A stretch of 47,897 nucleotides of DNA, taken from assembly GCA_900552975.1 (NCBI GenBank), contig UWSL01000001.1, positions 1 to 47,897 on the forward strand, written 5' to 3'. The first letter of the stretch is position 1; the number at the start of each line of letters is the position of its first letter. Position numbers and translations under genes: made by a program. Under the pieces are notes generated by a model. The model did not search any database and was not told the origin of the DNA. It worked only from the letters and a program-made list of their open reading frames with translations. This DNA comes from an uncultured Mycoplasmatota bacterium. GTDB lineage: Bacteria; Bacillota_I; Bacilli_A; RF39; UBA660. Positions 1 through 47,897 of this stretch are shown here, piece after piece.

Positions 1-6931: not shown

Positions 6932-7815
6932 TCTTTCTTATTTCTTGGATGATACGTATAATCATCCTTTAATTTTTCATTAACCAAGTGGGCATATATT
7001 TGCGTGGTTGCAATATCCTCATGTCCCAATAATTCCTGAATAATACGTAAGTCTGCACCATGTTTTAGCAAATGAGTTGCAAAGGAATGCCTCAAAACAT
7101 GTGGTGAAACATTTTTCTTAATACCACTTCTTTGGCATTCTTTTTTGATTATTTTAAAAAAAGCTTGCCGACTAATATTTTTATATAAATTACTAATAAA
7201 TAAATAGTCTGATACATGCTGATGTAATATCAAAGGACGATACTTATTAATATAAAGTTGTAAATATTTTAAAGCAACATCACCAAAAGGAACAATCCTT
7301 TCTTTATTACCCTTGCCCATAACCCTAACAAAACAATTAACCAAATCTACATCTGTAACTTTTAAATTACATAATTCGCTTATTCTAAGTCCTGTTGCAT
7401 AAAGTAACTCCAGCATTGCCTTATTACGATAATCATAAGGCGTAATTAGTCGTATATCCAACAGCAAATTCACTTCATCTTCTGTTAAATAATTTGGTAA
7501 TTTTTGCGGAATTTTAGGTAAAACAATATTTAAACAAGGTGTTGTTGTTATAAATTCTTCACGAAGTAAAAAATTATAAAAAGAACTCACAACTGTTATA
7601 TGATGAGCCAACGATCTAGCACTTAATTTATCAAAAGATGCAAAATATTTAACTAATTGGTCATAAGTAACACTTAACAAATCACCATTAAAATAAATAT
7701 CTAAATCTTTTAAATCATTATTATAACTAAGGACTGTATTATCACTAAGTTTTCTTTCAAACATTAAATAGTTAAAATATTTTTTAATATACTCACTTGG
7801 AATATACTCATCCAT
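6928..7815 (-). CDS. xerD: Tyrosine site-specific recombinase, XerD/XerC family
   Basis: 295 aa. Catalytic regions are readable: ATGLRISELCNL (Arg I), HVLRHSFATHLL (H-x-x-R) and LLGHEDIATTQIYAHL (catalytic Tyr). XerC and XerD cannot be separated by eye. Confidence 0.8.
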   Translation of the reverse strand: MDEYIPSEYIKKYFNYLMFERKLSDNTVLSYNNDLKDLDIYFNGDLLSVTYDQLVKYFASFDKLSARSLAHHITVVSSFYNFLLREEFITTTPCLNIVLPKIPQKLPNYLTEDEVNLLLDIRLITPYDYRNKAMLELLYATGLRISELCNLKVTDVDLVNCFVRVMGKGNKERIVPFGDVALKYLQLYINKYRPLILHQHVSDYLFISNLYKNISRQAFFKIIKKECQRSGIKKNVSPHVLRHSFATHLLKHGADLRIIQELLGHEDIATTQIYAHLVNEKLKDDYTYHPRNKKE

Positions 7816-7963
7816 CTAGCATCACCATACTATATAAATTATATAAAAAATATCCTAAAAAGTAAAATAAAAATAACAAAATTATCAATCTTTATGCGTA
7901 ATCAATAAATTACTTTTTTACCACAATATTAAATAATTTGTTATAATTAAGAAAGGTGAAATT

Positions 7964-9163
7964 ATGGAAGTATTAGCAGATAAGTTAAGACCTCAAAATA
8001 TTGATGAAATAATTGGTCAGCAACACCTAGTAGGTGAAAATAAAGTTATTCGTAACTTAGTAGAAAATAATCATTTAGTCAGCATGATTTTATATGGCAA
8101 ACCTGGGATTGGTAAAACGAGTATCGCTAATGCTATATGTAATCAAATCAATAAACCTTTTCGTATGTTAAATGCTACAATTAACAATAAGCAAGATTTT
8201 GATATCGTTATTGAGGAAGCTAAAATGTATGGTGAAATTGTTATTATTATGGATGAAATACATCGTTTAAATAAAGACAAACAAGATTTACTTCTACCAT
8301 ATATTGAAAGCGGCTTAGTAATTTTAATTGGAATGACAACCTCAAATCCTTATCACAAAATAAATCCTGCTATTCGTAGTCGTTGTCAAATCTTTGAACT
8401 AAAGGAGTTAACTTCCGATGATATCATGGTTGGACTTACAAGAGCATGTCAATATCTTAACGGAATAAAATTAGATGAAGATGCAAAAAAAGCAATTGCT
8501 AAATTATCATCAGGTGATTTAAGAAATGCTCTTAATTTACTAGATGTTGCTTATTATAGTACTAAAGATAAACATGTCACTTTAGATACAATTCAAGCAA
8601 TCAATGCCAAAGCCGTTTTTTTTAGTGATTCAAATGAAGACGGCCACTACGATTGTCTTTCTGGTTTACAAAAATCCATTCGTGGTTCTGATGTTAATGC
8701 CTCTCTTCATTACTTAGCTCGTTTAATTGAAGAAGGTGATCTTGATAGTATTTATCGTCGCCTAAGTGTCATTGTCTACGAAGATATCGGCCTTGCTAAT
8801 CCGGCTATGGGACCAAAAGTAATGGCTGCCATAAATGCTGCCGAATTAGTAGGACTCCCAGAAGCTCGTATACCTCTCGGTACTGTTGTCGTCGAAATGG
8901 CTTTGAGTCCTAAAAGTAATAGTGCTCATGTCGCTTTAGATACTGCCCTAGAAGATATCGAAAATGGTAACACAGGAAATTTACCAAATCACATTAAAAC
9001 TAATAGTCCTCTTTATAAATATCCTCATGACTATCCTAATTCTTGGGTAAAACAACAATATCTTCCAGATAATATTAAAAATCGAATTTACTATCATCCA
9101 CGTAATAATAAATACGAGATGAATTTAAATAAACTACATAAAGAAATGAAAGGTGAAAAATAA
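7964..9163 (+). CDS. rarA: Replication-associated recombination protein A (AAA+ ATPase)
   Basis: 399 aa with Walker A GKPGIGKTS, Walker B IIMDEIHR and the C-terminal MgsA-type region (HYDCLSGLQKSIRGSD). Confidence 0.85.
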   Translation: MEVLADKLRPQNIDEIIGQQHLVGENKVIRNLVENNHLVSMILYGKPGIGKTSIANAICNQINKPFRMLNATINNKQDFDIVIEEAKMYGEIVIIMDEIHRLNKDKQDLLLPYIESGLVILIGMTTSNPYHKINPAIRSRCQIFELKELTSDDIMVGLTRACQYLNGIKLDEDAKKAIAKLSSGDLRNALNLLDVAYYSTKDKHVTLDTIQAINAKAVFFSDSNEDGHYDCLSGLQKSIRGSDVNASLHYLARLIEEGDLDSIYRRLSVIVYEDIGLANPAMGPKVMAAINAAELVGLPEARIPLGTVVVEMALSPKSNSAHVALDTALEDIENGNTGNLPNHIKTNSPLYKYPHDYPNSWVKQQYLPDNIKNRIYYHPRNNKYEMNLNKLHKEMKGEK

Positions 9164-10140
9164 TGAAAATAGCATTAATTGGAACAGGAGTTTATGGAAT
9201 GTCTATGGCTCTAATGTTAAATAAAAATGAAAAAAATATAATAATGTGGTCTGAATCACAAGAAAGATATAAAAAATATTTAGAAGATGGCTGTATCAAG
9301 GATATTATTCCAGGTATTAGTGCCCCTAAAAACATAAAACTAACTTGCTCATATGAAGAAGCAACTAAAGATGCTGATGTCGTTTTTATCATTTCTACAG
9401 CTGCCTTCGTTAGTTCAATCTGTAATGAAATAAATCAATATATAAATAAAGATACCGTTATATGCATTGCCTCTAAAGGTATCGAAAATCATAGTTGTCG
9501 TTTCTTAAGTGATATTGCTTATCAAACCTTAAAGACGAAAAATATCGCTGTCATATCAGGTCCATCATTTGCTATAGACATGGTCAATAATAATCCTATT
9601 GGTCTTTCTATTGCTTCCAAAGAAGAAAAAGCTATTAATACTATCAAAAAAGTTTTAGAAAGTGATACCATAAAATTAAGAGAAACTGATGATTTAATTG
9701 GTATTCAAATATGTGGTAGTATCAAAAATGTTATAGCGGTTGCCTCAGGCATACTAAATGGATTAAATTATCCAGAGTCAACCCAATGTTTCTTAATTAC
9801 TGAAGCTTTAAACGATATAAAGAATTTAATAGCCGCTTTAGGAGGAAATGCTAAAACAATCAATTCTTTTGCTGGCGTTGGTGATCTTATCCTGACCTGC
9901 ACATCTACTAAAAGTAGAAATTATAGCTTTGGAAAATTTGTTGGACAAGGTGCTACTAAAGAAGAAAAAAAAGTCTATTTGCAAGAACATACAGTCGAAG
10001 GTTACTATACTTTAAAAAGCATCTATAAACTTGTACAAACTCAAAATATTGAAATGCCCATCATTGATTTAATTTATAAAATAATAATCAATGATGAAAA
10101 TCCTCAAGAATTAATAACTTTTTTAATCAATAAAAAATAA
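9163..10140 (+). CDS. gpsA: NAD(P)H-dependent glycerol-3-phosphate dehydrogenase
   Basis: 325 aa with an N-terminal Rossmann motif (IALIGTGVYG) and GSIKNVIAVASG. The start overlaps the rarA stop. Confidence 0.85.
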   Translation: MKIALIGTGVYGMSMALMLNKNEKNIIMWSESQERYKKYLEDGCIKDIIPGISAPKNIKLTCSYEEATKDADVVFIISTAAFVSSICNEINQYINKDTVICIASKGIENHSCRFLSDIAYQTLKTKNIAVISGPSFAIDMVNNNPIGLSIASKEEKAINTIKKVLESDTIKLRETDDLIGIQICGSIKNVIAVASGILNGLNYPESTQCFLITEALNDIKNLIAALGGNAKTINSFAGVGDLILTCTSTKSRNYSFGKFVGQGATKEEKKVYLQEHTVEGYYTLKSIYKLVQTQNIEMPIIDLIYKIIINDENPQELITFLINKK

Positions 10141-10183
10141 GATTATGATTAGCAACTTGCTAATTCCATAATCTTATTTTTTT
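10139..10183. terminator. Bidirectional Rho-independent terminator
   Basis: A long nested hairpin aagattatg-attagcaa-c-ttgctaat-tc-cataatctt with a T run after it and an A-rich run before it. Confidence 0.65.
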
Positions 10184-10195
10184 ATCTATCATAAA

Positions 10196-10405
10196 TTACT
10201 TCTCTTCCTCAGTATTATCATCTTTTGCAATTTCCAAATAATTATCTATAATTTTTTTTATTTCATCTTTTTCTTCATCTGTCTTAGCATTTGAAAGTAA
10301 AAAATCTAAATATGTTGTTCTTTCACAAAATGTTAAATCAGGATTCATAAGAGTACTTTCTTTTAATACCTCAGAAACATTTTCTAATTCTTCTTTTTCC
10401 TCCAT
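10196..10405 (-). CDS. Small acidic hypothetical protein
   Basis: 69-aa Glu/Asp-rich ORF 5 nt downstream of tcdA. Confidence 0.45.
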   Translation of the reverse strand: MEEKEELENVSEVLKESTLMNPDLTFCERTTYLDFLLSNAKTDEEKDEIKKIIDNYLEIAKDDNTEEEK

Positions 10406-10410
10406 TTAAA

Positions 10411-11097
10411 TCACTTCCTATACTTTATTATATCATTAAATACATAACTTGCTAAACATAAACCAGCAGTATTTGGTACAAAGCAAGTTGAACCAGGTGT
10501 TCTCTGATGCGTTTTTATGGGAATTTCTGTTGAAGTAACAACAGGTAATTTATAAGATATTTTATTGTCTCTAAGTAACTTTCTCATAACTTTAGCCAAA
10601 GGATCATAATTAGTCTGCCATACATTACTTATAACAACTTTTGTTGGATCTAAACGATTACCAGTTCCCATCGCACTAATTATCTTTATTTTATACTCTA
10701 AAGCTTTTTTTATCAATAATAATTTAGTAGCAACTGTATCACAACAATCTATAATATAATCAAAATCAGCAAAATTCTTTATTTGATCAAAATTAGCCTC
10801 ACTCAAGAACATTTTATATTCTGTAACATAAATATTAGGATTAATACTTAAAGCTCTTAAATAAGCCTCAGATGCCTTAAAATTACCTATATTATTAGCA
10901 TTAGATAAAAGTTGCCTATTTAAATTAGAATTATCAAAACAATCTCCATCTATTACCGTAATATTGTTAAAACCAGATCTAACTAATGCCTCAAAACAAG
11001 CACCACCAACCCCACCGACTCCGACTATTAAAATAGCTTTTGTTCCAATATATGTTAAATCATCTTCGCTAATTAATAACTTTAATCGATCAAACAT
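10411..11097 (-). CDS. tcdA: tRNA threonylcarbamoyladenosine dehydratase (ThiF/E1-like; YrvM homologue)
   Basis: 228 aa with the nucleotide-binding loop VGVGGVGG and a D..D..NLNRQ motif. It has its own TGTTATAAT extended -10 at 11115-11123 (minus). Confidence 0.75.
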   Translation of the reverse strand: MFDRLKLLISEDDLTYIGTKAILIVGVGGVGGACFEALVRSGFNNITVIDGDCFDNSNLNRQLLSNANNIGNFKASEAYLRALSINPNIYVTEYKMFLSEANFDQIKNFADFDYIIDCCDTVATKLLLIKKALEYKIKIISAMGTGNRLDPTKVVISNVWQTNYDPLAKVMRKLLRDNKISYKLPVVTSTEIPIKTHQRTPGSTCFVPNTAGLCLASYVFNDIIKYRK

Positions 11098-11139
11098 AAA
11101 AAATCACCATTCAAATTATAACATAAATAAAAAAAGGAA

Positions 11140-11171
11140 CAAATAAAAAAGTATAACATTTATTATACTTT
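11140..11171 (-). terminator. Terminator of the candidate 6S RNA transcript
   Basis: On the minus strand, AAAGUAUAA-UAAAUG-UUAUACUUU followed by UUUUUUAUUU. Confidence 0.55.
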
Positions 11172-11182
11172 ATCAGAAAATT

Positions 11183-11358
11183 AATACTCAAGTAAGTACT
11201 TGTTGTGATAAAAAACCTGCACCAGACAGGTGGGCATCACATGATTCATTTTAGGATCCCTACACTTTAAAAGCAAGGTCTTCAACACCATGAATCAATT
11301 AGATTCCCGTATAATCACTTACTCGGTTTTTATATTACAAATACTTTAACTTGAGTAA
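11183..11358 (-). ncRNA. ssrS: 6S RNA candidate
   Basis: An independent unit between two terminators, with a TGCTATAAT extended -10 (11363-11371, minus). Hand folding gives a ~19-bp closing helix: 11349-11357 with 11185-11193, then AAGUA/UACUU and UUUGU/ACAAG. An AAAAACC/GGUUUUU helix follows. A large central bubble carries a CACC/GGUG mini-hairpin on its 3' side. The terminal helix is 8 bp, UGAUUCAU/AUGAAUCA. Its position directly upstream of the yrvM homologue matches the B. subtilis bsrA (6S-1) locus as I recall it. Confidence 0.6.
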
Positions 11359-11371
11359 CTAAATTATAGCA

Positions 11372-11403
11372 TAAAAAAACAAATAGTACTACTCTATTTG
11401 CTT
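11372..11403 (-). terminator. Terminator after the HerA-like gene
   Basis: caaatag-tactact-ctatttg hairpin (11380-11400) flanked by A and T runs. Confidence 0.55.
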
Positions 11404-11424
11404 TTTTTACATTAATTATGTAAA

Positions 11425-13383
11425 CTATTGTGCTAATGGTGGCATAATAGTTGGTTTAATTGTACTATTATTGGCAGGTTGATTAGTCACAACTCCAAAC
11501 ATTGCAGGATTAGCATTTGGATTAACTCCAGAACTTACTACCCCAGTTCCTCCATTAGTACCATTACCTTCATTATTATTAGAAACACTAGGAGCCGCAC
11601 TAACTCCTTGAATACGCCAACAATTATTAACATCACAAGAATTCGAATTAGGTGCTGGATTAGGCATTTCCATTTTTATAACCATTGGTAATTTAAATGC
11701 CCCACCAAATCCAACACAGTTACCTGGTTGTAATATTTTTTGTTTTTCAATAACATCAGCCGAAATATTAGGTAACATTGTCCTAATATATTCAATATCT
11801 CTTGGATGGGTCATTTTAAAAATCAAGAAATTACTACATTGTGCAATAACTGTTTCACTAATTTCAACAGGTCTTTGGGAAATAATATTAAGCAGAACTC
11901 CATATTTACGACCTTCTTTAGCGATACGATCAAATATATTATAACCAATCAAGAAAACATCGGCATCTTTTTGAACGTATCTATGGGCTTCTTCCAAAAA
12001 TAAATGAAAAGGAACAGATGCTCTTTGCTTACGACCCTTGGCAAAATCAAAGAAAATTCTTGCCATAATTTTAACAATAATCTTTGCTTGAGTATCATCA
12101 ATATCTTCAAGATTAATATTAATTACTTGCGCTTTTCTCCCCTTATAAGCAACCAAGCTTGCTATGTAAGATTCCATAGAAATATAATTTTCTACACGAT
12201 ATACATTAGCAATGCGACTATTCATAATAGCTTCTAATCTTACCTTTAATAACATTGAATCATCATATAACTGTTGATTGTTTTGAAATCCTTCACTAAT
12301 TAAAGTAAATTCTAAAGCTTGAGAAAAATCTCTTATTGTATAAAAAGCATTAAGTGGTTCTTCAGTCATTTCTAAGTTTTCATCAACATGTTTTAAAATA
12401 TACTCGGTAATTAAAACAGATTCACCAAAATTACCATTACTATCAATTTCAAAACATTCTGATAATGTTCTTGTATACCCTAATCCTTGAATAGTACTAT
12501 CAAAATTAAAATCATTAGTATGACAAACTTCTAATACTTTAAAAATATCATTTTTCTTATTAGCTGTAATTTGGTTACTATATAAAATAGCAATTAATGC
12601 TTTGGCTATCAAGTGATTCTTATATTTTTCAGCAACCTCATCATCTTTGCTAAAGATTCTTGTTAGTTTTAAAGCACGTTCCAAAATAGGAATTTGACTA
12701 TGTTTATCACATTGTAACATAATTGTTAAATCATCTAAATTTAATAAATGAAAAGGTATATGCAATTCTGTATCATTTTCATCTTGTACATTAGTTGTAA
12801 TAAATTTATAACTATAATTAGGATTATAAGCATCTAATTTATTAAAAGCTGTTTTATATTCACCATAAGCATCAAAGATAAAAATATTAGCATTATATGA
12901 TACTAATTTAGGATTAGCAAAGATATTTTGAACAATTCTTGCTACACCACATGATTTACCAGAACCGGTATTTCCAAAAACAGCCATATGATTAGCAAAC
13001 AAATTATTTATATCAGCACATACTTCATATCCTTTATAAATTGAACTAGTTCCAACTTTAAAAGTTGTATCATCATAAGTTCCAACAATAGCTCTTAATT
13101 CATTATCATTAATAGTTCTGATAACACTTGACATAACAGGTTTTCTGATAACACCACTAACATATTTTCCATCATGAAATTCTCCTAAAAAGCGAATTTT
13201 TATAACTTGGTCATTAACTTCTTCGACTTCGCCTAATATCAATTGATCAGGTGCTTCAAAAACAACATGAACATTCATCAAATCGCCCATTTCTTCAGCT
13301 GAAGCAATTGACTCAACGTGTGCTGTATTCTCCGCAATAAACTTTATCTTTCCAAACATTCCAACACCTCTTCTATTATACAT
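11425..13383 (-). CDS. HerA-like (DUF87-type) P-loop ATPase with a low-complexity C-terminal tail
   Basis: 652 aa. It has an N-terminal barrel-like region (GKIKFIAENTAHVES...VIKIRFLGEF), Walker A FGNTGSGKS and Walker B PFHLFLEEAH. The last ~90 aa are rich in Asn/Gly/Pro/Ser (SNNNEGNGTNGGTGVVSSGVNPNANP). Confidence 0.65.
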   Translation of the reverse strand: MYNRRGVGMFGKIKFIAENTAHVESIASAEEMGDLMNVHVVFEAPDQLILGEVEEVNDQVIKIRFLGEFHDGKYVSGVIRKPVMSSVIRTINDNELRAIVGTYDDTTFKVGTSSIYKGYEVCADINNLFANHMAVFGNTGSGKSCGVARIVQNIFANPKLVSYNANIFIFDAYGEYKTAFNKLDAYNPNYSYKFITTNVQDENDTELHIPFHLLNLDDLTIMLQCDKHSQIPILERALKLTRIFSKDDEVAEKYKNHLIAKALIAILYSNQITANKKNDIFKVLEVCHTNDFNFDSTIQGLGYTRTLSECFEIDSNGNFGESVLITEYILKHVDENLEMTEEPLNAFYTIRDFSQALEFTLISEGFQNNQQLYDDSMLLKVRLEAIMNSRIANVYRVENYISMESYIASLVAYKGRKAQVININLEDIDDTQAKIIVKIMARIFFDFAKGRKQRASVPFHLFLEEAHRYVQKDADVFLIGYNIFDRIAKEGRKYGVLLNIISQRPVEISETVIAQCSNFLIFKMTHPRDIEYIRTMLPNISADVIEKQKILQPGNCVGFGGAFKLPMVIKMEMPNPAPNSNSCDVNNCWRIQGVSAAPSVSNNNEGNGTNGGTGVVSSGVNPNANPAMFGVVTNQPANNSTIKPTIMPPLAQ

Positions 13384-13439
13384 AATATTATCTTATCACA
13401 AATCAATCAATAATTAAATCCTAATTATTTTTAATTTCA

Positions 13440-13460
13440 CAAAAAAACTCCCGTAGGAGT
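13440..13460 (-). terminator. Terminator after the 284-aa gene
   Basis: On the minus strand, ACUCC-UACG-GGAGU followed by U7. Confidence 0.5.
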
Positions 13461-13467
13461 CTTACGC

Positions 13468-14322
13468 TTATAAAGTCTTCTTTTGTTGTTTCTTTAAATA
13501 ATTTAAATGTTTTTGATAATGAAAATTATTTTGATAAATCAAACCACTTTCACTATCATATATAGCCCCATATTCATCAATATAATTTTCTAATGGTTGC
13601 TTAACTTTTGTTTCATCAAAAACACGAATTTTTTCATTAAAATCAAGTGTTGTATAATTAGGTATTTCCCCTTCACTCAAAGCCTTAAAATATTGTTCTG
13701 GACTAAAATAATCTGGATTAGCAACCTCTCTATAGCATCCACATTCCATTAAAAGATTTTCCTTAGAAATAGTTGCTTCATTTAATGGAACATCTTGATC
13801 TTTAAAACGTTCTGCCATAGTTATAAGGGCTAAACTAGCTTTTCTCCCCATTCCTGATGCATAAATATTAATACAACCAGAATGATAACCTAAAAGATAA
13901 CGATAATCTTTTTTTATTTCCTCTAAAATTAGTTTATTTTCTAAAGATAAACCATCTATTTTTAATTCAATCCACGCATTTGTATCCATTGGATCACTAC
14001 ACATAAAAGTATAAATATTTTTATCCCATAAAATTTGACAAGCTTTAAGACATTCACGAATAACATATTGTTCTGGATTTTCTTCCACCATTTGTTGAGA
14101 AACACGAGGCTCTCCTTTATACTTTTTACTAACTAATGTCCTTTTACCAGCAAGAACTCCAGCTGTATAACGTACTTTTTCAATCAAATTATTTTTTAAT
14201 ATCGAAACATAACTTTTAATATAATTTTTTAAACTTGGATCTTCTTGCAAAGCCATTTCTAAGCGTATTCTATCAAAATCATTCATATTTATTTCCCCCT
14301 CTGCTAAAAATATAACAAACAT
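13468..14322 (-). CDS. Hypothetical protein
   Basis: 284-aa ORF with no motif I recognise. It is a monocistronic unit flanked by terminators. The start may be the internal Met (MNDFDRIRLE...). Confidence 0.5.
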   Translation of the reverse strand: MFVIFLAEGEINMNDFDRIRLEMALQEDPSLKNYIKSYVSILKNNLIEKVRYTAGVLAGKRTLVSKKYKGEPRVSQQMVEENPEQYVIRECLKACQILWDKNIYTFMCSDPMDTNAWIELKIDGLSLENKLILEEIKKDYRYLLGYHSGCINIYASGMGRKASLALITMAERFKDQDVPLNEATISKENLLMECGCYREVANPDYFSPEQYFKALSEGEIPNYTTLDFNEKIRVFDETKVKQPLENYIDEYGAIYDSESGLIYQNNFHYQKHLNYLKKQQKKTL

Positions 14323-14344
14323 AGCTTATTTTGGCAAATTTTCA

Positions 14345-14371
14345 TCAAAAAAGCAGTACCCTAATACTGCT
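14345..14371 (-). terminator. Terminator after gatB
   Basis: agcagta-ccctaa-tactgct hairpin. On the minus strand it is followed by U6. Confidence 0.55.
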
Positions 14372-14374
14372 ATT

Positions 14375-15829
14375 TTATCTTTTATCTAATTCACGATGCA
14401 AAATTTCTTTAGTTAAAACCGGATTAGCTTTACCACGAGTACTTTTCATAACTTGACCAACAAAGTAATCAAACAAATTATCTTTACCAGCCTTATATTG
14501 TTCTATTTGAACTTGATTATTATCTAAAATTTCAGTAATAATACGTAATAATTCACCTTCATCACTAATCTGAGCATTCTCTTTACTAATATAATTTTTT
14601 GGCTCTTTTTGTTCTTCAATAGCCTTAAAGAAGATTTCTTTTGCTTGCTTTGAAGATAATAAACCTTTTCCCATTGCATCAGTAATTTGTTTTAACATTT
14701 CTGGTCGAATATATAATTCATCTATTGTAATATTTTGCTTATTTAATTCACCAACAACATTAACAGTTACCCAATTGGCAGCGACTTTGGCATCTATACC
14801 TAATTTAACACATTCTTCATAATAATCTGAAATATCTTTTTCTTTAACTAAGACTCCAGCATCATAAGCTGAAATACCTAAATTTTCAACATACTTTTTA
14901 CGTCTTTCTGGAGCAAGTTCCGGAATAGAAGCTCTAATTTCTTCAAGCCATTCTTGACTTATTTTATATCTTGGTATATTTGGTTCAACAAAATACTTGT
15001 AATCAATAGCATCAGCTTTACTACGCATTCTAATTGTTGTTCCAGATTCTTCATCCCAACGACGTGTTTCTTGCTCAACTTCTAAACCTTCATCTAAAAG
15101 CTCTGCTTGACGTTCAATCTCATAATTTATAGCATCCCTTACTCCACCAAAAGAGTTAACATTCTTAATTTCTGTTCTAGTTCCCCAATTAACAGGATCT
15201 TTTTCATCTAAAGAAGCATCCATCAAAGAAACATTGACATCACATCTAATTTGTCCTTTTTTACTATCTGCTTCACTAATTCCTGCATATTGATAAATAC
15301 TACGCATATGTTCCAAAAAAGCAACAGCTTCTGAAGCACTATGAATATCTGGTTTAGTTACCAATTCTAATAATGGAACTCCTGCTCTATTATAATCAAT
15401 ATTACTAGTTCTAAAGAAATGATCTAAAGAAGCAGCATCTTCCTCTAAATGAATGTTATCAATTCCTACTCTAAAAGTTGTATTATCATCGCGATAAACA
15501 TCAACATAACCACCCATACCTACACAATCTTCTGGTGGATTTTGCGTTATTTGATAATTCTTTGGCATATCTGGATAATAATAATTTTTTCTTTCAAAAT
15601 ACATATATTCTGGTTGACGACAATTCAAAATCAAAGAGGCCATTAATGATAAACGAACTGCTTCTTTATTCAAAACAGGTAACGTTCCTGGAAAGCCCAT
15701 ATCTAAAGGTCTAACGTTTGTATTAGGTGTACTTTTATAAGAATTCTCAGCTGCACTAAAAACTTTTGTCTTTGTTAAACTAACTTCGCAGTGCATTTCT
15801 AACCCAATTTTTGCTAAATACTTAGTCAT
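14375..15829 (-). CDS. gatB: Asp/Glu-tRNA(Asn/Gln) amidotransferase subunit B
   Basis: 484 aa with the typical N-terminus IGLEMHCE and a C-terminal YqeY-like tail (FDYFVGQVMKSTRGKANP). Confidence 0.9.
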   Translation of the reverse strand: MTKYLAKIGLEMHCEVSLTKTKVFSAAENSYKSTPNTNVRPLDMGFPGTLPVLNKEAVRLSLMASLILNCRQPEYMYFERKNYYYPDMPKNYQITQNPPEDCVGMGGYVDVYRDDNTTFRVGIDNIHLEEDAASLDHFFRTSNIDYNRAGVPLLELVTKPDIHSASEAVAFLEHMRSIYQYAGISEADSKKGQIRCDVNVSLMDASLDEKDPVNWGTRTEIKNVNSFGGVRDAINYEIERQAELLDEGLEVEQETRRWDEESGTTIRMRSKADAIDYKYFVEPNIPRYKISQEWLEEIRASIPELAPERRKKYVENLGISAYDAGVLVKEKDISDYYEECVKLGIDAKVAANWVTVNVVGELNKQNITIDELYIRPEMLKQITDAMGKGLLSSKQAKEIFFKAIEEQKEPKNYISKENAQISDEGELLRIITEILDNNQVQIEQYKAGKDNLFDYFVGQVMKSTRGKANPVLTKEILHRELDKR

Positions 15830-17280
15830 TACTTAACCTCCTTTGCAATTTGGCCTTTATACGTCATTGTACTTTCTAACGCATAGGCAAGATTTAGTAC
15901 TTTCTCATCTTCATAGCAATTTCCAGTTATATTAATTCCTACTGGTAGATTACTAACAAAGCCATCTGGAATCGTAATTGAAGGAAAGCCTCCAAAATTA
16001 CCAATTTGTAAATGTTCTTCTAAAAAAGAAGCATTTTGTTCTACCATATCTAAATCACTATCTAAATGCTTAGCTGGTCCTGAACCAACAGGTAAAATAA
16101 CAGCATCATAATCCACAAAAATTTCTTTCCAACGATCTACTAATAATCTTCTAACACGTTGGGCATTCTTAAAGTATTTTTCTTGATTTTCTTTTTGTAA
16201 AACATATGATCCTATAACAAAACGACGTTTAATTAAAGGTGAGAACCCCTTGGTACGATGATCTTTCATCATATCACGATAATTATCGCCTTCACCACGT
16301 GGTCCAAAAACAATTCCTGTTAAGTTACTCATATTACTAGTTGCCTCAGCACAAGATAAAACGACATAAACAGAAGGTTGAGCTTTTAAAAGCACTTCAT
16401 CAACTGATACTTCATCAACTGTAACACCTAATTTTTTAAGATTTTCTAAAGTCGCAAAGAAATTATCTAAATGTTCTAAAGTTTCTTTTTCTGTATACTT
16501 ACTCTTATCACAGATTTCTTTTATATAGCATACTTTCATTCCCTTAACATTCCCATTACAAGCTTCAAGCAATTTCATTTTACTTGAATCCCATGATGTC
16601 ATATCGTTAATGTCTAAACCTTTCATTTGATCAACAACAATTGCTGCATCACGAACACTTCTTGTTAAAACACCACAATGATCTAAAGAAGAAGCAAAGG
16701 CAAATAAACCATATCTTGAAATCATTCCATAAGTTGGCTTATAACCGACTATCCCACAGTAAGCAGCTGGTTTTCGAATAGAATCTCCAGTATCTGATCC
16801 TAAAGCATAAGGATAAACTCCGGCAGCAACCGCAGCAGCTGAACCACTTGAAGAACCTGCACACATACGAGTTATATCCCATGGATTTCTTTGGATACCA
16901 GTATGAGCAGTTGTTCCTGTTCCACCCATTCCAAATTCATCCATCGCTGTTTTATTAACTTTAACAGCTCCCGCTGCATCTAACTTTTCAACCGCTGTTG
17001 CATTAAAAAATGGCACATAGTCTTTTAAGGTATTAGAAGACCCCGTTGATAAAATATCCTTTGTCGAATAATTATCTTTAACACCATAAGGAATTCCCGA
17101 AAGTAAATTATCAGTTACTTTCATTCCTTTAGCATCGTCTAAAATTGTTACAAAAGCATTACATTTTTCTTGTACTTCATGGCTTCTTTTTAAAGATTCT
17201 TTAACTAATTCATCACTAGTTACTTGACCACTTACTAATAATTCATGTAATTCTTCAATTGATTTTTCCATATACTTCAT
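15829..17280 (-). CDS. gatA: Glutamyl-tRNA(Gln) amidotransferase subunit A
   Basis: 483 aa with the amidase signature GGSSSGSAAAVAAG-like region (CAGSSSGSAAAVAAG) and GSDTGDSIR. It overlaps gatB by 1 nt. Confidence 0.9.
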   Translation of the reverse strand: MKYMEKSIEELHELLVSGQVTSDELVKESLKRSHEVQEKCNAFVTILDDAKGMKVTDNLLSGIPYGVKDNYSTKDILSTGSSNTLKDYVPFFNATAVEKLDAAGAVKVNKTAMDEFGMGGTGTTAHTGIQRNPWDITRMCAGSSSGSAAAVAAGVYPYALGSDTGDSIRKPAAYCGIVGYKPTYGMISRYGLFAFASSLDHCGVLTRSVRDAAIVVDQMKGLDINDMTSWDSSKMKLLEACNGNVKGMKVCYIKEICDKSKYTEKETLEHLDNFFATLENLKKLGVTVDEVSVDEVLLKAQPSVYVVLSCAEATSNMSNLTGIVFGPRGEGDNYRDMMKDHRTKGFSPLIKRRFVIGSYVLQKENQEKYFKNAQRVRRLLVDRWKEIFVDYDAVILPVGSGPAKHLDSDLDMVEQNASFLEEHLQIGNFGGFPSITIPDGFVSNLPVGINITGNCYEDEKVLNLAYALESTMTYKGQIAKEVK

Positions 17281-17288
17281 TTTATCAC

Positions 17289-17585
17289 CTATCCTACTAC
17301 CTTTGGTACTACAATCTCATTTCCTTCAGTTTCATCACTATTACGTAATAAATCTTCAATAGGAACAGATGGTACTATAACATCTTCTCTTAATTCATAT
17401 GTAAAATCATCAAGAGTATGGGTCATTGGCGTAACTTCTCCAATATTAGGAATTAAATTAACCATATCCAAGTTTTTATCGATCGCTTCAAATTCATCTA
17501 AAACCATTTTATTTTCTTCTTTTGTTAAACCAATAAGTAATTTATCAGCATAATCATCAACCATTTCGCTTGTAAATTTACTCAC
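17289..17585 (-). CDS. gatC: Amidotransferase subunit C
   Basis: 98 aa immediately upstream of gatA. Its size and acidic character are typical of GatC. Confidence 0.8.
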   Translation of the reverse strand: MSKFTSEMVDDYADKLLIGLTKEENKMVLDEFEAIDKNLDMVNLIPNIGEVTPMTHTLDDFTYELREDVIVPSVPIEDLLRNSDETEGNEIVVPKVVG

Positions 17586-19371
17586 CTTTTTTCACCTCTA
17601 CTTTTATCCCTAATTCTTTTAATTGTTCTTTAGTAAGTTCAGAAGGACTTCCCATCATATTATCAGCACCACTGGCACTTGTTGGGAATGCTTGAACTTC
17701 TCTTAAATTAGGTTCATCTTTAATTAACATTAAGATTCGATCAATTCCAGGTGCCATTCCACCATGTGGAGGACAACCATATTTAAATGCGGTAAAAATG
17801 GAATTAAATCTTTGTTCTACTTCATCACGTGAATATCCAACCACTTCAAAACCTTTGGCTAAACTATCTAAATCGTGATTACGTATCGCCCCACTCGCCA
17901 TTTCATTACCATTACAAACAAAATCATATTGGTAAGCTAATATATCTAAGACATCTTTACCACTTTCATAATCACTCATCCCACCATGTGGTAAACTAAA
18001 TGGATTATGACAGAATTCATACTTTTTATTAACTTCATCATACTCAAACATTGGGAAATCTTTAACAATACATAATTCTAACTTATCATTATCAATAAGT
18101 CCTAACTTTTGACCTAAATATGTTCTAATTAAACCCGCATACTTAATGGCTGTTCCTTTATGTTTATTGGCAATAAAGAAAATAACGGCATTTTTTTCCA
18201 TTTTAAATTCTTGAACTAAGTCAGATCTTTCCTTATCAGATAAAAATTTATCAATTGGTCCTTTAAAAGTCCCATCTTCCAATAAAGTTAAATAACCAAT
18301 TCCTGGCATACCAATGCTACTAGCATAATCAACAACTTCATTAAACCACGAATTAGATTTATCTCCAATATTTGGGACAACAATTACTTTAATAGTACTT
18401 TTCTTAAATGGGCCAAAGGTTGTATCTTTTAATACTTCGGTCGCATCATTAATTAATAATGGATTTCTTAAATCAGGTTTATCTGTTCCGTAAAAGTCCA
18501 TGGCATCTTTATAACTTATACGACGAAAAGGCTTTGGTGAAACTTTTTTCTTACTAAACTTTGTAAAAACATCATAAAAAATATCTTCACCAACTTCTAA
18601 CACTTCTTCTTCCGTAACATAACTCATTTCCATATCTAACTGATAGAATTCTAAAGTACGATCAGCACGAGCATCCTCATCACGGAAGCAAGGCGCAATT
18701 TGAAAATATTTTTCAACGCCTCCAACCATTAATAATTCTTTATATATTTGGGGAGCTTGAGGTAAAGCATAAAATTTACCTTTAAAATTCCTTGAGGGAA
18801 CCACAAAATCACGAGCTCCTTCCGGACTAGAAGCTGTTAAAATCGGTGTTTGAACTTCCATAAAATCTAAATCATACATTTTATTTCTTAAAAAATGTAA
18901 AACATCACTTCTTAACTTAAAATTTTCTTTAACTTTATTATTGCGTAAATCTAAGTAACGATACTTTAAACGAACTTCTTCCGAAGCATCTTTACTATTC
19001 ATAATTCCAAAGGGAAGTTCATGTAAAGATGGACTCAAAACTTCCAACTTTTCGACAAGCATTTCTACTTCCCCAGTTTTTATACGATCATTATAAGTTT
19101 CCTCATCACGTTTTCTAATTATTCCAGTTAAACGCACTACTGATTCTTTGGCTAAGCCGACAAAAAGCGAATCATCGTTAGAAACTGTCTGCAAAGTTTC
19201 TGTATTATCACGTAAATCTAAAAATAAAACACCACCATGGTCACGAATATTTTCAATCCAACCACTAACGACTACCTTTTCACCAACCATGTTTTTATCT
19301 ATATCACAACAGTGATGAGTTCGATAAATATTTTCCTTCATGTACATCATTCTTTCTTTCTTAAAATTCAC
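17578..19371 (-). CDS. aspS: Aspartyl-tRNA synthetase (bacterial type)
   Basis: ~590 aa. It has an OB-fold N-terminus, class II motifs (FYQLDMEMSY, GNEMASGAIRNHD) and the GAD insertion. The start is probably an internal Met (about 19341), because the longest ORF overlaps the asnS stop. Confidence 0.9.
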   Translation of the reverse strand: MNFKKERMMYMKENIYRTHHCCDIDKNMVGEKVVVSGWIENIRDHGGVLFLDLRDNTETLQTVSNDDSLFVGLAKESVVRLTGIIRKRDEETYNDRIKTGEVEMLVEKLEVLSPSLHELPFGIMNSKDASEEVRLKYRYLDLRNNKVKENFKLRSDVLHFLRNKMYDLDFMEVQTPILTASSPEGARDFVVPSRNFKGKFYALPQAPQIYKELLMVGGVEKYFQIAPCFRDEDARADRTLEFYQLDMEMSYVTEEEVLEVGEDIFYDVFTKFSKKKVSPKPFRRISYKDAMDFYGTDKPDLRNPLLINDATEVLKDTTFGPFKKSTIKVIVVPNIGDKSNSWFNEVVDYASSIGMPGIGYLTLLEDGTFKGPIDKFLSDKERSDLVQEFKMEKNAVIFFIANKHKGTAIKYAGLIRTYLGQKLGLIDNDKLELCIVKDFPMFEYDEVNKKYEFCHNPFSLPHGGMSDYESGKDVLDILAYQYDFVCNGNEMASGAIRNHDLDSLAKGFEVVGYSRDEVEQRFNSIFTAFKYGCPPHGGMAPGIDRILMLIKDEPNLREVQAFPTSASGADNMMGSPSELTKEQLKELGIKVEVKKGE

Positions 19372-20719
19372 AATTCCCTGGAGTTCTTGGATAAGGTATT
19401 ACATCACGAATATTTTCTACTCCAGTTAGATATATAAGTAAACGTTCAAAGCCCATTCCAAAGCCTGAATGAACACATCCACCATAACGACGTAGATTTA
19501 AGTACCAATCCATACTTTCTTTTTCCATACCTAATTCGTCCATACGAGTTACTAATTTCTCATAATTTTCTTCTCTTTGCGAACCACCCATTAATTCACC
19601 AGCACCAGGTACTTCCAAATCAACAGCAGCCACTGTCTTACCATCATCATTTTGTTTCATATAGAAAGCCTTAATATCCTTTGGCCAATTTTTAATAAAA
19701 ACTGGACCATTAAAATATTCTGTAATATATTTTTCATGTTCTTTAGCAATATCTTCCCCATATTCTGGTTCAAATTCCCATTTTACATCAGCTTCTTTTA
19801 ATATTTTAATTGCTTCCTCATGATCTATTCTAATAAAGTCAGAATTAACAAGTCTTTCTAATTTTTCTTTTAAACCTTTTTCCACAAATTGATCACAGAA
19901 ATTAATCTCTAAAGCGGCATTTTCTAAAACATATGAAACAACATTCTTTAACATATCTTCCATAATATCCATATCTTTATCTAAGTTACAGAAAGCTATT
20001 TCTGGTTCAACCATCCAAAACTCATTAGCATGCGTCTTTGTATTGGAATTTTCAGCTCTAAAAGTTGGTCCAAAAGTATAAGTTTTCTTATAAGCCATCG
20101 CAAATGTCTCTGCTTCTAACTGCCCACTTACAGTTAAATTAGCTTGTCTCCCAAAGAAATCTTTACTATAATCTGGTTTACCATTTACCTTACTTAAATC
20201 AAGTGTTGTTACTTGGAACATCTCCCCAGCCCCTTCACAGTCACTTGCTGTAATTAAAGGAGCATTAAAATAAACATAATTACGTTCTTGAAAATATTTA
20301 TGTATTGCGTAAGCTGCAACGCTTCTTATACGGAAAACTGCTTGAAATAAATTAGTTCTTGGACGTAAATAAGCAACCTCTCTTAAAAATTCTCTTGTAT
20401 GTCTTTTTGGTTGAATCGGATAATCAGCAGGGCAATCCCCCAATAATTTAACTATCGTCGCTTTTAATTCAATATCTTGATTACCACTACTTTTAACAAC
20501 TTCCCCTGTTACACTTATCGCACAACCAACCAACATTTTTTGAATATCCTCAAAATTATACAATGAATTATCATAAACAATTTGTAAATGTTGTTGCGTT
20601 GTTCCATCACTAAAATCGATGAAACCAAAATCCTTTTGTTTACGATGATTTCTAATCCATCCTTCAACTGTTATTGTATTACCTAAAATATCTTTTTTAA
20701 AAACATCTTTTAAATCCAT
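19361..20719 (-). CDS. asnS: Asparaginyl-tRNA synthetase
   Basis: 452 aa with class IIb motifs (FRAENSNTKTHANEFWMVEPE, GFGMGFERL). Confidence 0.9.
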   Translation of the reverse strand: MDLKDVFKKDILGNTITVEGWIRNHRKQKDFGFIDFSDGTTQQHLQIVYDNSLYNFEDIQKMLVGCAISVTGEVVKSSGNQDIELKATIVKLLGDCPADYPIQPKRHTREFLREVAYLRPRTNLFQAVFRIRSVAAYAIHKYFQERNYVYFNAPLITASDCEGAGEMFQVTTLDLSKVNGKPDYSKDFFGRQANLTVSGQLEAETFAMAYKKTYTFGPTFRAENSNTKTHANEFWMVEPEIAFCNLDKDMDIMEDMLKNVVSYVLENAALEINFCDQFVEKGLKEKLERLVNSDFIRIDHEEAIKILKEADVKWEFEPEYGEDIAKEHEKYITEYFNGPVFIKNWPKDIKAFYMKQNDDGKTVAAVDLEVPGAGELMGGSQREENYEKLVTRMDELGMEKESMDWYLNLRRYGGCVHSGFGMGFERLLIYLTGVENIRDVIPYPRTPGNCEF

Positions 20720-20736
20720 TTATATCTTCTCCTTCA

Positions 20737-22005
20737 TTATCTTAAATTTAAATCTAAGAAATCATCAATTTCCGCTTCTTTAACCATTGTAACTTCTTTT
20801 GTTTGATTATCTTTAACTTGAATTTCGCCCCCGACTAAATCTTCACCATTTAATATTATCAAAAATTTAGCATTATAACGATCAGCTTGTTTAAATTGTC
20901 CTTTTAAACTACGATTCATATACTCTGTATCTACTCTAAAACCATTTAAACGTAAATCTTGCGTTAAAGCCATTGCATATTCTTTTTCCGTTTCATTAAC
21001 ATACAAGACAAAAGCATCTAAGTCAGTTCTAATAGGTAAGTTTATTTCTTCTTTGTCTAAAGCCATCATTAAACGACCTAAACCACAAGCAAAACCAATT
21101 CCTGGTGTCTCTGGACCATCTAAATTAGAAACTAACGTATCATATCTACCACCAGCTGCTATAACATTATTAGCACCAAAATCCTTAACTGTTGCTTCTA
21201 TTTCAAAAACTGTATGACAATAGTAATCTAAACCCCTAACAATTTTTGGATCAACAACATAATCAATATCTAAAACATCCAAATAATTTTGTACATCCAT
21301 AAATCTATTCATTGAATCTTCATTAAGATAATCTAACATTGATGGAGCATTCAAGAGTAATTCATTATCACTATCAACTTTACAATCTAAAATACGTAGT
21401 GGATTTTTCATTAAACGTTCTTGACAATCTTCACATAAATCTTGAATATGTGGTTTAAAATAATCAATCAATGCTTGACGATAGTTATTACGTGATTCCA
21501 TATCTCCTAAACTATTTATTTTTACTTTAACACCTTTTAATCCTAGCAATTTAAAAATGTTAACAGCAACACTAATTACTTCAGCATCAATTGCTGGATC
21601 ATTGCTTCCCAAAACTTCTACCCCAAATTGAGTAAGTTCGCGATCACGACCTGATTGTGGTCTTTCATAACGATACATTGTTCCATTATAATAAAGTTTA
21701 ACTGGTTGCGTAGCCTCACCATACATTTTATTTTCAATATAACTTCTTACAACTCCGGCTGTTCCTTCAGGACGTAAAGTCATATTACGATCTCCACGAT
21801 CAACGAAATCATAAGTTTCTTTCGTTACAATATCCGTTGTATCACCAACCCCACGATGAAATAATGAAGTACTTTCAAATAATGGTGTTCTAATAAAATT
21901 GTAGTTATAACGATCCATTACTTCATCTAATACACGATTTACATATTGCCATTTCTTAGCTGTATCTCCATACAAATCAATTGTTCCTTTTGGTTTTATT
22001 ATCAT
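20737..22005 (-). CDS. hisS: Histidyl-tRNA synthetase
   Basis: 422 aa with LRPEGTAGVVR, YRYERPQSGRDREL and GGGRYD-like AAGGRYD. The RBS is GAGGAGG. Confidence 0.9.
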   Translation of the reverse strand: MIIKPKGTIDLYGDTAKKWQYVNRVLDEVMDRYNYNFIRTPLFESTSLFHRGVGDTTDIVTKETYDFVDRGDRNMTLRPEGTAGVVRSYIENKMYGEATQPVKLYYNGTMYRYERPQSGRDRELTQFGVEVLGSNDPAIDAEVISVAVNIFKLLGLKGVKVKINSLGDMESRNNYRQALIDYFKPHIQDLCEDCQERLMKNPLRILDCKVDSDNELLLNAPSMLDYLNEDSMNRFMDVQNYLDVLDIDYVVDPKIVRGLDYYCHTVFEIEATVKDFGANNVIAAGGRYDTLVSNLDGPETPGIGFACGLGRLMMALDKEEINLPIRTDLDAFVLYVNETEKEYAMALTQDLRLNGFRVDTEYMNRSLKGQFKQADRYNAKFLIILNGEDLVGGEIQVKDNQTKEVTMVKEAEIDDFLDLNLR

Positions 22006-22021
22006 TCTATTTCCTCCTCAT

Positions 22022-22235
22022 AAACAAAAAAAGTACCAAATCGTAAGGACGAAATTAACTTCCGCGGTGCCACCTTACTTCACATAGGTACTCTCTAATT
22101 AAATTTATCGCATTTATTACGTTCCTATAATAAGGAAGGTGTTTTTCATATATTATCCAATAAAGCATTTCCAGCAACTAGCTTCTCTCTGTAAATTCAA
22201 AATATATTACTGTTCTTCCATAGGAAAAAATCTAA
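22022..22235 (-). promoter_or_regulatory. T-box leader with a His (CAC) specifier upstream of hisS
   Basis: All on the minus strand. The promoter is TTGACT-17 nt-TAAAAT. Stem I has an AGAGA element (ACAGAGAGAAGC). CAC sits at the 3' side of the specifier loop (22139-22141). The T-box sequence is AAGUAAGGUGGCACCGCGG (22062-22080). A terminator helix ends in GGUAC plus U7. Confidence 0.8.
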
Positions 22236-22273
22236 AAATATTTTACTATCATTCTTAATTCAAGTCAAGTAAC

Positions 22274-23584
22274 TTAATTCCATATTTTAGTACTAAACGA
22301 ATACTCCTCTGCATCATACTTAAGCTCTCGTCCCTTATAAACTTTTAAAAGCATATAACCATATTCACTTAATTTAAATGAAAAAGCAGGATTTGTTGTC
22401 TTATCATGCGTTAATTCAAAGAAATAAATTGGAATAGGTTCTCTCTTAGCTTCACCTGTATAATCAATAAAATGAATTGCTTTATCGGTATAATCAACAT
22501 ATAAAATAAAAGTACTAGTTTCATAGACATTAATTACTTCTTCTTTGTCTAATAAAGGATTACCGTCTATATTATATATTTTATAATTCATTCTTGTTTC
22601 ATTACCAACAGTTCTCTTAACCCCAGTTTTTACATAGTATGTCAAATTAGCATTCTTCCATACATCATATATAACATCCGTATAATCATTAGAAACTTTT
22701 TTCTTATTTTTTAAATCATAAATTGACCAAGTTCCTTTATAACATAAAATCAAATATCCTGTATCAATATCATAAGTTATTGAATCATATACATCAGGTA
22801 AAACTTCAGTTATCTTACCATCTTTACTTATATTAATAATTCCCCACTTACGGCTTTTTGCATCCTTAACAATGGCATTACCATCTTTAGAAATTTCTGC
22901 TTTATCACGAGCATTATAATCCCAAAATTTAATATCTTCATAAGTTGCCAAAATTTTATTCTCTTTAACATCTAACAAATAAATTGTTCTTAAATATTGC
23001 AAATTACCATATTCTTCTTTTTGACTAATCGAATCATCAACAAAACCATATCTTCCATCATATAAATCTATTATTGGTTGTTCTTCTAAAGCCATTAATG
23101 GTTCTGTATTTTGAATATTATATGTATCATAACCACTAAAAGCTTTAACACAATCACGTTCCGTATTAATACATTTATATGTTCCTACTAATTCATAATG
23201 TTCGTTATAAAAATATAATAAACTTTTATACTTATCTGCATGCGTTGGATTCTTAGGAACTTCATAATCTTTATAAGTTTCTGGTAAAGCATCCGTACTT
23301 TTAGGATTTTTACGTAATACCCAGAATGGAACAAATTCTTCTGATTTTATTGAATTACGATCATACTTACGATAAATATATCCTAAGCCTAAATATTCTG
23401 TAACTGTTCCATCATCATACTTAGCAGGTTTAGGTTTCAATGCAAAAATAAGGGGTTCGCTCTTTGTATATCTATAATAATCTATTGCAAAAGCTAGTAC
23501 CCAAAAAATAAGTAATACTACAATTACTAATTCGATTTTCTTCTTTTTATCCATTTTTTTTGGCGCATCATACACAAATATCAA
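22274..23584 (-). CDS. Membrane-anchored WG-repeat-like protein
   Basis: 436 aa with an N-terminal TM helix (IELVIVVLLIFWVLAFAI) and repeated units of the GRYGFVDD / RKWGIINISKDG type. Confidence 0.55.
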   Translation of the reverse strand: MIFVYDAPKKMDKKKKIELVIVVLLIFWVLAFAIDYYRYTKSEPLIFALKPKPAKYDDGTVTEYLGLGYIYRKYDRNSIKSEEFVPFWVLRKNPKSTDALPETYKDYEVPKNPTHADKYKSLLYFYNEHYELVGTYKCINTERDCVKAFSGYDTYNIQNTEPLMALEEQPIIDLYDGRYGFVDDSISQKEEYGNLQYLRTIYLLDVKENKILATYEDIKFWDYNARDKAEISKDGNAIVKDAKSRKWGIINISKDGKITEVLPDVYDSITYDIDTGYLILCYKGTWSIYDLKNKKKVSNDYTDVIYDVWKNANLTYYVKTGVKRTVGNETRMNYKIYNIDGNPLLDKEEVINVYETSTFILYVDYTDKAIHFIDYTGEAKREPIPIYFFELTHDKTTNPAFSFKLSEYGYMLLKVYKGRELKYDAEEYSFSTKIWN

Positions 23585-23598
23585 CCTTCATTTCCACA

Positions 23599-24366
23599 CT
23601 ATTTTACAACAATTTCACTCTTTATCAAAGAATATAAATTAAATTCATTCTTTTTAAAAGTATGTTTATAATATACTCCATCTTTTTTTACTATATCACT
23701 AACTATTTCTGGAGCTTGTTCTGTTAAATAATTATCACAATATGTCTTATTATAATATTTATTGCAATCTGTACTATCTAACAAGTTTATTTTTAAATAA
23801 TATTCATATAAATATATTTCATCATTATTAACATAAGCTTTATCTACCAATGAATAAGTTTTATAAGTATCAACATAATCATTAACTAAACAATAATATT
23901 TTTGACCATTATTTTTACAATTTAAACCATGGTAATTTATTTCATCATACTTAAGTTCTCGATCAATTCCAAATATTTTCTTTTCATATTCTCTTACCTT
24001 ATCATTACTGATAACTTCAACTTTACATACATTATCAGATATAAAGAAAATATCTCCTGTTACATTACACATTATCTTCTCCGGAATAACTACTTTCATT
24101 TTATAATCATTTTTATCTAAATTAACTAGTATATATTGCAAAATTTCTTGATCACTAATTGTTTCATTACTTAAATAAGCCTTTCTTAAATCATCTCCAT
24201 TTAAAAGGATATCTTGCAATGCTAAAACTGTTTCATTATTAACATCAATTGTTTCGTTATCAGTGACTTCTTTTTTACTAAAACCATTAGTAAAAGACAT
24301 AAATGATATAAAAACAATAAATAAACATGATAAAACAATTCCTAATGTAATATATCCTTTTTTCAC
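23599..24366 (-). CDS. Membrane-anchored hypothetical protein
   Basis: 255 aa with an N-terminal TM helix (ITLGIVLSCLFIVFISFMSF) and a Cys-containing extracytoplasmic part. Confidence 0.55.
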   Translation of the reverse strand: MKKGYITLGIVLSCLFIVFISFMSFTNGFSKKEVTDNETIDVNNETVLALQDILLNGDDLRKAYLSNETISDQEILQYILVNLDKNDYKMKVVIPEKIMCNVTGDIFFISDNVCKVEVISNDKVREYEKKIFGIDRELKYDEINYHGLNCKNNGQKYYCLVNDYVDTYKTYSLVDKAYVNNDEIYLYEYYLKINLLDSTDCNKYYNKTYCDNYLTEQAPEIVSDIVKKDGVYYKHTFKKNEFNLYSLIKSEIVVK

Positions 24367-24383
24367 TATGAACCACTCTCATT

Positions 24384-24821
24384 CTATTTTGAATCTATTA
24401 AAATTGTTGTTGGTCCATCATTATGAATCTTAACTTCCATTTGAGCACCAAAAACTCCCGTTTCAACGTTAACATACTGTCTTAACATTTCATTAAATTT
24501 ATTATAAAGAGGTAATGCCTGTTCTCCATTTAAAGCTTCTACGTATGAAGGTCGATTACCCTTTTTAACAGAACCATACAAAGTAAATTGACTTATTGAA
24601 AGAATTTCTCCTCCAACATCTAAAACACTTTTATTCATGATTCCCTCTTCATCATCAAAGATTCTTAAATTAACAATCTTTCTTACACAATACTCAATAT
24701 CTTTTAATGTATCACCTTGCGTAAAACCAACCAAAACATTTAATCCTTCTTTAATTTCCCCAACGACTTCATCATCAACAGTTACACTACTATATTGACA
24801 TTTCTGTACAACGACTCTCAT
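24384..24821 (-). CDS. dtd: D-aminoacyl-tRNA deacylase
   Basis: 145 aa. MRVVVQK..., SQFTLYG and GNRPS motifs are typical of Dtd. It overlaps the relA stop by 1 nt. Confidence 0.9.
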   Translation of the reverse strand: MRVVVQKCQYSSVTVDDEVVGEIKEGLNVLVGFTQGDTLKDIEYCVRKIVNLRIFDDEEGIMNKSVLDVGGEILSISQFTLYGSVKKGNRPSYVEALNGEQALPLYNKFNEMLRQYVNVETGVFGAQMEVKIHNDGPTTILIDSK

Positions 24822-26995
24822 TAACTTATCTTCCTTACAACTTCCCTAACAAAACTTAAAGTACCAAGTTCTGTAATAAAAGCATTAAGTTGTTCAACAT
24901 TTTCTGTTTTTATAGTAACTGCATATTTTGTAAAATCAGGTTCTTCTATTGTATTAATTGATTCAATATAAACATCTTTCTGAGAAGCTTTTGTAATAAT
25001 ATCAAGTAAATGATTTTTGCCTTTCAAGACTTTAATTTGTAAATCTGTTAAATAACTTGCTTGATTACTCATATTCCATTCAACATCAATTAAACGATTC
25101 GTTTCTTTAATATTATGACAAGATGCTTTATGAACTTGGACTCCGTTCCCCTTAGTTACATAACCAACAATAGCATCGCCTTTAACTGGTTTACAACATT
25201 TTGCAATTGTTACCAAAATATCATCCATTCCAGCAACAATAATATCACCTTTAATAGCTTTCTCTTTAGCTGGAATATTACTATTAACTCTTCCTAGATA
25301 GATATCCATAACATCTTTTTTATCACTATAAATTAAATTAATAATATAACCAGCCGTATATCTTAAAGAACCAATTGAAAGATAAATATCTTCTAAATCC
25401 ATTAAGTGAGCATCTGTACAAACCTTTTTAATATTTTCATCAGTTAAAACTTCATTAAAAGATAGTTTTCTTCTTCTAATTTCTTTTTCTAACATCTCTT
25501 TACCTAAATTAATATAATTTAAGCGATCTTGTTTACTAAAGAAAGATTTAATTTTACTCTTAGCTTGACTTGTTTTAACAAACTTTAACCAATCTTTATT
25601 TGGATTAGCTTCTTTGGCAGTATTAATTTTAACAATATCGCCATCCATCAATTCATGATCTAACGGAACAATTTGATCATTAACAATGGCGCCAATTGTT
25701 CTGTCTCCAACCCCACTATGAATACGATAAGCAAAATCAATTGGCGTAGAACCTTTTGGGAGCTCTAAGACATCTCCTTTTGGTGTAAAACAATAAATCA
25801 TTTCATTTAACATTTCATTATTTAAATTAACAGCAAATTCTGTATCTGTTGAAGCATTATTATTGGTTTCAATAATATTTCTAAACATTTCCAATTTTTG
25901 TTCCATCATACTTTGAATCTTAACAGAACCTTTTTCTTTATAAGACCAATGAGAAGCAATACCTTTTTCGGCTATTTCATCCATTTCATAAGTTCGTACT
26001 TGAACTTCAAACAAGTGACCATCTATGCCAAAAATTGTTGTATGCAAACTTTGATACATATTTTCTTTAGGCATTGCAATATAATCTTTAAAACGTTTTG
26101 GCATTGGACGATATTTTGAATGAATAAGACCAATTGTTAAATAACAATCTTGAACTGTATCAACAAAAACACGCAAAGCCAAAATATCATAAATATCACT
26201 AAAACGTTTTCCGTTATCCATTTTATTATACAAACTATGAACTGATTTAACACGGCCTTTAATTTTAAAATTAATTCCATTTTCCGTTAGAATATCTGAA
26301 ATACTTTGCTTCATTTCTGTTAGCAACTCATTTAATTCCTCACGCGAAGCATCTAACTTTTCCAAAATATCATTATATACATCTGGTTTTGTATATTTCA
26401 AACATAAATCTTCTAATTCACTCTTAACACTATTAATTCCTAAACGATGGGCAATAGGTATTAAAACAGTTATCGTTTCATTAGCTTTTTGTTTTTGTAC
26501 CTCTGGTGGTAATGCGTAAATTGTTCGCATATTATGTAAACGATCAGCTAATTTTATAAATAAAACACGTACATCCTCTGATAAACCAACTAAGACTTTT
26601 CTCAAATATTGAGCTGAAGAATCCTTATCATCAGCTAATTCCAGTTTATTAATCTTACTAATACTAGCGATAATTCTTTCAATTTCTTCGCCAAATTCTT
26701 CTTTAATTTCATCAAGCGTTGTATCACTATGATTTACCGTTTCATGTAGCAAAGCACAAGCAATAGTTATATAATCACAATTCAAATCCGTAACAATATT
26801 AGCAACTTCTAAAGGGTGTGTTATATAAAGATCTCCATTCAAACGTTTTTTATCTCCATGCTTTGCCAATGCAAAAGCATAAGCATGATTAATTACTTCT
26901 AATTCTTCATCATTTTTAATAACTTTAACCAATTTAGCATACAATTCATCATAAGTAATAGGTTTTTCATATCCAGTTTTTTCCATTTTGTTCAC
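24821..26995 (-). CDS. relA: Bifunctional (p)ppGpp synthetase/hydrolase (long RSH)
   Basis: 724 aa with an HD hydrolase domain (HPLEVA...HD-like LLHETV), a synthetase region (YRPMP..FKDYIA.PK.N.YQSLHT) and TGS and ACT-like C-terminal domains. Confidence 0.9.
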   Translation of the reverse strand: MNKMEKTGYEKPITYDELYAKLVKVIKNDEELEVINHAYAFALAKHGDKKRLNGDLYITHPLEVANIVTDLNCDYITIACALLHETVNHSDTTLDEIKEEFGEEIERIIASISKINKLELADDKDSSAQYLRKVLVGLSEDVRVLFIKLADRLHNMRTIYALPPEVQKQKANETITVLIPIAHRLGINSVKSELEDLCLKYTKPDVYNDILEKLDASREELNELLTEMKQSISDILTENGINFKIKGRVKSVHSLYNKMDNGKRFSDIYDILALRVFVDTVQDCYLTIGLIHSKYRPMPKRFKDYIAMPKENMYQSLHTTIFGIDGHLFEVQVRTYEMDEIAEKGIASHWSYKEKGSVKIQSMMEQKLEMFRNIIETNNNASTDTEFAVNLNNEMLNEMIYCFTPKGDVLELPKGSTPIDFAYRIHSGVGDRTIGAIVNDQIVPLDHELMDGDIVKINTAKEANPNKDWLKFVKTSQAKSKIKSFFSKQDRLNYINLGKEMLEKEIRRRKLSFNEVLTDENIKKVCTDAHLMDLEDIYLSIGSLRYTAGYIINLIYSDKKDVMDIYLGRVNSNIPAKEKAIKGDIIVAGMDDILVTIAKCCKPVKGDAIVGYVTKGNGVQVHKASCHNIKETNRLIDVEWNMSNQASYLTDLQIKVLKGKNHLLDIITKASQKDVYIESINTIEEPDFTKYAVTIKTENVEQLNAFITELGTLSFVREVVRKIS

Positions 26996-27004
26996 TCCTA
27001 TTTT

Positions 27005-27295
27005 TTATTTTTTTAATTTAGGTAATTCTATCGAATCTTCTTTATATTGATTAACTATTTTATTTCTATAGTATAAATCTATTAACTTATCCTCAGTATT
27101 TAAAATATCATCAACTATATCACACAAAGCTAACGCTTTTTTACCATTCCATTTTATTTCATTAACAGCATTCCATATATCATGTAAAGGAATATAACTA
27201 TAACCAAGCTTCGCCAATTCTTTCTTTTTACACTTTAAAGCTGGCGTAACTCGTAAATACAATTCTTCCGCTGAACCAAAATACAATTCATCCAT
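27005..27295 (-). CDS. ComN/YrzD-like post-transcriptional regulator family protein
   Basis: 96 aa with a W...L.L.DIVDDIL-type core. Its position next to a spoVB-like gene mirrors B. subtilis. The family assignment is from memory only. Confidence 0.45.
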   Translation of the reverse strand: MDELYFGSAEELYLRVTPALKCKKKELAKLGYSYIPLHDIWNAVNEIKWNGKKALALCDIVDDILNTEDKLIDLYYRNKIVNQYKEDSIELPKLKK

Positions 27296-27369
27296 AAAAT
27301 CACCCGAATAATCTATTTCCCAAGATAATTATATAACAAAAGGAAAAACTTATAAAGGAGAAAAGTTAA

Positions 27370-28656
27370 ATGAAAAGCACATTTTTTAAATCAACCCTTA
27401 TTTTATTAATAGGTGGCTTTTTTACTAAATTAATTGGTTTATTAGTCAAAATAACTTACACAAGAATAATTGGTACCGATGGTCTAGCTTTATATGCTTT
27501 AGTATCACCAACCTACTCTCTTTTAATTACACTAGCTAACTTTAACATGCAATTAGCTATCAGTAAAAAGATTAGTAGTGGTTCCCAAAGCAAACCTATC
27601 ATTATTAATGCATGTTACATTATGTTCTTTTTAAATACTATTTTAATTCTAACTACCTTCATTTTAAAAGACTTTATAAGTATAACACTTTTACATAACA
27701 AAGATACTTTATATCCTCTTCTTGCTTGTTCCTTAACTCTGCCTTTTATCTCTATCGGTTATATTATTAAAGGTTACTTTTATGGCAAACAAAAAATGAC
27801 GCCCCATATGATAAGTAACGTCATTGAACAAACCATTAAATTAATTATTCTTAACCTAGTCTTACCCTATGTTATAAAAAGAGGTATTATCGTAAGTGTA
27901 ACTGTCTTAATTTTAATAAACATTGTAACTGAAACAACTTCTATTATTGTCTTTCTTTTCTTTTTACCTAACCATATCAAAATAAAAAAAGAAGACTTAA
28001 AATATATTAAATCAACTAGTCAAGAAATTTTAAAAATAACAATTCCAACTATTAGTGGCCGCTTAATTGGTAATATTGGTTACTTTTTTGAACCAATTAT
28101 TTTAACCAAAGTCTTACTTCTTACTAATAATTCTATCGCTTATATCACTAAAGAATATGGTATTTATAATGCTTATTCTATTAGTTTATTATTGTTTCCA
28201 TCCTTTTTTATCAGTGCCATAAGTAACTCACTTTTACCAGAAATAAGTAAATTACATAGTACAAATAAACATACTCTAGTAAAAAAACGTATCAAGCAAG
28301 CTCTTCTATGTTCTTTAGGAGTTGGTCTAATTTGTACTATCTTTATCTACTATAATAGTTCTTTTCTCTTAGATAAACTTTATAAAACAAAAGAAGGTCT
28401 TAATTACATTAAAATTCTCGCTCCCTTCTTTATTCTCTTTTACTTAGAATCCCCTTTAACAAGTACTTTAATTGCTTTAAATAAAATAAAAACTTGTACC
28501 TTTATTTCTACAACTGGTATCTTTTTAAAATTAATTATTTTAGCTATTCTTGGTTTCCTTGGTTTTAAAATATATTCATTAATCTATGCTGAAATAATCA
28601 ATATCATCTATGTTACTTTCCTAGACTTCATTTTCTTAAGAAAAGCCCTCAAATAA
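27370..28656 (+). CDS. MOP-superfamily flippase (SpoVB/MurJ-like polysaccharide biosynthesis protein)
   Basis: 428 aa and polytopic (about 12 TM helices). The N-terminus LLIGGFFTKLIGLLVKITYTRIIGTDGLALY is typical of SpoVB/MurJ-like proteins. Confidence 0.7.
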   Translation: MKSTFFKSTLILLIGGFFTKLIGLLVKITYTRIIGTDGLALYALVSPTYSLLITLANFNMQLAISKKISSGSQSKPIIINACYIMFFLNTILILTTFILKDFISITLLHNKDTLYPLLACSLTLPFISIGYIIKGYFYGKQKMTPHMISNVIEQTIKLIILNLVLPYVIKRGIIVSVTVLILINIVTETTSIIVFLFFLPNHIKIKKEDLKYIKSTSQEILKITIPTISGRLIGNIGYFFEPIILTKVLLLTNNSIAYITKEYGIYNAYSISLLLFPSFFISAISNSLLPEISKLHSTNKHTLVKKRIKQALLCSLGVGLICTIFIYYNSSFLLDKLYKTKEGLNYIKILAPFFILFYLESPLTSTLIALNKIKTCTFISTTGIFLKLIILAILGFLGFKIYSLIYAEIINIIYVTFLDFIFLRKALK

Positions 28657-28657
28657 C

Positions 28658-29290
28658 TTAACTTTTCCTAATTACATAAATATGTTCTTTATTATAAAAA
28701 GCATAAAAAACATTTTTCAATTCTATCCCATTATGTTCTAAGTTTTTTCTTAACCAACTTTCAGTCTTGCCGATATTCATTAAAGTTTCTTTTTGAATCA
28801 CACCTTCTAAAACCAAAGACAACGGAATAGGTTTAGCTCTTTTTAATAAGTCATACTTAAAGATTGATAATTTTCCATTTGGTTCTAAGAAAGCATAATT
28901 AACATCTTCAATTGAATCAATTCCCCTTTGACGTAATTCTAAAAGTAAATCATCTAAGCTATACCTTTGACTAACCAAATTATTATAAATGAGCTTTCCC
29001 TGGTTTATTATAATAGTTGGTTTCCCACCAAATAAACGATTAAATTTCCTTGATTTAACACTAACAAATCCTAAAACAAGTTCAACTGCGACTAAAAGAG
29101 CAATTGGAACGATCGTCAAAAAAATATTATCTTTATAATTTTCTATACTTATAGCCACCAATTCAGCCACTAAGATTGAAACTATTAAATCAATTATTCC
29201 TAATTGTCCAACTTCTCTTTTGCCCATTATACGATACGCAAAAGCAATAAAGAAATAAAAGAAAAGAGTTCGAAAAATGATTTGTCCCAT
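28658..29290 (-). CDS. DUF421 (YetF-like) membrane protein
   Basis: 210 aa. It has an N-terminal membrane part with RIMGKREVGQL and a soluble C-terminal domain (LSQRYSLDDLLLELRQRGI). Confidence 0.65.
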   Translation of the reverse strand: MGQIIFRTLFFYFFIAFAYRIMGKREVGQLGIIDLIVSILVAELVAISIENYKDNIFLTIVPIALLVAVELVLGFVSVKSRKFNRLFGGKPTIIINQGKLIYNNLVSQRYSLDDLLLELRQRGIDSIEDVNYAFLEPNGKLSIFKYDLLKRAKPIPLSLVLEGVIQKETLMNIGKTESWLRKNLEHNGIELKNVFYAFYNKEHIYVIRKS

Positions 29291-29359
29291 TTTATAATCA
29301 CCTATTTTTATTATGGTAATATTTTTTTATTTTAAACATAAGAATTATTAGGTGATCAT

Positions 29360-29722
29360 ATGAAATATTTAAAAAAAATAAAATTCCTTTTACCTTTTGT
29401 TATTTTTATCTTAATTTTTACGCTCTTTTTAAGTTTAATTAACTTCATCATTCCTCAAAGTATTAACTTAAACAAAATATTAATTCTAATTTGCTTTAAC
29501 TTATATCTTCTTATTTACAATATCAATGTTGGAAAAACTTTAGAAAATAACGCTTATTTAAATGGTCTTAAAGTAAGTGGTATTACCATTCTTATTTTAT
29601 ACCTCATAGGAAGTCTTCTTACTTCATTCAAAATATCCATAGCTCGTTTAATTTATTATTTAATTATTTCTTTAAGTATAATTTTAGGAAATGTTATTGG
29701 TATCAATAAAAAAAGGTCATAA
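29360..29722 (+). CDS. Small polytopic membrane protein (YrzE/TIGR04086-like by size and position)
   Basis: 120 aa with 4 hydrophobic helices. The family guess rests on synteny with the spoVB-like gene. Confidence 0.45.
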   Translation: MKYLKKIKFLLPFVIFILIFTLFLSLINFIIPQSINLNKILILICFNLYLLIYNINVGKTLENNAYLNGLKVSGITILILYLIGSLLTSFKISIARLIYYLIISLSIILGNVIGINKKRS

Positions 29723-29724
29723 AA

Positions 29725-29744
29725 AAAACAGAATAATCTGTTTT
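29725..29744. terminator. Short bidirectional terminator hairpin
   Basis: aaaacag-aataat-ctgtttt between two convergent genes. Confidence 0.4.
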
Positions 29745-30638
29745 TTAATTCTTTAAATAATCTAATATTTTATTAATTTCTTCTTCAGTTAATGAAACAT
29801 CTTCACCAACTAAACCAATTACTGGTCTTAAACCATCTTCACTATGGAAATCAGAACCAATAGTAGCTAATAGATTATGTTTTTTAGCAAATTCATTCCA
29901 TAAAGCACATTCATTAATTTTTTTATCATAGCGATCAACATAAACGTAATTAGCCTCAATAGCATCTATTCCCATCTCACGAACAACATTTTCTATGTCT
30001 TCTTCTGTTACACCATCTTCATATTTATAAGCAACTGGATGTGCTAATACTACTTTTCCACCAGCAGCTCTTATTAAATCAGCAGCTTCTTTTGGTGAGA
30101 TAGATTCTTTTTTAGCATAAGCAGGGCATCCTTCATTCATAATAGTCTCAATAAATTCACCCTTACTTGGAATATGACCAAAATTATCTAAAAGTATTTT
30201 TTCATTTTGTGCATTACCAATAACATCTAACGCAATATGAGCCTTAGTAACCGCTTCAATTTTATCAAGTTCTGCAACATTAACTACATATCCTAAAGAT
30301 TCTAACTTGGTAGCTACATCATATAAATAATTATGACGAGCATTTTTTAACTTATCTAATCTTCCTCTAAACTCTTGATTATTTAAATCATAATTATAAC
30401 CTAAAACATGCATTCCACGTTTATTATATTTAGTTGATATTTCAACAGCAGGAATAAGTTCAATATTTTTTTCCTTAGCATAAGCAAATAACTCATCAGT
30501 ATAAGCATCAATTGTATCGTGATCAGCAATTGATAACACTGAAACATTATTTTTTACTGCTGTATCAATTACTTCTTTTGGTGTTAAAATTCCATCAGAT
30601 ACTGTTGTATGAATATGTAAATCTATTATTTTGTCCAT
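29745..30638 (-). CDS. PHP-domain phosphoesterase (TrpH/YciV, RNase AM-like)
   Basis: 297 aa with IDLHIHTTVSDG, SIADHDT and LAHP motifs of the PHP fold. Confidence 0.75.
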   Translation of the reverse strand: MDKIIDLHIHTTVSDGILTPKEVIDTAVKNNVSVLSIADHDTIDAYTDELFAYAKEKNIELIPAVEISTKYNKRGMHVLGYNYDLNNQEFRGRLDKLKNARHNYLYDVATKLESLGYVVNVAELDKIEAVTKAHIALDVIGNAQNEKILLDNFGHIPSKGEFIETIMNEGCPAYAKKESISPKEAADLIRAAGGKVVLAHPVAYKYEDGVTEEDIENVVREMGIDAIEANYVYVDRYDKKINECALWNEFAKKHNLLATIGSDFHSEDGLRPVIGLVGEDVSLTEEEINKILDYLKN

Positions 30639-31567
30639 TTATTAATCCTTCTTTCATAACTCTTTTTTAATTCAGGAGTTTCAAATCTTCTTTTTACTGA
30701 ATCTGGAGCAACTCTTCCCAACATTTCTTTTAAATCTTCTTCTGTAAAAGACTTATTTATCAAAGTTCTTGAATCTTGTAATTTTTGCATCAAAGATGGT
30801 GTCCAATTAAATGGTGTTAAACTATATAAATAATCTAAGATAAAATTATAAGCCATATCATCATGTTGCCAAGTTTTTCTTAAAGAAGTTGGATGAATAG
30901 GTAAATAAGGTACATTATCATTTTCAGCAACACCAAGCAAAGTAAATGGTACACTTTCTAATAATCCGGCCATTTTTGAATATTCAATAATATGAACATC
31001 CAAAGGTAAATAAATTTTAGGCATTTCACCTTTTTCAATTTTATTAGCTATTTCAGAAACTTTATTTACTGTCCCGACAGGATCAATATCTGAAGTATGC
31101 ATATCAAAAGCATTAAAAACTTCAATCATTTTCTTTTTAGCCGCCTCAACTTGCGTATCTTCACAAATCATCCACATATCAATATCTGGCAAACGATTAA
31201 CTACTTTACGCGGTTTAACCGAATCTTTAACCATTGGACAAGGTTTACATATTTGTTTTAAATCTGGCATTGTAGCACCTTTTTCTTTTAAACAATCTTC
31301 ACAAGGCCAAACATCATAATCAGCTGCTTCTTTAACTAGTTCATCATTATATCTTATTTGTTCTTGGATAACTGGTAAATTTCCTTGCATTCCATTATCT
31401 AAAGTATAAAATGGATAGCCTGTTCCAAATGATCCACAGTATCCTGGCATACGCTCCATAATATGATTAATCATTTCAATGTTTTTTATTATATATTGTT
31501 TTTTCAACTCCGTATTATTTTTTTCAAATATTGTTGACGCATTAGCTGCCTTTTCACATATATTCAT
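30626..31567 (-). CDS. Hypothetical protein with a CxxC-N16-CxxC cluster and a nucleotidyltransferase-like DxD strand
   Basis: 313 aa with CEDC...CKPC, RLPDIDMWMICED and LDVHIIEY. It overlaps the PHP gene by 13 nt. Confidence 0.5.
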   Translation of the reverse strand: MNICEKAANASTIFEKNNTELKKQYIIKNIEMINHIMERMPGYCGSFGTGYPFYTLDNGMQGNLPVIQEQIRYNDELVKEAADYDVWPCEDCLKEKGATMPDLKQICKPCPMVKDSVKPRKVVNRLPDIDMWMICEDTQVEAAKKKMIEVFNAFDMHTSDIDPVGTVNKVSEIANKIEKGEMPKIYLPLDVHIIEYSKMAGLLESVPFTLLGVAENDNVPYLPIHPTSLRKTWQHDDMAYNFILDYLYSLTPFNWTPSLMQKLQDSRTLINKSFTEEDLKEMLGRVAPDSVKRRFETPELKKSYERRINKWTK

Positions 31568-31643
31568 AAAAATCCCCCTCTTATTACCTAACTTATACCA
31601 TAAAATAATAAATTTGGCAAAAATATCTCTCTTTTAAAAAGAA

Positions 31644-32819
<1,176 letters not shown>

Positions 32820-32929
32820 TTATAACACATCTCTTTCAATAACACCCTTTAAAAAACATTTTTTATAGTGATTCTTGCTTTTTTTTCATAATAACGTATA
32901 ATAAAAGACAAAAAAAGGGGGATAAATTT

Positions 32930-33838
32930 ATGATCTATGGCACAAACGTTGATTACTTACGAAAAAAATTTTATGAACAAAGTAATACCTTTAACAATCT
33001 TCAAAGTATCAAACGCGAAACTATCGCCAAAATAAATGGTGATGTTGAAAGGTTAACTAATCTTTGGAAAAAAAGAACACTTCCAACTAATCCTTACGTT
33101 GAAGCGTTAAAAGTAGTTGCTCAACGACAAGGTGAATTTGCTAATTTTGATGAAAAGATCATCTTCTTAATAAAATGCGCTGACCCATCTTTAGAAGCTT
33201 TAAAAATTTATTTATCTTACAATATAAAAAATAGTAAAGAAATTGAGCAATTAGCTAATGGTGATTCTAACCTTAAAGAAAAATTATTAAAAGAGCGCTC
33301 TGAACTTGTCAAAAAATATCAAACTGAATTATTTGAGAAGATCGGTATCAATGATACCAGATTAGCTTTTTATGAACAATATTATAAAAGATTATTTGTT
33401 TCCAGACAAACCAAACAAAATCCTATAAAAAAAGATTATTCTCGTAATTTTTTCAAAGACGCTCAATCTATCGACAATTTCTCAATAAATCAAGAAAGAT
33501 TTACAGAAATAAAAGAAAAAGCTCTTCATTTTAAACATTTACTACCAGAAACTTATCAAAGTACCACTACTATTTATAAAATATTAGACTCTACTAGTGA
33601 GCTACAATTAAAAACAAAAGAAGAAGCTTACATTTTCTTTATTCTTACCTGTGATGAGGCTCTTACTACTTTACGAATCTTTGAAGAAGAAGCAACTTGG
33701 TCTAAAATAGAAGAAAGATGTTTAGAAGAACTATCTTTCTTCTATAAAGAACTACCTAGGTTAGAAAAATTATATTATTATCAATATGCACCTGAATTAG
33801 AAATAAGTCCATGGTTATCTAAAAAGAGTAATAACTAA
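32930..33838 (+). CDS. Hypothetical helical protein
   Basis: 302-aa ORF with RBS GGGGGA. No motif recognised. It separates tgt from queA. Confidence 0.5.
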   Translation: MIYGTNVDYLRKKFYEQSNTFNNLQSIKRETIAKINGDVERLTNLWKKRTLPTNPYVEALKVVAQRQGEFANFDEKIIFLIKCADPSLEALKIYLSYNIKNSKEIEQLANGDSNLKEKLLKERSELVKKYQTELFEKIGINDTRLAFYEQYYKRLFVSRQTKQNPIKKDYSRNFFKDAQSIDNFSINQERFTEIKEKALHFKHLLPETYQSTTTIYKILDSTSELQLKTKEEAYIFFILTCDEALTTLRIFEEEATWSKIEERCLEELSFFYKELPRLEKLYYYQYAPELEISPWLSKKSNN

Positions 33839-33855
33839 TCCGTTATTACTCTTTT
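33825..33855. terminator. Bidirectional terminator
   Basis: An 11-bp stem agagtaataac / gttattactct with flanking A and T runs, between two convergent genes. Confidence 0.6.
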
Positions 33856-34897
33856 ATAATTCATTATCTGTTATAAACATTGCATCGCCAAAACTAAAGA
33901 AACGATATTTATTAGCAATAGCTTCTTGATAAGCTTGCAAAATATTTTCGCGACCGGCCAAGGCTGAAACTAACATAACTAAAGTTGATTTTGGTAAATG
34001 AAAATTAGTAATTAAACAATCTATTCCTTTAAAAGTATACCCAGGATAAATAAAAATATCGGTATTACCACTACAAGCAACAAAATGACCATCATTCTTA
34101 CTAGCAATAGTTTCTAAAGTACGCGTACTCGTTGTTCCCACTGCTATAATACGACGACCGTCTCTTTTAGCTTCATTCAAAATATTAGCCGTCTTTTCAT
34201 CCATTACATAGAATTCACTATGCATATGATGTTCTAAAATATTTTCCACTTCAACAGGTCTAAAAGTTCCAAGTCCAACATGTAATGTTACAAAACACAC
34301 TATAACACCCATCTTTTCAATTTCTTTTAATAATTCTTCCGTAAAATGTAAACCTGCTGTTGGAGCAGCTGCACTACCAATATTTTTAGCATAAACAGTT
34401 TGATAACGATCCTTATTTTCTAATTTTTCATGAATATAAGGAGGCAATGGCATTGTTCCCAATTTATCTAGTATTTCCATTAAAATACCATCATAACTCA
34501 ATTTAACTTGAACCATACCTTCATCTAATTTTTTCGTAACGGTTGCTTTTAACATCCCATCACCAAAGCTAACAATTGTTCCTACCTTTAAACGCTTCGC
34601 TGGTCGTGATAAACATTCCCAAGTATCATTTCCAATATCTTTTAAAAGCAGTAATTCAATAACTGCACCTGTTTCTTCTTTTACACCAATTAAGCGTGCT
34701 GGAATAACCTTAGTATCATTTAAGACTAAAACATCACCTTTTTTTAAATAATTAACAATATTATAAAAATGTTCATGTTTTACTTTACCATTATTTTTAT
34801 TTAAGACTAATAAACGAGAACTACTGCGATCCTCAAGGGGCGTCTGTGCAATTAGTTCCTTCGGTAAATCATAATCAAATTCTTCAATATTCATCAA
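33854..34897 (-). CDS. queA: S-adenosylmethionine:tRNA ribosyltransferase-isomerase
   Basis: 347 aa with [19 protein letters not shown] and [11 protein letters not shown]-type motifs. Confidence 0.9.
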
Positions 34898-34958
34898 ATC
34901 ACCTCAATATCAACCATCATAACACTTTCTTAAACAATTGCAAAGTTAATTTACTCAC

Positions 34959-36782
34959 TTAAGTAAGTAATGATTCTTCATCTATTTTCCCATCTAAATC
35001 TTCATTTTTATATTCTTCTTTTTGAATTAAAAACTCATGCAAATTAAAAGCTACTTGTTCAGGTAAAATTTCTTCTAGCTCTTCAAGAGAAGCTTTTTTT
35101 ATTTTACTAACACTACCAAATTTCTTTATTAAAGCTTTCTTTCGAACAGCTCCTATTCCCTCTATTTCGTCTAAAACACTGCTAATACTTCCTTTACTTC
35201 GTAAGGTACGATGATAATTTATCGTAAAGCGATGGACCTCATCTTGCATCCTTGTTAAATAATGAAAGACATTGCTTGTTCGATCAAGTTCAATTACATT
35301 CAAATCAGTATTTAACAAATCATTAGTTCGATGATGATCATTTTTCTTTAAACCAACAACCCTAATCGTTAAATGTAAAAGCTCTAATACTTCCATCGCT
35401 GCTCTAATTTGATTTTCCCCACCATCAACAATTATCAAATCAGGTAACATTGTTTTTTCAACCATCGCTCTTTGATAACGGCGATAAATAATTTCTTTCA
35501 TTGTATTATAGTCATCATTAACATCTACTGATACTTTATACTTACGATATTCATTACGAGCCGGTTTACCATCAATAAAGACAACCATTCCCGAAACAGC
35601 AAAAGTTCCGAAGAGATTCGAATTATCAAAAACATCAATCCTATATATTGAGTCCATTCCTAATATGTTGGCTAATTCTTCATTAGCAATAGTTGTTCGT
35701 TTTTCATCTTTAACAATCTCTTCAAACTTATTATGTAAATTCAATTTAGCATTATCATAAGCCATTTTAACTAAGTCTTTCTTAACTCCTTTTAAAGGTG
35801 CCAAGATATTTGTCTTAACAACACTCTTAATATTCTCAACATTCAAATCATCCGGTACTAAGATTTCCTTAGGAACCTCATTTTTCATATAAAATCCTGC
35901 AATAAAATATTCCACTTCATCTAAAACATCTAAATTAAGAGGAAATATAACATTCTTATGGTTTAGTAATTTACCATTTCTAATAAACAAGATTTCAATC
36001 GAAAGATACCCATTATCAACATAATAACTTATAACATCACGGTCAACAAAATCATGTAATTCAACCTTTTGCTTGGCTAAAACAATATCAATATATTCTA
36101 ATTCTTTTTTTAATTCCAAAGCCATTTCAAAGTTTAAATTCTCACTATAAAAGTTAATTTTTTCCATTATTTTATCTTGTAAGAAACTCGTCTTACCATG
36201 TAAAAAATCTAATATTTCTTGTTCCATCTGCATAACTTTTTCGTTATCTACTCGTTTACTACAATATCCTAAACATTCTCCAATATGGTAATATAAACAA
36301 ACATCTTTAGGTGATCCTTCACACTTTTTTAAAGGATACAATCTATTTAATAAATTAACAATTCTTCGCGCTGCATAAGCATTTGGATAGGGTCCAAACA
36401 ACTTTTTATTATCTTTCTTTCTTATATTTAAATATCTTGATACTTTTAAACGTGGATAAGGTTTTGATATATATTCAATATATGGATAACTTTTATCATC
36501 CATTAACATAATATTATACTTTGGCTGAAATTTTTTAATTAAATTAATTTCAATTATAAAAGCTTCTAGTTCTGATGAAGCAACAATATATTGAAAATCA
36601 TCTATTAACGAAACCATTTTAGCTGTCTTACCAGTATGAACTCGATTAAAATAAGAAGAAACTCTCTTATGTAAATCTTTCGCTTTTCCAACATAAATAA
36701 TTACACCATTTTTATCTTTCATCTGATAAGAACCAGGTTTATGTGGTATCAAAGCTAATTTTTCTTTAAACTTCTGCTCCAT
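34959..36782 (-). CDS. uvrC: Excinuclease ABC subunit C
   Basis: 607 aa with an N-terminal GIY-YIG domain (GSYQMKD...VIIYVGKAKDL), the UvrBC-interaction region and a C-terminal (HhH)2. Confidence 0.9.
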   Translation of the reverse strand: MEQKFKEKLALIPHKPGSYQMKDKNGVIIYVGKAKDLHKRVSSYFNRVHTGKTAKMVSLIDDFQYIVASSELEAFIIEINLIKKFQPKYNIMLMDDKSYPYIEYISKPYPRLKVSRYLNIRKKDNKKLFGPYPNAYAARRIVNLLNRLYPLKKCEGSPKDVCLYYHIGECLGYCSKRVDNEKVMQMEQEILDFLHGKTSFLQDKIMEKINFYSENLNFEMALELKKELEYIDIVLAKQKVELHDFVDRDVISYYVDNGYLSIEILFIRNGKLLNHKNVIFPLNLDVLDEVEYFIAGFYMKNEVPKEILVPDDLNVENIKSVVKTNILAPLKGVKKDLVKMAYDNAKLNLHNKFEEIVKDEKRTTIANEELANILGMDSIYRIDVFDNSNLFGTFAVSGMVVFIDGKPARNEYRKYKVSVDVNDDYNTMKEIIYRRYQRAMVEKTMLPDLIIVDGGENQIRAAMEVLELLHLTIRVVGLKKNDHHRTNDLLNTDLNVIELDRTSNVFHYLTRMQDEVHRFTINYHRTLRSKGSISSVLDEIEGIGAVRKKALIKKFGSVSKIKKASLEELEEILPEQVAFNLHEFLIQKEEYKNEDLDGKIDEESLLT

Positions 36783-37248
36783 TTTCTTTCATCCCCTTTT
36801 GTAATAAATAACTATAAAGGCCTTCACATCCCCTAACTATTTCTTTATAAGCAGTTTCAAAATCTCCAGTATACCAAGGATCCTCAATATCTTTAATATT
36901 ATCTGTATATTCTAACAATAAATGTACTTTATTTAAATAATCATTACCAATTATTCGGTTGACATCTTCCTTATTTTGCTCATCCATAACTATAATATAA
37001 TCATATAATTGATACTCATCTTTCTTCAGTTGTGCAGCTTTATGACTCTCACAAGTAACCCCTTTTTCTAATAATTTTTCTTTAGCTTGGGGATATATTC
37101 CATTACCTATTTCACAAATACTAGTTGCTCGTGAAGCACAACTAAACATATATCTCTTATTATTTTTATAAATCACATCTTTAAAAATCATTTCTGCCAT
37201 TGGACTACGACATATATTACCATAACAAACAAATAAAATATTATACAT
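36766..37248 (-). CDS. Low-molecular-weight protein phosphatase (LMW-PTP / YwlE-like)
   Basis: 160 aa with the P-loop CYGNICRSP and a DP loop (EDPWY). It overlaps the uvrC start by 17 nt. Confidence 0.8.
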   Translation of the reverse strand: MYNILFVCYGNICRSPMAEMIFKDVIYKNNKRYMFSCASRATSICEIGNGIYPQAKEKLLEKGVTCESHKAAQLKKDEYQLYDYIIVMDEQNKEDVNRIIGNDYLNKVHLLLEYTDNIKDIEDPWYTGDFETAYKEIVRGCEGLYSYLLQKGMKENGAEV

Positions 37249-37323
37249 AGTATCACCTCTCCAAATTATAACACATAAAATTATAATTCCAATTTATAAA
37301 AAATAACATAACTCAGAACATAC

Positions 37324-37355
37324 AAAAACCCCGTCTTTATATAACGAAAACGAGG
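37324..37355 (-). terminator. Terminator after the giant-protein pair
   Basis: On the minus strand, CCUCGU-15 nt loop-ACGGGG followed by U5. Confidence 0.45.
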
Positions 37356-37393
37356 CTTTTCCATAATTTCATCTTCAAAATTCAAAAAAAGGA

Positions 37394-37615
37394 TTATTTT
37401 TGAATTTTTTTTAAAATCAATTCATCACTTTCCATAGAATTTAATTTATTATGAACCATTTCTTTTAAGCATTCCGGTGAAACTTCATCAGTAAAAGAAT
37501 TTATATCACTTTCAATTAAATACTTAACATAACTTAAATTATCATTTTTATCATATTTTTTTACTACTTTTAAACCTTCTTGTAAAGAAAGTAATTTTTC
37601 TTTTTCTTCCATCAT
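37394..37615 (-). CDS. 73-aa acidic helical protein translationally coupled to the giant protein
   Basis: Its ATG overlaps the giant gene's TGA (ATGA at 37612-37615). No motif recognised. Confidence 0.6.
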   Translation of the reverse strand: MMEEKEKLLSLQEGLKVVKKYDKNDNLSYVKYLIESDINSFTDEVSPECLKEMVHNKLNSMESDELILKKIQK

Positions 37616-40600
37616 AATGTAACACCTTCACTTTTTTTCATTTCCTGTAATTGTTCCACATATTCTTTTATCTTTACAATTGCTATATCACGTCTTTTTA
37701 ATATTGCATCAAGTAAATCTTCACCATGTTGCTTAGCTAATTTATAAGCATAATCTTTAAAAATATTTTTATATTCTTCATCAGTTAACAAATTTACTTT
37801 TTCTATTGTATCTAAAATAACCGACAAATCAAGACTTACCTCACCTTTTTTATATCTATCAAACAAGATTTGATAAATAGGAATACGAGCCGTTCCATTA
37901 GGTGTATATGAAAAGTCAGGATTTAATGAATTAGGATCACTTATAAATCTAAATGACTGTTCTTTATCTATTCCTCGAACATTGTTATTAGCATCGACAA
38001 TAAAATTACCAACAAAACAGTCAAAATTACATAACAAGAAATCTACTACATATTCTCTTAATAAAGCATCCGTATAATGTTGCTCTAATTCTCCCCCATT
38101 TTGAACCCATTTTTCTAAAATATGAGCATTTTCATTACTAAAATCAATTAATTCTTGCTTTGATAATTTAATATTACCACCAAAACTCTCTACTTTAACA
38201 GCTGTTTCTGGGGAAAGAAATTCCTGTAATTTTGAAGCTGCTGCTTGTATTTCAGCCCTAAATGGTTGTGAAGCCAGTTTTTGTTTATCAACTGCTGGCT
38301 TTAGAAGATAATTTTTTTCACCTTCTTGATACTTATACATAATTCCAGATTCTCCCAATGCCGCTTCTTCTAACTTAATAATTTCCTCTTTCGCGAAAGT
38401 ATTCAAAGTTAACAAACTCTTTCTAAATATTTCAATCTTTTTCAGACTTTTTTTAGCAGTTGGCAAATCAACAATTATCAAATTGACCATCGCTTCCATT
38501 TCAATTAAAGATTTATATAATTCTTCAAAAGAAATTTCTTTATTACGATATTTTTCATTTAATATTTCTGTACAATCAGTAATTTTCTTTTCAATTGTAC
38601 TTATATCATGGCACACTTTTATTCCATCAAAGAAGATATCTTCCATCGCTTCTTTCGTTGGTTTTTCTTTAAACTCAGCCAACGCCTTATCTGCACGAGC
38701 TTTTTTTCTATCATCATAAGCTTTTACATTAAACTTAATTATTGGTATATCAACACCCAAAAATTCTGAAAAATATTTTGCAGCACGAATTGTCTCCTCA
38801 TTAGGTTTAGCACCGACACAAGCAAAAGCACAAGGCAACATTCCTTCTCTAAACCCAGCTACTTCGTTATATTCACCATTTTTATAACAACTACATTGAT
38901 TTAGACCATCAATTGTTGTAAAAGCATTTTTATCAGCTGTAGGTTCTATCTTATAGCCACCATGTTCAACAAATAAATCACGTCCATCCATAAATAATAA
39001 AAATTTTTCTGGTAAATTATTAAATAAATAAATCACTCCACATTCATTAGTATTATTCAAAAACCAAAATCCTTTATCAGAAATAGAAGAAGTAGATAAC
39101 GTTGAAGCACCCTCTAATTTAGTCCATAATGATGGATCTTGTTCTAACTTATTCTTAAAACCTTGCATACTTTTATCATAAGAATATATTCGATGAGCTA
39201 AGAAGTTAAATTTTTCACTATCCATTTCAATAATTGTGACTCCGTATGGATTATCAACAGCATCTTTTTCTAATCTTTTACTTTTAATATCAGTAATCTG
39301 CGTAAGATGAGCATTAAACTGATAATTATAAAGCATTCTCGTCTTAGCAATAATTTCTCTTACATCATTAGCAAAATCAATTACATTTCCATTTTTATTA
39401 ATAAATGTTGCCATCAATTCACGTAACTCAGTAACATTATGGGATTCAATAATTCTTTCCATTAAAGTAATAATACTTACATCTTTTTTATTATAAAAAC
39501 ATTTTTTAAAAATCTCCGATGCTTTCTCTAAACCATACTTTTCTATTATATCAGTTCTAATAGTCTTTAAATTTACATAATTATTTAATTGAAAATTATT
39601 AAATTCTTTTTCTAAATCATTATAATTTACATAACCAAATAATGTTGCTAAAGCATTTTTCAATTCTAAAACATTTTGTGCTTGTAACTTTTGTTGCCAA
39701 AATTCTTTTGTAACAACATCAAATCTTTTTAATTCATCTAATGTCTTTATTTGATAAATATTTTGCCCAACAATTATTTTCTTCAAATTTTCTAAATCAA
39801 TACTTGATATTTTTCCAGAGTTATCCAATACATCTAAAATTAATTCTTTTACTTCCTTAAAATTACGAAAAGCATAATGAACTTTTTTATCATCATTTTC
39901 AAAAATACCATATTCATTTATAAGATTATAATAATCTACTACTAATCTTTGATTATTACCTTTTATTTCATCACACAAAACTGCCGCAGCCGGTGTATTA
40001 TACTTAATAAGATCTTTAACAAAATCAACACCAAATAATGGATAAATATATTTTACAACATCGTAACTAAAGATTGGATTTTTCTCTAAAGTATTTAATT
40101 TACCAGTTGCTTTTAATATAATTGAAGCATTGGCTAAAACTTCTTGAATATCTTCTTTAAAGAAATCTATTCCAACCTTTGGTAAAAACATAACTATTTG
40201 TTTAAAATCAACGCACTCTAAATTTTCATTTTCAAAGTTAGTTACATTAGCAAATATTTCTTTTAACCTTACATCATTTTTATCTAAAACATCTTCATCC
40301 TTAATATTAGCTAATATATATGAAACAACATACTGACAATCTTTAAAATTAGTTACATCAAAGCTATCAAAATGAATCAATTTTAAAACTTTAGGCAAAG
40401 TCATATTTTCAAAAGCAATTTTAGTTAAATCCGTAACTTGACTATACATTTCCGCAGTAAAATACTCATCAGGAGCCATAAATAAAGCTGCCGGATTAGT
40501 TTTTAAAGCCGCAATAATAAGTTCTTCATCTAACTCTATTTTTTGCACAATCATGTCCAATAAATTACCATTTATTCCTAAAGCCTTTACTGCTAATTTA

Positions 40601-43600
40601 TGAAAATTAATATTTTCTACTGAAAAATCAAAAATCAAATTAACATTAACATCTAATAATTTATTGCATATATCAAAATCACTTTTTAAATTATCAGGTA
40701 AATACTCATAAACACATCCCATATTGTAATTAACTAACTTTAAAGCAGTCTCTTTATCTGTAACTAAATTTGGAATATAAGTAAATACAATCGGATACTT
40801 TAACAAATTAGCTTTAGCAAATTCAATTATTTTATTACTAGTATGATCAACATACTTAAAAACATTTTCATTGGCAGCTAAAGCTATTTCAAGTATTTCC
40901 AAATCATTTTGAAAATCTTTATTTAGTAAACTATAAACCCTAGATATTCGATCACTAGCAATATTAGTTATTAACCTTAAAACAAGATTCCTATCTTTTA
41001 AAATATCCGGAAAATAAATATACAACTCTGGATATTTATCAATATTATCTTTGGCAAATTGGTATAATTCATCATCATTAATATCAACATAGTCTATATA
41101 ATAGAAAGGAGCATCAGCAAAGTATCTTTTAGCTAGTTTTTTCTGCATCGTATCAGTTACAACTTTTTTATCAAAACTATTTAAAAGCCAACAAAATACC
41201 TCTTTTCTCTTTAATGAATCAATTGTATCTAAAATTTTTTCTATTTCAGTTAAACCTTCTTCTGTTTTAAGCAAACAATCAATTTGATAAAAAATTGCAA
41301 ATTCATCTTTAGTCGAAAATTTATAACTATTAAATCTATCAAAATCTATACCATAAGCATCTATTATCTTTAATACATTTTTATTAGTATTAAAAGTTAA
41401 TCTTTTAATACTATAACTTTCATAAAGAAAACTAATTATATCTCTTTGATAAATATCATCAATTAATTCTTTAAACAAATTATTAAATGGACTATCCTCA
41501 TTAATTATTAATCTATCTGCTAAGTACAATAATTTTTCCATTCCTAAATTAATTAAAATTTCCTTATCAATCATCTTATTATTTAATAAACCAACTCTAA
41601 TAATATTTGGATCAGAAATAAAAGAAAATTCATATCCCTTCAAAAGAGCATTATTAATAAATTCGTCAGATAAATAATTAGAACCAAAATCTATTATATT
41701 TGGATAAAAATCTAAAACTCCTTCCATAACTTCTTTTGTTATAAAACGTTTATCTAAATATTTTAATAATTCTGGGTTAACTTTAATAAGTTCAACTATA
41801 GAATTTGTTTCAATATCATTAAACAATGAAAATGCACATAATTCTGGATTCTTTTTAGCTAAAGCTTTTAATAAATCAAGATTTTTTCTTTTTTCTACAT
41901 CTAATAATTTAAATACATCAGGAGTATCTTCTATATATTTACAAAGTATTTCATTATCATTTAATATTTCTGGAAAAAAGATAACATATCTTGGATTATT
42001 ACCTAACCTGATTTTTAAATATTCTAATTCTTCCTTAGAAAAATTAATTTTCCTTAAATAAAGATTAAAATATCTATTTTCTAAGATCTGTTCTTCTGGG
42101 AAATATCCTCCAAGTAATGCTCTTTTTAAAACATCTTCTTCAATCTTATTACTATAGTAAGAAACAAAATTATAATGTCCTTTCATAACCATTTTTCTTA
42201 TGATATATAGTTTAACGTCAGAAGAAACACGATATGATTTAGCTAACTCTTCAATTTTTTCCAACGAAAGACTATTAAAAATTTTATCTAAAAAAATCTT
42301 ATTATCTAAAACTGAATCAATATCTATGATATTAAACATATTATAATCTTCTTTTGGTAACATTTTAATTAATATATTAAAATCTATATGAATCTTTTTC
42401 TGCAATTTTTTTATATTTTCAGCAGAATAACCATTCTTATACATAACAAAAAATAACTTTGTTGCGTCAATAAAATACATCGCATATTCTGTATCAATTA
42501 CATTAATTAAAGTATTAACAAGTTCTTCTTCATTTTCTTTAGTAGCAAATTTACTTATAACATTCCCATTAAAAACAGGATATTTTTTAAAATCTTCAAA
42601 AGTATAACTACTACTTAATAACTTCATTGCATTAGTATTTTCAATTTTTTTAAAACGCGTAAAAATTGTATAATTAGCATCATCAATATATTTGTCAATT
42701 AATAAAGTAACAAACTTACTATAATCAGCCAATTCTTCATTCGGTAAACCACCATTTAAAAAACTATAATATGAATCGACCAATTCATCTATTTTTTCTG
42801 AGTACATCACATTTGACAAATGTTTAATTCCACGTGAATCACCATGATTTAACATATACATAATTGTTTTTACATTCATATCAAACGAACCATCTATCAA
42901 AGAACATAACTCATCATATGACATACCACCTAATATAGCTTTTTCAATAAGATTGATATCTTTATTTTTACTTATTATCTCTTTCAAATAAGAAGAATTT
43001 CTATCTAGATATTTTTCCATTAAAACAGGTATATTTTTAATATTTTCCGGTAACTTTAAATATTCTTCATAAGTCAAATTATCTAGTCCCATTTTAGTAA
43101 GTGTATCTGAAGTTATGATAATAGAATTTTTATTTTTTTCATCCAAAACATCATAATGTCCTTCTTTAACAAATTTATATATCCAAGCTAAAGATAAAGA
43201 AAAATCACCAAAAACTTCTTTTGCATTTAAATATAATTCATAATTAACTTTATCATAATATTTATCAGCTAATTTATCACTATAGACTAATAATAGTGGT
43301 AAAAATTCCCCATTTTCTATAAATGCTTCAATTAAAATATCATTTTTTTCACTTTTGCTAAAATGTTTTTGAAAATCAACCGCTTTAAATCCTAGATCTA
43401 TTAATCTCTTAGCTACCGGTAAAGAAATATCCAATTTTCCATCATCAAAAAAAGTCCATTTATCATACAATATTCCTCTAAGTAACGCTGTTCGTGCTTC
43501 AGTAACAGGATGTCCTAAACTATAATACTCATCTAAATTAACTTTTCCTTCTTTTATCAAGCTATAAACGTACTCAAAGCTTTTCAAATTGATTAAAGTA

Positions 43601-44640
43601 TCAGGTAAATATTTAATTAATGAATAATCACCTTTTCCAGCTAAGTAATATATAAATTCAGGGGAATCAACGAGATTACTATAAGAATTTAATCTTTCTA
43701 GCGGAATTCCACTATTATCTATTATTTTAATAACTTCTTCATTAATTGCCCCACTTTTAGCATACATTAAAGCATCCATTTTACCTTCTTTCAAAAACTG
43801 TAAAAGAAGTGCTGAACTATTTTGATATGCTCCTCCATATAAAGAATAATCAGAATAAGAAAAATTAGCCATTTTAACTAATTCGTCTGACGGATTACTA
43901 GCAAAAATTAATGCTTTACTTCCACCTATTTCAATTAATCTTTTTACTACAGCATCATCATTTAAAATTGAAATTTCTTCACCAACAAAATAATTAGTAA
44001 CTATTAAATCAAAAAAAGCATTAAAATCGAAATTATCAAATTTACTAAGTTCAGTTAATATTTTTTTTAACTTTTCATTTTTCATATATGTATATGTACC
44101 AAAATATTTATCTAACCATTTATATTGACCTTTCGTAATTTCGGCAGCAATTAAATAAGGTGCAACATCAAATTTCCTGTTTAATATCGACTCTCTAAAT
44201 TCTGGATAATCATTATATAATTTTATCTGAACGTCATCAAGAAGATAATACTTTTCAACAATTGTTTTTAAAGAAATACCTTTACTAAAAAAATATTCTA
44301 AATCATTCACTTCAAAAGCAAATCCATCATTAAGCAATTTATCTTCATCTAAATAATATTGATCTAAAATTTTGCGATAAAAAGCATCCGAAACAAAAAA
44401 TTTAGTAAGTAGTAAAAACTCCATATTTTCTGAAACATTTAGTTTTTCAAAAAAAACTTTGTCATTTTTATATTTATCTAGAAAAGAAAAATATTTTAGA
44501 TGAATTTTTTCACGATAATTTTCAATTATTTTTGTAAAGTCATCAAATAATGAATCAATTTCTAATCCATACTCTTCTAAAATTTTTTTTACACTTTCTT
44601 CATCTAATAGTTCTAACATTTTCTTTATATCGTCTTGCAT
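37612..44640 (-). CDS. Giant (2342-aa) leaderless multidomain protein: helical repeat scaffold (DUF4116-like units), Cys-rich unassigned domain and C-terminal PI3/4-kinase-like atypical kinase core
   Basis: An uninterrupted 7 kb ORF with no signal peptide or TM helix visible. Repeats of the NPELLKYLD / NENVFKYVD / TNPAALFMAPDEY type lie at 40460-42003. The C-terminal region reads YLLKP...FRAEIQAAASKL...DFLLCNFDCFVGNFIVD...GIDKEQSF (37615-38355). Confidence 0.75.
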   Translation of the reverse strand: MQDDIKKMLELLDEESVKKILEEYGLEIDSLFDDFTKIIENYREKIHLKYFSFLDKYKNDKVFFEKLNVSENMEFLLLTKFFVSDAFYRKILDQYYLDEDKLLNDGFAFEVNDLEYFFSKGISLKTIVEKYYLLDDVQIKLYNDYPEFRESILNRKFDVAPYLIAAEITKGQYKWLDKYFGTYTYMKNEKLKKILTELSKFDNFDFNAFFDLIVTNYFVGEEISILNDDAVVKRLIEIGGSKALIFASNPSDELVKMANFSYSDYSLYGGAYQNSSALLLQFLKEGKMDALMYAKSGAINEEVIKIIDNSGIPLERLNSYSNLVDSPEFIYYLAGKGDYSLIKYLPDTLINLKSFEYVYSLIKEGKVNLDEYYSLGHPVTEARTALLRGILYDKWTFFDDGKLDISLPVAKRLIDLGFKAVDFQKHFSKSEKNDILIEAFIENGEFLPLLLVYSDKLADKYYDKVNYELYLNAKEVFGDFSLSLAWIYKFVKEGHYDVLDEKNKNSIIITSDTLTKMGLDNLTYEEYLKLPENIKNIPVLMEKYLDRNSSYLKEIISKNKDINLIEKAILGGMSYDELCSLIDGSFDMNVKTIMYMLNHGDSRGIKHLSNVMYSEKIDELVDSYYSFLNGGLPNEELADYSKFVTLLIDKYIDDANYTIFTRFKKIENTNAMKLLSSSYTFEDFKKYPVFNGNVISKFATKENEEELVNTLINVIDTEYAMYFIDATKLFFVMYKNGYSAENIKKLQKKIHIDFNILIKMLPKEDYNMFNIIDIDSVLDNKIFLDKIFNSLSLEKIEELAKSYRVSSDVKLYIIRKMVMKGHYNFVSYYSNKIEEDVLKRALLGGYFPEEQILENRYFNLYLRKINFSKEELEYLKIRLGNNPRYVIFFPEILNDNEILCKYIEDTPDVFKLLDVEKRKNLDLLKALAKKNPELCAFSLFNDIETNSIVELIKVNPELLKYLDKRFITKEVMEGVLDFYPNIIDFGSNYLSDEFINNALLKGYEFSFISDPNIIRVGLLNNKMIDKEILINLGMEKLLYLADRLIINEDSPFNNLFKELIDDIYQRDIISFLYESYSIKRLTFNTNKNVLKIIDAYGIDFDRFNSYKFSTKDEFAIFYQIDCLLKTEEGLTEIEKILDTIDSLKRKEVFCWLLNSFDKKVVTDTMQKKLAKRYFADAPFYYIDYVDINDDELYQFAKDNIDKYPELYIYFPDILKDRNLVLRLITNIASDRISRVYSLLNKDFQNDLEILEIALAANENVFKYVDHTSNKIIEFAKANLLKYPIVFTYIPNLVTDKETALKLVNYNMGCVYEYLPDNLKSDFDICNKLLDVNVNLIFDFSVENINFHKLAVKALGINGNLLDMIVQKIELDEELIIAALKTNPAALFMAPDEYFTAEMYSQVTDLTKIAFENMTLPKVLKLIHFDSFDVTNFKDCQYVVSYILANIKDEDVLDKNDVRLKEIFANVTNFENENLECVDFKQIVMFLPKVGIDFFKEDIQEVLANASIILKATGKLNTLEKNPIFSYDVVKYIYPLFGVDFVKDLIKYNTPAAAVLCDEIKGNNQRLVVDYYNLINEYGIFENDDKKVHYAFRNFKEVKELILDVLDNSGKISSIDLENLKKIIVGQNIYQIKTLDELKRFDVVTKEFWQQKLQAQNVLELKNALATLFGYVNYNDLEKEFNNFQLNNYVNLKTIRTDIIEKYGLEKASEIFKKCFYNKKDVSIITLMERIIESHNVTELRELMATFINKNGNVIDFANDVREIIAKTRMLYNYQFNAHLTQITDIKSKRLEKDAVDNPYGVTIIEMDSEKFNFLAHRIYSYDKSMQGFKNKLEQDPSLWTKLEGASTLSTSSISDKGFWFLNNTNECGVIYLFNNLPEKFLLFMDGRDLFVEHGGYKIEPTADKNAFTTIDGLNQCSCYKNGEYNEVAGFREGMLPCAFACVGAKPNEETIRAAKYFSEFLGVDIPIIKFNVKAYDDRKKARADKALAEFKEKPTKEAMEDIFFDGIKVCHDISTIEKKITDCTEILNEKYRNKEISFEELYKSLIEMEAMVNLIIVDLPTAKKSLKKIEIFRKSLLTLNTFAKEEIIKLEEAALGESGIMYKYQEGEKNYLLKPAVDKQKLASQPFRAEIQAAASKLQEFLSPETAVKVESFGGNIKLSKQELIDFSNENAHILEKWVQNGGELEQHYTDALLREYVVDFLLCNFDCFVGNFIVDANNNVRGIDKEQSFRFISDPNSLNPDFSYTPNGTARIPIYQILFDRYKKGEVSLDLSVILDTIEKVNLLTDEEYKNIFKDYAYKLAKQHGEDLLDAILKRRDIAIVKIKEYVEQLQEMKKSEGVTL

Positions 44641-44728
44641 AGTCTCAACTCCTATTATAACTAATTATATCATACAATATATAAACTCCAAAGTACCATA
44701 TGGTATAATAAATAAAAGAGGTGTCCTT

Positions 44729-45082
44729 ATGAAATTATTAAAAGAAGTAACTATTGAAATAAAAAAATCCAAGTTTATTGGTTTATGTTATGAAATATCA
44801 TCACCAGAAGAAGCGAAAAAAATCATCGAAGATTTAAAAAAAGAACATAAAAAAGCTCGGCATATTCCCTATGCTTACAAAGTTAATAACACAGCCAAAA
44901 AAACTGATGATAAAGAGCCATCTAACACAGCTGGATTACCTATATACAATATTTTGGAAAGAAAAAATTTAAGCAATCATTTAATTGCTGTTATAAGATA
45001 TTTTGGTGGCGTAAAACTTGGAGCTGGTGGCCTAACAAGAGCCTATAGCGAAGCTGCTAATGAAGCATCTAAAGACATTTAA
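44729..45082 (+). CDS. yigZ: IMPACT/YigZ-family protein, N-terminal (UPF0029) domain only
   Basis: 117 aa with DDKEPSNTAGLPI and RYFGGVKLGAGGLTRAY. It is shorter than the usual two-domain ~200-aa YigZ. Confidence 0.7.
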   Translation: MKLLKEVTIEIKKSKFIGLCYEISSPEEAKKIIEDLKKEHKKARHIPYAYKVNNTAKKTDDKEPSNTAGLPIYNILERKNLSNHLIAVIRYFGGVKLGAGGLTRAYSEAANEASKDI

Positions 45083-45115
45083 AATAAGAAATTTAGAAGT
45101 GATTTGAAGAAAATC

Positions 45116-45651
45116 TACACGAAATAAAAAGTGTGTAAATTTTTTGATGGCAAGAAAATATAGACATTTTACGAAAGAAAAAAATTAAAAAAGAAGGAGG
45201 ATAACGGAATGTTTCATTCTTTATTGCTGCATATAGTACTGAAATTTTAGTATCGTGTATTGGTAAATCACTAAATAATGATTTATAAAATACAATTTAA
45301 ATTTATTAAAAAATAGTGATTATAAATTAGATGATGTAATACACACTCAAATCGTGGATGATATATAAAAGTAAAATATATAATACAAAAACCGCTGAAG
45401 TGAATCTTATTCCAAGTATGTCGGCTCCTTATACCTGCACACATAATCCCTGAATAGAAACACTCAACGGTCAATTTAAAGATTTCATCAAGAACAATTA
45501 TCTCAAAAATCTTGATGAACTACAAATTGCCTTAAAACAATTTGTATACCATTGCATACTATATATAATAACGTAAAAATTAAGAATAAACTAAAAACTA
45601 CACCAATTAATTATCGATGTAGTCATGTTTAGAAGTTTTTTATTTCGTGTA
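45116..45651 (+). pseudogene. Decayed IS element scar (rve/DDE transposase C-terminal remnant, IS3-like) between 15-bp inverted repeats
   Basis: The inverted repeat is tacacgaaataaaaa (45116-45130) and its reverse complement (45637-45651). The plus-strand translation around 45320-45580 is broken by stops but reads ...VIHTQIVDDI*...SMSAPYTCTHNP*IETLNGQFKDFIKNNYLKNLDELQIALKQFVYH. This resembles the SMSrkGnc.DNa.iEsf.g.lK.E...el...i..yi tail of IS3-type transposases. Confidence 0.45.
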
Positions 45652-45687
45652 AAAATTTATTAAATCAATTCTCTTCTCTCTTTTTTA

Positions 45688-45981
45688 TTACGCTATCATA
45701 CTTTCCATTTCTTCTAAACTATGATACCCTACAACTTTTTTTACTTCTTTTCCATCTTTATAAATAATCATAGTGGGAACACTCATTATACCTAATTTTC
45801 TAGTTAATACTTCTAATTCATCAATATCAACTTTAAAAATTTTAATTTTACTACTTAGTTCTTCTAATACTGGTTCCATCATTCGACATGGACCACACCA
45901 TGTAGCTGAAAAATCAACAATTAAATTTCCTTCTTTTATTTCTTTTTCAAATTCTTCTTCACTTGTTATTTTTTTTATCAT
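45688..45981 (-). CDS. trxA: Thioredoxin
   Basis: 97 aa with the active site WCGPC. Confidence 0.9.
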   Translation of the reverse strand: MIKKITSEEEFEKEIKEGNLIVDFSATWCGPCRMMEPVLEELSSKIKIFKVDIDELEVLTRKLGIMSVPTMIIYKDGKEVKKVVGYHSLEEMESMIA

Positions 45982-45989
45982 TTCATCAC

Positions 45990-46736
45990 CTATTCATATT
46001 TACTTATCAATTTACCAAAATTTGGAATATCAATTTTTCCTGATATTAATAATTCCTTAGCATTATCAATAGAAATTATTTTATTTTTTAATAAAATTTC
46101 CAATGCTGCATAATTAAAGTCTTTATTATTATCCCCCATTTTATAATCATTTATAAGTGCTGTCACATCAACAAAAGAACTTAAAGTTTTTCCTACTGTC
46201 TCATTTAGCACAGGCGTATTTCTAATATTATCCGCTATTGATGGTGATAATTCAATTCCTGCTATATTGGCGAATGATGTAAACATAAAGATTATAGCAT
46301 ATAAAATAACATAAAATTCCATAAAGCCAATAATAGCTCCCAATAATTCACTAGGTATTCCAAGTGACAATATAATCGAAAGCAACTTATCTACTAAAGT
46401 AGTAAAAACAGCTATTATTCTTAGTATTATGTATAATAACGATGCCGTTACCAAAAAAGCCAAAAATTCATATAAAAGAATATTTAAAACTGTTACACCA
46501 GCTAAAGGTCCACCAAAATTAAAAAATGGTAAATGCTTATAAAAAAATATCGAAATTGGATTTTTTAAAAAATAAGCCCCAAATAAAACAATTATTATTC
46601 CTAAAAAACTTATACAAGACTCATTAAAACCTCTTTTATATCCAAAATAAATTCCTACTACTAAAATAAAAAATATAAAAACATTTATTATTGCTGTTCC
46701 AGCATCAGGCAAATCATATAATAACAAATCAATCAT
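45990..46736 (-). CDS. cvpA: CvpA-family membrane protein
   Basis: 248 aa with 4-5 TM helices in a typical CvpA N-terminal arrangement. Synteny with rnhC matches B. subtilis yshB. Confidence 0.6.
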   Translation of the reverse strand: MIDLLLYDLPDAGTAIINVFIFFILVVGIYFGYKRGFNESCISFLGIIIVLFGAYFLKNPISIFFYKHLPFFNFGGPLAGVTVLNILLYEFLAFLVTASLLYIILRIIAVFTTLVDKLLSIILSLGIPSELLGAIIGFMEFYVILYAIIFMFTSFANIAGIELSPSIADNIRNTPVLNETVGKTLSSFVDVTALINDYKMGDNNKDFNYAALEILLKNKIISIDNAKELLISGKIDIPNFGKLISKYE

Positions 46737-46821
46737 CCTTTCTACTATGATTATATTATATATTTGATGAAATTTAAAGCAAAATATGTTAAGATAGCTA
46801 TAGTTAAAAAGAGGTGTAATT

Positions 46822-47745
46822 GTGACAATAGTTTTTAAAATAAGTGATAATTTAAAAGATGACGTTATAAATTTTTATAAAGATCGTTTCTGTAGTAAAA
46901 CTCCACCATATGCAGTTTTTCAAGTTAAAGATTTTGACTGTGTAATAACCCTTTATGAATCAGGAAAAATAATGTTCCAAGGTTTAGGAGCTGACATTGA
47001 AGCAAGTTATTGGATTGAACAAGAAAGAATTAAAAATAAACGTCTTATCGATCCTAATTCTCAAGACAAAAAAGAGAAAAAAAATAAAAAAGAAGAAATA
47101 AAACAATTTATTAATCTTTCTTCAGTTGGATCAGATGAAGTTGGAACAGGCGACTATTTTGGTCCTTTAGTAGTAACAGCATCATTTGTTCCCAAAGAAC
47201 AATTTGCTTTCCTTGAAGAACTTGGTGTTAAAGACTCAAAAAAATTAACTGATGAAAAAATTATTAAAATTGCTCCTTCTATTATAAAGAACATTACTTA
47301 TACAACTTTAGTTTTAGACAACAAAACATATAATGATTACCATAGTACTGATATAAATATGAATAAAATTAAAGCTATTCTACACAATAAATGTTTATTA
47401 TCAGTTATAAAAAAAGATAACGTTAAATATGACAAAATTGTAGTAGATCAATTTGAGCCACCCAAAAGTTATTACGCTCACTTAAACAATGTTAAAGAAA
47501 AAGTTACTAACATAACTTTTTTAACTAAAGCAGAAGATCAATGTTTTTCTGTAGCCGCATCATCTATTATAAGTCGTTACATTTTTTTAAGAGAAATTAA
47601 AAAATTAGAAAAAAAATACGAAATAACTATCCCTTTAGGAGCAGGCGATACAGTAAATAAAGTTGCTCAAACAATCGTCGATAAATACGGAAAAAAAGAA
47701 TTAGAAAATCTTGTAAAATTAAATTGTAAAATCATTTGCATATAA
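46822..47745 (+). CDS. rnhC: Ribonuclease HIII
   Basis: 307 aa with an N-terminal substrate-binding domain and a catalytic core starting GSDEVGTGDYFGP. Confidence 0.85.
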   Translation: MTIVFKISDNLKDDVINFYKDRFCSKTPPYAVFQVKDFDCVITLYESGKIMFQGLGADIEASYWIEQERIKNKRLIDPNSQDKKEKKNKKEEIKQFINLSSVGSDEVGTGDYFGPLVVTASFVPKEQFAFLEELGVKDSKKLTDEKIIKIAPSIIKNITYTTLVLDNKTYNDYHSTDINMNKIKAILHNKCLLSVIKKDNVKYDKIVVDQFEPPKSYYAHLNNVKEKVTNITFLTKAEDQCFSVAASSIISRYIFLREIKKLEKKYEITIPLGAGDTVNKVAQTIVDKYGKKELENLVKLNCKIICI

Positions 47746-47775
47746 TTATTCAACTAATTTATTGGGGAGATTAAA

Positions 47776-47897
47776 TTGTACAAAGTTTTGCTCGTTGAAG
47801 ATGATAACAGAATCCGCACAATGATTCAGAATTTTTTTAAGGTTAAAGGTTATAAATTTGAAATTGATTATGCCCTTGACGGCGAACAGGGGATAAA
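47776..47897 (+). CDS. Response regulator receiver domain (partial; runs off the window)
   Basis: A TTG start follows GGGGAG. The translation is LYKVLLVEDDNRIRTMIQNFFKVKGYKFEIDYALDGEQG. Confidence 0.65.
   Translation, partial: MYKVLLVEDDNRIRTMIQNFFKVKGYKFEIDYALDGEQGI

What the first reader, a model, noticed from the sequence alone, without database searches (positions are those of the whole stretch)
37394..44640. Giant leaderless repeat/enzyme protein translationally coupled to a 73-aa acidic partner: candidate undescribed two-gene system
A 2342-aa ORF is extreme for a genome that is otherwise compact and housekeeping-dense.

- Architecture: ~1700 aa of helical repeats, then a compact Cys-rich domain, then a C-terminal kinase-like catalytic core.
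- Coupling: it is followed immediately by a small acidic ORF whose ATG overlaps the giant gene's TGA (ATGA). A terminator follows the pair.
- Resemblance: a large scaffold, a C-terminal enzymatic module and a tightly coupled small partner resemble polymorphic toxin/immunity or effector/chaperone pairs. I see no signal peptide, TM segment or recognisable secretion-targeting N-terminus, so an intracellular sensor/effector role (defence or regulation) is equally possible.
- Context: the pair lies where the uvrC-trxA neighbourhood known from B. subtilis is interrupted. A truncated yigZ and an IS scar lie on the other side, which suggests an acquired island.
Basis: partly seen in the sequence, partly recalled or inferred. 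Interest (0 to 1): 0.85.

Follow-up and report, generated by a model that had tools for sequence, protein, structure and literature searches.

The report
Giant two-enzyme protein with small partner
An uncultured low-GC gut bacterium encodes a 2,342-residue cytoplasmic protein ending in a likely ADP-ribosyltransferase-type domain and a phage-type kinase, always followed by a tiny partner gene; close relatives have repeatedly deleted the pair, so it looks like an undescribed accessory "conflict" module, not housekeeping and not a recent island.

Summary
A 2,342-aa ORF (37612-44640, minus strand) is followed by a 73-aa ORF (37394-37615) through an ATGA overlap.

- **Family and partner:** the giant gene belongs to a small family in uncultured gut Bacilli (Candidatus Coprovivens and relatives). 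A homologue of the small ORF follows it in all 19 fetched loci that include the 3' flank. It is absent from about 50 genome loci that carry only the kinase domain.
- **Architecture:** the N-terminal ~1,480 aa evolve fast and carry 6-8 detectable DUF4116-like repeats. A conserved helical domain follows. Next comes a 200-aa domain with no Pfam match, whose confident model resembles only the mono-ADP-ribosyltransferase CteC, and only weakly. Then come a helical linker and a kinase-like domain with intact catalytic residues.
- **Kinase relatives:** the kinase family is common in phage MuF head proteins and in small ART-linker-kinase proteins.
- **Not a recent island:** relatives at about 82% UvrC identity carry the pair at the same junction, and the 117-aa "truncated yigZ" is the normal form in this clade.
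- **Dispensable:** the sister species and three other relatives lack the pair, and two genomes keep deletion remnants.
- **Best reading (confidence ~0.4):** an intracellular conflict module, probably anti-phage. Function is inferred, not shown.

The parts
44664..44672 (-). Candidate extended -10 promoter element (TGATATAAT) for the giant gene
   Evidence: Read directly from the sequence. Inferred only. The consensus scan did not list it because no -35 hexamer passed.
44649..44653 (-). Shine-Dalgarno site AGGAG, 8 nt upstream of the giant ATG
   Evidence: Shows that the mRNA is not leaderless.
37612..44640 (-). Giant gene, 2,342 aa (273 kDa, pI 5.0), no TM segment or signal peptide
   Evidence: Homologues.
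42451..44640 (-). aa 1-730: fast-evolving N-terminal region with no family match
   Evidence: no Pfam hit. Mean pairwise identity across 100-residue windows is 0.31-0.50.
40465..42450 (-). aa 731-1392: region holding the detectable DUF4116-like ~50-aa helical repeats, with a hypervariable patch at aa ~1140-1280
   Evidence: Pfam PF13475 gives 6 stretches. A self-profile search finds 7 units here and 1 at aa 322-354. Within-species substitutions cluster here.
39304..40203 (-). aa 1480-1779: conserved all-helical domain that always precedes the ART-like domain, with a second variable patch at aa ~1560-1660
   Evidence: AF2 pLDDT is about 80-90 and all-helical. It co-occurs with the mid domain in about 55 representative proteins. 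Variable patch.
38644..39303 (-). aa 1780-1999: most conserved domain, candidate ADP-ribosyltransferase fold. Conserved residues are H1816(R1817), S1849-T-S1851, D1888, H1893-G1894, N1925-E1926 and R1931.
   Evidence: AF2 pLDDT is 90.6. The top 8 Foldseek PDB hits are ART-fold proteins, CteC and Tpt1, with best prob 0.85, E 0.07 and TM 0.42. Conservation. No Pfam or PDB sequence match.
38374..38643 (-). aa 2000-2089: helical linker between the two enzymatic domains
   Evidence: helices. The same ART-linker-kinase order occurs in stand-alone proteins.
37615..38373 (-). aa 2090-2342: PI3K/PI4K-like (protein-kinase-like) domain. Key residues are G2096xxG2099, K2114, Q2162, D2207xxxxN2212 and D2225-K-E-Q.
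   Evidence: The top 50 Foldseek hits are all PI3K, VPS34 or ATM-type kinases. Catalytic residues are conserved in 126 relatives. Zero non-synonymous changes within the species.
37623..37629 (-). GAAGGTG Shine-Dalgarno-like site for the small ORF, inside the end of the giant gene
37394..37615 (-). Small partner gene, 73 aa, whose ATG overlaps the giant TGA (ATGA)
   Evidence: Homologues lie downstream of every family member. It is frameshifted where the giant gene is deleted in L078.
37326..37358 (-). Weak terminator-like hairpin followed by a T-run
   Evidence: centroid 12-bp stem, z = -1.3. Not called by the scan.
37265..37292 (-). Separate sigma-70-like promoter (TTGGAA-16-TATAAT with TG) for LMWPc-uvrC, which bounds the two-gene unit
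   Evidence: 10 of 12 matches, TG present.

Best explanation
The pair is a chromosomal, vertically inherited but dispensable conflict-type module that acts inside the cell, most likely against phage.

**Proposed anatomy.** The giant protein is a single-polypeptide sensor-effector.
- A long, fast-evolving alpha-helical N-terminus with DUF4116-like repeats and hypervariable patches serves as a recognition or scaffolding surface.
- The conserved C-terminal 860 aa carries two protein-modifying enzymes in series. The first is a helical-domain-plus-ART-like domain with an H / S-T-S / D / N-E active-site pattern. The second is a PI3K-like protein kinase of the type that phages fuse to MuF head proteins.
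- The 73-aa partner is made by translational coupling, in step with the giant protein. It probably binds the giant protein as a cognate regulator or neutraliser.

**Shown:**
- the gene pair and its conservation;
- the domain boundaries;
- intact kinase catalytic residues;
- the phage affinity of the kinase domain;
- repeated loss of the pair.

**Inferred:**
- ART activity;
- binding of the small protein;
- sensing by the repeats;
- the anti-phage role.
For: **Enzymatic domains**
- Kinase: all top-50 Foldseek hits are PI3K-type kinases. K2114, D2207xxxxN2212 and D2225 are conserved at 90% or more across 126 relatives.
- Mid domain: the model is confident (pLDDT 90.6), and its only resemblance is to ART-fold proteins. 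The order and spacing of R1817/S1849/D1888/E1926 parallel CteC R65/S97/D134/E220 (PMC10810742).

**Link to phage effectors**
- Of 60 kinase-domain relatives scanned, 12 carry Phage_Mu_F and 3 carry Phage_min_cap2. Five are ADPrib_exo_Tox-linker-kinase proteins, the same domain order as the giant C-terminus.
- One relative sits after terminase and portal genes in a prophage.
- At least 130 IMG/VR viral contigs carry the kinase domain.

**Accessory behaviour at a fixed site**
- The pair is present in at least 7 lineages and absent in 4, including the sister species at 95-96% UvrC identity.
- There are two independent deletion remnants, one within the species of L018.

**Partner dependence**
- A small-ORF homologue follows every family gene, even where the genomic context differs (L007, L016, L017), and occurs nowhere else.
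- It is frameshifted in L078, where the giant gene is gutted.

**Evolutionary pattern**
- The N-terminus is 31-46% identical against 59-76% for the mid domain and 53-70% for the kinase, at 82% UvrC identity.
- Within-species changes cluster in two patches, with none in the kinase.

**Location**
- No TM segment or signal peptide.
Against: - No PADLOC or PHROG match for the giant protein.
- The locus is not a defence island. Its neighbours are housekeeping genes, and inheritance looks vertical, unlike most mobile defence systems.
- The ART assignment rests on weak structural scores (E 0.07, TM 0.42). Profile comparison with bona fide ARTs is not significant.
- R1817 is not conserved across the wider family.
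- In L081 the small ORF stays intact beside a gutted giant gene. That fits an immunity role at least as well.
- There is no evidence of expression, toxicity or interaction.
- Repeated loss could simply reflect the cost of a 7-kb gene in a small genome.
Confidence: 0.4

Rival explanations
1. Delivered toxin plus immunity pair. The giant protein is exported or transferred to other cells by an unrecognised route. Its ART-like and kinase domains poison the recipient, and the small ORF is the cognate immunity protein.
For: - A small ORF immediately downstream and translationally coupled is the classic immunity position (MuF toxin paper PMC5576092).
- The effector domains belong to families found in phage MuF polymorphic toxins.
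- L081 keeps an intact small ORF after losing the giant gene, as orphan immunity genes do.
- The pair shows strain-level presence and absence.
Against: - No signal peptide, TM segment, or LXG, WXG, RHS, MuF or other trafficking domain.
- The polarity of variation is the reverse of polymorphic toxins: the C-terminal enzymes are conserved and the N-terminus varies.
- There is no array of alternative toxin or immunity cassettes downstream.
- The small ORF is lost in L078.
- The small ORF never accompanies the same kinase domain in other proteins.
Confidence: 0.2
2. Non-conflict cellular function. The giant protein is a cytoplasmic scaffold or regulator, for example in cell organisation or signalling in a reduced-genome bacterium. 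It uses phosphorylation and ADP-ribosylation of endogenous targets, and the small protein is an adaptor or substrate. The function is useful but not essential, so it is lost in some lineages.
For: - The chromosomal position among housekeeping genes is stable across about 18% UvrC divergence.
- The enzymatic domains are under purifying selection.
- There are no mobile-element hallmarks.
- No match to known defence families.
Against: - The pair is lost in the sister species, and within a species (L018 against L081).
- The kinase domain's relatives are overwhelmingly in phage head-protein fusions.
- The N-terminus evolves fast and has hypervariable patches.
Confidence: 0.25
3. Addiction-type (toxin-antitoxin-like) selfish module, or a decaying domesticated phage remnant with no current benefit to the host.
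For: - The enzymatic domains have phage affinity.
- A two-gene toxin-like enzyme plus small partner layout.
- Frequent loss.
Against: - Long-term retention of a 7-kb intact ORF, with dN/dS of about 0.3 overall and 0 in the kinase.
- Conservation across lineages.
- No adjacent phage genes.
- Clean deletions, including loss of the putative antitoxin after the toxin (L078), show that the module is not addictive.
- The size and the gene order (small gene downstream) are atypical for type II TA systems.
Confidence: 0.1

Closest known systems
Phage MuF polymorphic toxins and polyvalent proteins (Jamet et al. 2017, PMC5576092; Iyer et al. 2017, PMC5512222)
   Same: The C-terminal kinase-like domain is homologous (30-39% identity, E down to 1e-50) to a domain fused to Phage_Mu_F or minor-capsid-protein-2 modules, and to classical ADPrib_exo_Tox ARTs. 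Several protein-modifying enzymes sit in one polypeptide, and a small ORF follows the gene.
   Different: The giant protein has no MuF or capsid module and no prophage context. It is chromosomal at a fixed site. The giant helical N-terminus is unique to it. Its ART-like domain is not the Pfam ART and was not found in viral contigs. The MuF paper does not mention this kinase at all. Whether it equals the "polyvalent-protein kinase" of Iyer et al. could not be tested.
CteC-type cholera-toxin-like mono-ADP-ribosyltransferases (R-S-E ARTs; PDB 8ux2, 8ht*)
   Same: CteC is the best and only coherent structural match of the mid domain, aligned over 200-220 columns. The order and spacing of R/H, S(TS), D and E match. 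A helical domain sits next to the ART, as in PARPs and CteC.
   Different: The scores are weak (E 0.07, TM 0.42). There is no sequence-profile similarity. The invariant residue in strand 1 is His and not Arg. There is a single N-E instead of [QE]xE. An extra beta-alpha-beta at the C-terminus resembles a Rossmann-like segment (weak uS2 match).
PI3K/PI4K-family and other atypical protein-kinase-like enzymes
   Same: Fold-level similarity. It has a Gly-rich loop, a beta3 Lys, a DxxxxN catalytic loop and a metal-binding Asp 13 residues later. A homologue gives a weak PF00454 hit at the catalytic loop.
   Different: No Pfam or PDB sequence-level membership. The domain is compact (about 250 aa) with a helical C-lobe. 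The substrate, whether protein, lipid or nucleotide, is unknown.
Large single-polypeptide anti-phage sensor-effectors such as DSR2 (SIR2 plus helical repeats) or Avs/STAND proteins (recalled from my own knowledge, not tested here)
   Same: The logic is similar: a long helical or repeat region that could sense a phage component, joined to an NAD+- or ATP-using effector, in a cytoplasmic protein with patchy distribution.
   Different: No homology was detected (PADLOC negative). There are two effectors in tandem and a dedicated small partner. The gene is about twice the size. The pair is not in a defence island and shows no sign of horizontal mobility.

Membership tests
Protein-kinase-like / PI3K-PI4K-like kinase fold | Gly-rich loop and invariant ATP-binding Lys in the N-lobe | tested here: met
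   G2096-E-S-G2099 and K2114 are invariant in the 12-member family. K2114 is conserved at 90% or more, and the glycines at 70-90%, in 126 relatives.
Protein-kinase-like / PI3K-PI4K-like kinase fold | Catalytic loop D-x-x-x-x-N followed by a metal-binding Asp (DFG equivalent) | tested here: met
   D2207, N2212 and D2225 (G-I-D-K-E-Q) are conserved at 90% or more.
Protein-kinase-like / PI3K-PI4K-like kinase fold | Structural similarity to solved kinases | tested here: inconclusive
   All top-50 Foldseek hits are PI3K-gamma, PI3K-alpha, VPS34 or ATM-type kinases with prob up to 1.0. The best E is 5e-4 and TM is below 0.3 for the multi-domain model, whose pLDDT in the kinase part is 60-92.
Protein-kinase-like / PI3K-PI4K-like kinase fold | Match to a curated family model (PF00454 or Pkinase) or to a solved kinase by sequence | tested here: not met
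   No Pfam hit for the domain. A homologue gives only E 0.1. Profile against PDB finds nothing relevant.
ADP-ribosyltransferase (ART) superfamily, R-S-E (cholera-toxin-like) class | ART fold | tested here: inconclusive
   The confident model (pLDDT 90.6) has as its top 8 PDB matches 7 CteC chains plus Tpt1. Prob is at most 0.85, E at least 0.07 and TM 0.27-0.43. Nothing was found in the viral library.
ADP-ribosyltransferase (ART) superfamily, R-S-E (cholera-toxin-like) class | Arg in strand 1 | tested here: not met
   R1817 is invariant in the giant subfamily but is replaced by K, T, S, C, H, L, A or Q in distant members. The adjacent H1816 is the invariant residue.
ADP-ribosyltransferase (ART) superfamily, R-S-E (cholera-toxin-like) class | S-T-S motif on strand 2 | tested here: met
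   S1849-T1850-S1851 lie in the predicted strand at model residues 68-75. S1849 and S1851 are conserved at 90% or more, and T1850 in at least 75% of members.
ADP-ribosyltransferase (ART) superfamily, R-S-E (cholera-toxin-like) class | Catalytic Glu ([QE]-x-E) at the start of strand 5 | tested here: inconclusive
   E1926 is invariant and opens the predicted strand at model residues 147-151, but the motif is Y-N-E and not [QE]xE.
ADP-ribosyltransferase (ART) superfamily, R-S-E (cholera-toxin-like) class | Sequence-profile similarity to known ART families | tested here: not met
   No Pfam family for any of the 45 members. hhalign against the ADPrib_exo_Tox domains of the ART-linker-kinase proteins gives prob 0.04.
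ADP-ribosyltransferase (ART) superfamily, R-S-E (cholera-toxin-like) class | NAD+-dependent transferase activity | not testable with these tools
   Needs biochemistry.
Polymorphic toxin / immunity systems | N-terminal trafficking or secretion domain | tested here: not met
   No signal peptide or TM segment. Pfam finds only DUF4116.
Polymorphic toxin / immunity systems | Conserved N-terminus with a variable C-terminal toxin domain | tested here: not met
   The pattern is the opposite: the N-terminus is 31-46% identical and the C-terminal enzymes 53-76%.
Polymorphic toxin / immunity systems | Small cognate gene immediately downstream | tested here: met
   A 64-73-aa ORF overlaps or abuts the giant stop codon in all family loci. 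Immunity function was not tested.
Known anti-phage defence systems (PADLOC-DB) | Match to a defence-protein model | tested here: not met
   The giant protein has no hits. The small ORF gives only weak RT_UG hits (E 4e-4, 17 bits), which I judge spurious for a K/E-rich peptide.
Known anti-phage defence systems (PADLOC-DB) | Variable presence among close relatives | tested here: met
   Present, absent and remnant states occur at one junction.
Phage MuF / polyvalent proteins | MuF (PF04233) or other virion-packaging module, in a phage context | tested here: not met
   Both are absent from the giant protein and its neighbourhood. Only the kinase domain is shared.

The most novel reading that the evidence does not exclude
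The mid domain founds a new ART clade with a His / Ser-Thr-Ser / Asp / Asn-Glu active site. It is hard-wired in cis to a phage-type PI3K-like protein kinase on a 1,500-residue sensing solenoid. Together with a dedicated 70-aa neutraliser, this forms a previously unrecognised class of giant single-polypeptide anti-phage (abortive-infection) system, built by domestication of phage-injected host-takeover enzymes.
Probability: 0.15. Interest if true: 0.8.

Novelty: new variant of a known kind. Interest (0 to 1): 0.6.

Why it matters
- **Three uncharacterised families.** The ART-like domain, the kinase domain and the small partner all lack a Pfam or PDB counterpart. The kinase domain alone has about 890 representative relatives and occurs in at least 130 viral contigs, so knowing its substrate would annotate a large block of phage "dark matter" in MuF head-protein extensions.
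- **A possible case of domestication.** The giant protein would be an example of a host using the same enzyme types that phages inject.
- **Natural knock-outs already exist.** The sister species lacks the pair, and two genomes keep deletion remnants. These allow comparative tests in metagenomes even though the organisms are uncultured.
- **If it is not a conflict system**, it is still an unusual investment: about 7 kb in a small-genome gut bacterium for a signalling scaffold.

Tried and rejected
- **Whole-protein family searches.** Pfam, NCBIfam, PADLOC, PHROGs and PDB sequence searches on the whole protein and on five segments gave only DUF4116.
- **Small-ORF defence hits.** The weak PADLOC RT_UG and PHROG hits to the small ORF were rejected as compositional.
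- **First structure model.** The 9-sequence model of aa 1480-2342 left the mid domain unmodelled (pLDDT 25-35). A 45-sequence alignment fixed this.
- **Rossmann/uS2-like reading of the mid domain.** The match covers only a 38-residue beta-alpha-beta segment at E 0.16. I kept it as a note.
- **Tests of the ART idea.**
  - hhalign of the mid domain against classical ARTs was not significant.
  - hhalign against the C-terminal domain of MuF-kinase proteins gave a suggestive shared NEVxFRxG motif, but E 0.04 and prob 1%.
  - Foldseek against the viral library found nothing.
- **Further database searches.**
  - Kinase profile against PDB: nothing.
  - The search for homologous proteins with the mid-domain alignment returned only 3 fragments.
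  - The metagenome scan with the 45-sequence alignment failed for lack of a conserved stretch. A 5-sequence sub-alignment worked.
- **Functional link to the adjacent LMW phosphatase.** Rejected, because it does not follow the pair in L007, L016 or L017, and a terminator-like hairpin and a promoter separate them.
- **Genetic-code artefact.** A TGA-as-Trp (code 4) reading was considered. It is unnecessary: the ORFs are intact under table 11 and relatives end at the same place.


Full report
**1. The observation**

ORF listing confirms a 2,342-aa ORF at 37612-44640 (minus strand) and a 73-aa ORF at 37394-37615. The small ATG overlaps the giant TGA as ATGA, and a GAAGGTG ribosome-binding site lies 7 nt upstream.

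The giant gene has its own AGGAG 8 nt before the ATG and a TGATATAAT extended -10 further upstream. The mRNA is therefore not leaderless. "Leaderless" holds only in the sense that there is no signal peptide.

No 19-residue window reaches a Kyte-Doolittle mean of 1.6, in this protein or in nine homologues. The protein is probably cytoplasmic.

The downstream hairpin is a weak terminator. The consensus scan did not call it, and its fold has z = -1.3. A TG-extended promoter then precedes LMWPc-uvrC, so the pair is most likely its own transcription unit.

The window has about 27% G+C. The giant gene's G+C is somewhat lower (0.22-0.31 across its kilobase bins), and its strand skew matches its neighbours.

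**2. It is a real, conserved gene pair**

A word-indexed search found 11 homologues: six full-length at 48-97% identity and four at 39-42% over half the query. An exhaustive profile search with the conserved C-terminal 863 aa found 892 representative proteins at E ≤ 1e-3.

Species genomes carrying the full C-terminal module are uncultured gut Bacilli:
- Candidatus Coprovivens;
- rabbit, rumen and Hadza-human MAGs labelled Bacilli, Erysipelotrichaceae or Firmicutes.

A homologue of the small ORF (64-73 aa) lies immediately downstream in every family locus that includes the 3' flank. Most overlap by the same 4 nt. A profile of the small protein hit 19 loci at E 1e-19 to 1e-30. It hit nothing significant in about 50 genome loci that carry only the kinase domain.

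The partner is therefore tied to the giant family and not to the kinase domain in general. It evolves faster than the giant protein: 28-47% identity against 37-53%.

**3. Anatomy of the giant protein**

Conservation is very uneven. Mean pairwise identity is 0.30-0.50 over aa 1-1500 but 0.60-0.72 over aa 1800-2000 and 2100-2300.

| Region (aa) | What it is | Evidence |
|---|---|---|
| 1-1479 | Fast-evolving N-terminus. DUF4116-like ~50-aa repeats are detectable only between about aa 731 and 1392, with one stray unit at 322-354. | Pfam finds 6 stretches in aa 740-1479 and none in aa 1-739. A self-profile search finds 8 units in all. |
| 1480-1779 | Conserved all-helical domain. | AF2 pLDDT about 80-90. 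|
| 1780-1999 | Most conserved part, here called the mid domain. | See below. |
| 2000-2089 | Helical linker. |. |
| 2090-2342 | Kinase-like domain. | See below. |

*The mid domain.* Across 55 diverse relatives the residues conserved at 90% or more include H1816, D1822, W1839, G1844, T1847, S1849, S1851, S1854, D1888, H1893-G1894, N1925-E1926 and R1931. T1850 is conserved in at least 75% of members.
- It always follows the helical domain.
- It has no Pfam family in any of 45 members.
- Its profile has no PDB sequence match beyond a 38-residue beta-alpha-beta segment of ribosomal protein uS2 at E 0.16.

*The kinase-like domain.* Residues conserved at 90% or more across 126 relatives are K2114, Q2162, E2196, D2200, N2205, D2207, N2212, D2225-K-E-Q, three tyrosines and R2316. 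The glycines of the G2096xxG2099 loop are conserved at 70-90%.

**4. What the two enzymatic domains are**

*Kinase.* The 863-aa model has mean pLDDT 69.8, with 60-92 in the kinase part.
- Its top 50 PDB matches are exclusively PI3K-gamma, PI3K-alpha, VPS34 or ATM-type kinases, with best E 5e-4.
- A Gly-rich loop, a beta3 Lys, D-x4-N and an Asp 13 residues later form the canonical phosphotransfer set, with PI3K-like spacing.
- Sequence-level membership fails for Pfam and for PDB.
- I therefore call it a PI3K-like, protein-kinase-like domain of an uncurated family, probably active. Its substrate is unknown.

*Mid domain.* With a 45-sequence alignment AF2 gives pLDDT 90.6 and pTM 0.89.
- The top eight PDB matches are all ART-fold proteins: seven chains of CteC, the ubiquitin mono-ADP-ribosyltransferase, plus tRNA 2'-phosphotransferase. 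They align over 168-220 columns, with best prob 0.85, E 0.07 and TM 0.42.
- CteC's essential residues are R65, S97, D134 and E220, with a 38-residue insertion before E220 (PMC10810742).
- Here R1817 (next to invariant H1816), S1849, D1888 and E1926 occur in the same order. The spacings are 32, 39 and 38 residues, against 32, 37 and about 48 (insertion removed) in CteC.
- In the model H1816 ends a strand, S-T-S lies in the next long strand, and E1926 opens a strand. Those are the positions of the ART triad in strands 1, 2 and 5, as described in PMC5512222.
- Against the assignment: the scores are weak, the Arg is not conserved family-wide, the motif is N-E and not [QE]xE, and profile-profile comparison with bona fide ARTs is not significant.
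- I rate "ART-fold NAD+-using transferase" at roughly 50-60%.

**5. Relatives of the domains point to phage effectors**

- Of 60 non-giant proteins with the kinase domain, 12 carry Phage_Mu_F, 3 carry Phage_min_cap2, 10 carry a Rho_N/SAP-like motif and 4 pass Pfam's ADPrib_exo_Tox.
- In Ruminococcus sp. AF41-9 the domain sits in a 1,141-aa MuF protein directly after terminase and portal genes.
- At least 130 IMG/VR viral contigs encode the kinase domain. None was found for the mid domain.
- Five 500-660-aa proteins have the architecture classical ART (LFRG ... STS ... ExE) - helical linker - kinase. That is the same order as mid domain - linker - kinase in the giant protein. This is independent contextual support for an ART-type role of the mid domain.
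- The ~1,100-aa MuF-kinase proteins end in an uncharacterised domain that shares an "NEVxFRxG[IM]" motif with the mid domain, but the hhalign score is not significant.
- The MuF-toxin paper does not mention a kinase. Iyer et al. describe a divergent kinase in polyvalent proteins with a conserved Gln in the last N-lobe strand. That description fits Q2162, but identity of the two families could not be tested.
- More distant proteins carry the helical-plus-mid module without the kinase and without the small ORF, in other very low-GC organisms. One of these ORFs exceeds 3,531 aa.

**6. Genomic context: not an island, but dispensable**

*Shared position.* In L001/L010, L003, L005, L013, L014 and L018 the order is rnhC - cvpA - trxA - (Fic or a large ORF) - nitroreductase - Impact_N (117 aa) - giant - small - LMWPc - uvrC. 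L012 carries a close relative of the pair, but its short contig does not show the flanks.

| Gene | Identity to the window (%) |
|---|---|
| UvrC | 82 |
| RnhC | 68-72 |
| Impact_N | 71-92 |
| LMWPc | 65-75 |
| TrxA | about 50 |
| CvpA | about 40 |

The pair has therefore been at this junction since before these lineages split, and the "truncated yigZ" is the clade's normal gene. A more distant subfamily (L007, L016, L017) has the pair in another context.

*Survey anchored on UvrC homologues*:

| State at the junction | Loci | Notes |
|---|---|---|
| Pair absent | L079, L076, L077, L080 | L079 is the sister species (UvrC 95-96% identical). Only 44 bp separate Impact_N from LMWPc. |
| Remnant, in-frame fusion | L078 | A 114-aa ORF joins giant aa 1-62 to the last ~58 aa (80-85% identical to P0002). 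The small ORF is frameshifted to 33 aa. |
| Remnant, 3' end only | L081 | Only the last 114 codons remain, with an intact 70-aa small ORF. Its UvrC is 99% identical to that of L018, which has the full gene. |

At least three independent losses are therefore documented, one of them within a species.

It lies where relatives carry Fic and nitroreductase, of which no trace remains. It concerns a different event from any gain of the giant gene.

**7. Micro-evolution**

Against a conspecific contig (L162), UvrC differs at 12 of 1,824 nt. The giant gene differs at 134 of 7,029 nt, and the small ORF is identical.
- Changes cluster in aa ~1140-1280 (repeats) and aa ~1560-1660 (helical domain), where both dS and dN are raised.
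- In some 60-codon windows non-synonymous changes far outnumber synonymous ones (15.5 against 1.5).
- The first 730 codons are almost invariant.
- The kinase domain has no non-synonymous change.

This mosaic suggests recombination or diversifying change in presumed surface patches, with strong constraint on the catalytic end. It rests on a single pair of sequences, so the evidence is modest.

**8. Interpretation**

*Shown:*
- a conserved, translationally coupled two-gene unit;
- a cytoplasmic giant protein with a variable helical N-terminus and a conserved C-terminus;
- a kinase-like domain with intact catalytic residues and many relatives in phage proteins;
- a second conserved, confidently folded domain whose only structural resemblance is to ARTs;
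- a fixed chromosomal site;
- repeated deletion in close relatives;
- decay of the partner in one lineage after loss of the giant gene.

*Inferred:*
- the protein modifies targets by ADP-ribosylation and phosphorylation;
- the N-terminus recognises something variable;
- the small protein binds and regulates or neutralises the giant protein.

The combination of accessory behaviour, phage-type effector enzymes, and a fast-evolving recognition-like region with a constrained catalytic region best fits an intracellular conflict module, probably anti-phage (confidence about 0.4).

| Rival reading | Confidence | Main point for | Main point against |
|---|---|---|---|
| Delivered toxin plus immunity pair | 0.2 | Position of the small ORF; the orphan intact partner in L081 | No trafficking domain; reversed polarity of variation |
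| Dispensable cellular scaffold or regulator | 0.25 | Stable position among housekeeping genes; purifying selection | Loss within a species; phage affinity of the kinase |
| Addiction-type or decaying remnant | 0.1 | Phage affinity; frequent loss | Long-term purifying selection; clean deletions |

**9. Novelty and score**

None of the three components has a curated family. The system resembles known themes (phage polyvalent and MuF effectors, ART toxins, large sensor-effector defence proteins) without meeting the membership criteria of any. I class it as a new variant of a known kind and score interest at 0.6. It is a well-delimited, testable candidate with natural knock-outs, but its function is inferred only and its hosts are uncultured.

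Noticed in passing
window 45391-45630 (+): A stop-interrupted fragment of an IS3-type transposase C-terminus (Pfam rve_3, E 9e-6) lies between Impact_N and trxA. Relatives carry a Fic gene and a nitroreductase gene at this position. No trace of either remains in the window.
   Followed up: yes
window 44729-45082 (+); L001, L003, L005, L013, L014, L018, L076-L081: The YigZ/IMPACT homologue consists of the N-terminal Impact_N domain only. It is 117 aa in nearly all relatives (121 aa in L076) and 71-92% identical where measured. This is a conserved short form, not a truncation.
   Followed up: yes
L078 8894-9336; L081 8918-9483: Two independent deletion remnants of the giant gene were found. L078 has an in-frame fusion of the first ~62 and last ~58 codons, with the small ORF frameshifted. 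L081 has only the last 114 codons, with an intact small ORF, in a genome whose UvrC is 99% identical to that of L018, which has the full gene.
   Followed up: yes
L079 9464-9507: The sister species (UvrC 95-96% identical to the window) has only 44 bp between Impact_N and LMWPc. It has no giant gene, no small ORF, and no Fic or nitroreductase.
   Followed up: partly
P0053, P0082, P0084, P0120, P0121 (proteins): These are stand-alone 500-660-aa proteins with the architecture classical R-S-E ART (ADPrib_exo_Tox) - helical linker - the same kinase-like domain. P0105 has the same N-terminal region but lacks the catalytic part of the ART.
   Followed up: partly
L040 8945-12370: A prophage MuF protein of 1,141 aa sits after terminase and portal genes. 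It contains MuF, the kinase-like domain, a Rho_N/SAP-like motif, and an uncharacterised ~450-aa C-terminal domain with H...SSTMS...RTD...SNEIMFRNG motifs that resemble the giant protein's mid domain. The hhalign comparison is not significant.
   Followed up: partly
L073 5-10599; L071 6707-10888; L075 8732-10696: Distant proteins carry the helical-plus-mid (ART-like) module at their C-terminus without the kinase and without a small partner, in organisms of 24-27% G+C. One ORF exceeds 3,531 aa and runs off its contig.
   Followed up: partly
L005 13311-13745; L077 9039-9473: A conserved 144-aa multi-pass membrane protein lies just upstream of LMWPc in some relatives, both with (L005) and without (L077) the giant gene. 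It is absent from the window.
   Followed up: no
window 36766-36782: The LMW phosphotyrosine/arginine-phosphatase-like gene overlaps uvrC by 17 nt. Window UvrC is 607 aa, against 587-591 aa in relatives at about 82% identity. It is 606-607 aa only in this species and its sister.
   Followed up: no
window 40801-41220 and 39661-39960 (giant aa ~1140-1280 and ~1560-1660): Within-species differences from contig L162 are concentrated in these two patches. The first 730 codons, the kinase domain and the small ORF are nearly or fully identical. The pattern is mosaic and suggests recombination or diversifying selection.
   Followed up: partly
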